Positions 1-32,000 of a DNA stretch of 32,000 nucleotides are shown here, one piece after another (position 1 is the first letter of the stretch; each line of letters opens with the position of its first letter). Position numbers and translations under genes: made by a program. The notes under the pieces were generated by a model. The model ran no database searches and had not been told where the DNA came from. It saw nothing but the letters and a program-made list of their open reading frames with translations. This DNA is from Paramicrosporidium saccamoebae KSL3. Its lineage: Eukaryota; Fungi; Cryptomycota. Location of the stretch: NCBI GenBank assembly GCA_002794465.1, contig MTSL01000142.1:10093-42092 (forward strand). Direction: 5' to 3'.

Positions 1-2
1 CG

Positions 3-554
3 TTTGGTGGACTGGTGAAACAGCAGGGCGACTCGATCGACACCGTTTATGCATTCCCTCCAAAGGATATTGCGTGGCCGTACGACAAGAATCGCTATGG
101 TGTTAGTGAATACAAATTGGAAGAAATCCGACCGCCGCCATTTTGGGTAAAAGATAAGAGTCTTGTAAATTCAGACGGCACCTACAAGAAGATTCCCAAT
201 CTATCCGAAGATGAGCGCTTCCAAAACTGGATGAAGGTGGCGGGATTGCCCACCTTCCGCAAACCCTATGGGAGATGCACTGAAGACATTCCGCCAGGAT
301 TTTACACAGTTCTCATTAGCTCTACATACGAGGTGGAATCGTATGGGGCCAAAAAGGCCTTTGTTATATCCAACACTTCTTGGATTGGAGGAAAGAACAC
401 TTTTCTTGGATACGCGTACATAGTTGCCGGCACCGTCTTCCTTGCCTTGGCTATAGTATTTCTTGCTCGCCATCTGGTCGCACCACGTCGACTCGGGGAT
501 GCTTCATTCCTGTCGTGGAACCAGGAAGCCGCACCCATTACAGCTGTTCAATAA
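3..554 (+). CDS. CDC50: CDC50/LEM3-family P4-ATPase (lipid flippase) beta subunit, 3' part only
   Basis: The frame is open from the window edge. It contains the family motifs IAWPYDK, ERFQNWMKVAGLPTFRKPYG and SWIGGKNTFLGYAYIVAG, followed by the C-terminal TM helix. Confidence 0.95.
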   Translation, partial: FGGLVKQQGDSIDTVYAFPPKDIAWPYDKNRYGVSEYKLEEIRPPPFWVKDKSLVNSDGTYKKIPNLSEDERFQNWMKVAGLPTFRKPYGRCTEDIPPGFYTVLISSTYEVESYGAKKAFVISNTSWIGGKNTFLGYAYIVAGTVFLALAIVFLARHLVAPRRLGDASFLSWNQEAAPITAVQ

Positions 555-683
555 ATTCGATCCCATAGATGTTCACTGATTGGTTAAAACCAAAAGTCCA
601 TTTAAGGAGCGGACTCCCCGGTCTGGTAAAGTCTTACTGAGAATGGTACGTATCCGGGATGGCAACATCCATCCGTCCTCAGG

Positions 684-747
684 ATGATGATATTCGCATT
701 ACGGACTAGAGTTTCTGACTACCCGTGATTAGAAACGCGAATACTGA
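684..747 (+). ncRNA. snR78: Box C/D snoRNA, snR78 homologue (LSU Um2421, yeast numbering)
   Basis: Box C ATGATGA 684-690, guide GGACTAGAGT 703-712, D' CTGA 715-718, C' GTGATT 725-730, D CTGA 744-747. The guide pairs with conserved LSU ACUCUAGU and the +5 nucleotide A710 falls on the first U. ACTAGAGTTTCTGA...GTGATTAG matches yeast snR78 as I recall it. Confidence 0.88.
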
Positions 748-844
748 CGCCGGACGTGCTTGAAACATGTCTTACCTCTAGATTTGTGGTGACACTGTCG
801 TTCTCGCTTCGCTTTGTGAATGATGAATGTAAGTATACTTGCGA

Positions 845-909
845 ATGATGAAATGCCTTACACAAGCTGGAATTACCGGCTGAAATCTGTGATGTGAATG
901 GCCTACTGA
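845..909 (+). ncRNA. snR77: Box C/D snoRNA, snR77 homologue (SSU Um578)
   Basis: Box C 845-851. The 13-nt guide GCTGGAATTACCG (866-878) is the exact complement of the universal SSU sequence CGGUAAUUCCAGC. D' CTGA 880-883, with +5 A875 on the U of GGU. C' GTGATG 889-894, D CTGA 906-909, terminal GCG/CGC stem. Confidence 0.9.
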
Positions 910-974
910 CGCATCTTGGTTGTTGCGATACTAATTCCTAGATGAACAAAATCAAGGTATGGTGTGGTGGTGCT

Positions 975-1041
975 ATGATGAGACGATGACGAGTCGGACT
1001 ATGATGAAGATTTTTTTATTCCATTCATGCCAAATCTCTGA
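975..1041 (+). ncRNA. snR75: Box C/D snoRNA, snR75 homologue (LSU Gm2288)
   Basis: Box C 975-981. Guide GATGACGAG (985-993) is complementary to LSU CUCGUCAUC. D' CGGA 995-998, with +5 C990 on the G. C' ATGATGA 1001-1007. A second element CCATTCATGC (1021-1030) is complementary to nearby LSU GCAUGAAUGG. D CTGA 1038-1041, terminal GTGCT/AGCAC stem. Confidence 0.88.
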
Positions 1042-1111
1042 GCACATTCTGTGGGGCTCTTCTTATCACTAGACGCGTGTGTGACCTGTCAAGATGTGTG
1101 TTGAAGGCCCT

Positions 1112-1161
1112 ATGATGCTGTTACAAGCATATGTCTGTATATTGATGACACTCAACACTGA
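1112..1161 (+). ncRNA. snR74: Box C/D snoRNA, snR74 (vertebrate U27) homologue (SSU Am28)
   Basis: Terminal stem GGCCCT 1106-1111 / AGGGCC 1161-1166. Box C ATGATGC 1112-1118. Guide ACAAGCATATG (1123-1133) is the exact complement of SSU nt 25-35, CAUAUGCUUGU. D' CTGT 1135-1138 puts +5 on A28. C' TGATGA 1143-1148, D CTGA 1158-1161. Confidence 0.88.
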
Positions 1162-1217
1162 GGGCCAAGCAACTGTTGAAATTTGCAGCAATTACAAAGG
1201 TATCGAGTTTTGTCGGG

Positions 1218-1290
1218 ATGATGAGTTCAATTCACGACGGTCTTAATAGTTGTATAACAATGATTAAGAGGCCTGAAGGCATGTCTCTGA
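1218..1290 (+). ncRNA. snR73: Box C/D snoRNA, snR73 (vertebrate U35) homologue (LSU Cm2959)
   Basis: Box C 1218-1224. The 12-nt guide TCACGACGGTCT (1232-1243) is the exact complement of LSU AGACCGUCGUGA. C' ATGATT 1260-1265, D CTGA 1287-1290, GGG/CCC stem. The D' position reads AATA, which is non-canonical. Confidence 0.8.
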
Positions 1291-1553
1291 CCCACGCATT
1301 GTGTCAACAGTTTCTAATCTATAGTAATTGTAGGTGAATTCAAGGAGTTTAATAAAATTGTAATCTCCAACGACTGGTATCAGTCTCTCTAGCTGTATTA
1401 CCACTCCCTATGCAAGTGATAAGGGAGACTGACTACTTGTGGGTGAGGCATAAAGATGCCCACAAATGGCCGGTCAAAAATGAGGATTCTGGCAAGTGAC
1501 ACCAGAAAGTCTCAATGCTACGCAATTCAAATTTCTGGCCAACTCGGACGACT

Positions 1554-2273
1554 TTATTTTTGCAAAAGACTATCAATCTGTTGCAGCCAATCTCGGGTAC
1601 TGTTGCGATTCTGCGCAGTCACCAGTCTTCCATCCACAACTACGTTATTGGCAAACTTTTCAGTCTTCTTAAAGTGGGCACCAACTTCCTCCAGCCGTTT
1701 CTGGATGGAGAATGGCAGCATCTTTTCCAACCGCATATCGTGATCCTCCTCCAAAGTGTTGGCAGTTACCTTTTTGTTCTTGATCCACGGCTCGCCCTGC
1801 TCGTCCCACAATGACAGCAAGGCTGCTGCACCGTGTCCGATTGTGGCCACCATTCCACCGCGTCCCCAAATGTCCTTAACTACCTGTGCCACGCGTCGAC
1901 CGGCAAAATCAAACATTGCTCCGGGACCTCCCACGAAAACAACTGCCTGGAACCGACCCAAATCAAAGGCGCCCATCCGATCAGTGCACTTTGTCCATTG
2001 CATCGCACACGGGTCCGCCAGGAATGCCTGCACTTCCTCCTCGTGCTCCGAGGCTTTAAGGGAAGAGGGATCGATAGTGCATTCCCCACCTGACGGGCTT
2101 GCCAAGTTCACTTCGAGACCCAATGTCTTTTGGAAGTACTGATAGGCAAGGGCGGCCTCTTTGACGTCATAGCCAGTGCGACGGGATTCGTTACTGGTAG
2201 GGTCGCCGGCGGGTTGCAGCTCTTTCGTGTTTGTCAGAACAATCAATACAGCCTTTCCATGATCAACCGTCAT
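1554..2273 (-). CDS. Hsp31/DJ-1/PfpI-superfamily (class I glutamine amidotransferase-like) protein, paralogue A; nucleophile Cys replaced by Gly
   Basis: Motifs TGYDVKE, LASPSGG..IDPSS, VFVGGPGAMFD, ATIGHG and VVVDGRLVTAQN. First ATG at 2273 (the ORF track start is TTG). No intron needed. Confidence 0.9.
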   Translation of the reverse strand: MTVDHGKAVLIVLTNTKELQPAGDPTSNESRRTGYDVKEAALAYQYFQKTLGLEVNLASPSGGECTIDPSSLKASEHEEEVQAFLADPCAMQWTKCTDRMGAFDLGRFQAVVFVGGPGAMFDFAGRRVAQVVKDIWGRGGMVATIGHGAAALLSLWDEQGEPWIKNKKVTANTLEEDHDMRLEKMLPFSIQKRLEEVGAHFKKTEKFANNVVVDGRLVTAQNRNSTRDWLQQIDSLLQK

Positions 2274-2399
2274 TGCCACAGTCAACAATGGCCGTAATTG
2301 TGGTCGTGGATCTGCCCTCTTATGGGATTCTCAAAGTCTATCATGTTTATTAAAAAACTGATCGATCCCCCTTGGTAAAAGTCTTTTAGATTAAATCGA

Positions 2400-3526
2400 A
2401 TGACTGAGGTTGTCTGTACTGCTCCTGGAAAAGTAATCTTATTTGGTGAACATTCAATACTCTACGGCAGTGTATCAATATTACAGCAACATTGATATTT
2501 CGGTAGAAAGCCATTGCCTGTGCAATAGACTTGAAGACTACTGTCAAAGTGTCGTCTCTTGGGAAATTGCGGAATGCAGAGATTCATTTACTTGACCTGA
2601 CTGCTGACCCAGTTATACTATCTTTTGACGCTGCCGAGCCAAACCACGAAAAATATGAGAATGACATGGTCAAGTCGTCTTGTCTGTCCATCCTCCATCT
2701 GATTCATGCTATCAACATAAGGTAGAAATTGCATCCCAGCGGTCATTTCAGATGTGGCATAAAGATTATTGTCTCCTCTGAAATACCTATCGGTTCTGGA
2801 CTTGGTTCGTCTGCCGCATTCAGCGTGGCACTCTCCACCGCCCTCCTTACTCACCACCACGGCGACATTGTCGATCAGAGTAAAGTCACCCTGTTGGCGA
2901 GGGAGGCGGAGCAGTTTTTCCATGGTAGGCCTTCTGGCCTGGATACAAGCACCGTGGAGAATGGTGGTATGACAGTAGCCGAGTCGGGTGTATTTCGAAA
3001 GATTCATGGCCATGACTTGGACTTTAATATTCTGATCATAAATACCGCACTCCCAAGGGATACCAAATATATGGTCAACAAGGTGGCCAAATCGCTTCAG
3101 GTCGCACAGTTTGCAATTATAATGATTTAGAATTGCACCAACACTTCGGACGCAATGAAGAATTTGACGTCTGTGGCAAATAGTGGAGTAGATTGTATTC
3201 TCAACCACGACTATCATAGTCTTCCCCCGCTCATAGAGGCAAGTCCATGCGCAAGACTCATCCCTTAGGCTGCTCAGAAATTTCTTGGCAAAATTGGAGC
3301 CTCAAACTCGGATATAGACGAGTTATGCGGGACGCTCAATAACAAGTTTGATCTTTGTTGCAAAATATCTGGGGCTGGAGGGGGTGGGTGTTTGATATCT
3401 GTGGCCATCCCTAAAAGTCTCACAGTGAACGAGATTCGACAGGAGACTGTCAAAATACGTTCCAATTCTTCAGTCTATATATTAGAGCCCACTCCTGTTG
3501 GTGTTTCTATCACAATAACTAAATAA
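2400..3526 (+). CDS. ERG12: Mevalonate kinase (5 exons)
   Basis: GHMP motifs APGKVILFGEHS, EIPIGSGLGSSAA, HGRPSGLD and KISGAGGGGC join in frame across introns of 35 (2472-2506), 30, 30 and 30 nt. The last is a GC-AG intron at 3239-3268. Confidence 0.93.
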
Positions 3527-3562
3527 AACAAAAAGTGCGACTTCTGTGGATTGAACACAGGG

Positions 3563-3601
<39 letters not shown>

Positions 3602-3649
3602 AAGTCGCAACTGACAATGTAAAATTGTAATGTTGATATAAATTATTTT

Positions 3650-4996
3650 TTATAGCAACGCAGTTCCATTGACAAATACCGTGCGTATCCATCTGTCGTC
3701 ACCCAAGAATACAAATCGATGTAGGGATTGTTCAAGAGTTTCGTGCTGATGACGTATGGATGGACAATTGGTCATATCGACCAATAGGGCGTCAAAGAAG
3801 TTGCCCTCTTCAAAGCTGCCCACATCTATACTCAAGGCTTCTGCTCCGCCCCGAGTTGCCAAAAAGAAGGCCTCACTTACTGTGAGCGGCTTACTCTTTT
3901 GATCGCTAAAGTGCAGCGTCTTGGATGCAATGATGGCTTGACGCATGGCGTCCAAGATGGAGAGACCATATCCACCGGATACGTCACTGCCCAGTCCCAC
4001 AGGGATACCTGCGGCGGCCAACGCTCTGAGATCTGCAACACCACTGTTCAGAGCAAAGTTGGACGTGGGACAGTGTGAGACGGCGGTTCCGCTGTTTGAA
4101 AGAAGCGCGCGTTGAGCTTCATTCAAGTGTACACAATGGGCGAGGAATGTTTTTCTTGTTAACAATCCGACAGAAGAGTAGATGGAGGCATAGTTGTGGC
4201 ACTCGGGGAATAACTCTTTGGAAAACTGAATCTCGTCAAGGTTTTCCGACATGTGTGTTTGGATGTGCACGTCTGTCGAGATGGCAATTTCAGCCAACTT
4301 TTCCATAGAATCACGTGAACAAGTCAGTGCAAAGCGCGGCGTCACTACAGGCAGAACTCGGCCCGGGATCTCAAGAGATGCGTCGCACTTTTTCACGTAT
4401 TCGACAAATTCACGAGTAGCCTGGACAGAGTCTGCAGTGCTCTCCACATAGTCTGACGGGGAGTTGCAATCCATGCAGGTTTTTCCTATGAGTGCACGTT
4501 GTCCCAGCTGGACGACCTGCTGCACCAACACTCGATTTGCTTCAGCATGCAACCCACCAAAATAACAGCATGTGGTTGTTCCGTATCGTAGATAGTGTCG
4601 CACCATGTGTCCATAAATGTGTGCGACACGGGCATTGTGTTCCGAGGGCGACTCGTGGGGCTGACGGGCGTAGGAGCGTTCTTCAGGAAAGGTCACCTTT
4701 TGCAGCCATTCAAGGAGAGTGTAATCGAGTCCTAGGCCGAGGTTCCGATATTGCGGCGCATGAGTATGCATATCAATGAATCCTGGTGTCAGGAACTGTT
4801 CGGGAGACAATTTTACCAGCTTGTGGTCAGTGGAAAGTGTAGTGATGGCAGTCTGAAGGGCCTCGGCGGATTCAAATTGCTGAACGCTGTTTATTCTCCC
4901 CGTCTGGTCATCAACACTAACCATTCCATGGTTGATAAAGTCCACTTTGGAAAATGACTTTGGATTGATAAAGGCTCCCACATAGACTGTAATCAT
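3650..4996 (-). CDS. GUD1: Guanine deaminase (amidohydrolase superfamily)
   Basis: PGFIDMHTHAPQY, VTPRFA, HIQTHMSEN, AHCVHL, HCPTSNFAL and GLGSDVSGG metal-binding motifs; intronless 448 aa. Confidence 0.93.
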   Translation of the reverse strand: MITVYVGAFINPKSFSKVDFINHGMVSVDDQTGRINSVQQFESAEALQTAITTLSTDHKLVKLSPEQFLTPGFIDMHTHAPQYRNLGLGLDYTLLEWLQKVTFPEERSYARQPHESPSEHNARVAHIYGHMVRHYLRYGTTTCCYFGGLHAEANRVLVQQVVQLGQRALIGKTCMDCNSPSDYVESTADSVQATREFVEYVKKCDASLEIPGRVLPVVTPRFALTCSRDSMEKLAEIAISTDVHIQTHMSENLDEIQFSKELFPECHNYASIYSSVGLLTRKTFLAHCVHLNEAQRALLSNSGTAVSHCPTSNFALNSGVADLRALAAAGIPVGLGSDVSGGYGLSILDAMRQAIIASKTLHFSDQKSKPLTVSEAFFLATRGGAEALSIDVGSFEEGNFFDALLVDMTNCPSIRHQHETLEQSLHRFVFLGDDRWIRTVFVNGTALL

Positions 4997-5140
4997 TCCA
5001 ATATTCTGACTGCTCTATCGCTGATATCCCGGTTATCGGGCCCAATGCTCCTAAATCCGGCTCGAATAATCACATCCGGTTTTAAATCATAACTCTCGGG
5101 TTAAAATCATAATAGCTGGCTTATAAGACCCCCTTTTAAT

Positions 5141-5196
5141 GCCTGACTTGTAACACCCGACTTGTAGTGCCCGACTTTTAATAGCCGACTTGTAAT
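5141..5196. repeat. 14-bp tandem repeat, 4 copies (core CCGACTTGTA), in the GUD1/DTD1 divergent intergenic region
   Basis: GACTT(G/T)T recurs at 5145, 5159, 5173 and 5187. Confidence 0.85.
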
Positions 5197-5231
5197 CATA
5201 ATACTTTGCTATTTACATTAAATCCCTGGCC

Positions 5232-5715
5232 ATGCGGATCGTCCTGCAACGTGTCTCTCGTGCTTCCGTCACCGGTACCCCCCCAGTTGTCCTCTTATTT
5301 TTCAGTCAATGAACAGGTGGTTGGATCCATACAAAAGGGCGTTTGTTTGCTGATAGGAATACATCGTCAAGACACTCTCGAAGATGCCTCCATACTGGTC
5401 AAAAAGATTCTCAAACTGCGTCTCTGGCCTACAGACCGGCAATGGCAAGCCAACTTGAGCGAAATTGACGGTTCAGTCCTGGCAGTGTCCCAGTTTACGC
5501 TGTATGCCATCACAGACAAGGGAGCCAAGCCGAATTTCTACGATGCGATGGGGACAGAGGAGGCACGCACAATGTTTAACCAGATAGTCCAGATGCTCAG
5601 AGAGAGTCTTCCGGGAAGGGTGGAGACGGGCGCGTTTGGCGAGCTAATGAACGTAGACATTTGCAACGACGGACCCGTCACCTTGGTCCTAGAATCCAGA
5701 TGTAACGCTCAGTGA
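5232..5715 (+). CDS. DTD1: D-aminoacyl-tRNA deacylase (2 exons)
   Basis: MRIVLQRVSRASVT + 31-nt intron (5275-5305) + VNEQVVGSI. SQFTL and NDGPVT (Gly-cisPro) motifs present. Confidence 0.95.
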
Positions 5716-5752
5716 GAGAATTAATAATAATAAATGATCATATCCCCAACCT

Positions 5753-5817
5753 CAAGTCCCAATGGCAAGCTCCAATGGCAAGTTCCAGTGACAAGCTCCG
5801 GTGGCAAGTTCCAATGG
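5753..5817. repeat. 13-bp tandem repeat, 5 copies (CAAGYTCCARTGG), between convergent DTD1 and DJ-1 paralogue B
   Basis: Units begin at 5753, 5766, 5779, 5792 and 5805. Confidence 0.9.
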
Positions 5818-5863
5818 CAATGGGCATTTATTGAAGCAAGTCTTTTACGTCGATTCGTGGCGG

Positions 5864-6742
5864 TTAGCGACGGATCTGTTCGATAATCTTGCTGACAAAC
5901 TCGTGGATAGAGGGCGCATTCTGGGCCGTGATTAAACGCTCGTCAATGACAACATTGGTCTCGAACGGCTTCTTGATCTCAGTCTTGGCACCACGCTCCT
6001 TCACACGCTCTTCTAGATAGAAAGGCAGATACTTTTCATAGCCCGTCTGTCGCTCCTCCTCCTTGGAGAAGCAGGTGATCCGCTTACCCTTAATCAACCA
6101 ATCGCCACGTCGCTCCATGCGCACATTGAGCAGGCCAGCAACTCCATGCCCAATGGCTGCCACAACACCATTGCGCTTGTAAATCTCGGCAATGGTACAG
6201 GCAACATCGTCATGTTCTGGAAGATCAAACATGGCTCCATGACCACCGGGGAGGATGACCATCTTGAACTCTTCAGGCTTCACCCAACTGATGGGAACAG
6301 TATGGCCCATCTTGGCGATAAAGTCGCGCTCATCTCGCAGATTATCACGGAGCTTAGAGTCCTTCTCAATACGTTCCATGGAGAGCGGATCGGCAGCAAC
6401 GGGTCCACCACGAGGGGTAGCAAAGACAAGCTCCATGTTGTACTGCTTCTTCAGTGTCATCCAAATGTAGCCCAACTCAAAGACATCCACACCAGTAGGC
6501 TGATGGCTGGCACCAAAGGTCGTCTCAGTGCCCTGGATGGCAGAGTAGTTGGTGGGCGGATCCATAATGGTGGGCTGCGAGGGCAGCCACGCAGAGGGAG
6601 ATCCAGGCACAACGGGTCCGTTTTCGTTGTTCATAGAGGTCGTTCCATCCTGGGAAAGACGACGTCCGCCACGGCCCGACTTGGGCAAATAGGCCTCGTT
6701 GGTGAGGATAATTAGGGCCTTCTTGTTTGCTAGGTTTTCCAT
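5864..6742 (-). CDS. Hsp31/DJ-1-family protein, paralogue B; Cys replaced by Gly; long low-complexity N-terminal insertion
   Basis: TGVDVFE, FATPRGGPVAADP, ILPGGHGAMFDL, AAIGHG and VVIDERLITAQN. First ATG at 6742. Confidence 0.9.
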   Translation of the reverse strand: MENLANKKALIILTNEAYLPKSGRGGRRLSQDGTTSMNNENGPVVPGSPSAWLPSQPTIMDPPTNYSAIQGTETTFGASHQPTGVDVFELGYIWMTLKKQYNMELVFATPRGGPVAADPLSMERIEKDSKLRDNLRDERDFIAKMGHTVPISWVKPEEFKMVILPGGHGAMFDLPEHDDVACTIAEIYKRNGVVAAIGHGVAGLLNVRMERRGDWLIKGKRITCFSKEEERQTGYEKYLPFYLEERVKERGAKTEIKKPFETNVVIDERLITAQNAPSIHEFVSKIIEQIRR

Positions 6743-6939
6743 TTGGTATCTGGATGGCTCAGCCAAGCACGTCCCTTTATATGCCTCGACTCATATACAA
6801 TCACTGCATTTATCACACTGATTTCAATGTACACTGATAAATTGCCGTGGAGTATAAAAGGCGTCTTGTTCAGACCCTCCCGTACCCGAGCCAAGCTCGA
6901 TAATTCACCACGAACTACCTAAAAAGCTTTGTCGACAAA

Positions 6940-7665
6940 ATGTCCCACTCCCACAGCCACGTTCTCGTCGTCCTCACCAACACCCGTGACCTGCCCTCCA
7001 CCGGTCGTGATACTGAAGATGCCAACCCCCGCACCGGTTTTGATGTCAAGGAAGTCGCTTATCTTTACGAGTGTCTGACCAAGGAGCACAAGATTGAGCT
7101 CATCTTTGCCTCCCCCAAGGGTGGTGAGGCCTACATTGATCCCTGCAGCATGGATGCCAGTCGCAATGACGAGATTGTCGCAAAGTTCATGAAGGATCAG
7201 GACGCCATGCAGAAGATCAAGAACACCAAGAAGCTCCGTGATGTCCGCAGTCAAAAGTTCCTGGGTGCCGTCTTCCCCGGCGGTGCTGGTGTGTTGATCG
7301 ACTTGCCCAACGAGTCCATGGTCAACGACATTGTCCAGGAAATCTATCCCCGTCACGAGGGATTCATTGCTGCCATTGGTCACGGTCTTGCCGCCCTGTT
7401 GAACGTCAAGAGCGAAAAGGGCGACTTGTGGCTCCGGGGCAAGCGCGTCACCTGTCAGACATTAGAAGAAGAGAAGGAGCTGAAGCTGGAGCGTGCCCTC
7501 CCCTTCATGATCGAGGACAAGCTCAAGCAGATTGGTGCCAAATTTGAAAAGGCCACCAAATTCCAACCTTACGTCGTTGAGGATGAGCGTCTCATCACTG
7601 CCCAGAACAACTACTCGGTCAAGGAGTGGGTTACTGCAATTAAGCGCCATTGTCGTATGAACTAA
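6940..7665 (+). CDS. Hsp31/DJ-1-family protein, paralogue C; Cys replaced by Gly
   Basis: TGFDVKE, FASPKGGEAYIDP, VFPGGAGVLIDL, AAIGHG and VVEDERLITAQN. Divergent from paralogue B across 197 bp. Confidence 0.9.
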   Translation: MSHSHSHVLVVLTNTRDLPSTGRDTEDANPRTGFDVKEVAYLYECLTKEHKIELIFASPKGGEAYIDPCSMDASRNDEIVAKFMKDQDAMQKIKNTKKLRDVRSQKFLGAVFPGGAGVLIDLPNESMVNDIVQEIYPRHEGFIAAIGHGLAALLNVKSEKGDLWLRGKRVTCQTLEEEKELKLERALPFMIEDKLKQIGAKFEKATKFQPYVVEDERLITAQNNYSVKEWVTAIKRHCRMN

Positions 7666-7885
7666 ATAGTGGCTCTTACTTGCCAATAAACGCCCACTAG
7701 CCATCCCTAGGAGTGTAAAGCGAAGAATGTGGAGAGGGGTTCGATGGTAATTTTTTGATCCGATCACGGGTTGATGTTAAGTAAACTTCCCTCCGTCTTA
7801 TCCAAAGAATGCATCCTCGGTTATGCCTTCACTGCGCAACAGATGACAAAAGATTTTGAGCACACACTCTAGACTACAGCACGCA

Positions 7886-8758
7886 TTAGATTGCAACTTG
7901 CTTGCTTGTCACCAAATAATCAGCAGTCTTGCCAAGCTCACTTAATAATGAGTCGTAGTATTTTCGATACAGTTCGCTGTCGATATCGACTGGCTGATCT
8001 GACCTCATGAGCCAAACATGGCACAGCTCGAGATTACCAATAAGCGAGTCTCTCAAAAAAACGGGACAATTGGGTTGAAGAATAATTTTGTTACAGGCCG
8101 AGGCAATATGCTGTTTCGCCTTGAGATTAGATGTCGTCATTAGGGCTTGACCAAGTCGAAGACAGAGCTTGGACCAGCTGATATGCTCCAATTCAAAGGT
8201 AACAACCTCGCTCATGGCATCTGCAAGTGTCCACAGAACCTTTCCGGGGAGATCAGATCTCTTCAGAATCATATCTGCTAGGCTAGTAAAACAATCAAGA
8301 CGCTCGGCTGGCAATTTCGCACTCAGGCGGGTCAGAGCAGGTAGCAATTCAAACCTCACACTGCCTCCAATCCTCATAATGCGATCTACTACAGTTTCGA
8401 GAAAGTCGATCATCTGAGGGGATGAACAGTCCTCCTTGGTCGCCATCTCCGCGAGCACCCAAAGTACTTTTTCAAGAACCTCCACATTCATTTCCGCCAG
8501 TGAGATTCCAAGAACTGCACGGACAACATCTCCTTTGATATATTCTCCAAGTTTACTCCATACTTGAAACATTATTTGCAATGCAGACAAACAAAACGCC
8601 CTCTCTCCAACCAGATTGGCCATCCTCCCCAACCACCTCACCGAATCCCTCCAATAATCCACATCCTGCACTCCCCCCGCCAGGACCGACAGTGCCTCTC
8701 TGATAGTCTCCAATCCCTTTTGATATCCATCCATTTTGGCGGGCTTCACCCTGGCCAT
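7886..8758 (-). CDS. Hypothetical all-alpha (HEAT/ARM-like) protein
   Basis: 290-aa ORF with Leu-rich amphipathic helices. No family recognised. The start could be 8758 or 8734. Confidence 0.6.
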   Translation of the reverse strand: MARVKPAKMDGYQKGLETIREALSVLAGGVQDVDYWRDSVRWLGRMANLVGERAFCLSALQIMFQVWSKLGEYIKGDVVRAVLGISLAEMNVEVLEKVLWVLAEMATKEDCSSPQMIDFLETVVDRIMRIGGSVRFELLPALTRLSAKLPAERLDCFTSLADMILKRSDLPGKVLWTLADAMSEVVTFELEHISWSKLCLRLGQALMTTSNLKAKQHIASACNKIILQPNCPVFLRDSLIGNLELCHVWLMRSDQPVDIDSELYRKYYDSLLSELGKTADYLVTSKQVAI

Positions 8759-8760
8759 TC

Positions 8761-9106
8761 ATGCAACCCGAGGTGGACCCAGCTATCGCGGCAGTGCCCG
8801 TGGTGAAGGAAGAGGCTCGAGTGCAAATTAAGAATGTGGATATGCCAGAGGAGATGCAGCAGCGGGCTGTGGAGCTAGCAAAGGAAGCCGTACAGCCAAA
8901 TGCCAGCCCCAGAGAGATTGCAGGAACCATCAAGCGCGAGTTTGATAAAATTTACGGCCCTGCCTGGCATTGCATTGTAGGCAAGGCCTTTGGTAGCTTT
9001 GTTACCCACGGTACACGGTCTGGGTTATCCTGAGTTTATAGAATCGCACTGCTTTATATTTTTCTACCTCGATAACTGGGCCATCATGTTGTTCAAGACT
9101 GCTTAA
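8761..9106 (+). CDS. DYN2: Dynein light chain LC8 (2 exons)
   Basis: IKNVDMPEEMQQ, IKREFDKIYGPAWHCIVGKAFGSFVTH + 31-nt intron (9011-9041) + ESHCFIFFYLDNWAIMLFKTA*. Confidence 0.93.
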
Positions 9107-9553
9107 TTATTAACTGTGGGGGTTTGTAGTAAAGATCCTTTATTGAGGGTTTTGATCCATTACATATTGTGACGTTAGTAATTATTGCGTGATGAACCAA
9201 TTTGCGTCCAGGAGATGATAATCTATAGTGAAAGTATGACCGGATGAAATAATTTACCATATAAAACACGATCTATATTGAATAAAAGCTCTCGCTAGGC
9301 GGATGCGACGGCAGGTAAAAGAGCCCTCCCGTCATACCTGGTCCATAGTTGTACTATTTCAGTAATAAAAATCTTTATATGTAAACCATGGATACGATAA
9401 ATGGTGATACGTGATGGCATGTGATTATTAACTCATTATCTCACAACAAGGCATGATATACTCTCATATTATCGCATCCCCACAGTCTCACACACTCACG
9501 CTGCATTTCCAATGTTTATTCATCTTATTGATACGTTTATATTATAAGCGCGC

Positions 9554-11145
9554 TCACCGCAGTAAACCCTCACGCCTGGCTTGCATGATTGCGGCGGATC
9601 GGATGGCTGACAGGATAAAGTATGTCATCATCAGCGCCAAAAACACATGCCAAACAGTACTAATCTTGTCCATTATCGGATCAGGCCGACGTTCTTGGAA
9701 TACAGCACGTTGGGTCAAGAGCCAGTCATGGAATGCATGTCCCCACGAAGGGAGGCGCGTTTTGACAAGAGTGATTGCTTGTTCCAGGTAATCTCGCGAA
9801 AATAGAAAAATGACAAACGACGTCTACAGATCAGTCATGATAGCAGGGCTGTACTTGAATTCCCGCCTTGATAATGGCCTTTCCGAGAATTGTGGCCAAG
9901 GCAAATGTGCAGAATGGAATCATGTAATATCCACAGGTAATTCCGGTCAAATCGAAAAATGGATTCGGAATCTACAAAATTCAGAGCACAAAAAGATGTA
10001 CCGATGCGCAGAGGAGGATACCAAAAAATCCAAGCCGAGTAACAGTCTGATACGAGGCCAACTGCAATGTCTCGAATAGCGTCTTTTTTCCCTTCTTCTT
10101 CGTGATTCTCTCGACAGTCTGCATCTCTCCACTTGCTTTTCCTGCCAGTGCAGCTAAAAGTTAGCCAGCCAGCGTAATAGTACATGCACGAGCAACAAGA
10201 TAAGGTGGGAGTTCGCCGATAGCAGTACCAAGCCCCCACGCAAAAGCCTCCCATTTAATCTTGTTTAGAATTGTCAAAAGAGTGACGTTGAGCTCTTCAG
10301 ACGGCTCGGTGGGACAGAGAAGACTATTGAGGCCGTACAGAGGGAAATCGGTCGATTTGCAAATATATGCAGCAGTAGTGACGCGAGCAATGAAGGGGCC
10401 GAGGAAGAGGAGGAATGTGTGTGCTCCGGTGCCAAGTCCTACCGAAGAGAGGATCCCCAGGACTACCCAGCGACCATACCACATGACTGCCTCTCGTACT
10501 GGTGCCAAATACGCCTGTTGAGGTCCGTCGAACAGGAATAGGGTGATAACGAGGAAAATGCAAACGACCACATTGGCCATAATGAGGGGCGAGTTGCGGG
10601 CCATGCCAGCTCCATCTTTTCCTAACGATACAGCGCATCTAAGTGCCAACATAATGGTCGTAATCGGGCTAGTCATGAATCCAATGTCCTCCGAGGTCAT
10701 TTGGGACGATGTCTTGCTCAGAGGCTGTTCTTTATGCTTAACTGGCGTCTTGGAGGGAGTTTTCCTTCGACCCGGGGAGACACTCAGTCCCTTGGGATTC
10801 TCCACAAACGGATTTGCCGCTGACTGAGCCTCCTGAAGACGCTGCACTAACGCTCCTTTGTTCCCGACCGGCGACATGCCCAGACTCGCAAGCTCATCCT
10901 TTAATTGGTTGACGCTCATCTTGGCGGGGCTCTCCGAACGTACAATAGTAGGTGGAGATGATCTACAAGTCAGTCACCCGAGGCACGTGCTACCGAGGAA
11001 ATGCTGGAAGCTCGGCCTCTTCCAAGCGCGCAATTAGCTCACTCTTCTTCCCCATAGGGGAGAGATTGCGATTACGAAGCTCGTCTTTGAGCTTGGTGAC
11101 GGTCCATGCGCCCATTTGGTATTGTGATTGAGGTGTTCCAGACAT
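9554..11145 (-). CDS. VMP1: VMP1 (vacuole membrane protein 1, DedA-type ER scramblase) with two N-terminal SAP domains (5 exons)
   Basis: VMP1 motifs [35 protein letters not shown] and [24 protein letters not shown] join across 30-31 nt introns. A 31-nt intron joins the upstream SAP exon ([28 protein letters not shown]) in frame to a second SAP ([28 protein letters not shown]). Confidence 0.88.
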
Positions 11146-11353
11146 TTCTGGTGGATTCAAAACGACGAAAAATGTGAGGCTTGTCTCACTACCTGAACGA
11201 GGTCCAATACCCCAGTTGGCGCCATATAAGGAGTGTATCCGATTGGCCGGCAAAGGAAGGTGGAGGACGGTGAAATGTATAGAGTAAATCAATGCACAAC
11301 TGCGTAGCGAGGGCCTGGTATTAGTGCTGTGTGGTGTTTCTACGACCTTTTTT

Positions 11354-11435
11354 AACGAGAGCTATTCTGGCTAAACTACATACTCTAAACAAGAGCTGCT
11401 TTGGTCGACGTCTATACTCTAAACGAGAGTTGCTT
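11354..11435. repeat. Three degenerate copies of a 34-bp-period repeat upstream of the SAP-VMP1 gene
   Basis: The AAC(G/A)AGAG core recurs at 11354, 11388 and 11422. Copies 2 and 3 share 20 of 22 nt (ATACTCTAAACRAGAGYTGCTT). Confidence 0.7.
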
Positions 11436-11639
11436 ATTGGACTACTGACCCTCATCGGATTATCCTTTCAAAGGGGGTCGCACATATGGCTGGCTGGCTC
11501 ATCACGAGCTACTAGTCATCAAAATTACCCTGTAGTCGTCTGTGGTATGCATATCTCATGTATAGACCTTTGTCAACCCGGATTTTTTATTGTTGGTCCT
11601 GTTAGGACTTTTATTGCGCGTTAATTTGTCATGCAAGGT

Positions 11640-12119
11640 TCAGTGTGGGAGGCCTTGTTGTTCCATTTTCCAAGCTCTCACATGGAGAAGCGCATCTGAT
11701 TCCATCGGGACGAAGTAAGGTACTGCACACACGATGGACATGAGTGCGAGACGAAAATCTTCCCGCATGTAACCGAGTCCTAATCCTCCCAACGCTAGGA
11801 TTACACCAGTGATCCTATTAAACAGATTCGATGCCAAAGGTGTGAGGCTTAGGACCATCATGATAGTACCCACTGCAAAGAAAGCATCACATGCGATGTA
11901 CTGGAGCAGCACACGCCACAAGTATGATAAAAGTCTTGGATCCTTTTCAACTAGCGGTGCCATGTGCTCGCTATAAGCTTCATAACTGTCGAAAAAGTGA
12001 AATGCCGATATGACAATACGACACAAGATTATCAAGCCCAAAGCAACAGTACCGGCAGTGTGGCGCACTTTGGTTTTGGTAGGGGCATTGCTATGATGAT
12101 GAAAGACGGCCGGCTGCAT
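11640..12119 (-). CDS. Hypothetical small multi-pass membrane protein
   Basis: 159-aa ATG-initiated ORF with about four hydrophobic segments. No family recognised. Confidence 0.6.
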   Translation of the reverse strand: MQPAVFHHHSNAPTKTKVRHTAGTVALGLIILCRIVISAFHFFDSYEAYSEHMAPLVEKDPRLLSYLWRVLLQYIACDAFFAVGTIMMVLSLTPLASNLFNRITGVILALGGLGLGYMREDFRLALMSIVCAVPYFVPMESDALLHVRAWKMEQQGLPH

Positions 12120-12754
12120 GCTTGTAACGTCGGCTCTTTTTGTTGCCCTGGCCGTTATTATTCTGTAAACGTTATCTCTCTAAGTTGATTGGTCGCCTTG
12201 GTAAATATCTCAAACAACAATCCAGGGCCACATTAGTGGCCAGTGATACATAATGTCACTTTGTTGTATAAAAGACGGATAACGCTCAATAAATTAAGCT
12301 CTTGTGCGGAGCATCCGATAGTGAGGCCCTGAACATAGGGGCTGTACAACCACATCGCAGTCGACAACCTGATCAATCCATCTCTCATCATCGAAATCGC
12401 GCCAGAGATGACCCGATCAACTCGATAGTGCCACTCCTGGGCGTCGCCAAAAAAGATAATACCAGCATTGGAAGTAGTTGTTTTAAGCTCGATAACGATA
12501 GATTCCATTGTTTTCATTGATCGGTCTGCATGTTTTCTTACTGGGTCCGGAGCATGAAAGTTGACTCCCTAAAACCCACGCAGCAAACAGTCTTGATGAT
12601 CTGGACTACACCGGTAAATCTCTACAGCATATATTATCTATATATGATACTACAAACAAGCCTTTTTACTTTCGCTTCTGCTCCATATTTTTATCACAGA
12701 AATATAGTCAGTGGCCCCGCACTCGCCTATTAATTCCCGACAGGGGGTCTCTAC

Positions 12755-13820
12755 ATGGAAATGACAGTGGACGTAGAGAGCAAAATCCTCAAGCAGGTCG
12801 AGTTTTACTTTGGAGACGCTAACCTCCCCCGTGACAAGTTTATGCTGGAGCGCGTCCAGGAGAATGAGGGTGGATGTATGTGTTGATACAAGTTGCTCAT
12901 ATATAGGGGTTCCCCTTGACACCATTGCCACTTTTGGCCGTATGAAGCAGCTTAGTGAGGATTTTGAGCTCATCAAGGCGTCTCTTGAGAAGGAGAGCGA
13001 TCTTATTGAGCTCAACGAGGACAAGACTCTTGTGCGCCGCAAAGTGCCAATGCCAGAATCCCGCGAAACTCTCGGATGCACTGTCTATGTAAAGGGCTTC
13101 CCCCAGACCGCCACTCTTGACGAGCTTGAAGAGTTCTTCTCTCAGCATTCAGAGCACGTCCAGGCCATTCGTTTCCGCCGCTTCCCCAAGGATCGTGTCT
13201 TTAAGGGATCCGTCTTTGTGGAATTCACCACTGAGGAAGAGGCCACTCGTTTTGCCGGCCTGTCTCTCTCTTACAATGAGACGCCGTTGGTGATCAAGTC
13301 CAAAATGGCCTACTTTGAGGAGAAGAATGCGGAAAAGACGCAGAAAAGCCAGGCGATGGACACTCAACTTTTGGAAAAGATGGGCCGTGGTCGTCTCTTG
13401 AAGATTTCCGACTTTCCCTCCGAGGGCATCACCCATGAGAACCTCAAGGAGACCCTTAAGGAATCCTTCCCAGTCGCCTATGTCGACTTTAACTATGAGT
13501 CGGGCTGTGCCTGGATCCGTTTCCGGGAACCTGTCGCCGAAAAGTTTGTTGAAGAGTACAAGGAGAAAGCTTTGGAAATTGGTGAACACAAGCTGTCCTC
13601 TTTCCATGTGGCCACGGAAGAAGAGCAAAGCAACTACTACAAGGTTTCCATGAAGCCCCGCAAGCCTGAAGGCGGCCGTGGAGGGCAGCGTGGCCGTGGA
13701 GGTCGTGGAGGCCGTGGCGGGCGCAGTGACCGTAGTTCTAGCAAGCGCTCCGCTGATGAACCTGCTGAAGATGCTGAAGCCGAGGTGAAAAAAGCCAAGG
13801 AAGATGAGGCTGACAATTAA
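12755..13820 (+). CDS. LHP1: La protein (La motif + RRM + second RRM-like region + RGG tail; 2 exons)
   Basis: KQVEFYFGDANLPRDKFM + 31-nt intron (12876-12906) + WVPLDTIATFGRMK. RRM motifs VYVKGF and FKGSVFVEF. The C-terminus is RGG-rich and basic. Confidence 0.95.
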
Positions 13821-14149
13821 AGGTAGTTGCAATAAAAGTGACTTAAAGATATATTAATATTGGGAATGAATATAGTAGAAGAGCATGACGACAGATCAGG
13901 TCCCCCTACCAGACAGTTTCTGCTTGTTACTATTGGCGATTCAATCCCTAATGACACTATATACGTTGATAATGGCACTACATGCGCTAATAATGACGCT
14001 GCATACGTTTCTAAAGACATCTTTTTTATTCACCAACACCCCCAATCAAGAGTGCCTGTTATAAACCCAAGCTTCATACCCTCTCACCTGTCAATTCCAT
14101 GTCCACTTTACAAGTGCGGCCAGGGTAGTAAACTTTAGTGTTGAGTCTC

Positions 14150-15812
14150 ATGAGTGAATCTTCCGAGTCACTACTATATAAACGTGCGCGGCATTTGCCA
14201 GACATTGCCGAGCCTTCCTCTTCCAATCTGGATGTTGACGCTCTAGTTGACGAGGTCCTCCGTGAGGATGTAGAGGGGTTTGAAATACGCAGCACTCCCC
14301 TAGGGGAGACTACTGCTAGCTCGGATGACGGCAGTTTTGATTCCTTTGGTAGTGAGTCAGAGGCTGTTTTGGGGGCTGATGATGAAGATGTTTGCATAAT
14401 TGTCTCAGAAGACGAGATGGGGTCTAACCAATCCACAGCTACAACTACGACTACAGAAACAGAGACAGAACTGAGGTTGGCCGAATCCCCACTCATTATA
14501 TCGGATTCGGAAGTTGAGATCCCCAATATAGAATTGACAGATATTATTCAGGAGATAATGACGTACGGACCAAACCTTTTTGTGACCCGCCAGATGGAGA
14601 AGCAAATGTCTCCGGATATGCTGATGGAGTCCTTTGGGCACCCTATGCCTATAGGCATGATCCATGCAGATTTCGTAGGAAAATGGAACTTTGTGCGTAG
14701 ATTCCTCCTTAAATATGTGTATGAGCGGCCTCGGCTGGGTGTCTCCTCAGTGGATGATGCGGTAAAACTTGTTCGTTCGGCGAAACGGATCCTAGTACTG
14801 ACGGGTGCGGGCATTTCCGTCAGTTGTGGTATTCCAGATTTTCGTTCCGAGAATGGTCTCTATGCGCAAATACAGGAGAAATATTCTCTGCCAGAGCCAG
14901 AGTGTATGTTTGACATTGAGTACTTTCGCATAGACCCTGAGCCGTTTTATTCCTTTGCAAAGGTACAAATTTGACGGCTGCATAATGGCTTAGGAGTTGT
15001 TGCCCAGAGAAGAATTTAAGCCATCATTCAGTCACCATTTTATTCGGCATCTGGAACAGAGTGGCAAATTATTGCGCCAGTTTACCCAAAATATTGATAC
15101 CTTGGAGGCTACCACTGGGATTGATCGTGTCGTCTATTGTCATGGTAAACAATATCAGTCCATCTCATCTATAGGCTCATTTGCATCGGCGTCCTGTTTG
15201 GACTGTAGCAAGACAATTGACGTTGGGCAGTTAAGATTGGCAATGGACAAGGACTCGATCCCCACGTGTAGGAAATGCGGTGGGATTGTTAAACCCGACA
15301 TTGTGTTCTTCGGAGAGTCACTACCAAAAGCTTTTGATGATCACATTGCTACTGATTGTAATGAGGCAGATTTAGTCTTGGTGATGGGATCATCTCTAAA
15401 GGTCCATCCTGTCTCTTCAATTCCAGGTAATATCGCATTTGGCCCTACTTGACTTTTTCCAGATCTCATTCCGCCATATGTTCCCCAGATATTAATCAAC
15501 AGAGAGTCCCTGGATCATAATTTTGATATTGAGCTGTTGGGAGACTGCGACATTATCCTGGCGGAGCTGTTCCGGCGATTACAATGGACCATAGATGACG
15601 AGACCATATTGGAGAGGTTTACCCCTCTTCTTGAGACTACGACCAATTGTCGGTTTATCGAACCAAATTATCACATTTTCCCTGGCTCCAAGGTCGGAGC
15701 GGAGCCTGACGAGCCTCCTAGAGCTGCACCGGGTAGTCCCGCCAGCTCTGAAGGACTTGTTGGCCAAGATGAGGGGGATGATTTGCTTGCTATGGAGATG
15801 GCATTTGTTTAG
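14150..15812 (+). CDS. SIR2: Class I sirtuin NAD-dependent deacetylase (4 exons)
   Basis: [26 protein letters not shown], zinc-site CxxC...Cxx[18 protein letters not shown] and QILINRE. Introns of 31 (14963-14993), 30 and 36 nt. Confidence 0.95.
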
Positions 15813-16141
15813 TTGTGAGGTGTTGTGATTGCAAATCATGCTGCTGTCAAGGTAAGTTTACTAATCTTCTTGTAGTATGTTGTTGTAAAGAGTTCTGGCC
15901 ATCTTTGAATAAATTTAGCCACATTATGAAAGAGCATTCAACCGACCAGGGGCGATTAAAAAGAGACCAGCAGTCTATTGCGATCTATCTTAGCGTACGA
16001 AAAAGGGCGCGTGAATAAGTGCTTAGTATTTGTGAGATGGCATAATTACGGACTCGGATATCGATAAAGAGTCTACTCACAACCTCGCAATATTATATAT
16101 TTTTATTACGAACCAGGGACAATGGGTCTTTACTATAGACT

Positions 16142-17173
16142 TCATCTACGTCGTATTCCCTTTGCCATGTCACTTGAGCATTTCTGCGAGTGTCTCCACC
16201 ATTGTGGATTGCAACACTCTGTTTGTTTCTCTCCCAGAGGGACTTTTTGCAACACGACCCATTTATCGCATTGCCCACATCTCCCCTCGAATTGCTTTAT
16301 GACAGCCCCGTTGTGAGCGCAGAATTGCTTTTCGCGTGTCGCCAAGGGGGGCTCATAGGGTCTACCCGTGTTTGCTGAAATGCCATGGATGAAATTCATG
16401 TGATACCAATAGGCACTCTGTTTGATCTTTAACCAGACTCCTGGCTTGCAGATCTGGCAAAGCCCCTCCCGCGTCATACCGCTACCACGGACAATCCGCG
16501 GAGTATACATGTCCTCGGCGAAACGCTCGTTCCGTATTTCGTAAGACTTTAGATCAATCGAGTTGAACTCATCATTGGCCGGCGGCGGTCTCTTTCCGAG
16601 CGTCTTGCGCTTTACCGCCGAGTTTTGTGCTTTTGCGCTTGTTGGAATCATTAAATGTTCAACTGTAATGCCACTTGAGGAGTGATCGATTGCGGTACCA
16701 TTCTGAAACATTGAGTGTTCCATTGCAGCACTGCTGGATAATATCGATCGCTCAGCGATCAAGTCTTTAGCTGTTGAACGTTTCGTCGTAGTCATCGAGT
16801 TTTCGACTTCTTGCTCTAGCTGTTTGTCAATGGTCAAAAGTCCGTTCCCGAGGAACAGGTTGCTAAGATCCCTCAAGGCAACCCGTGCATTTGGAGGCGA
16901 GTCCGTTTGATATATTTCTTGCATCCCATCGTATTCATTCTCATGAAAGACAATGACAGGCTCCTCATCCCATATGCTCTCGTCAATGATGGGCTGCTTG
17001 TTGACACACGGCACAAATCCAAACTCTTCCAACAGCATCTCTGAAGTGGGACGGCTGGCGCCAAAGTACGCATCTTCGCCCTTCAACGGCGATGTATCCT
17101 CGCCATGCTTTCCGTGATCTGAATACTCGGCACCCACGCGTGCTCTCTTGTTAGACAAGCGGAACGGCAACAT
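16142..17173 (-). CDS. Putative transcription regulator with a fungal Rua1-C/DUF4451-like Cys/His domain
   Basis: DMYTPRIVRG..REGLCQIC..WLKIKQSAYWYHMNFIHGISANTGRP..GRCGQC..WWRHSQKC resembles that domain, recognised from memory. Confidence 0.7.
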   Translation of the reverse strand: MLPFRLSNKRARVGAEYSDHGKHGEDTSPLKGEDAYFGASRPTSEMLLEEFGFVPCVNKQPIIDESIWDEEPVIVFHENEYDGMQEIYQTDSPPNARVALRDLSNLFLGNGLLTIDKQLEQEVENSMTTTKRSTAKDLIAERSILSSSAAMEHSMFQNGTAIDHSSSGITVEHLMIPTSAKAQNSAVKRKTLGKRPPPANDEFNSIDLKSYEIRNERFAEDMYTPRIVRGSGMTREGLCQICKPGVWLKIKQSAYWYHMNFIHGISANTGRPYEPPLATREKQFCAHNGAVIKQFEGRCGQCDKWVVLQKVPLGEKQTECCNPQWWRHSQKCSSDMAKGIRRR

Positions 17174-17247
17174 ATCCCCCTACGGCCGCCATTCATGCTT
17201 TATAGCGCGCATTACCGAACAAGTTCCATATATGGCAAGTGTCTTTC

Positions 17248-18024
17248 ATGAGCTTAAGAGGGACGCACCTTCCGTTTTGGGATAGTACCATGAATAGACT
17301 GAGATTCATGCGGTACCAAAGCAAGAAGTGTGAAACGGCTGGAATGACTGGAATGGCTGGAATGACTGGAATGGATGCAATGAAGAGTCCTGAGCGGAAA
17401 AAGAACAGGCGTCGGATAGTGTTGAGGCCAAAGATGTCATATGTTGAGCTCATCCAGGAAGCAATCTCAAGTAGCAAAAGTGGCAAAATGATTCTTGGTG
17501 AAATATACGAGTATCTGTCACTCCGATATGAGTACTTTCGTCTGGCCGACAAAGGCTGGAAGGTATAGAGACAGCTGTTGCAATTGAATGTCTAGAATTC
17601 CGTGCGACACGCCCTTTCCGCATCCCGAAACTTTAGCCGGATTCCGGTTACATCCAATCGTCGGCGCTTTGAGTGGAAGCTCTCTGATGATTACTGTACG
17701 CCACGTCGCGGTCGGAACAACCAGTCCACTCCCGAGACTCTGGAGACAACAGAGCCAATGCCACACTATCCCCACAACTCTCCATGCCTCAAGTTTTTCA
17801 ATTACATACCAGCTGAAGACTTTGATCGTTCTTCCTTTACGCTATCCCAGAATTCGCACGTGTCTATCGGTGTGGAGACTGACCGCTACCATGGCTGGAT
17901 ACCGCTGCCCCGCGATCCCCTCTCAGACTGTACATTCTTACCTCCAATTGTAGTTCCCGAAAGCTCAGCGTTTGGGAGCCATCCGACCCTGTTCAACAGC
18001 TGGGCACCCAAGCCTTGGCCCTGA
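17248..18024 (+). CDS. Forkhead-box transcription factor (2 exons; start uncertain)
   Basis: RPKMSYVELIQEAI..GKMILGEIYEYL..YF..KGWK + 33-nt intron (17563-17595) + NSVRHALS..F.RIP..W. A 9-bp repeat near 17340-17375 encodes (T/A)GM units. Confidence 0.9.
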
Positions 18025-18261
18025 GAGTTGTGTTGTGGGATGCGAGGTTAAGATGACAAATAAAGCAGCTCTGTAAATAGTTTGAAAGATTTAGTTTTAA
18101 AAGCTGCTTTGGGAGTGAATTTATAGATCAAAATCCGCAGTTTACGGATCAAAGCATAACAGTCTTTACTATCACCAGTCTCCCCAGTCTACAAATCAAA
18201 ATCCCAGGCTTTAACCTTTATAGTTAAAAATATTTTTAAAGTATTACAAAATAACGTTGGC

Positions 18262-19776
18262 ATGCTAGACGTGGGGCCCAGCGAGTTTCGCGACTTGCTG
18301 TTGCTCAAACTGTTTAGTTTAATAGATGAATCAAGACGCTATCTGTCTGCAGTCTCTTCCATAGAGATAGAGTCTAGTGCAGCTCTTGAAGAATTCGAAG
18401 ATACTTGCAACGAGAACAACAGCAAGTGGGAAAACGAAATCCGACATCGAGTTGAGACAATATTCGACTGCACCTGCAAGGAACTTGAGGAAAAATATGA
18501 TGGAGCTCGGCTGGTTAGAGCGCATAGCCCATATGCAGACGATGAACTTAAATGTACTATTTTGTTTCGTCTCTTTGCCATAACGATACCTGATTTCGGC
18601 TATGACGCCCGCACTGGCGTAATCATGGACCATCTTCGGCTAATGCTTCGCATATCCAAGGAATTATATGTCCGCGATGTGGAACGCAACATGGCTGAGC
18701 AGATAAAGAATGGTTACCTGAGCGAGCAGCAAGACTTGAATGCACAGTCAACTTTGAACGGAAGACTGAGGAAAAGGCTTCTAATCGGATTGGGAGCTGT
18801 AACAGGAGGAGTAGCTCTGGGTGTGACGGCGGGATTTGCCGCACCAGTCGTGATTCCCTTTTTTGGGTCGCTTCTTGGACTATCTGCGGGTGCAGCCTTC
18901 CTCACCGGAACCACGGCTACGGCCATTTTTGTTGTAGTTTTCGGTGCCGGTGGTGCTGGACTTGCGAGCTACAAAGTAGAGCGCCGCTATCAAGACATAA
19001 ACAGCTTTCATTTTCGGCCTGTCACGTCGCAAGATCAAATGCGGGTGGCTGTTGGTATTTCGGGATGGATCACTGAGGATGCAGATATTTACCGTCCCTG
19101 GATGGGACTAGCCGTTCCGGGAGTTGATCTTTTCGTGTTGGAGGTGGAAAAGGAGTCTTTCAAGACGCTCGGATCAGCGCTGTCGAATCTTATACGGACC
19201 TCTGCCGTGGGATATGCAGCGTCCGAACTCTTGAAAACTACAGCGCTGGCCACCGCAATGGCGGCCCTATCTTGGCCAGTAACGGTGCTTCAGGCTGGTT
19301 CTTTGATCGACAATCCTTGGTCAGTGTGTGTGAATATTGCAGAAAAGTCTGGACTTGTCCTTGCCGACGCAATCAGAAAGCGTGTTCATGGACACCGACC
19401 GATCACTTTGGCCGGGCATTCACTAGGCGCTCTAGTCATTTTTACGTGTTTGAGAGAATTGGCCAAGGATCCCGACATTAACATGGGAGTAATTGAAAAT
19501 GTGGCTCTCTTTGGTCTTCCTGAAGTCATTTTTCCTCTGGAAGACTGGGTCCGCATGAGAATGCTAGTTGCTGGCCGCTTCGTCCACTGCTACAGCCGAA
19601 ATGACTGGGTATTGCGTTTCCTGTATCGCTCCACTGCCTTAACATCAGCAGACATTGCAGGATTAAATCCCATTTCCGTGACTGGAATTGAAAATGTCAA
19701 CATGAGCAATTTTGTCAAGGGGCACTTAGAATATGCAGAGAAGACTGCCGAAATGTTGGAAATGTTCAATCTCTGA
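18262..19776 (+). CDS. TMCO4/DUF726-family membrane alpha/beta-hydrolase-like protein
   Basis: Gly/Ala-rich TM block followed by LIDNPWSVC, RPITLAGHSLGA and HCYSRNDWVLRFLYR. Confidence 0.9.
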   Translation: MLDVGPSEFRDLLLLKLFSLIDESRRYLSAVSSIEIESSAALEEFEDTCNENNSKWENEIRHRVETIFDCTCKELEEKYDGARLVRAHSPYADDELKCTILFRLFAITIPDFGYDARTGVIMDHLRLMLRISKELYVRDVERNMAEQIKNGYLSEQQDLNAQSTLNGRLRKRLLIGLGAVTGGVALGVTAGFAAPVVIPFFGSLLGLSAGAAFLTGTTATAIFVVVFGAGGAGLASYKVERRYQDINSFHFRPVTSQDQMRVAVGISGWITEDADIYRPWMGLAVPGVDLFVLEVEKESFKTLGSALSNLIRTSAVGYAASELLKTTALATAMAALSWPVTVLQAGSLIDNPWSVCVNIAEKSGLVLADAIRKRVHGHRPITLAGHSLGALVIFTCLRELAKDPDINMGVIENVALFGLPEVIFPLEDWVRMRMLVAGRFVHCYSRNDWVLRFLYRSTALTSADIAGLNPISVTGIENVNMSNFVKGHLEYAEKTAEMLEMFNL

Positions 19777-20018
19777 GCATTGAGTATTGTAAATAGAGTT
19801 TTAGTATTACGAGATGATGGGGTTTTAAGGCTAGGGTGATGTGTTTTTACTAATGTTGGCAATTTGGAAAGGAGAAATTCAGGACACGCAAACATTGAAA
19901 CATACTCAACCTCAATTTTGGCCATTGAGTATTAGAAGTAAAAAATTTGCGATTGTGATACAATAAAGTACTTTTTCGTTTCGCTAACAATATTATTTCC
20001 AGTTAAATAGTTGTTGCA

Positions 20019-20938
20019 ATGCAGGATGGATATGGGAGAATTTTAAGAGTACTATCTTCCAGAGCATTTGCGTTCATCTCCTGCTTGGCTCTCGGAATAC
20101 TTGCTGGAATCCATTTCTATGATAATGGTAGACGGCCGTCCAAATCTCCCACTGCCTTTCATAGACAAGTACACACAGTCTTTTGTTTACATTTCAGGTG
20201 AACGAAATTCATTTAGTGACGCAGTGGTACTCTGACTCTGACAGTGAGCGACATGTCGAACTCATGGAGTCTGTTTGTCAAAACCTTCATAATCCGCATA
20301 TTAATCGGATCCATTTTATCGAGAGCGAAGCCCGTCATGTCTACAATCAGCTTGGACCGCATTGTAATGTAACACTAGCCCAACTTGGCAGAAAAGCGCG
20401 TTTCTATTCGTCTCGAGGATTACGATCAAATGTAGAATGGAGTGATCGTCTGACAGCGGGATCTGCCTTCCGGTTTGCCAGCAGATATCTCCCCGGTAAG
20501 ACGGTGATCCTCGCAAACCTCGACATTTATTTTGACGCCACGCTCCGTCTATTGAAATCGGACCAGTGGTTGTCTGTCTCGGCAATGTATTTTTTGTCGC
20601 GCTACGAATCAGATGAGCGGATCTCTATTGGAACCCAGTGTGGTCCTGCTTACATGGGCAGTCATGATTCCTTTGTTTTTGTGCCGCCTCTTCCGAGAGC
20701 GCTGGTAGAGCGGACAAATCAGCTAGCCTTGGGAATGCCTGGAATGGAAAATCGCATGATTCATGACTTTAGACGTGCAGGTATTCGGATCCTGAATCCG
20801 TGCAAATCAATTCGATCATGGCACTCGCATCGGAGTGGCGTCAGACATCTGGTGCTGCCGCTTGCTAATACGAATAATCAAAGCGGGATTGTGAGGCCCT
20901 CAAAGTTGATACGCAATCCGACCGCCGATGACTACTGA
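20019..20938 (+). CDS. Type II membrane protein with a putative GT-A-like (DxD-type) domain (2 exons)
   Basis: The N-terminal signal anchor exon joins in frame through a 29-nt intron (20169-20197). Motifs NLHNPHI, ILANLDIYFD, LSRYE, SHDSFVF, LGMPGMEN and NPCKSIRSWHSH. Confidence 0.65.
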
Positions 20939-21008
20939 TGGTTTCTCCTGTACATATTGACAGTAGCTCTTAGAGATAAACGATTTGTGAGCAACTAGGT
21001 CTTTTCCA

Positions 21009-21065
21009 AACTAATCAACCCTCTACGTCAAATACCCAACTAATCAATCCTCTACCTCTACGTCA
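21009..21065. repeat. Direct repeat AACTAATCAAYCCTCTACGTCA x2 upstream of the ankyrin gene
   Basis: Copies at 21009-21030 and 21038-21065; the second has an internal CTCTAC duplication. Confidence 0.8.
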
Positions 21066-21157
21066 CACAACAACTACATGTCCGTTGTGAGGTAGTAGTA
21101 AAGGCCCTTTATTGGCCGGCTACTAAAATCCCTGGCCCGTGAGTATACCGCCTCGCA

Positions 21158-22990
21158 ATGTTGCGTTCATTAATGTATGAATGCGATCATAGTATGGCCA
21201 GGGCCATGAAGACATTGCTTAATGCTCTCCTTTTTGTTCTCGCGAGCCAAGGAGCTTGTGTAGCTAAAGGCCCTAATTTAGGAGATGGCGACAACGGCGT
21301 AGGTACTAAAGTGGGGAGCTTAGCCGACCTGCTTGAGCGTGGCAATAGACTAGAGTTGAAGGAGCTGGACGTCGAACTTGGAAAAGCACTGGGAGAAGAC
21401 ATTAGCGTACAGGATGCCTGGATCATCATGTCCAACAGCGCAACGTTTCACAAAGATGCGATTCCACTCATCAGGGAAGCCGTGAAAATGGGCTATAATA
21501 ACTACCTAAAATGCATGCTGAATGTCAGTTTTCCCTGGTGGCAGAATGAAAATGATCGCCATTGGTTCTTGGCATTGTCATACAAGGCGAGCTGGTACAA
21601 CAAAGATTTGTGGACTGCACATCGACCAACTTTATATTGGAGGGAGCATATGGATGCCGCAATCAGGGCGGATAATCTGGTGTTTACACTATCTCGTCCC
21701 AGAACATTTGGAGCAGCTCTTAAAAACCCCGAAATGGTTGACAAGTTTATTGAACACGATTCTGCCAAGCTGGTGGGGCACTATATCAATGATTTGAGTG
21801 TATTTACTGACAAGGTACAAGACTTGGTGTCTGCTGGTTCCGTTAACATTCTGCGTTTTTTAACAGAACAGGACATTCCGCTGAATACAGTTAGCATCCC
21901 TATGGAGGATGCCTGCCGTGATGTGGAAATCTTGCGTTTACTGTACGGGTACGGATATCAAGTAAAACTGGAAAAGAGTGTGCTTAATACTTTTATGGAG
22001 GAGGGAAAGCTTGCGTACCTTGAATTCTTCTACCAGATCAGTGTGGAAAATCTTCCAAGTCATTATAGTGTTTTCGACGCAGCTATAGCAGGACACTTTG
22101 AGGCCGTCAAATGGGTAGCAAGCAAGTCTCGAGAGCTAATTCCGTCATATTTCACCCCGCGTGACAAAGTTGAAAGCGGCCATCTGGCGGTGCTACAATG
22201 GATATTTGAGCAGGACCAGATAAAGGAGATTCCCTGCTATATAATGGCGCAAGCTATTTTCAAGGAACAAGTGGACATTATGAACTGGGCATACGGAATC
22301 GATCCAGATATTTTAGAACGCTGCAAAGGATCGTTCCCATTAGCCAATGAAAGCCTCTGTGCGGACGGAAGTAGTGAAAGTTTGAAATGGCTACATGATC
22401 ATGACAAGGACCCAGCATTCCTTCTCAAAGAGTCTTGCTTATCTGCTGCCGCGAGAAACGGACGGCTAAATGTACTTACACTGGCCCGTCTCATAGGTTC
22501 CAATGCCCTTCCAACTGTCAGAGATCTTGATTGTACTGCTGGCCGGGGACATTTGGGTGTGCTCACATGGGCGTATTCTATTGACGAGAAACTTATTCCC
22601 ACTACAACCGGTGCGAATCACGCAGCGAAAAAAAATCACGTTGCAGTCCTCGATTGGTTGGCCTCAAAGAAGGTGTATCCCAGCCAGAAAGCTCTCGATA
22701 AGTGTGTTGAGCGTGGCAAATTGGAAACGGTGCACTGGATGATGAAAAAGTTCCCTACCATGGAGCCATCCTACTCGTCCACCCTTCAGGCTGCAGCTAC
22801 TGGCCGCATAGGAGTCATCAGGCATATTGACAAAACCAGGCCAAATTTACTCAAATATTCAGCGCTATTGGATGCAGCGAGAGCCAAAGGCTGGGATAGA
22901 ACTGTTGAGTTCTTAAAGGCAGCCGCATCAAGGTCCAAAGATGCTGCAGCCCCCGAATCCCGACTAGGATCGACGTATTGCTTAGTGTAG
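21158..22990 (+). CDS. Putatively secreted protein with degenerate ankyrin-like repeats
   Basis: Signal-peptide-like MKTLLNALLFVLASQGACVA (ATG at 21194 or 21206). About nine repeats of the A..G(H/R)L.VL.W type in the C-terminal half. Confidence 0.75.
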   Translation: MLRSLMYECDHSMARAMKTLLNALLFVLASQGACVAKGPNLGDGDNGVGTKVGSLADLLERGNRLELKELDVELGKALGEDISVQDAWIIMSNSATFHKDAIPLIREAVKMGYNNYLKCMLNVSFPWWQNENDRHWFLALSYKASWYNKDLWTAHRPTLYWREHMDAAIRADNLVFTLSRPRTFGAALKNPEMVDKFIEHDSAKLVGHYINDLSVFTDKVQDLVSAGSVNILRFLTEQDIPLNTVSIPMEDACRDVEILRLLYGYGYQVKLEKSVLNTFMEEGKLAYLEFFYQISVENLPSHYSVFDAAIAGHFEAVKWVASKSRELIPSYFTPRDKVESGHLAVLQWIFEQDQIKEIPCYIMAQAIFKEQVDIMNWAYGIDPDILERCKGSFPLANESLCADGSSESLKWLHDHDKDPAFLLKESCLSAAARNGRLNVLTLARLIGSNALPTVRDLDCTAGRGHLGVLTWAYSIDEKLIPTTTGANHAAKKNHVAVLDWLASKKVYPSQKALDKCVERGKLETVHWMMKKFPTMEPSYSSTLQAAATGRIGVIRHIDKTRPNLLKYSALLDAARAKGWDRTVEFLKAAASRSKDAAAPESRLGSTYCLV

Positions 22991-23377
22991 ATAACAATAT
23001 GGACCTTTTTATTTGTGCGAGACGATGGGAAACTTTGCTGCTAATAATTGGTAAAACGTAAGGTTTATAACAAAGATCCTGCCGGCCAATATCCGCCTAT
23101 GATTGGTAACCCTGTTAGCTACCCTACAATCCGGTGTGTTAAGGATGGTAGTTTATTTGCCACATACCTTGCTAAAGTTAACTCGCTCATCAATAGGCCC
23201 TTTACCGACATTTTGGAATTTCCGATTTGTAGATGTACTCTCACACAAGTATCGGCGTGGCCTGTCACGTGCAGTTGTCCTTGCCGATAGAGTACCGCAC
23301 CAACCTCGATGAATCCACCATACCAGATCGTCACCATATAGAACCGAGCTATCCCCATGCAACAATATAATACTGAA

Positions 23378-24031
23378 TTATCGCCGCAAGAATCCCAAGG
23401 CAAAGGTGGCAGCAGACATGAGATACCACGTTACAATGTACTCAAAGTGACGATTTGGAATGTCAATCTGTGGAGGACCAGCAATGGGTATCTCTTCTGT
23501 GCGTCGACTGATCCTCCGGAATATGATCGGTTGGCATCCGTAGTGTTTCGCCATTGCCTCTACATCGCGGTATGACCATCGTCCTTCGGCAGGATCATTC
23601 TCACTAACAGCAATGCTTTTCTTCTCTTCCCGATCCAGCATTACCTCCACATACGGCTTCTCCTCTAACCGTATCTCACCTTCTCTCCCTCTGGGCACCC
23701 GTCCGTAATCCACAAGCACTGTGCCGTCAGCCATCTGAAAGGGGAGGATGAAGGACATGGCAAAGTCAACATCCAGGTCACGAGCTCCGCGAGGACCCAG
23801 GAAAATGGGAGACATGCAGTTCGGAGTGCCGTACAATTTGAGCCGTCGGAAGCGGAGCGACTCGAGATCGATGGGCACATTGGTCAGTTTGAGGGCTGCA
23901 CGAGAGAGGCCCCGCTCTAGGTCACGTATCAGGTCCTGCTTTCGATTTAGGCGATAAACCTGCCATGTCCCCAAGCTGAAAAAGACTGCGGGAATGCCGT
24001 ATCGAAACCAATTCGGAAATGGTCGGCCCAT
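23378..24031 (-). CDS. SHY1: SURF1/Shy1 cytochrome c oxidase assembly factor
   Basis: FSLGTWQVYRL..K, LGPR, NDPAEGRWSYRDVEAMA and NRHFEYIVTWY motifs with two TM helices. Confidence 0.88.
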   Translation of the reverse strand: MGRPFPNWFRYGIPAVFFSLGTWQVYRLNRKQDLIRDLERGLSRAALKLTNVPIDLESLRFRRLKLYGTPNCMSPIFLGPRGARDLDVDFAMSFILPFQMADGTVLVDYGRVPRGREGEIRLEEKPYVEVMLDREEKKSIAVSENDPAEGRWSYRDVEAMAKHYGCQPIIFRRISRRTEEIPIAGPPQIDIPNRHFEYIVTWYLMSAATFALGFLRR

Positions 24032-24089
24032 CCTGGCACAGCGAAAGGATAATTTGTGGGTTTATAGTAATGACCCTTCCAACTGCTGC

Positions 24090-24772
24090 AATCCCTGGCT
24101 TGCAAATATATTATATCGCAATGCCACTTTCATTAATACATGGATGCGATCGGAGTATGGCCGGGGCCATGAAGACATTGCTGGGTACTCTTCTTTTCGC
24201 TTTAGCGAGTCAAGGAGTGCATGTGGCCAAGGCCCTAATTTAGGGGAGAGTGGCAGCGGCGCAGGCAATAAGGGGGCAAGCTGAGTCGACCTGCTTGAGC
24301 GTGGTAATGGACTGGCGTTAAAAGGGCTGGAGGTAGAGCTTGGAAAAGCACTGGGAGAAGGCATCAGTATACAGGATGCCTGGATTATCATGTCCAATAG
24401 CACAACGTTCCACAAGGATCCCATTACGCTTACCAGAGAGGCCATAAAATGGTCTATAATCATTAACTGAGATGCATGCTGATTTCCAGCCGCTCCTGGT
24501 ATTGCCATATAAAGCCCCCTGTTATGACAAAGATTTATGAAATGGTCATCAATCACAGCTGAATTGGGAGAAAAACATGGACGCAGTGATCAAGGCGGAC
24601 AATGTAGAATTCACAAAGACCCTCTCCGAGATACTAAAAGCCACGCTCCAAGATCCCGCAATCCGGTGTTTTGAAAGTGGTCTATAAAGAAGCCCTTGGT
24701 AAAGACACTTTTGATAAAGAAACCCTCTCGCTCACCAACAGGTCCTTTGTTGGAACCTGGTTGTAGATATAA
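24090..24772 (+). pseudogene. Degraded, internally deleted duplicate of the ankyrin-like gene and its flanks
   Basis: Co-linear similarity to about 21127-21735 (e.g. GGCCATGAAGACATTGCT, GACCTGCTTGAGCGTGG, CTTGGAAAAGCACTGGGAGAAG, CAGGATGCCTGGAT), with a 1-nt frameshift and stops. It then switches to similarity with the 3' flank at about 23127-23240. Confidence 0.85.
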
Positions 24773-24877
24773 CTTTGTGCATCTAGTCCCACAAATGTAA
24801 TCTTTTTCAATTCCTAGTTTGCAGAGACGCCACAGTAGAATCTCTCACATGCCATATGTCTCATATAACTGTATTAT

Positions 24878-25891
24878 TTATAAAAAATATTCGGGAGGAG
24901 GCTTCTTGGAAGGGACCACTGAAGCTTCCTGGGGAGCAGCTTCAAATAATTTAAATGAATGGTTCAGCTCGGAATCAACCACCATGATCGACGCAACGTT
25001 GCCGCATCGGTAACAATAGTTCGGTGCAGACCAAATGGTTACCAGAGTCTCGTCCCAAATCATCTTGTAGCCCTCCATGACCAGCTGATGGGCACGGGCA
25101 ATCATGCCAAGCCCGTTGTCGTGAAGAAACTTTTCTGCAACATCTGCGCCGAATTGGAAACCAGCTCCCCGGGGACTAAGACCCCAACCGACAATCTCTT
25201 CAGGATCGGACCAGAGCAAGTCACACATGGCTCCTTCGTGGGGTACCTCTCTCTTCCGGTCAATTTGACGGATCTGGTCCAAGGTATTGATGAGAGGAGA
25301 GAGACCGCCGTGGACAGCTAGGATCCGACCGTCAATAATGGCTGAAAGACTGAGATAGTCAAAGATGTCACAGCAATATCTCCACACGTTGGCGTTTCCG
25401 TATTTCCGGATACATTCGTCGTAAAAGCCGTATATCTGCGTAATCTGTCTGCTCTCATGGTTGCCCCTTATTAAGGTAATCCTACTCGGATAACGAACCT
25501 ATGGATTACCAAAGTACAATGGACGGACGTACTTTAAGGGCGAGGAGGAGGAGAAAGGTCTCGACACTATTGAAGCCGCGGTCGACAAAGTCGCCGAGGA
25601 AGAGGTAGTTGGTCTGTGGACACTCTCCACCGACTTTGAACAATTCCTTCAAGTCGTAGAATTGGCCGTGTATATCTCCGCATATCTACAAGCATTAGCA
25701 GACTTAAAATGGGTACAGTGACGGGTGCATCCACTCGCTGAACGTTGCTCTCCTCGACCAATATCTCACGTGCCAGTTGACACAGTTCTCGCACCTCTTC
25801 CTCCCCAATTAATTCACCATTTTTCAGCTGCTCCAGCACCCTACACCATGTGACGCAACTTTGGAGGACAATACCTGTCAAGGTGACTCAT
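24878..25891 (-). CDS. PPH3: Protein phosphatase 4 catalytic subunit (4 exons)
   Basis: GDIHGQF, GDFVDRG and RGNHE. PP4-type [19 protein letters not shown] and the C-terminal EYFL. Introns of 34, 31 and 34 nt. Confidence 0.93.
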
Positions 25892-25909
25892 CCCTGGGAG
25901 CCCGGTCCA

Positions 25910-28680
25910 ATGCGCCGATGGTTCGTCACTGCTAAGGAGCTAGCAGGGACACTCAATTTGCCCAAAACGACATTTCCGCAAAGGGTGGATTATGCAGCAG
26001 TGGAGGAGAGATACAGAAGTATCATATCGACAGAATTATACCAGGCACAGGTGGCGATCCGAGTTGGTCTGACTGTGGTAGCTCAATAAGGAGGGGCCTA
26101 CGTTTCTTATCCATGATGGGCCGCCCTTTGCCAATGGAAACCTCCACATTGGCCACGCCCTGAACAAGTTACTTAAGGATACCATTTTGAGGTCCAAAAT
26201 CGAAAAGGGCTATCGAGTAGAGTAACCATCTCGGCACTCTTTTTGATCCATAGATTCCGACCTGGATGGGACTGCCATGGTCTCCCCATTGAAATCAAGG
26301 CGCTTGCAAAGGCTCAAGGAAAATCCCTCACGCCGCTTCAGATCCGCAACATTTCTCAGCAATTTGCCCAAGATGCAATAAGCAGCCAAGCAGCAGAGAT
26401 GAAGAGATGGGGTTTGTTGGCTGACTATGAGCACCCGGTCCGTACCTTGGATCCAAGCTATGAGGCAGCCCAATTGCGAGTCTTTGGTCAGTTAGTGCAG
26501 CGAGGCTTGGTGTACGCTGACAAAAGACCGGTTTATTGGTCGCCTTCGTCAAGGACAGCGCTGGCAGAGGCTGAATTGGAGTATGTGGATGGTCACATTT
26601 CAAAAGCCTGTTTTGTAAAGTTTCCTATTGTGGGCACTTTGGATGAATATTTGCTGATTTGGACCACCACTCCATGGACAATCCCTGCAAATCAAGCGAT
26701 TGCAGTCAACCCAATGCTCAATTATGTACGTGTTAATGCGGGACGGGAAAAATACATTGTCGCCCAATCCAGGATGGATGATTTAAAGGACATGTTTGAA
26801 ACTGCACATGCCGCTGAAGCAGTCTCAATTGAAAGTCTATTGAACACTAAATACAAAAATCTATCAGGGAACTGCAATCCAGTGGTAGTTGGCGATTTTG
26901 TCACAAATGACGTTGGCACTGGGCTAGTCCATCTATCTCCTGCATATGGACAGGATGACTTTGCCACGTGTCGAAAGCATGGAATAGTTGAGCAGGAGAT
27001 TGTTGACATGAATGGAATGTACACTGACGCTGCTCCAGCAGAGTTGGCAGGAAAAAGCATCACGGATGTGGACGTACAGCTAGAGTTGTTGCGGACAAAA
27101 GGCCTATTGCTCCATAGCTACGACCATCGCCACCGATATCCATATGACTGGCGCACCAAAAAGCCTGTCATCCAAATGGCCACACGCCAATGGTTTATCC
27201 GAACTGGCCCCATATTGGCTGAACTCCATGCAGCTTTGGAACCGGTGCAGTTCCTACCCGCATCGGGAAAGAAGCGTCTAGCAAACATGTTGGATGCACG
27301 GCAGGAATGGTGCATCTCGCGACAGAGAGTGTGGGGTGTCCCAATTCCAGTGTTTTACGACAAGGAAACCGATTCTCCCCTGTTGGACGTTGCTGTAATT
27401 GAACATTTTGCCAATCTGGTAGCTCAAAATGGTACGAATGCGTGGTGGGAACTAGACAATATCGATTTGCTGCCTGACCAGTTTAAACATCTAGCCGATA
27501 GACTTGTACGTGGAAATGACACTATTGACGTTTGGTTTGATAGTGGCACCTTTTGGAGCTCCACTACCGACCCATCCGATATCTACATTGAGGGAACAGA
27601 TCAGCATCGTGGATGGTTCCAGTCGTCACTTATCACCTCGGTCGTGTCTCGTGGGATATCGCCATTTAAAAAGCTAGTCTCCCACGGGTTTGTGCTGGAC
27701 GAGCGGGGCAATAAAATGTCAAAATCAGTGGGCAATGTCATCGCACCGGATGAAATCATCAAGGGCACGGGAAAGCTTCCAAGGGGAACTGATGTTCTTC
27801 GTCTCTGGGCCGTCTCTTCAAATTTCCTAAGCGATGTGACAGTGGGGCCGATTTTGTTGGAGCGCACTGTCGAACTCCATCAAAAGTTGCGGAATACTTT
27901 TAGATTCATTTTGGGAAACTTGGTGGCGTTTCCTGGATCATTAAAATGGGAAGAACTAAAGGATGTTGATCGTTTGGTCCTGTCCAAATGCGAAACCATC
28001 AAGCAGCAGGTACAGCAAAAATATGACGAACTGGATTTCAGTGGTGGCATTGCTGTATTGCAAGCGTTTGTCATTGAGGATCTCTCGGCTTTTTACTTTG
28101 ATGTGATTAAGAATCGGCTGTATATAGACACTGCCCATTCCTTGGGTCGCCAAAGTGCACAAACTGCGCTGGGTCAGATTGCATTACGGCTGTTGTCTTT
28201 ATTAAGACCGGTTTCACCATATCTCTGTGCAGAAGTCACAGCGCATCTTCCCAACAGAAAAGAAATGCCGATTACTAACTCTGACGATAGTTTGGCACGG
28301 TTGATGCAGGTTCGGTCTGCAATGAGAATAGAATTGAACCGTCTCAGAAAAGAGCAGTAATTCGCCATGTTGAATGTGGTCTTGATGTTTATAGATTGTT
28401 GGAATCGACATATCAGGCGGACATTGAACTCTCCGACACAGAGGCGGGCTGGGACGATTTGGCAGAGATATTCATGGTCAATTCTGTCCGTCGACATTAT
28501 GGTAACCAACCTGCATTGTCAGTAGTGGAGATTGAGGGATTGGGACTAGTTCGTATATTGAGGGCAGAGCATGGAAAATGTCCCCGATGCTGGATGTATC
28601 GCTTGGAGACTGACGAGGAGATTTGCAGACCCTGCAATAGGGTTCTCAACCTTGGCGAGGTGTTGGCTAATGAGAATTAA
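25910..28680 (+). CDS. ISM1: Isoleucyl-tRNA synthetase, mitochondrial/bacterial type (4 exons)
   Basis: [68 protein letters not shown] and a C-terminal CPRCW..C..C zinc finger. Introns of 31, 32 and 38 nt. Confidence 0.95.
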
Positions 28681-28970
28681 GGAACGACTAAACCGCAAGA
28701 GTGCTTTGTCTTAGCGTCTCACATCTTGATGGCGCATCTGTAGACCAGAGATTTTAACAAAGGGACTGTTAAATAGTATCCGTTTATAATTGGTGCCTCC
28801 CCCAATGCAGATGGCGATCCTAAACACCATCTCAATTGCATTGAGGTCGACAGCCTATAAAGGCGCCACATTAGTAAAACTAATTCGCTCACCACTGGGG
28901 GGGCTTGCTTCCAGCCGCAAGATTAAATCTCATAAATGACACTAAATTGAAATTACTGGCTCGTTAATTA

Positions 28971-29942
28971 ATGAGAACATCAATGAAGGCCGTCCGCGTG
29001 CACACTACGGGTGGAATAGATAAACTGACTATAGAGGAGATTCCTGTGCCTGTTGCAAAACCCGGGGAGGTTGTGGTCAAGAATGCGTTCATCGGAGTCA
29101 ACTACATTGACATTTACCACCGAACTGGACTGTATCCGCTGGCGCTGCCGGTCGTGCTGGGACGCGAAGGCTCGGGAGTAGTGGAATCAGTGGGTGAAGG
29201 CGTTTCGGACCTCGCCGTCGGCGATAGAGTTGGCTATCTTGGCTCGCATTCATATGCCGAGTACAACGCCGTGGCTGCGATACATGTCGTCAAATTGCCC
29301 GCTGGAATGGAGCTTGAGAAGGGGGCCGCGTGTCTGTTGCAGGGTCTGACGGCGGGATATTTGGTATTTGACTCTTACAAAGTGCAACGGGGCGATTTCG
29401 TCGTTGTGCCCGCGGCGGCTGGCGGCACGGGCAGTCTGATTTGTCAATTGGCAAAATTGCAAGGCGCCACTGTGATTGGCATCGTCTCCACTGAGAAAAA
29501 GGTGCAGATTGCCAAGGATAACGGTGCAGCTCATGTCCTTTTAACGTCTGCGGACATTACTGCTGAGATCCTAAAAATCACTGGCGGTCGTGGAGCGCAT
29601 GTCGTGTACGATGGAGTGGGCATGGCTCTCTACGAGCAGCTGAGAAAATCGCTTGGGAAGCGGGGTATGTATGTGAGTTTCGGGAATGCAGGTGGTCTGA
29701 TCGAAAAGGTGAATCCCGCCGATCTCATTCCGAAATGTCTTTCATTCATGCGGCCAGTCCTCTTCCAGTACCTTGAGACCCGAGAGGAGGTTTTGGATCT
29801 CACCTCCAGGGTGCTCCCATTGATTGAATCTGGCAAGTTGAACATTCAAATTCACAAGATTTACGATTTTGACAATGTTGCCCAAGCTCACCAAGACTTG
29901 GAGGGTCGTGGCACCACCGGCAAGCTACTTTTAAAGCTTTAA
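28971..29942 (+). CDS. ZTA1: NADPH:quinone oxidoreductase (zeta-crystallin, MDR family)
   Basis: GVNYIDIYHRTGLY, LGREGSG, LLQGLTA, AAAGGTG, VVYDGVG and TTGKLLL. Confidence 0.9.
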   Translation: MRTSMKAVRVHTTGGIDKLTIEEIPVPVAKPGEVVVKNAFIGVNYIDIYHRTGLYPLALPVVLGREGSGVVESVGEGVSDLAVGDRVGYLGSHSYAEYNAVAAIHVVKLPAGMELEKGAACLLQGLTAGYLVFDSYKVQRGDFVVVPAAAGGTGSLICQLAKLQGATVIGIVSTEKKVQIAKDNGAAHVLLTSADITAEILKITGGRGAHVVYDGVGMALYEQLRKSLGKRGMYVSFGNAGGLIEKVNPADLIPKCLSFMRPVLFQYLETREEVLDLTSRVLPLIESGKLNIQIHKIYDFDNVAQAHQDLEGRGTTGKLLLKL

Positions 29943-30265
29943 CGAATGTCTTGGATGTAAAGTGTTGGGTTAGCACGGACAGGCTAATCTTGCACCATAA
30001 ACAGAAACAATAAACACGATACCTTTATAACGCGTCGCGTGGATTTAATGACCTGGTCTCAAGACATGAATTTAGCCAACCGATACAATCTGTCGGTATT
30101 TGTCAATTGAGAGGCCTGTTAGAATCGTGAAAAAGGAGCCCCATTTATAATAAAGGATTCACCTTTTATAATGAAAGATTCCTCTTTTGTAGTAGAGAGA
30201 CTCTTTCTGCAGGTCGGTGGTAATATCTTTTCTATGTAAACATTTAATGAAACGAATAAATCCAA

Positions 30266-30952
30266 ATGTGGCCGTTTGATACTTCGGCCTGGTACTTGCG
30301 ACCTGTCAGTGTGCTGGAGGAATGCAAAGACTTTGAGCAGCAGCGTCACGAAGCGTGTGATTTTATTGCCAAAGTGGCACGTCGGCTCAACTTTCCTTAC
30401 CGAACAATCGCCAGCGCGCAGTTGTACTTTCATCTCTTCTTTTCGCTCCATCCTCACACTGATTATCCCTCTATGGATATTGCCCTCACCACGCTACTCG
30501 TCGCATCAAAAGCAGAGGAGACTTTTCAGCGAATACAACAAATTTTGGTAGCAGCCTACCGGACCCTAAACCCACAAGCAGAAGGTAAAGTGCGCATCAT
30601 TGAAGAACACAGGGTGCGGGTCACTCAGTACGAGCATCTCGTTTTGGAAGCCATTGACTACAACTTTGCGGTGCGTCATGCCCACGAAGTCTTAGCAAGG
30701 ATAGGGGCTGAACTAGACTTGACGTCAGAGTCTATGAGCAGTGCCTTTCGGTTTTGTAAGGATTGCTACTACACGCCAATTGTGTTGTGTTATCCTCCCG
30801 AGTTTATTGCAGCGGCAGCAATAATTTGGATGCGAACAGCTGAGGGGAGCAAGACGGAAGAGATGCGCGTACTAGAAAAGCTTGTAGGATCGAGTCAGGA
30901 AAAGATTCTAAAGATTATCGACTTTGTAAAGCAATCGAATAAAGCAATGTAG
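30266..30952 (+). CDS. Transcriptional cyclin (cyclin K/T/Ctk2-like)
   Basis: Cyclin box ..RTIASAQLYFHLFF..LLVASKAEET and YEHLVLEAIDYNF..H; second fold CYPPEFIAAAAI. Confidence 0.8.
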   Translation: MWPFDTSAWYLRPVSVLEECKDFEQQRHEACDFIAKVARRLNFPYRTIASAQLYFHLFFSLHPHTDYPSMDIALTTLLVASKAEETFQRIQQILVAAYRTLNPQAEGKVRIIEEHRVRVTQYEHLVLEAIDYNFAVRHAHEVLARIGAELDLTSESMSSAFRFCKDCYYTPIVLCYPPEFIAAAAIIWMRTAEGSKTEEMRVLEKLVGSSQEKILKIIDFVKQSNKAM

Positions 30953-30960
30953 ATACGATG

Positions 30961-31036
30961 CAGGATACATGATACATGATACATGATACAGGATACAGGA
31001 TACATGATATAGGATATAGGATATAGGATACAGGTA
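30961..31036. repeat. Heptamer microsatellite (C/T)A(T/G)GATA, 10 full copies, between convergent cyclin and SAS-6 stops
   Basis: CAGGATA, CATGATA and TAGGATA units in exact 7-nt register from 30961. Confidence 0.95.
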
Positions 31037-31066
31037 GTGGTTCCGATTGCACAAAAAAATCAAGGT

Positions 31067-32000
31067 TTATTGGAGCTGTTCCGGGAGGGTGGAGGAAGAG
31101 GAGCTATGCGGCTCGCCAATCTTTGTCTTTCCCATCCACGTTTCTGGGGACAATCTCGGACTCTGTGGGAAGAGTATTGGGTTACTCATGTATTTGCCAC
31201 CATTGCGACCCAACATCCTGCTTATGGAATCCTCGTTGATTTGATGATGGAGCCACTCAATCACCTTTTCATTCGCCTCCACCAGTTTCCTACTTTCCGC
31301 CAGCTCAACAGCAAGCCGATCCCGTTCCGCATGCGTCTCGCCCAATTGGCCCTTCAACTCACCCACCTCTTTCCGAAGCGTATCGTATGAACCCTGTGTC
31401 TCCTTTCCAATCCTATCGACTTGTTTAAGGGCACTTTCTGCAGAACGAGCACGATGTCGCAGCGACTTTACCTCATCTTGGAGTTTCCGAATAATTTCGT
31501 TGGCCTTGTTAATGTCGCTTTGTATTCCGTGGGATGTGCTATGACCGCTACCAAGACGCTGACGAAGATCATTCACTTCGGCCTCCAATGCCGTCTTTTG
31601 GTTTATCAGTTGTTGATTCTGAGTCTCCAACCACCGCAACTATGGCATTAGTTGATCTTTGCGTGTACCTGTTCGTCCAATGTTGTGGATGGCGGCATAT
31701 ATGGCATGGAAGGTTGTTTCCCCAAGTCGAGCCTACCGACACCATACTCTTGTGGTCTATTCAATGGAACATTTCCCATTTTTAGTCCTTCAATTTCATC
31801 CTTGTAATGACGGACAACACTCCCAAGGTGCCTCTTTAGGTCCTGTTCGGATGGCTGCGTAAACCGGAGTACCAAGTGTACAATCTGTCGAAAGGAGGTA
31901 GATTCCAAAATTGAGAGCGCCGCTCCCGCCGGCCTCCCCGTTCCAGTGTCCTCGGCTTGAACTTGCAATGTGGTCGCAAATCTATCAATTAGCTACGCTA
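31067..32000 (-). CDS. SAS6: SAS-6 centriole cartwheel protein, 3' part (5' end outside window)
   Basis: Head-domain end LSILESTSFRQIVHLVLRF..SEQDLKRHL resembles SAS-6 LNVVETNPFKHLTHLSLKL..NDVEIKKFL. Coil motifs KANEIIRKLQ and ESRKLVEANEKVIEWL match. A 29-nt intron lies at 31640-31668, and an acceptor with branch CTAAT at about 31982. Confidence 0.82.

Follow-up and report, generated by a model that had tools for sequence, protein, structure and literature searches.

A gap of ~1 kb (555-1553) between CDC50 and DJ-1 in the genome of Paramicrosporidium saccamoebae (Rozellomycota) carries five box C/D snoRNAs, all on the + strand, and the region that spans them (646-1324, +) is very likely a non-coding host gene of the UHG type, predicted to hold one snoRNA in each of its short introns. 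Positions are those of the window we analyzed, a 32,000-nucleotide stretch of contig MTSL01000142.1 (GCA_002794465.1). The MTSL accession prefix belongs to P. saccamoebae (PMC5701793), confirming the rozellid origin that a first-pass annotation of the sequence had allowed for. CDC50 ends with a stop codon at 554 on the same strand as the snoRNAs, and DJ-1 (1554-2273) lies on the minus strand. No gene is annotated between them and the longest unspliced open reading frame (ORF) of the gap is 53 aa, in keeping with its earlier description as ORF-free. The snoRNAs span at most 620 nt and follow the order snR78, snR77, snR75, snR74, snR73, which is also their relative order in yeast. The locus is orthologous to the fungal 'cluster I' (snR78-snR72) but has five members, snR76 and snR72 being absent from it. 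A further neighboring gene encodes a 448-aa amidohydrolase. A transcriptome of P. saccamoebae exists (PMC5701793). Exact-protein look-ups for RNA-seq-derived contigs, using DJ-1 and the amidohydrolase, returned the genome contig alone.

Box C/D guide snoRNAs are stable RNAs that associate with fibrillarin, Nop56, Nop58, and Snu13 in particles that direct 2'-O-methylation. They have a box C (RUGAUGA) near the 5' end and a box D (CUGA) near the 3' end, joined by a short terminal stem, and internal boxes D' and C'; an antisense element of at least 9-10 nt abuts D or D', and the target nucleotide lies opposite its position 5. The C and D boxes of the five RNAs are present where the first-pass annotation had seen them. 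Box D is CUGA in all five and box C is canonical in four (AUGAUGC in the snR74 orthologue), and the RNAs have terminal stems of 3-6 bp. We read guide targets on heterologous reference rDNA with yeast numbering, rather than on P. saccamoebae rRNA, and the numbering agrees with the expected base at all 55 known methylation sites checked (18/18 and 37/37). On this reference, the D' guide of every one of the five places position 5 on a known yeast methylation site, with 9-14 Watson-Crick pairs; the earlier reading had claimed this for four. The targets, 25S-U2421, 18S-U578, 25S-G2288, 18S-A28, and 25S-C2959, are those of snR78, snR77, snR75, snR74, and snR73, respectively, and are conserved among diverse eukaryotic rDNAs. 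Searched against the yeast-numbered reference, none of the five D-box guides had a convincing rRNA target.

The first RNA (674-756, +), an snR78/U52 orthologue by Rfam family, guide, and best match to Magnaporthe grisea snR78, has its C box at 684-690, guide at 703-714, D' (CTGA) at 715-718, C' (TGATTA) at 727-732, and D at 744-747, and is closed by an external stem of CGUCC (674-678) with GGACG (752-756). Its guide makes 9 Watson-Crick and 3 GU pairs with the U2421 region and predicts ACUCUAGUCCG or ACUCUAGUCUG in P. saccamoebae rRNA; the exact complement, ACTCTAGTCCG, occurs in 29 of 83 eukaryotic rDNAs. The stretch upstream of its D box instead forms an internal helix (UAUUCGC/GCGAAUA) that co-varies across relatives. 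The second RNA (840-913, +), assigned to snR77/SNORD65 by the Rfam snoR77Y family and its guide, comprises a C box (845-851), guide (866-879), D' CTGA (880-883), C' GTGATGT (889-895), D (906-909), and a UGCG/CGCA stem, and pairs at U578 through 14 Watson-Crick pairs. In the third (970-1045, +), which the Rfam snR75 family and the guide identify as snR75/U15, the elements are C (975-981), guide (985-994; 9 Watson-Crick pairs at G2288), D' CGGA (995-998), C' ATGATGA (1001-1007), D (1038-1041), and a GUGC/GCAC stem. This RNA also contains an accessory pairing element, CCATTCATGCC (1021-1031), which matches 25S 2307-2316 and is invariant in four taxa; in yeast, extra base-pairing at 25S 2307-2316 aids G2288 methylation (PMC3116282).

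The fourth RNA (1105-1166, +) is assigned to snR74/U27 by the Rfam SNORD27 family and guide, and has a GGCCC/GGGCC stem, with C (ATGATGC) at 1112-1118, guide at 1123-1134 (11 Watson-Crick pairs at A28), D' (CTGT) at 1135-1138, C' (TGATGA) at 1143-1148, and D at 1158-1161. The fifth (1215-1293, +), an orthologue of snR73/U35 by the Rfam SNORD35 family, guide, and strongest match to M. grisea snR73, has C at 1218-1224, guide at 1231-1244 (12 Watson-Crick pairs at C2959), a degenerate D' (AATA) at 1245-1248, C' (ATGATTA) at 1259-1265, D at 1287-1290, and a GGG/CCC stem. The corresponding D' is AUUA in relatives and CAUA in Pezizomycotina, and a divergent snR73 D' box is already known, in yeasts as well. 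Each RNA of the window scores highest against the expected member of the M. grisea cluster. With Rfam families, guides, and M. grisea matches in agreement, the identity, order, and strand first proposed for the five are confirmed.

An Rfam search, which had been proposed as a check on these assignments, returned no match in the window at gathering scores, but at an E-value threshold it gave five non-overlapping + strand matches, with the expected family best at each position. The scores were 31.7 bits for snR78 (gathering score 48), 45.7 for snoR77Y (52; E 2e-7), 39.3 for snR75 (40; E 2e-6), 32.6 for SNORD27 (52), and a weak 17.8 for SNORD35 (36). Among related genomes, snR75 passes its gathering score of 40 with 45.6, 42.8, and 40.2 bits, and SNORD65 passes with 41.2 against 41. 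The sub-threshold matches are specific, and curated Rfam thresholds miss these five RNA genes. The E-value scan of the whole window yielded no further snoRNAs, and a scan for 10-mer antisense elements followed by CTGA produced no additional candidate with a C box nearby.

Introns and exons were predicted from sequence signals. A putative promoter-proximal region and exon 1 (601-645, +) includes TTTAAG (601) and CCCCGG (616), and its last three nucleotides, next to the first 5' splice site, are ATG. Intron 1 (646-781, 136 nt; GTACGT, then CTTAC-ctc-TAG) is followed by a non-coding exon 2 (782-828, 47 nt), intron 2 (829-941, 113 nt; GTAAGT, CTAAT-tcc-TAG), exon 3 (942-956, 15 nt), and intron 3 (957-1072, 116 nt; GTATGG, CTTAT-cac-TAG), all on the + strand. 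Intron 5 (1200-1324, 125 nt, +; GTATCG, with C at +5, then CTAAT-cta-TAG) leads into the last exon (1325-1375, +), which has AATAAA at 1351-1356; AATAAA recurs at the equivalent place in L243 (7979) and L247 (2256), two related genomes described below. The splice signals that the first-pass annotation had described between the snoRNAs, along with tiny exons, are in place, with GT and AG dinucleotides at 646/781, 829/941, 957/1072, and 1200/1324. The predicted introns are 93-136 nt long and the internal exons 11-47 nt, and splicing would leave no ORF longer than ~14 codons. Counting both strands, the whole window has seven copies of the motif CTWAY-NNN-YAG, and four of these fall on the + strand of 646-1324, each ending 31-34 nt past a D box, against an expectation of 0.09. 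In four introns the distance from branch motif to TAG is a constant 3 nt. Attempts to derive a species splice consensus were uninformative: ORF joins across GT..AG gave mostly noise, and annotated gene lengths nearby seldom had a unique solution and did not converge on a clean consensus.

Four snoRNAs of the window are bounded by spliceosomal signals, and the snR74 orthologue is flanked by GTGTGT and CAG without a clear branch motif. The four junction pairs originally listed would leave this RNA in an exon. We instead place it in a putative intron 4 (1096-1188, 93 nt, +), whose 5' site is weak and which lacks a good branch motif; exon 4 would then be 1073-1095 (23 nt, +), or extend to 1199 if the snoRNA is exonic, and exon 5 would be 1189-1199 (11 nt, +) if the intron stops at 1188. 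An alternative 3' end is the AG at 1198-1199, which follows ATTAC and abuts the next 5' site, giving a zero-length exon; abutting introns are on record (PMC3596301 Table S3). The intronic placement is favored because snR74 is clearly intronic in two related genomes, L243 and L247, and because the distance from 5' site to box C, 16 nt, matches that of introns 2, 3, and 5.

The decisive evidence is a comparison with three related environmental genomes, L243, L247, and L250, whose CDC50 proteins are 66-71% identical to that of P. saccamoebae; a fourth, L245, contains the start of the locus. L243 and L247 encode all five snoRNAs in unchanged order between CDC50 and DJ-1, L250 encodes the first three in order before its contig ends, and L245 preserves the first 5' site together with the beginning of the snR78 orthologue. 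All 13 snoRNAs of these relatives, snR74 included, have GT at the 5' site on one side and a yUnAy branch motif with YAG on the other, and counterparts of intron 1 with these signals are found in L243, L247, and L250. The snoRNA bodies are 70-97% identical to those of relatives (82-86% for snR78, 84-97% for snR77, 74-78% for snR74). The exons are not alignable: their identity is 18-54%, at or below the 58% of a shuffled control, and exon 2, unaligned, reaches 40-54% where the shuffled control averages 58%. Guides and boxes are invariant among relatives and flanks have diverged, the degenerate forms of D' and C are conserved, and terminal stems are preserved by compensatory changes, as in the snR77 stem of L247. 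The order and the one-snoRNA-per-intron layout shared by three relatives strengthen the earlier suggestion that both synteny and intronic state are old. In L244, L246, and L248, whose CDC50 is more distantly related, a different gene immediately follows CDC50, and the contig of L249, also more distant, ends 139 nt past it; none of the four showed a cluster in the DNA examined. A metagenome scan with the snR77 guide and D' box returned mostly chance matches, with a C box at only seven loci, and a sole cluster, L152, of Dikarya type.

Adjacency to CDC50 raises the question of whether the snoRNA introns belong to a long 3' untranslated extension of its mRNA, produced by read-through with no promoter of their own. 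The two share a strand, the adjacency is retained in four relatives, and the first 5' site lies merely 91 nt past the CDC50 stop codon, which leaves little room for a promoter. Against this, AATAAA coincides with or immediately follows the CDC50 stop codon in the window (550), L247, L250, and L245; the spacer varies from 91 to 323 nt across loci, reaching 323 nt in L243; and four of the five related loci have a T/A-rich box and then CCGGGG or CCCCGG ahead of exon 1, 30-60 nt before the first GT. In the more distant relatives, moreover, other genes directly follow CDC50, and we consider an extended CDC50 transcript unlikely.

Processing could also follow the yeast route, in which an unspliced polycistronic precursor is cut by RNase III (Rnt1) and trimmed by exonucleases, leaving the splice-like motifs unused. 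This is how the S. cerevisiae snR78-snR72 RNAs are made, and the terminal stems would block exonucleases here too. We find it very improbable given that none of the four internal spacers contains an extended AGNN-tetraloop stem, that splice motifs cluster far above chance, and that all snoRNAs in four genomes retain GT, yUnAy, and YAG around them whereas the remaining spacer diverges. Slimmer still is the prospect that the five are independently transcribed genes, for which spacers of 60-100 nt offer no room for promoters, or decaying, non-working relics. The lack of Rfam matches at gathering score would fit such readings, as would three degenerate D' boxes (CGGA, CTGT, and AATA) and one degenerate C box (ATGATGC). 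Yet identical degenerate boxes are conserved in relatives, the snR73 D' is divergent in yeasts also, guides and boxes stay invariant against diverging flanks, and stems are maintained by compensatory changes; the five RNA genes are probably functional.

Under the preferred reading of a spliced, non-coding host, RNA polymerase II probably transcribes the gene as a single unit from a small promoter just past CDC50. Splicing would free each snoRNA-bearing intron, and exonucleases would digest the debranched lariat as far as the snoRNP, which its C/D kink-turn proteins and terminal stem would protect. The spliced exons, of 11-47 nt, would be functionless themselves. Each D' guide is expected to steer fibrillarin to one conserved rRNA site for methylation, assisted at 25S G2288 by the accessory 10-11 nt pairing of the snR75-like RNA.

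Mammalian UHG and GAS5 offer a comparable arrangement, a multi-intron non-coding transcript that yields, so far as is evident, only box C/D snoRNAs, each encoded in its own intron. Their snoRNA content differs, the P. saccamoebae locus is ~10x smaller, and no 5' TOP start is evident in it. In humans, U27 lies in the U22 host gene, and U15, U35, and U52 lie in other genes. The S. cerevisiae snR78-snR72 cluster is an intronless polycistron whose precursor is cut by Rnt1. It shares with the locus described here the targets and order of snR78, snR77, snR75, snR74, and snR73, and its members too are single-guide RNAs using D', but it lacks introns and includes snR76 and snR72. S. cerevisiae cells deleted for snR72-78 are viable.

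The closest parallel is the intronic cluster I (snR78-77-76-75-74-73-72) of other fungi. The first-pass annotation rightly cited such clusters in ascomycetes but credited only that group: the intronic form has been reported in Neurospora crassa, where RT-PCR confirmed the same architecture, Magnaporthe, and Candida albicans, and also in Basidiomycota and Rhizopus oryzae (PMC2780460, PMC3596301). Families, order, and strand agree; in both, each snoRNA has an intron of a non-coding host to itself, exons are short and unconserved, and an snR75 accessory element and divergent snR73 D' are present; metagenome contig L152 has the same design, plus snR76. P. saccamoebae differs in having five members only. 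Antisense elements to 25S C2197 (snR76) or A876 (snR72) are absent from the cluster of the window and of every relative, the snR78 orthologue has no second, snR72-like guide in the style of Pezizomycotina, and matches to the snR76 guide elsewhere in the window are chance 8-9-mers within coding sequence only. Published clusters lack snR76, snR72, or both in several lineages, and loss of introns from the cluster has been discussed (PMC3596301). The locus is also much more compact: introns measure 93-136 nt in P. saccamoebae and 181-208 nt in M. grisea, and the shortest internal exons are 11-15 nt. It is further set apart by the constant 3 nt between branch motif and TAG in four introns.

The literature we searched contained no report of this cluster for Rozellomycota. 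We lean toward the view that the last common ancestor of all Fungi already had a five-member, one-per-intron cluster (78-77-75-74-73), which snR76 and snR72 would have joined later. What is new is this depth, to the root of Fungi; the intronic cluster itself was known in Ascomycota, Basidiomycota, and Rhizopus. An origin at the root of Fungi contradicts the published assembly of the cluster at the root of Ascomycota (PMC5824354), and an older origin would help settle the disagreement between that placement and the presence of the cluster in Zygomycota (PMC3596301). The origin of both the cluster and its intronic state would shift from Dikarya/Mucoromycota to the base of Fungi.

The finding also bears on Microsporidia (Encephalitozoon, Nosema), a sister lineage whose genomes are compact too. 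These organisms have kept only U31/snR67-, U38/snR61-, and U40-46/snR63-like box C/D guides, none of which addresses the small subunit (PMC5499648), whereas P. saccamoebae retains the cluster, including two 18S guides. Small-subunit guides in the sister group would date their loss in Microsporidia to after that split.

How box C/D snoRNAs work is left unchanged by these observations, which add five previously unannotated RNA genes to the reference genome of a key early-diverging fungus. If the ancestral reading is true, the reduced Paramicrosporidium lineage would keep the introns of this host because they produce snoRNAs, and would have squeezed them to a near-fixed geometry, in which box C lies 16-18 nt past the 5' site, box D 31-34 nt ahead of the 3' site, and 3 nt separate the branch motif from TAG. 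Such regular spacing may reflect a coupling of splicing to snoRNP assembly, and the locus would provide a compact natural example of introns that persist in reduced genomes as carriers of snoRNAs.

The 1-kb interval between CDC50, which ends at window position 554, and a DJ-1/PfpI gene (1554-2273, minus strand) contains no gene in the deposited annotation, and its longest open reading frame spans 53 codons, bearing out the description of this region as an ORF-free gap. Rfam searches at curated thresholds returned no match in the snoRNA region; the sole RNA of the window above such a threshold is a tRNA-Phe (GAA) at 3535-3608 on the minus strand (69 bits). Searching positions 500-1500 with an E-value threshold yielded five non-overlapping box C/D matches on the plus strand and nothing comparable on the minus strand. 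These are snR78 (677-749; 31.7 bits, gathering score 48, E 0.0095), snoR77Y (839-917; 45.7 bits, gathering score 52, E 2e-7), snR75 (973-1043; 39.3 bits, gathering score 40, E 2e-6), SNORD27, or U27, the human counterpart of snR74 (1107-1165; 32.6 bits, gathering score 52, E 0.0017), and SNORD35, or U35, the counterpart of snR73 (1215-1298; 17.8 bits, gathering score 36, E 0.63). The snR78-77-75-74-73 order proposed in the first-pass annotation thus goes undetected at curated thresholds, but the top family at each of the five positions is the one it named. We refer to these RNAs as sno1 to sno5. All five have terminal stems, and each scores highest against the expected member of the Magnaporthe grisea cluster (sequences from the supplement of PMC3596301).

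A eukaryote-specific LSU 21-mer, searched against bacterial and archaeal assemblies, uncovered many contaminant rDNA contigs, from which the rDNA for guide assignments was taken. One of these, L021, encodes a 1800-nt 18S and a 25S in which each of the 18 + 37 2'-O-methyl positions known from yeast has the expected base, and it is therefore usable as a yeast-numbered reference. Against this heterologous rDNA, the element 5' of box D' in every snoRNA pairs with position 5 on a known site: 25S U2421 for sno1 (D' CTGA at 715; 9 Watson-Crick and 3 GU pairs), 18S U578 for sno2 (CTGA, 880; 14 Watson-Crick), 25S G2288 for sno3 (CGGA, 995; 9), 18S A28 for sno4 (CTGT, 1135; 11) and 25S C2959 for sno5 (AATA, 1245; 12). 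In support of these assignments, 29 of 83 contaminant rDNAs have as their LSU sequence ACTCTAGTCCG, perfectly complementary to the sno1 guide, and the other four targets are nearly universal. The divergent D' of sno5 aligns to that of SNORD35 and has a counterpart, CAUA, in Pezizomycotina snR73, which supports its assignment; a conserved yet non-consensus D' has been noted for snR73 (PMC3116282). Likewise, the assignment of sno3 is strengthened by its retention of CCAUUCAUGC, the "extra base-pairing" element, complementary to 25S 2307-2316; mutating this element in yeast cuts G2288 methylation four- to five-fold (PMC3116282). No convincing target in the L021 reference was found for the D-box guide regions of any of the five. 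A second guide in sno1 was rejected because the stretch before box D (GCGAAUA, 737-743) pairs with UAUUCGC after box C (691-697), forming an internal helix that co-varies in the related environmental contig L243 (UAUUUGC/GCAAAUA).

The rDNA scan also showed that eukaryotic rDNA contigs, among them complete yeast-numbered units (e.g., L021, L022, L048 and L067), occur in over 80 assemblies and MAGs of bacteria or archaea in a GTDB-based collection; this is contamination of deposited genomes. Within the window, an identical 19-mer, cttggaaaagcactgggag, occurs at ~21377-21395 and ~24339-24357 (plus strand). The two stretches, probably parts of two coding paralogs, gave antisense matches to 25S C2197 that are due to chance and lack snoRNA boxes.

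The four GT/AG pairs predicted by the first-pass annotation are present (646/781, 829/941, 957/1072 and 1200/1324), but sno4 falls outside all of them. Their 5' sites are, in order, GTACGT, GTAAGT, GTATGG and GTATCG, located 38, 16, 18 and 18 nt from box C, and their 3' ends share an 11-nt CTWAY-NNN-TAG (CTTACctcTAG, CTAATtccTAG, CTTATcacTAG and CTAATctaTAG). Among the seven copies of CTWAY-NNN-YAG on both strands of the whole window, four lie at the cluster introns, each with its end 31-34 nt past a D box (0.09 expected). For sno4, the candidate 5' site is GTGTGT at 1096, 16 nt 5' of the C box, and the candidate 3' end is CAG at 1188. An alternative AG at 1199, preceded by ATTAC, abuts the next 5' site; introns that adjoin in this way have been catalogued in other fungi (PMC3596301, Table S3). 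Exon 2 contains an orphan C-box-like ATGATGA (820-826), two bases 5' of the intron 2 GTAAGT, with no matching D box or guide.

The strongest evidence for the cluster comes from comparison with related sequences. A protein search with a CDC50 fragment (Logan, ENA and NCBI assemblies) identified eight close environmental relatives, 58-71% identical. L243, an 11-kb contig syntenic over nine genes, has a 1.2-kb CDC50-DJ-1 gap containing five snoRNAs in the same order as the window, with snR75 (45.6 bits) and SNORD65 (41.2 bits) above gathering scores. The full set of five is likewise present in the CDC50-DJ-1 interval of L247. L250 is cut off by its contig end after the first three, and L245 within sno1. 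All 13 snoRNAs of the relatives, snR74 included, are flanked by a 5' site (GTATGT, GTAAGT, GTAAGA, GTACGT, GTATGC, GTAACC, GTATTA, GTATTC, GTACAC or GTAGTG), a yUnAy motif (CTAAC, CTGAT, CTCAT, CTTAT, CTTAC or TTAAT) and YAG. Identity to P. saccamoebae is 70-97% across the snoRNA bodies, with invariant boxes, D' guides and snR75 accessory element and with compensatory substitutions in the terminal stems. Exons vary in length and are 18-54% identical, no better than a shuffled control (mean 58%). Selection apparently acting on snoRNAs and splice signals, and not on exons, is the prediction of a non-coding host with one snoRNA per intron. snR76 and snR72 guides were found in none of these relatives' clusters.

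Several further features of these loci deserve mention. Just 5' of the snR78-like C box, intron 1 contains a CATCCATCCGTCC / (CATC)n element (666-678) that is present at all five related loci (the window, L243 at 7111-7123, L245, L247 and L250) and expanded to about seven CATC repeats in L247; the 3' portion of the element forms the 5' arm of the sno1 external stem. The DJ-1 gene directly follows the cluster in L243 and L247 as well, and the window has three DJ-1/PfpI family genes within ~6 kb (1554-2273, minus; 5864-6742, minus; 6940-7665, plus), a local expansion. Because an N run (assembly gap) interrupts CDC50 just upstream of window position 1 (L122, ~12274-12400), the deposited 387-aa CDC50 model may be wrong around it. 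A short tandem array of 7-nt GGATA(T/C)A units, seen among GT..AG candidates, occupies ~30990-31040 (plus strand). Among metagenome contigs, L152 (420-1199) carries a Dikarya-type intronic snR78-77-76-75 cluster and L137 two tandem snR77-like copies (1143 and 1708). In L128 and L163, which come from a eukaryote, antisense to the 18S A541 site precedes an snR77-like RNA by 390-470 nt, a different linkage.

All five RNAs probably derive from one Pol II transcript, with splicing, debranching and exonucleolytic trimming freeing each snoRNA, whose D' guide is predicted to direct methylation of one conserved rRNA nucleotide. Four of five loci have a T/A-rich box (TTTAAG, ATAAAAG, TATAAA or TTTAGT) and, 8-20 nt further on, CCGGGG or CCCCGG, 30-60 nt 5' of the first 5' site (window 601-621; L243 7036-7052; L250 1103-1128; L245 4615-4633). 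This candidate promoter and initiator recalls the CCC/GGG-like start signals known from Microsporidia (PMC5499648). The window has an AATAAA at the CDC50 stop codon; in L247, L250 and L245 the hexamer lies no more than ~70 nt past the stop. Taken with the candidate promoter, these positions lead us to infer a separate promoter in preference to read-through from CDC50. Yeast-like, Rnt1-dependent release of the snoRNAs is unlikely, as the spacers lack AGNN-capped stems. The intronic arrangement is at its most compact in P. saccamoebae, with predicted introns of 93-136 nt and internal exons of 47, 15, 23 and 11 nt, compared with introns of 117-249 nt and internal exons of 32-94 nt in L243, L247 and L250, and introns of 181-208 nt in M. 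grisea.

Clusters of this kind are already known; what is new is the phylogenetic depth. RT-PCR has confirmed the intronic form, with a UHG-like host, in Neurospora (PMC2780460). This form is also described from Euascomycetes, Basidiomycota and Rhizopus oryzae; the R. oryzae cluster, too, has no snR76 intron, and in most fungi the cluster lacks snR72 (PMC3596301). The MTSL accession (contig MTSL01000142.1, assembly GCA_002794465.1) is that of the P. saccamoebae genome, confirming the suspected rozellid origin; this rozellomycotan was placed by the genome's authors as sister to Microsporidia (PMC5701793). Literature searches combining snoRNA with Rozella or Paramicrosporidium turned up no account of the locus. 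Convergence on the same order of five genes is unlikely because the order is identical, and with 120 possible orderings a chance match has a probability of ~1 in 100. Taken with published Rhizopus and Dikarya data, the rozellid clade, from which all early-diverging genomes compared were drawn, suggests that the cluster is ancestral to all Fungi. Its presence in P. saccamoebae contradicts one reconstruction, "The fungal snoRNAome," in which the cluster was assembled at the root of Ascomycota and whose text never mentions Rozella or Cryptomycota (PMC5824354). Microsporidia are reported to have only three assignable box C/D guides, with 0 for the small subunit (PMC5499648); the locus dates this loss of small-subunit guides and illustrates introns retained for their snoRNAs.

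Follow-up and report, generated by a model that had tools for sequence, protein, structure and literature searches.

The 32,000-nucleotide stretch analysed here (the window) derives from Paramicrosporidium saccamoebae (Rozellomycota), a parasite of amoebae. It contains three neighbouring paralogous genes, designated A, B and C (Table 1), each consisting of a single open reading frame with zero internal stops; the ATG starts used are those of the NCBI gene calls. The products show 37-42% pairwise identity. All three have the TGxDVxE motif, the histidine of the nucleophile elbow and the GGxG loop. Protein A reads ATIGHG at the elbow and carries GGPG, TGYDVKE and TLEED; protein C reads AAIGHG, with GGAG, TGFDVKE and TLEEE; protein B also reads AAIGHG and has GGHG and Phe173 as in Cys-bearing relatives. 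The initial annotation had described three intact but strongly diverged reading frames with these motifs preserved and with GGA, GGG and GGT as glycine codons at the elbow, a description that our analysis bears out. B and C form a divergent pair, and the spacer between them is a putative common promoter region.

Table 1. Coordinates of the three genes and of associated features in the window.
Feature	Position	Strand	Description
Gene A	1554..2273	-	239-aa Hsp31-like DJ-1/PfpI protein; ORF + NCBI gene call
Gly146 codon GGA of A	1836..1838	-	nucleophile position; aligned to Cys of 4p5p, 1u9c
Gene B	5864..6742	-	292-aa Hsp31-like protein; ORF + NCBI gene call
Gly198 codon GGG of B	6149..6151	-	nucleophile position
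B-specific insert, ~residues 21-82	6497..6682	-	between strand 1 and TG loop
B/C common upstream region, 197 bp	6743..6939	.	divergent pair
TATA-like box TATAAAG	6775-6781	-	33 bp from B ATG
TATA-like box TATAAAA	6853-6859	+	81 bp from C ATG
Gene C	6940..7665	+	241-aa Hsp31-like protein; ORF
Gly147 codon GGT of C	7378..7380	+	aligned to Cys of 4p5p, 1u9c, yeast Hsp31

Profile searches placed all three products in Pfam family PF01965 (DJ-1_PfpI), with 36.5, 52.1 and 38.4 bits for A, B and C, respectively (E-values 5.5e-9, 8.9e-14 and 1.5e-9), against a gathering score of 26.6. In HMMER searches of the PDB, A, B and C matched 4p5p at 2.3e-27, 1.7e-29 and 1.1e-35 (A also matched 1u9c at 3.4e-25), and the alignments set their elbow glycine opposite the cysteine of "aiCHG" in 4p5p, 1u9c and yeast Hsp31. 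The AlphaFold2 models of C and B have pLDDT values of 93.9 and 92.1; in the predicted structure of C, the elbow ends a strand (E142-146) and is followed by a helix (H147-153). Foldseek returned a probability of 1.00 for more than 40 superfamily structures, with 4p5p as the top match for C (TMq 0.87). The predicted fold is thus flavodoxin-like alpha/beta, with the strand-elbow-helix arrangement at the nucleophile position. Scores against the NCBIfam HchA equivalogue model NF003168 (19.1, 50.6 and 42.2 bits for A, B and C) are far from the cut-off of 365. The best explanation of these data is that A, B and C represent a lineage-specific branch of Hsp31-type proteins, with the class I glutamine-amidotransferase fold, inside the DJ-1/PfpI superfamily. 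Its only known sources to date are Paramicrosporidium and metagenomic contigs from eukaryotes of comparable compactness, and the terms DJ-1 and PfpI are absent from the P. saccamoebae genome paper and from the supplements searched with it. To speak of an undescribed system, as the annotation did, is nevertheless too strong: what is undescribed is a clade within a known superfamily.

The closest known proteins are bacterial and fungal Hsp31-like proteins, named "type 1 glutamine amidotransferase domain-containing", of the type represented by Geobacillus APC35852 (1u9c) and Francisella REP24 (4p5p), the latter a putative virulence factor whose function is unpublished. They give the best matches in sequence (E 1e-25 to 1e-35, ~30-40% identity) and in fold (TMq 0.82-0.87 for C), are of equal length and have the motifs TG...E, GGxG...D, xHG, T..EE, P and TxQN in common with A, B and C. 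They carry the nucleophile cysteine and the GGHG histidine, and their residue 35 is aromatic. The A/B/C family, by contrast, combines Gly147 and Asp35 with a loop insertion, and the GGHG histidine is missing from A and C. The Hsp31/Glx3/HchA proteins (yeast 1qvv, Candida 4lru, E. coli 1n57) are alike in fold class, including the cap region. Of the residues that make up their Cys-His-Glu triad and its surroundings, yeast His139, Glu170 and Glu30 have aligned equivalents in His148, Glu178 (Asp in A) and Glu38, but the cysteine is replaced by Gly146 in A, Gly198 in B and Gly147 in C, and thiol-based glyoxalase chemistry in its known form would not be possible.

Across the family, Glu38 is retained in 88% of sequences, His148 in 98%, Glu177 in 99% and Glu178 in 91%, figures about equal to those for CHG enzymes. 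The other catalytic parts (the Cys-contacting Glu, the histidine of the elbow and the acid of the triad, in the EE motif) have been retained. The pocket has been remodelled: the aromatic residue (Trp or Tyr in Cys-bearing relatives) has given way to Asp35 in 85% of the family, a loop has been inserted, and both the GGHG histidine and Phe173 have been lost in A and C. B-type proteins keep the GGHG histidine and have in addition a nearly invariant His147 ("GHT") and a conserved histidine ahead of the TG loop. It may be that the conserved Glu and His residues serve a structural purpose and not a functional one. The clade is a natural experiment in how the fold may be used once thiol chemistry is gone, be it for chaperone activity, ligand binding or other catalysis.

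Glycine occupies the elbow in 136 of the 136 family domains collected, nearly all of which come from environmental assemblies, those inspected being compact eukaryotic contigs. Among the matches to C, 38 of 45 have elbow glycine (37 GHG, 1 GFG), reaching down to 39% identity, and cysteine appears only in the other seven, all at <=37%; GHG is present in ~45 of the best 150 representatives (50% clustering). Masking of the elbow column left the family apart from CHG proteins and GATD1 in 89 of 100 bootstraps, in a phylogeny that is neighbor-joining only and has poorly supported deep nodes. The nearest Cys-bearing relatives, P0131 (which sits on a compact eukaryotic contig) and P0158, already have Asp35 and Cys172. 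These comparisons indicate that a single replacement of the nucleophile cysteine by glycine took place in a eukaryotic lineage, ahead of the divergence into types A, B and C. The annotation was right that the cysteine is absent from all three paralogues, although this does not amount to three losses, as one ancestral substitution predates the duplications. We also considered Cys172 as a replacement nucleophile and rejected it: it predates the loss of the elbow cysteine and is found in 19% of CHG relatives. The outcome is a large natural clade from which the cysteine was removed, the other catalytic residues being retained, and in which pairs of paralogues subsequently became fixed.

Selection on these genes has been strong. 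Relative to the closest relative, L013, dN/dS is 0.044 for C and 0.039 for B, at dS values (0.5-0.8) that are unsaturated. In comparisons with locus L002, each of the three genes has a pN far lower than its pS; for A, whose orthologue there shares 69% identity, pN is 0.22 and pS 0.88. Identity to the L002 counterparts is 78-79% for B and C as opposed to 46-70% for neighbouring genes, so that the pair shows higher conservation than any neighbouring gene compared. Among 19 genes, each of the four glycine codons occurs at the elbow, and B orthologues by themselves use GGG, GGA or GGC, a synonymous turnover. The glycine has thus been kept under strong purifying selection ever since the replacement. 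Evolution is non-neutral, and the proposal that this is an old, selected family and not a set of decaying copies finds support. Within rozellid and early microsporidian biology, the family stands out as lineage-specific and apparently important.

B and C lie head-to-head, with a spacer of 162-338 bp, in L002, L003, L004, L010, L011, L012 and L013, over a range of 46-95% identity and of contig GC from 31 to 61%; in L011, the pair is intact despite rearranged flanks. In the more distant lineage L007/L008, two B-like GHG paralogues stand side by side in tandem, not a B/C pair. Since divergent transcription from a short common region has been kept across deep divergence, B and C are in all likelihood co-expressed and function jointly. 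They would probably do so in a hetero-oligomer, an idea that receives indirect support from the conservation of the pair down to 46-51% identity. Adjacent paralogues in compact genomes can, however, persist without complex formation. Protein A would be a third, less widespread partner or a variant. The insert that distinguishes B (~60 residues) is conserved at the protein level in L002 and ~30 B-type sequences, with the signatures "SPSAW..P..TI.DPP" and "F...H..TG". It is predicted to be largely ordered: pLDDT is 81-94 at residues 41-82 and low only at residues 21-40.

The DJ-1/Hsp31 superfamily is in practice defined by its reactive cysteine, and debates on the "real" function of its members turn on that residue. 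Strong conservation and a fixed B/C pair, both in its absence, suggest a role that probably lies outside the detoxifying chemistry usual in the family. We favor the interpretation, to which we assign a probability of roughly 0.55, that A, B and C belong to a selected, thiol-independent offshoot of Hsp31, probably built around a B/C pair whose binding pocket has been preserved. Judging from the missing cysteine, thiol-based chemistry (glyoxalase III, deglycase, amidase) would have been lost in all three proteins, which may then qualify as pseudo-enzymes. The enlarged, more acidic pocket would function in binding or, possibly, in thiol-independent catalysis, and the ordered segment of B (~40 residues) would lie near its entrance, a placement derived from topology only. 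The triad-independent holdase capacity of Hsp31 may persist as well. These considerations caution against annotating such genes as "intracellular protease/amidase" (the JGI names) or glyoxalase.

One could also envision A, B and C as pure non-catalytic holdases or scaffolds, that is, homodimers acting through their surface, in which the pocket is idle and the B/C adjacency an inert remnant of duplication. The chaperone activity of Hsp31 does not require the catalytic triad (PMC4981205) and could be common to A, B and C. The GHG-bearing GATD1 (Fy-5) is a structural dimer in the FERRY complex (bioRxiv 10.1101/2021.06.21.449265), a precedent for a Cys-less member of the superfamily as a selected, non-catalytic subunit. 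Compact genomes also hold synteny blocks, the TatD-CDC50...UCH group being kept likewise. However, a role confined to the surface leaves the 88-99% retention of Glu38, His148 and Glu177/178 unexplained, GATD1 as a known scaffold has replaced both Glu38 and Glu178, and the B/C pair outlasts both flank rearrangement and the GC shift from 31 to 61%. We consider this reading unlikely, although it deserves to be taken seriously.

Less likely still is the idea that the proteins are enzymes with a new thiol-independent mechanism, relying on water activated by His-Glu or by a metal, or on an external thiol accommodated in the glycine cavity. The conserved acidic pocket, the additional histidines of the B family and a degree of conservation above that of neighbouring housekeeping genes would all agree with it, and in E. 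coli Hsp31 the GGHG histidine coordinates a metal. Yet that histidine is lost in A and C, Cys172 is no new nucleophile, and we know of no precedent for a thiol-independent mechanism in the DJ-1/Hsp31 superfamily. A bolder proposal, which we regard as equally unlikely, combines these elements in an obligate B/C hetero-oligomer. Its acidic, His-rich pocket, made of Asp35, Glu38, His148 and Glu177/178 and complemented in B by the GGHG histidine and by His147 under the insert, might bind a metal or a cationic metabolite for a thiol-independent reaction or for sensing. If true, this would represent a new activity for the DJ-1/Hsp31 fold, one essential to Paramicrosporidium-like intracellular parasites.

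GATD1 is a superfamily member conserved across vertebrates whose elbow is indeed GHG, as stated in the annotation ("icavGHGvaal" in structure 8a3p). If A, B and C were divergent GATD1 orthologues, the glycine would be common by descent and the proteins might serve a FERRY-like complex. The GGHG histidine is replaced by proline in both A and GATD1, and the two groups join in 23 of 100 bootstraps with the elbow column masked; given the weak deep nodes, there is some chance of a very old common origin. Orthology appears very unlikely. GATD1 forms its own clade (bootstrap 84) in the neighbor-joining tree, and its mean distance from the A/B/C family (2.17) is about equal to that from CHG proteins (2.24). 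Sequence and fold are much nearer to Cys-bearing Hsp31-type proteins: HMMER E-values are 1e-27 to 1e-35 to 4p5p/1u9c and 1e-7 to 1e-11 to GATD1, which Foldseek ranked 43rd-45th (TMq 0.66 vs 0.87 for the top match). The GATD1 signature is Ser38, Leu178, Cys155 and "PSCPG", as opposed to Glu38, Glu178, Asn155 and GG(A/P/H)G in the A/B/C family; with more of the site gone, GATD1 offers a useful contrast. The taxa differ as well, Fy-4 and Fy-5 arising with Chordata according to the FERRY authors (bioRxiv 10.1101/2021.06.20.449167), and the only ADH_zinc_N gene in the window is of the Zta1 type (3qwa, 2.5e-70), not CRYZL1, the zinc-dehydrogenase partner in FERRY, whose subunit Ppp1r21 carries a binding site for Fy-5.

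Common descent is further weakened as an explanation of the glycine by its independent appearance in at least one bacterial clade, P0384/P0386, as read from the tree: the Gly elbow is nested there inside a CHG clade (bootstrap 97-98), on a bacterial contig and adjoining an AraC regulator. Glycine has also taken over the strained nucleophile position in P0142 and in tandem-domain proteins such as P0062, which has one CHG and one GHG domain. Each of these is nested among Cys-bearing sequences and, unlike A, B and C, has given rise to neither a large paralogue family nor a fixed gene pair; their existence implies that glycine is a recurrent, viable substitute. Finally, although decay usually shows first in the loss of a catalytic residue, there is next to no chance that A, B and C are decaying or neutrally drifting duplicates or a sequencing or annotation artefact, a reading refuted by intact reading frames, pN well below pS, dN/dS of ~0.04, conservation above that of the neighbours, and an identical glycine in all 136 relatives, from independent assemblies, whose codon turns over synonymously.

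A, B and C, the three clustered paralogues of the Hsp31/DJ-1 type, are each an open reading frame free of internal stops, with an ATG start that agrees with the NCBI gene call, and each is annotated as a single exon. All three match Pfam PF01965 (DJ-1/PfpI) above its gathering score, and they share 37-42% identity pairwise. In HMMER alignments to solved structures, the elbow glycine falls on the nucleophile cysteine of 4p5p, 1u9c and yeast Hsp31. The description in the initial annotation (three clustered, intact, intronless paralogues without the cysteine, with the elbows and codons of the table) thus stands as written. The contig, MTSL01000142.1 of GCA_002794465.1, belongs to MTSL00000000, the accession of the Paramicrosporidium saccamoebae genome; this member of the Rozellomycota parasitises the nuclei of amoebae (PMC5701793). 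In the parts of the genome paper and supplements available, the three genes go without mention, and those parts of the supplements mention no expression data on them (PMC5701793).

Features of the A-B-C region
Feature	Position	Strand	Remarks
Gene A	1554-2273	-	239 aa
Elbow of A, ATIGHG	1836-1838	-	Gly codon GGA
tRNA-Phe (GAA)	3535-3608	-	between GHMP kinase and guanine-deaminase-like genes
Gene B	5864-6742	-	292 aa
Elbow of B, AAIGHG	6149-6151	-	Gly codon GGG
B insert	6497-6682	-	about 60 residues between strand 1 and TG loop
TATA-like box TATAAAG	6775-6781	-	faces B
TATA-like box TATAAAA	6853-6859	+	faces C
Gene C	6940-7665	+	241 aa
Elbow of C, AAIGHG	7378-7380	+	Gly codon GGT
290-aa ORF	7886-8758	-	adjoins C; no Pfam match

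Searching with C yielded 45 clusters, of which 38, down to 39% identity, carry glycine at the elbow (37 GHG, one GFG); a cysteine elbow occurs only in the other seven, at 37% identity or less. This word-indexed search is incomplete, A and B not being among the matches listed for C. With B as query, about 55 further GHG proteins were found, and a profile run against 1.84 billion representatives gave 7129 relatives, with about 45 GHG proteins among the best 150. In the combined alignment of 297 domains, glycine occupies the elbow in 136 of 136 members of the family formed by A, B, C and their Gly-elbow relatives. All four glycine codons are in use at this site (19 genes, 9 loci), which points to conservation of the amino acid and not of the codon. 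When the elbow column is masked, the family stays together in neighbor-joining trees on Kimura distances, the deep nodes of which are weak. Its split from both the Cys-bearing proteins and GATD1 (the animal DJ-1-fold protein that is FERRY subunit Fy-5) was recovered at a purity of at least 95% in 89 of 100 bootstraps. A, B and C belong to separate sub-branches, the A type having only four members in the set analysed, for which B and C served as the single-sequence queries. The Cys-to-Gly substitution is therefore older than the duplications, and the three Gly elbows are the trace of one old loss, not three.

Two proteins, P0131 and P0158, look like the state before this loss. They are the closest Cys-bearing sequences in the trees; they retain CHG and GGHG, have no loop insert, and already possess the Asp35 ("TGFDVRE") and Cys172 ("VTC") of the family. 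The contig that encodes P0131 (L015, 5001-5750) is compact and eukaryotic, and also carries Sec63 and UTP25. As the two proteins share Asp35 and Cys172 and the contig is eukaryotic, the loss most likely occurred within a eukaryotic lineage, not through transfer of a bacterial GHG gene.

Sequence and predicted structure agree on the class to which the paralogues belong. With HMMER, the best matches of A, B and C are the Cys-bearing 4p5p and 1u9c (E 1e-25 to 1e-35), followed by fungal Hsp31/Glx3 (1e-8 to 1e-14) and GATD1 (1e-7 to 1e-11). Foldseek, run on AlphaFold2 models (pLDDT 93.9 for C, 92.1 for B), ranks 4p5p first (TMq 0.87 for C), then 1u9c, fungal Hsp31/Glx3 and bacterial Hsp31/HchA; GATD1 appears only at ranks 43-45, with a TMq of about 0.66. 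The three proteins score 19-51 bits against the NCBIfam HchA equivalogue, far from its cut-off of 365. This places A, B and C in the Hsp31 class, as members of the short "1u9c-like" subfamily that lack the cysteine. The closest solved structure, 4p5p, is that of REP24 from Francisella, which owes its name to rapid encystment of amoebae and is termed a putative virulence factor; it keeps its cysteine, its function is unpublished, and the window organism is itself an amoeba parasite. We treat this amoeba link as a coincidence of subfamily membership. A bacterial origin or an effector role, which the top match might bring to mind, was set aside: the contig of the nearest relative with the cysteine is eukaryotic, and strand 1 begins, by inspection, 7-12 residues from the N-terminus, leaving no space for a signal peptide.

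Around the elbow (Gly147 in the numbering of C), most of the catalytic site persists. Thr32-Gly33, Glu38, Gly114, Gly117, Asp121, His148, Glu177, Glu178, Pro188, Thr220, Gln222, Asn223 and Ser226 are kept at about the level seen in CHG enzymes; Glu38 aligns with Glu30 of yeast Hsp31 and corresponds to Glu18 of DJ-1, and Glu178 is the triad acid, aligned to yeast Glu170. Changed and fixed in the family are Cys147 to Gly (100%), Trp/Tyr35 to Asp (85%), Val146 to Ile and Gly221 to Ala, together with a loop insert of 7 or more residues at positions 19-25. The B type retains the GGHG His (or Tyr/Arg) and Phe173, as in the enzymes; in the A and C types, Pro/Ala replaces this His and Asn/Gln replaces this Phe. 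Nearly invariant in the B family are, among others, Trp94 and the His147 of "GHT" (B numbering). A relocated nucleophile at Cys172, 88% conserved, was considered and is weakened as a candidate: the Cys-bearing P0131 and P0158 already have the residue, as do 19% of CHG relatives, and the A type lacks it. The nucleophile is gone, the rest is retained and the pocket has become more polar and acidic, unlike GATD1, which argues that the pocket of the GHG family still matters.

Family relatives outside the window come almost entirely from environmental assemblies. The contigs inspected are compact, gene-dense eukaryotic DNA, their taxon assignment resting on gene content and synteny. Two of them, L002 (along 20 kb of sequence) and L010, are collinear with the window and carry all three paralogues; on L013, a 3-kb contig, the B/C pair is accompanied by the deacylase gene alone, and L005 also encodes CPSF73, Rpb5 and TRIP13. 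The window neighbors are ordinary eukaryotic genes: UCH, TatD, CDC50, GHMP kinase, guanine-deaminase-like amidohydrolase, D-Tyr-tRNA deacylase, a fast-evolving unknown gene and dynein LC8. In L007 (GCA_048222815.1) and L008/L009, two B-like GHG genes stand side by side and, as in the window, have TatD, CDC50 and UCH as neighbors. The TatD-CDC50 ... UCH neighborhood is retained across the flanks of L001, L002, L007 and L008, and its presence even in the distant L007/L008 lineage shows that the position of the cluster is old. Between the adjacent paralogues of L007 (10758-11336) and L008 (10976-11572) lies a conserved gene of 192-198 aa with a C-terminal "CFCC" motif and no Pfam match.

The B/C gene pair is conserved. 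B and C diverge from a 197-bp spacer, and the same head-to-head arrangement, with spacers of 162-338 bp, recurs in L002, L003, L004, L010, L011, L012 and L013, at 46-95% identity to C and on contigs ranging from 31% (L011) to 61% GC (L012). In L011 the amidohydrolase, GHMP kinase and deacylase flanks are rearranged and the pair is intact; contigs of equal length among the matches to C and to B hint that more contigs carry both genes. Divergent paralogue pairs that stay conserved are typically co-expressed partners, and the arrangement is indirect evidence that B and C may have a joint function, possibly as a hetero-oligomer. The 290-aa ORF beside C was rejected as a third component, as it evolves fast (46% identity to L002, 35% to L010) and, in L011 and L012, no copy of it was detected next to the pair. 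B differs by its insert, which neither A nor C nor any Cys-bearing relative has. An unspliced in-frame intron is ruled out by conservation at the protein level (motifs "SPSAW..P..TI.DPP" and "F...H..TG" are common to B-type sequences) and by a mostly confident model (pLDDT 81-94 at residues 41-82, low only at 21-40). The insert is thus coding and, by prediction, mostly ordered; its place in the topology would put it close to the mouth of the pocket, where it may serve as a lid or form part of an interface.

On the comparative evidence, A, B and C are an offshoot of Hsp31 that lost its cysteine long ago and has been under selection since, its pocket kept although remodelled. We favor, at a probability of about 0.55, a composite reading in which thiol chemistry would be gone from such an offshoot, the pocket would serve for binding or possibly for thiol-independent catalysis, holdase capacity may remain, and B and C would act together. 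The presumed loss of thiol chemistry follows from the triad dependence of the known enzymes, and the holdase capacity of Hsp31 is triad-independent (PMC4981205). This last property would also suit proteins acting through their surface only, as holdases or scaffolds; given the conservation of the pocket, we regard such a role as rather unlikely. More doubtful still is a thiol-independent enzyme as the whole explanation, although the kept pocket residues are compatible with it.

GATD1 does have a GHG elbow ("cavGHG"), as the initial annotation had said, and this likeness is what orthology would have in its favor. The trees, a check on whether the three group as plain GATD1 orthologues, lend no support: GATD1 joins the GHG family in only 23 of 100 bootstrap replicates and forms its own clade (bootstrap 84) of vertebrate proteins, a Nematostella homologue (P0401) and one protein from an Erysipelotrichaceae MAG (P0402), the sampling of GATD1 being almost entirely vertebrate. 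GATD1 has Ser at 38 and Leu at 178, where the GHG family keeps Glu38 and Glu178. Mean distances (2.17 from the GHG family to GATD1, 2.24 from CHG proteins) are uninformative. Overall, orthology is very improbable. P0401 and P0402 both have a GHG elbow; P0402, as a bacterial MAG protein, is odd in this clade and could reflect contamination or gene transfer. CRYZL1 is a partner of GATD1 in FERRY; a FERRY link through the zinc-type dehydrogenase/quinone oxidoreductase gene at 28971-29942 (+) was dismissed, this gene being of the Zta1/zeta-crystallin type (3qwa, 2.5e-70), not CRYZL1. According to the authors of the FERRY work, Fy-5 dates from the origin of the Chordata (bioRxiv 10.1101/2021.06.20.449167).

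Measured against L013, the closest relative (95% identity), C has a dN/dS of 0.044 at a dS of 0.51, and B one of 0.039 at a dS of 0.78. L013 was used for these two genes; against L002, where dS is saturated for A and the guanine deaminase gene, pN/pS is 0.22/0.88 for A, 0.15/0.68 for B and 0.14/0.55 for C. No relative of A closer than L002 was found. Identities to L002 and L010 are 78% and 66% for B, 79% and 60% for C, and 68% and 67% for A. Among the neighbors they are 70% and 65% for CDC50, 69% and 70% for dynein LC8, 62% and 55% for D-Tyr deacylase, 61% and 52% for guanine deaminase, and 46% and 35% for the unknown gene. B and C thus exceed every neighbor compared with L002; with L010, dynein LC8 is above both and CDC50 above C. 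Decay or artefact is a negligible prospect, the B and C dN/dS of about 0.04 and a pN far below pS in all three bearing out the earlier view that these are not decaying copies.

Glycine is the recurrent substitute at the nucleophile site. The elbow position has a strained backbone conformation, for which glycine is an expected replacement. A separate bacterial Cys-to-Gly change is seen in P0384 and P0386, inside a CHG clade (bootstrap 97-98) and on a bacterial contig, and P0142 and one of the two domains of P0062, a tandem protein, probably represent further cases. P0386 (L017, 5001-5729) has an AraC-type regulator and a cupin as gene neighbors; the 309-kb contig also encodes a protein with a Por secretion tail. 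Tandem Hsp31-like proteins with 2-4 domains turned up in the search of representatives (P0062, 588 aa; P0068, 729 aa; P0055-P0066). Some are mixed, P0062 combining CAICHG with AAIGHG and P0066 AALDNA with SAVCHG; a tandem of CHG with a GHG or degenerate domain is a fused analogue of an active-plus-inactive pair.

What the first reader, a model, noticed from the sequence alone, without database searches (positions are those of the whole stretch)
31067..32000. SAS-6 retained, with a shortened and interrupted coiled coil
Seen: the head-to-head oligomerisation Phe (TSF, equivalent to human NPF) is kept. A Pro-rich break of about 35 aa follows the head, and the distance from that Phe to the conserved I.WL motif is about 204 aa, versus roughly 345 in human as I recall. 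Established: SAS-6 builds the 9-fold centriole cartwheel, its coiled coil forms the spokes, and it is lost in non-flagellated fungi and microsporidia. Inference: if this is a non-flagellated rozellid, it keeps a reduced centriole or a SAS-6-based spindle-pole structure, an intermediate stage of centriole loss.
Basis: partly seen in the sequence, partly recalled or inferred. Interest (0 to 1): 0.7.

Follow-up and report, generated by a model that had tools for sequence, protein, structure and literature searches.

The report
Shortened, hinged SAS-6 in Paramicrosporidium
A flagellum-less relative of microsporidia still carries a conserved gene for SAS-6, the protein that sets the nine-fold shape of centrioles, but its normally fixed-length spoke is about 40% shorter and broken by a flexible hinge, which suggests that a centriole-derived structure outlived the flagellum.

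Summary
The window is part of Paramicrosporidium saccamoebae contig MTSL01000142.1. Its minus strand from 31067 to 32000 carries the last two exons of a four-exon, 412-aa SAS-6 gene. Most of the head domain lies about 400 nt beyond the window edge. The spliced head matches Pfam SAS-6_N (81 bits against a cut-off of 25) and solved SAS-6 heads (E 4e-20). Phe148 sits in the position of zebrafish F131. GenBank annotates only a 212-aa headless "hypothetical protein".

In canonical opisthokont SAS-6 (chytrids, a lamprey, a sponge, a choanoflagellate), the spacing from this Phe to the I.WL motif is almost always 344 aa, and the coiled coil has no proline. Here the spacing is 201 aa. A predicted 33-residue non-helical Pro/Gly linker follows the first 23 helical residues. 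The distal module is kept: 81 aa against the usual 88, one heptad less.

About 25 environmental relatives share this architecture, and the two large relative contigs examined share gene order. The gene is therefore under selection.

Published screens found no IFT or axonemal dynein genes in this organism. The inference of a reduced centriole or spindle-pole scaffold is plausible but untested.

Shortened SAS-6 also turned up in the non-flagellated fungi Calcarisporiella and Jimgerdemannia.

The parts
31067..31639 (-). SAS-6 exon 4 (v2 residues 223-412 plus stop). It covers most of helix 2, a short break, the long distal helix and the tail.
   Evidence: The ORF is and the spliced model. It is 93% identical to GenBank PSACC_02094.
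31640..31668 (-). Intron 3, 29 nt: GTACACGCAAAGATCAACTAATGCCATAG (GT..AG, CTAAT near the 3' end).
   Evidence: Frame shift between the two ORFs. Relatives read 'LRWLETQNQQL' / 'LRSLEMQNQQL' straight after the junction. The GenBank model instead skips 15 codons.
31669..31981 (-). SAS-6 exon 3 (v2 residues 118/119-222). It covers the last head strands, Phe148, the first helix and the Pro/Gly linker.
   Evidence: The junction 'EDRP|LFATTLQ' matches the intron-less 'EDRPAFSATLQ' in relative L004.
31982..32000 (-). 3' part of intron 2 (31 nt in all, cut by the window end). Exons 1-2, which hold the rest of the head and the PISA region, lie beyond the window at L001 1851-2018 and 2048-2232.
   Evidence: The head scores Pfam SAS-6_N 81.4 bits.
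31891..31893 (-). Codon of Phe148, the head-to-head oligomerisation residue (equivalent to F131 in zebrafish and human).
   Evidence: Aligned to the Phe of 'ETNAF' in 2y3v. Phe occupies this anchor in 91 of 91 family members measured.
31780..31848 (-). First coiled-coil segment, 23 residues (163-185, EQDLKRHLGSVVRHYKDEIEGLK).
   Evidence: AlphaFold2 helix, fragment residues 45-67, with block-mean pLDDT of about 74-89. It aligns with the start of the coiled coil in 2y3w.
31681..31779 (-). Linker of 33 residues (186-218), rich in Pro and Gly, that interrupts the coiled coil.
   Evidence: AlphaFold2 predicts it non-helical with block-mean pLDDT of roughly 40-60. Between F+15 and KANEII there are 6 Pro and 9 Gly, against 0 Pro in 108 of 115 canonical SAS-6.
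31702..31734 (-). Conserved linear motif RLDLGKQPSMP inside the linker. It is specific to this clade.
   Evidence: RIDLSRQPSMP, GIDLMRQPSMP, RFDAAKQPSMP, RVDFTRQPSMP and RVDLARQPLAP occur in relatives that are 40-58% identical overall. Chytrids lack it.
31205..31531 (-). Distal long helix of 109 residues (259-367). It holds KANEIIRKLQDEVKSL (31490-31507 = KANEII) and VIEWLHHQINED (31250-31261 = IEWL).
   Evidence: AlphaFold2 helix with pLDDT 96-98. The spacing between the two motifs is 88 aa in 83 of 91 SAS-6 and 81 here, one heptad less.
31067..31204 (-). Disordered C-terminal tail (368-412) with clade-conserved motifs RLSPETWMGK and a Ser run, followed by the stop codon.
   Evidence: pLDDT below 50. 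The motifs are conserved in P0003, P0006, P0007, P0009 and others.

Best explanation
**What is shown**
- The gene is the Paramicrosporidium saccamoebae orthologue of the centriole cartwheel protein SAS-6. It is intact, has four exons and encodes 412 aa.
- It is kept under purifying selection in a whole clade of Paramicrosporidium-like organisms.
- It retains the complete head domain with the Phe that inserts into the neighbouring head.
- It retains a first short coiled-coil segment.
- It retains the distal coiled-coil module between the KANEII and I.WL motifs, whose length is fixed at about 88 residues across the family.
- It retains a motif-bearing tail.
- The proximal and middle spoke is different. 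Canonical SAS-6 has a proline-free stretch fixed at about 255 residues. Here it is about 120 residues, including a 33-residue non-helical hinge that carries a new conserved motif.

**What is inferred**
- The protein probably still dimerises through its helices and oligomerises head to head.
- Its spoke would hold about 166 helical residues, roughly 25 nm, against roughly 50 nm for the canonical form.
- Such a spoke can no longer act as a rigid ruler reaching a canonical microtubule-triplet wall.
- The organism lacks the flagellar gene set. The most likely role is therefore scaffolding a reduced, centriole-derived structure at the spindle pole or nuclear MTOC.
- The conserved distal coiled coil and tail would recruit it there. 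This is the region that in other systems binds STIL, CEP135 and pericentrin.
For: **Identity**
- Pfam SAS-6_N 81.4 bits, E 9e-23.
- Zebrafish, human, Chlamydomonas and Leishmania SAS-6 heads in the PDB, E 4e-20 to 6e-10, with the Phe aligned.
- The distal motifs are shared with chytrid proteins that NCBI names SAS-6.

**Selection**
- About 25 environmental homologues at 30-66% identity keep the same architecture.
- The gene order SAS-6 / cyclin-like / ADH / tRNA synthetase / Metallophos / SURF1 is conserved in two independent metagenome relatives.
- An intron position is shared with a relative.

**Shortening and interruption**
- F to I.WL is 201 aa here, against 344 in 46 of 91 representatives and 333-348 in 72 of 91.
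- F to KANEII is 252 or 256 in 103 of 143 representatives, against 120 here.
- Prolines in this stretch: 0 in 108 of 115 canonical proteins, 6 here.
- The AlphaFold2 map shows helices of 23, 34 and 109 residues with a 33-residue low-confidence linker.

**No flagellum**
- Quandt et al. 2017 (PMC5701793), main text and Supplementary file 2.

**Plausibility of spindle-pole recruitment**
- Animal SAS-6 expressed in fission yeast is recruited to the spindle pole body by Pcp1/pericentrin.
- That recruitment requires the SAS-6 coiled-coil half (PMC6559791).
Against: - There is no localisation, expression or ultrastructural data for this protein.
- No partner gene (SAS-4/CPAP, CEP135, STIL, PLK4, POC1, delta/epsilon tubulin, pericentrin) could be searched in this genome with the tools at hand.
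- The published flagellar screen used the predicted proteome. That proteome mis-models genes with 29-31-nt introns, this one included. The screen's SAS-6 row is zero even for flagellates, so it cannot exclude retained centriole core genes.
- Oligomerisation and ring symmetry are inferred from sequence only. The residues of the pocket that receives the Phe were not checked.
- Whether the environmental relatives have flagella is unknown.
Confidence: 0.6

Rival explanations
1. Paramicrosporidium keeps genuine, perhaps small or singlet-walled, centrioles without any flagellum. The short SAS-6 builds a smaller but otherwise ordinary nine-fold cartwheel, as in organisms with small centrioles.
For: The head, Phe148, the distal module and the tail are all conserved. 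Sanchytrids show that holomycotan centrioles can be reduced to nine singlets while part of the toolkit is retained (PMC8371127).
Against: A 33-residue flexible, proline-rich hinge sits three heptads from the hub. That is hard to reconcile with a rigid spoke that transmits nine-fold geometry. The length of the proximal segment varies from 96 to 181 residues among relatives, which a ruler would not tolerate. No centriole has been reported, and no partner genes were surveyed.
Confidence: 0.2
2. SAS-6 has been redeployed to a structure unrelated to the spindle pole, for example the polar-filament or anchoring apparatus of the spore. This would resemble the SAS-6-like protein that sits in the apicomplexan conoid.
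For: A precedent exists for a SAS-6 head protein working in an invasion apparatus (PMC3697468). The linker and the tail carry new clade-specific conserved motifs, which could be new partner sites.
Against: This is the SAS-6 orthologue, with its coiled coil and distal motifs, not SAS6L. Classical microsporidia have polar tubes, yet none appeared among the homologues recovered (only the top 150 were inspected). Calcarisporiella and Jimgerdemannia keep short SAS-6 without any polar filament.
Confidence: 0.1
3. The organism has an undiscovered flagellated stage and an ordinary basal body. The short SAS-6 is then only a lineage quirk.
For: The genome annotation is imperfect: this very gene is truncated, and the published screen could not detect SAS-6 in any taxon.
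Against: There were zero hits for about 60 flagellar proteins, including the very large dynein heavy chains and seven IFT proteins, all of which Rozella scores positive for. The authors and the describers of the organism saw no flagellated stage.
Confidence: 0.05
4. The gene is a decaying relic on its way to loss, or the short interrupted coil is a gene-model artefact (an unspliced intron or missed exons).
For: The coiled coil has lost about 140 residues, and the proximal segment varies in length among relatives.
Against: The reading frame and splice sites are intact. The head and distal module are strongly conserved in about 25 relatives, and there is a conserved motif inside the linker. Only about 800 nt of contiguous DNA lie between the Phe codon and the stop. 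AlphaFold2 gives pLDDT 96-98 for the distal helix.
Confidence: 0.03

Closest known systems
Canonical SAS-6 (human SASS6, zebrafish SAS-6, Chlamydomonas Bld12p, chytrid SAS-6)
   Same: SAS-6_N head with the PISA region. The Phe at the head-head interface. A coiled coil that starts right after the head. The distal motifs KANEII..LQ and VIEWLH.Q.NED about 88 residues apart. A disordered C-terminal tail.
   Different: Canonical proteins are 580-700 aa with an F to I.WL spacing of 344 and a proline-free coil. This one is 412 aa with a spacing of 201, a 33-residue Pro/Gly hinge after three heptads, a second 6-residue break, one heptad missing from the distal module, and no terminal '..S-N-Y-F' motif.
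Environmental Paramicrosporidium-like short SAS-6 clade (P0002-P0021, P0024, P0030, P0032, P0071, P0087, P0102)
   Same: The same architecture: a proximal segment of 96-181 residues with 4-12 prolines, a distal module of 87-88 residues, and the R.DL.RQPSMP and RLSPE.WLGK motifs in the closest members. The gene neighbourhood is the same in L002 and L004.
   Different: These are unnamed metagenome sequences, mostly split by gene callers. P. saccamoebae and P0003 have lost one further heptad.
Short SAS-6 of non-flagellated Mucoromycota (Calcarisporiella thermophila P0096; Jimgerdemannia flammicorona P0077/P0196)
   Same: SAS-6_N head (90 and 91 bits), the Phe, the distal motifs, and a shortened proximal coil (F to KANEII 151 and 174; F to I.WL 239 in Calcarisporiella), all in lineages without flagella.
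   Different: The coil is shortened but not interrupted (0 prolines). The sequences resemble chytrid SAS-6 (KGNEII, VTLQQEKLLDE), so the shortening was independent. For Jimgerdemannia, whose assemblies come from sporocarps, contamination was not excluded.
SAS6L (SAS-6-like, apicomplexan conoid protein)
   Same: It shares the SAS-6 head fold and is a case of a non-centriolar use of that head (PMC3697468).
   Different: SAS6L lacks the coiled-coil tail altogether. The protein here keeps the SAS-6-specific distal coiled-coil motifs, so it is SAS-6 proper.
Caenorhabditis elegans SAS-6 (own knowledge, not tested here)
   Same: A naturally shorter SAS-6 (492 aa) that serves a small centriole with singlet microtubules.
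   Different: It has Ile instead of Phe at the interface and an uninterrupted coil. It works in an organism with cilia and the full SAS-4/SAS-5/ZYG-1 pathway.

Membership tests
SAS-6 | N-terminal head domain (Pfam SAS-6_N, PF16531, including the PISA region) | tested here: met
   81.4 bits against a cut-off of 25, E 9e-23, on the spliced head. PDB SAS-6 heads from four species at E 4e-20 to 6e-10. Only about 30 of these residues lie inside the window.
SAS-6 | Hydrophobic residue (Phe131 in vertebrates) that mediates head-to-head oligomerisation | tested here: met
   Phe148 aligns with the Phe of 'ETNAF' in 2y3v. Phe occupies this position in 91 of 91 family members. The receiving pocket was not examined.
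SAS-6 | Parallel dimeric coiled coil that starts directly after the head | tested here: inconclusive
   AlphaFold2 monomer helices at 163-185, 219-252 and 259-367. A crude heptad score is positive for the distal part. Dimerisation itself cannot be tested here.
SAS-6 | Opisthokont-conserved distal coiled-coil motifs (K[AG]NEII..LQ and VI.WL..Q.NE) 88 residues apart | tested here: met
   Both motifs are present. The spacing is 81, which is 88 minus one heptad. The spacing is 88 in 83 of 91 members.
SAS-6 | Uninterrupted spoke of canonical length (F to I.WL about 344 aa, no proline) | tested here: not met
   201 aa, with 6 Pro and 9 Gly and a 33-residue non-helical linker.
SAS-6 | Disordered C-terminal tail | tested here: met
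   Residues 368-412 have pLDDT below 50.
SAS-6 | Assembly into nine-fold rings or cartwheels | not testable with these tools
   Needs recombinant protein and EM or AFM.
SAS-6 | Co-occurrence with the centriole core module (SAS-4/CPAP, CEP135/Bld10, STIL/Ana2, PLK4, POC1) | not tested
SAS6L | SAS-6 head without a coiled-coil tail | tested here: not met
   The protein has about 166 predicted helical residues and the SAS-6 distal motifs.

The most novel reading that the evidence does not exclude
SAS-6 outlives the flagellum repeatedly in Holomycota and their relatives: the Paramicrosporidium-like clade, Calcarisporiella and Endogonales in Mucoromycota, and possibly the ichthyosporean Amoebidium. 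Each time, the otherwise invariant 344-residue spoke ruler is released while the head and the 88-residue distal module stay fixed. This would point to an ancestral, cilium-independent job for SAS-6 at the spindle pole, for example pericentrin-dependent licensing or templating of MTOC duplication. It would also supply living intermediates between centriolar centrosomes and spindle pole bodies.
Probability: 0.3. Interest if true: 0.8.

Novelty: new variant of a known kind. Interest (0 to 1): 0.65.

Why it matters
**The accepted rule.** SAS-6 and the other centriole-assembly proteins are thought to occur only where centrioles and cilia occur. Among fungi they have been reported only in chytrids (PMC6559791, citing Carvalho-Santos 2010 and Hodges 2010).

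**What this gene shows.**
- An intact, selected SAS-6 exists in an organism whose published gene content rules out a flagellum.
- GenBank annotates it only as a headless "hypothetical protein".
- No paper in the searchable library mentions SAS-6 together with Paramicrosporidium.

**The measurable signature.** The spoke behaves as a ruler. Its length is 344 residues in many lineages, from chytrids to a lamprey. The constraint is lifted in this clade, and in a different way in two non-flagellated Mucoromycota.

**What becomes testable.** How a centriolar centrosome turned into an acentriolar spindle-pole structure is an old question. This gene gives a candidate protein to localise, a domain-by-domain prediction of what was kept and what was released, and several independent lineages to compare.

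Tried and rejected
- **Exact look-up of the neighbouring 323-aa ADH ORF.** It found nothing. The called gene starts at a later Met (319 aa).
- **Pfam on the window-only fragment.** It gave only generic coiled-coil noise and no SAS-6_N, because the window holds about 30 head residues. The gene had to be completed from the contig.
- **First splice model (intron 1 = 38 nt, 409 aa).** It was replaced by a 29-nt intron (412 aa). This restores 'VLE' as in chytrid 'KVLEIQLTD' and raises the Pfam and PDB scores.
- **Third word-index homologue search, with a head-only alignment.** It returned only short unnamed fragments. No Rozella, Mitosporidium or microsporidian entry was seen, so the question of when the shortening happened relative to flagellum loss stays open.
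- **Structure prediction of the full 412-aa model.** Only the window-encoded 294 residues were modelled.
- **Home-made heptad score.** It separates long forms from short ones (265-324 against 99-169 heptad-like residues) but is too crude for boundaries. The AlphaFold2 secondary structure was used instead.
- **Regex for GTA..CTAAY..AG mini-introns in the window.** The pattern is not enriched over shuffles. It lists four other candidates of 29-34 nt but proves nothing.
- **Rejected readings.**
  - An unspliced intron as the origin of the Pro-rich break: the break is conserved in frame.
  - SAS6L: a coiled coil is present.
  - Host or contaminant origin: the contig has PSACC gene models, synteny with relatives, and fungal-type best hits.
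Full report
**Where the window comes from**

The partial protein read from the window finds GenBank PSACC_02094 of Paramicrosporidium saccamoebae (93% identity). That protein is encoded on contig MTSL01000142.1 of assembly GCA_002794465.1. The reverse complement of the window matches the fetched locus L001 with 0 mismatches over the 10,934-nt overlap. Window position w corresponds to L001 position 34245-w.

**Gene structure**

- The gene lies on the minus strand. The window holds exon 4 (31067-31639), a 29-nt intron (31640-31668), exon 3 (31669-31981) and the 3' part of a 31-nt intron that is cut by the window end.
- Two further exons lie about 400 nt beyond the window (L001 1851-2018 and 2048-2232).
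- All three introns are GT..AG and 29-31 nt long, with a CTAAT- or CATAAT-like element near the 3' end.
- The junctions are supported by relatives:
  - 'EDRP|LFATTLQ' matches the uninterrupted 'EDRPAFSATLQ' in relative L004.
  - 'DEQ|LRWLETQNQQL' matches 'LRSLEMQNQQL' and 'IRWLETQNALL'.
  - Intron 1 sits at the same place in L004.
- My first choice for the intron-1 acceptor gave 409 aa. The acceptor 9 nt upstream gives 412 aa and restores 'RRVLEVRLSD', as in chytrid 'KVLEIQLTD'. It raises the Pfam score from 78.0 to 81.4 bits and the 2y3w score from 69.8 to 75.8 bits. Residue numbers below follow this 412-aa model.
- GenBank's model is a 212-aa "hypothetical protein". It starts inside the linker, skips 15 codons at intron 3 and lacks the head. 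One database source names it after an autophagy protein, on coiled-coil similarity only.

**Is it SAS-6?**

Yes.
- The spliced head scores 81.4 bits on Pfam SAS-6_N against a cut-off of 25 (E 9e-23).
- It matches solved SAS-6 heads from zebrafish (E 4e-20), human, Chlamydomonas and Leishmania.
- Phe148, in 'ESTSF' (codon 31891-31893), aligns with the interface Phe of zebrafish 'ETNAF'.
- The distal coiled coil carries 'KANEIIRKLQDEVKSL' and 'LVEANEKVIEWLHHQINED'. Chytrid proteins that NCBI names SAS-6 carry 'KGNEIIRKLQ.DLK' and 'NHVIEWLHKQLNEDA'.
- It is therefore the SAS-6 orthologue and not the tail-less paralogue SAS6L (PMC3697468).
- The window fragment alone gives no SAS-6_N hit, because only about 30 head residues are inside it.

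**How unusual is the coiled coil?**

I built anchor HMMs for the Phe region, the KANEII motif and the I.WL motif. I then measured spacings in the proteins found by two word-index searches and one exhaustive profile search. The profile search gave 459 proteins at E<=1e-30, of which the top 150 were inspected.

| Measure | Canonical SAS-6 | P. saccamoebae |
|---|---|---|
| F to I.WL | 344 in 46 of 91; 340 in 11; 72 of 91 within 333-348 | 201 |
| F to KANEII | exactly 256 (63) or 252 (40) in 103 of 143 | 120 |
| KANEII to I.WL | 88 in 83 of 91 | 81 (one heptad less) |
| Prolines, F+15 to KANEII | none in 108 of 115 | 6 Pro, 9 Gly |

- The 344 spacing was seen in 8 of 9 chytrids (the ninth is 345), the blastoclad Sorochytrium, a lamprey, the sponge Amphimedon, the choanoflagellate Salpingoeca macrocollata and the ichthyosporean Chromosphaera. 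The spoke is thus a length-invariant, proline-free ruler across opisthokonts.
- AlphaFold2 on the window-encoded 294 residues, with 21 homologues as alignment, gives the following map:
  - the last head strands;
  - a helix at 163-185 (23 aa);
  - a non-helical stretch at 186-218 (33 aa, block-mean pLDDT of roughly 40-60);
  - a helix at 219-252 (34 aa);
  - a 6-residue break;
  - a helix at 259-367 (109 aa, pLDDT 96-98);
  - a disordered tail at 368-412.
- That totals about 166 helical residues. At about 0.15 nm per residue (own knowledge), the spoke would be about 25 nm, against about 50 nm for the canonical form.
The break follows a three-heptad first helix, not the head itself.

**Is it an artefact or a relic?**

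No.
- The linker is kept in frame in relatives. Inside otherwise variable low-complexity sequence it holds a conserved motif: RLDLGKQPSMP here, and RIDLSRQPSMP, GIDLMRQPSMP, RFDAAKQPSMP, RVDFTRQPSMP and RVDLARQPLAP elsewhere.
- About 25 environmental homologues at 30-66% identity share the architecture. Their proximal segment is 96-181 residues with 4-12 prolines, and their distal module is 87-88 residues.
- The tail motifs 'RLSPE.W(L/M)GK' and a Ser run are also conserved.
- Two independent metagenome contigs (ENA ERZ27237304; JGI 3300037657) carry the gene in the same neighbourhood as in P. saccamoebae: SAS-6, a small gene on the opposite strand (cyclin-like in P. saccamoebae), ADH, class-I tRNA synthetase, Metallophos, SURF1. 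Both have complete heads.
- The variant is therefore a selected trait of a Paramicrosporidium-like clade.
- The pattern is informative. The head, the first helix, the distal module and the tail are constrained. The proximal and middle spoke has lost both its length and its rigidity.

**Does the organism have a flagellum?**

- The genome paper searched for flagellar genes and concluded that P. saccamoebae cannot make a flagellum (PMC5701793).
- In its Supplementary file 2 the P. saccamoebae column (KSL3) is zero for IFT52/57/80/88/122/140/172, ODA1/2/4/6/9, IDA4/7, hydin, PF16, radial spoke protein, PACRG and RIB72. Rozella is positive for all of these except IFT57 and IFT140.
- Two cautions apply:
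  - The screen used the predicted proteome at 1e-20.
  - Its Sas-6 row is zero for every taxon, flagellates included, so it could not have seen this gene and says nothing about the centriole core.
- I found no paper that mentions Paramicrosporidium together with SAS-6, and none on SAS-6 in Rozella or microsporidia beyond the SAS6L paper.
- Galindo et al. 2021 scored 61 flagellar proteins across Holomycota. The supplements held as text do not mention SAS-6.

**Mechanism**

Shown: an intact SAS-6 with interface Phe, helices, distal module and tail, under selection, in a genome without flagellar genes.

Inferred:
- It still forms coiled-coil dimers that associate head to head.
- Its spokes are half-length and hinged three heptads from the hub, so they cannot act as the rigid ruler of a canonical cartwheel.
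- The retained distal coil and tail are the part used for recruitment. The coiled coil is sufficient to bring human SAS-6 to centrioles, through STIL and CEP135.
- The coiled-coil half is also required for Pcp1/pericentrin-dependent recruitment of animal SAS-6 to the fission-yeast spindle pole body (PMC6559791).
- The most likely reading is a reduced, centriole-derived scaffold at the spindle pole or nuclear MTOC.
- A true small centriole without a flagellum is the main rival. A redeployment to the spore's invasion apparatus is a weaker one.
- None of these can be separated without a survey of partner genes and microscopy.

**Unexpected side result**

- The exhaustive search also recovered SAS-6_N proteins from fungi regarded as non-flagellated:
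  - Calcarisporiella thermophila: 473 aa, complete, on a 673-kb scaffold, F to I.WL 239.
  - Jimgerdemannia flammicorona: two assemblies, partial models, F to KANEII 174.
- It also recovered one from the ichthyosporean Amoebidium parasiticum (F to I.WL 293).
- Their coils are shortened but proline-free and chytrid-like in sequence. The shortening was therefore independent of the one in the Paramicrosporidium clade.
It also strengthens the wider idea that SAS-6 can persist after flagellum loss with a relaxed spoke.
- I found no paper linking SAS-6 with these taxa.
- Two short fish entries (Notothenia, Coregonus) are most likely exon-skipped gene models.

**Verdict**

The identification as SAS-6 is secure. 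I rate it a new variant of a known kind, of above-average interest to people who work on centrosome evolution.

Noticed in passing
window 31067-31790 (GenBank PSACC_02094) and L001 1851-3178: The deposited gene model is a 212-aa 'hypothetical protein'. It starts inside the linker, skips 15 codons at the 29-nt intron and lacks the whole head. One source names it after an autophagy protein on coiled-coil similarity alone. SAS-6 is therefore invisible in the published proteome.
   Followed up: yes
window 31640-31668 and 31982-32000; L001 2019-2047: All three introns of the gene are ultrashort (29, 31 and 29 nt), GT..AG, with CTAAT or CATAAT 5-9 nt before the acceptor. Similar candidates occur at window 25686-25716, 11315-11343, 10154-10183 and 26482-26515 (all on the minus strand). 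The genome paper's main text never mentions introns, so such introns may cause wider mis-annotation in this genome.
   Followed up: partly
proteins P0096, P0077/P0196, P0134: SAS-6_N proteins with shortened but uninterrupted coiled coils are deposited for the non-flagellated fungi Calcarisporiella thermophila and Jimgerdemannia flammicorona, and for the ichthyosporean Amoebidium parasiticum. This runs against the usual statement that non-flagellated fungi lack SAS-6.
   Followed up: partly
SAS-6 family at large: The SAS-6 spoke behaves as a near-invariant ruler. Phe to I.WL is 344 aa in many lineages from chytrids to a lamprey, sponge and choanoflagellate. F to KANEII is 252 or 256 in 103 of 143 proteins, and KANEII to I.WL is 88 in 83 of 91. 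There is no proline in 108 of 115.
   Followed up: yes
L001, L002, L004/L005: The gene order SAS-6 / small opposite-strand gene (cyclin-like in P. saccamoebae) / ADH / class-I tRNA synthetase / Metallophos / SURF1 is conserved between P. saccamoebae and two metagenome contigs. Upstream, Sdh_cyt, Dus and Peptidase_M24 are shared between the two metagenome contigs. Uncultured Paramicrosporidium relatives with large contigs (up to 140 kb) therefore exist in public metagenomes.
   Followed up: partly
window 30957-31034: An 11-copy heptanucleotide microsatellite (GATACAG)n fills the space between the convergent 3' ends of the cyclin-like gene (30266-30952, +) and SAS-6.
   Followed up: no
alignment A2, C-terminal columns: Chytrid SAS-6 proteins end in a conserved '..K-S-N-Y-F' motif. 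Some short-clade members end in 'PPDHF' or 'SIENF'. P. saccamoebae ends in 'LPEQLQ' without the aromatic residue. The role of this terminal motif is unknown to me.
   Followed up: no
PMC5701793, Supplementary file 2: In the published table, P. saccamoebae has 0 hits to the dynein heavy-chain queries (ODA2/ODA4), where yeasts score 1 (presumably cytoplasmic dynein). This suggests that cytoplasmic dynein heavy chain may be absent or unannotated as well.
   Followed up: no
window 3535-3608 (minus strand): A tRNA-Phe (GAA) gene is the only tRNA in the window.
   Followed up: no
L001 1139-1807 (outside the window, just upstream of SAS-6): A 222-aa gene with only a weak E3_binding match (E 0.015) ends 44 nt before the SAS-6 start codon, so the SAS-6 promoter region is very short.
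   Followed up: no
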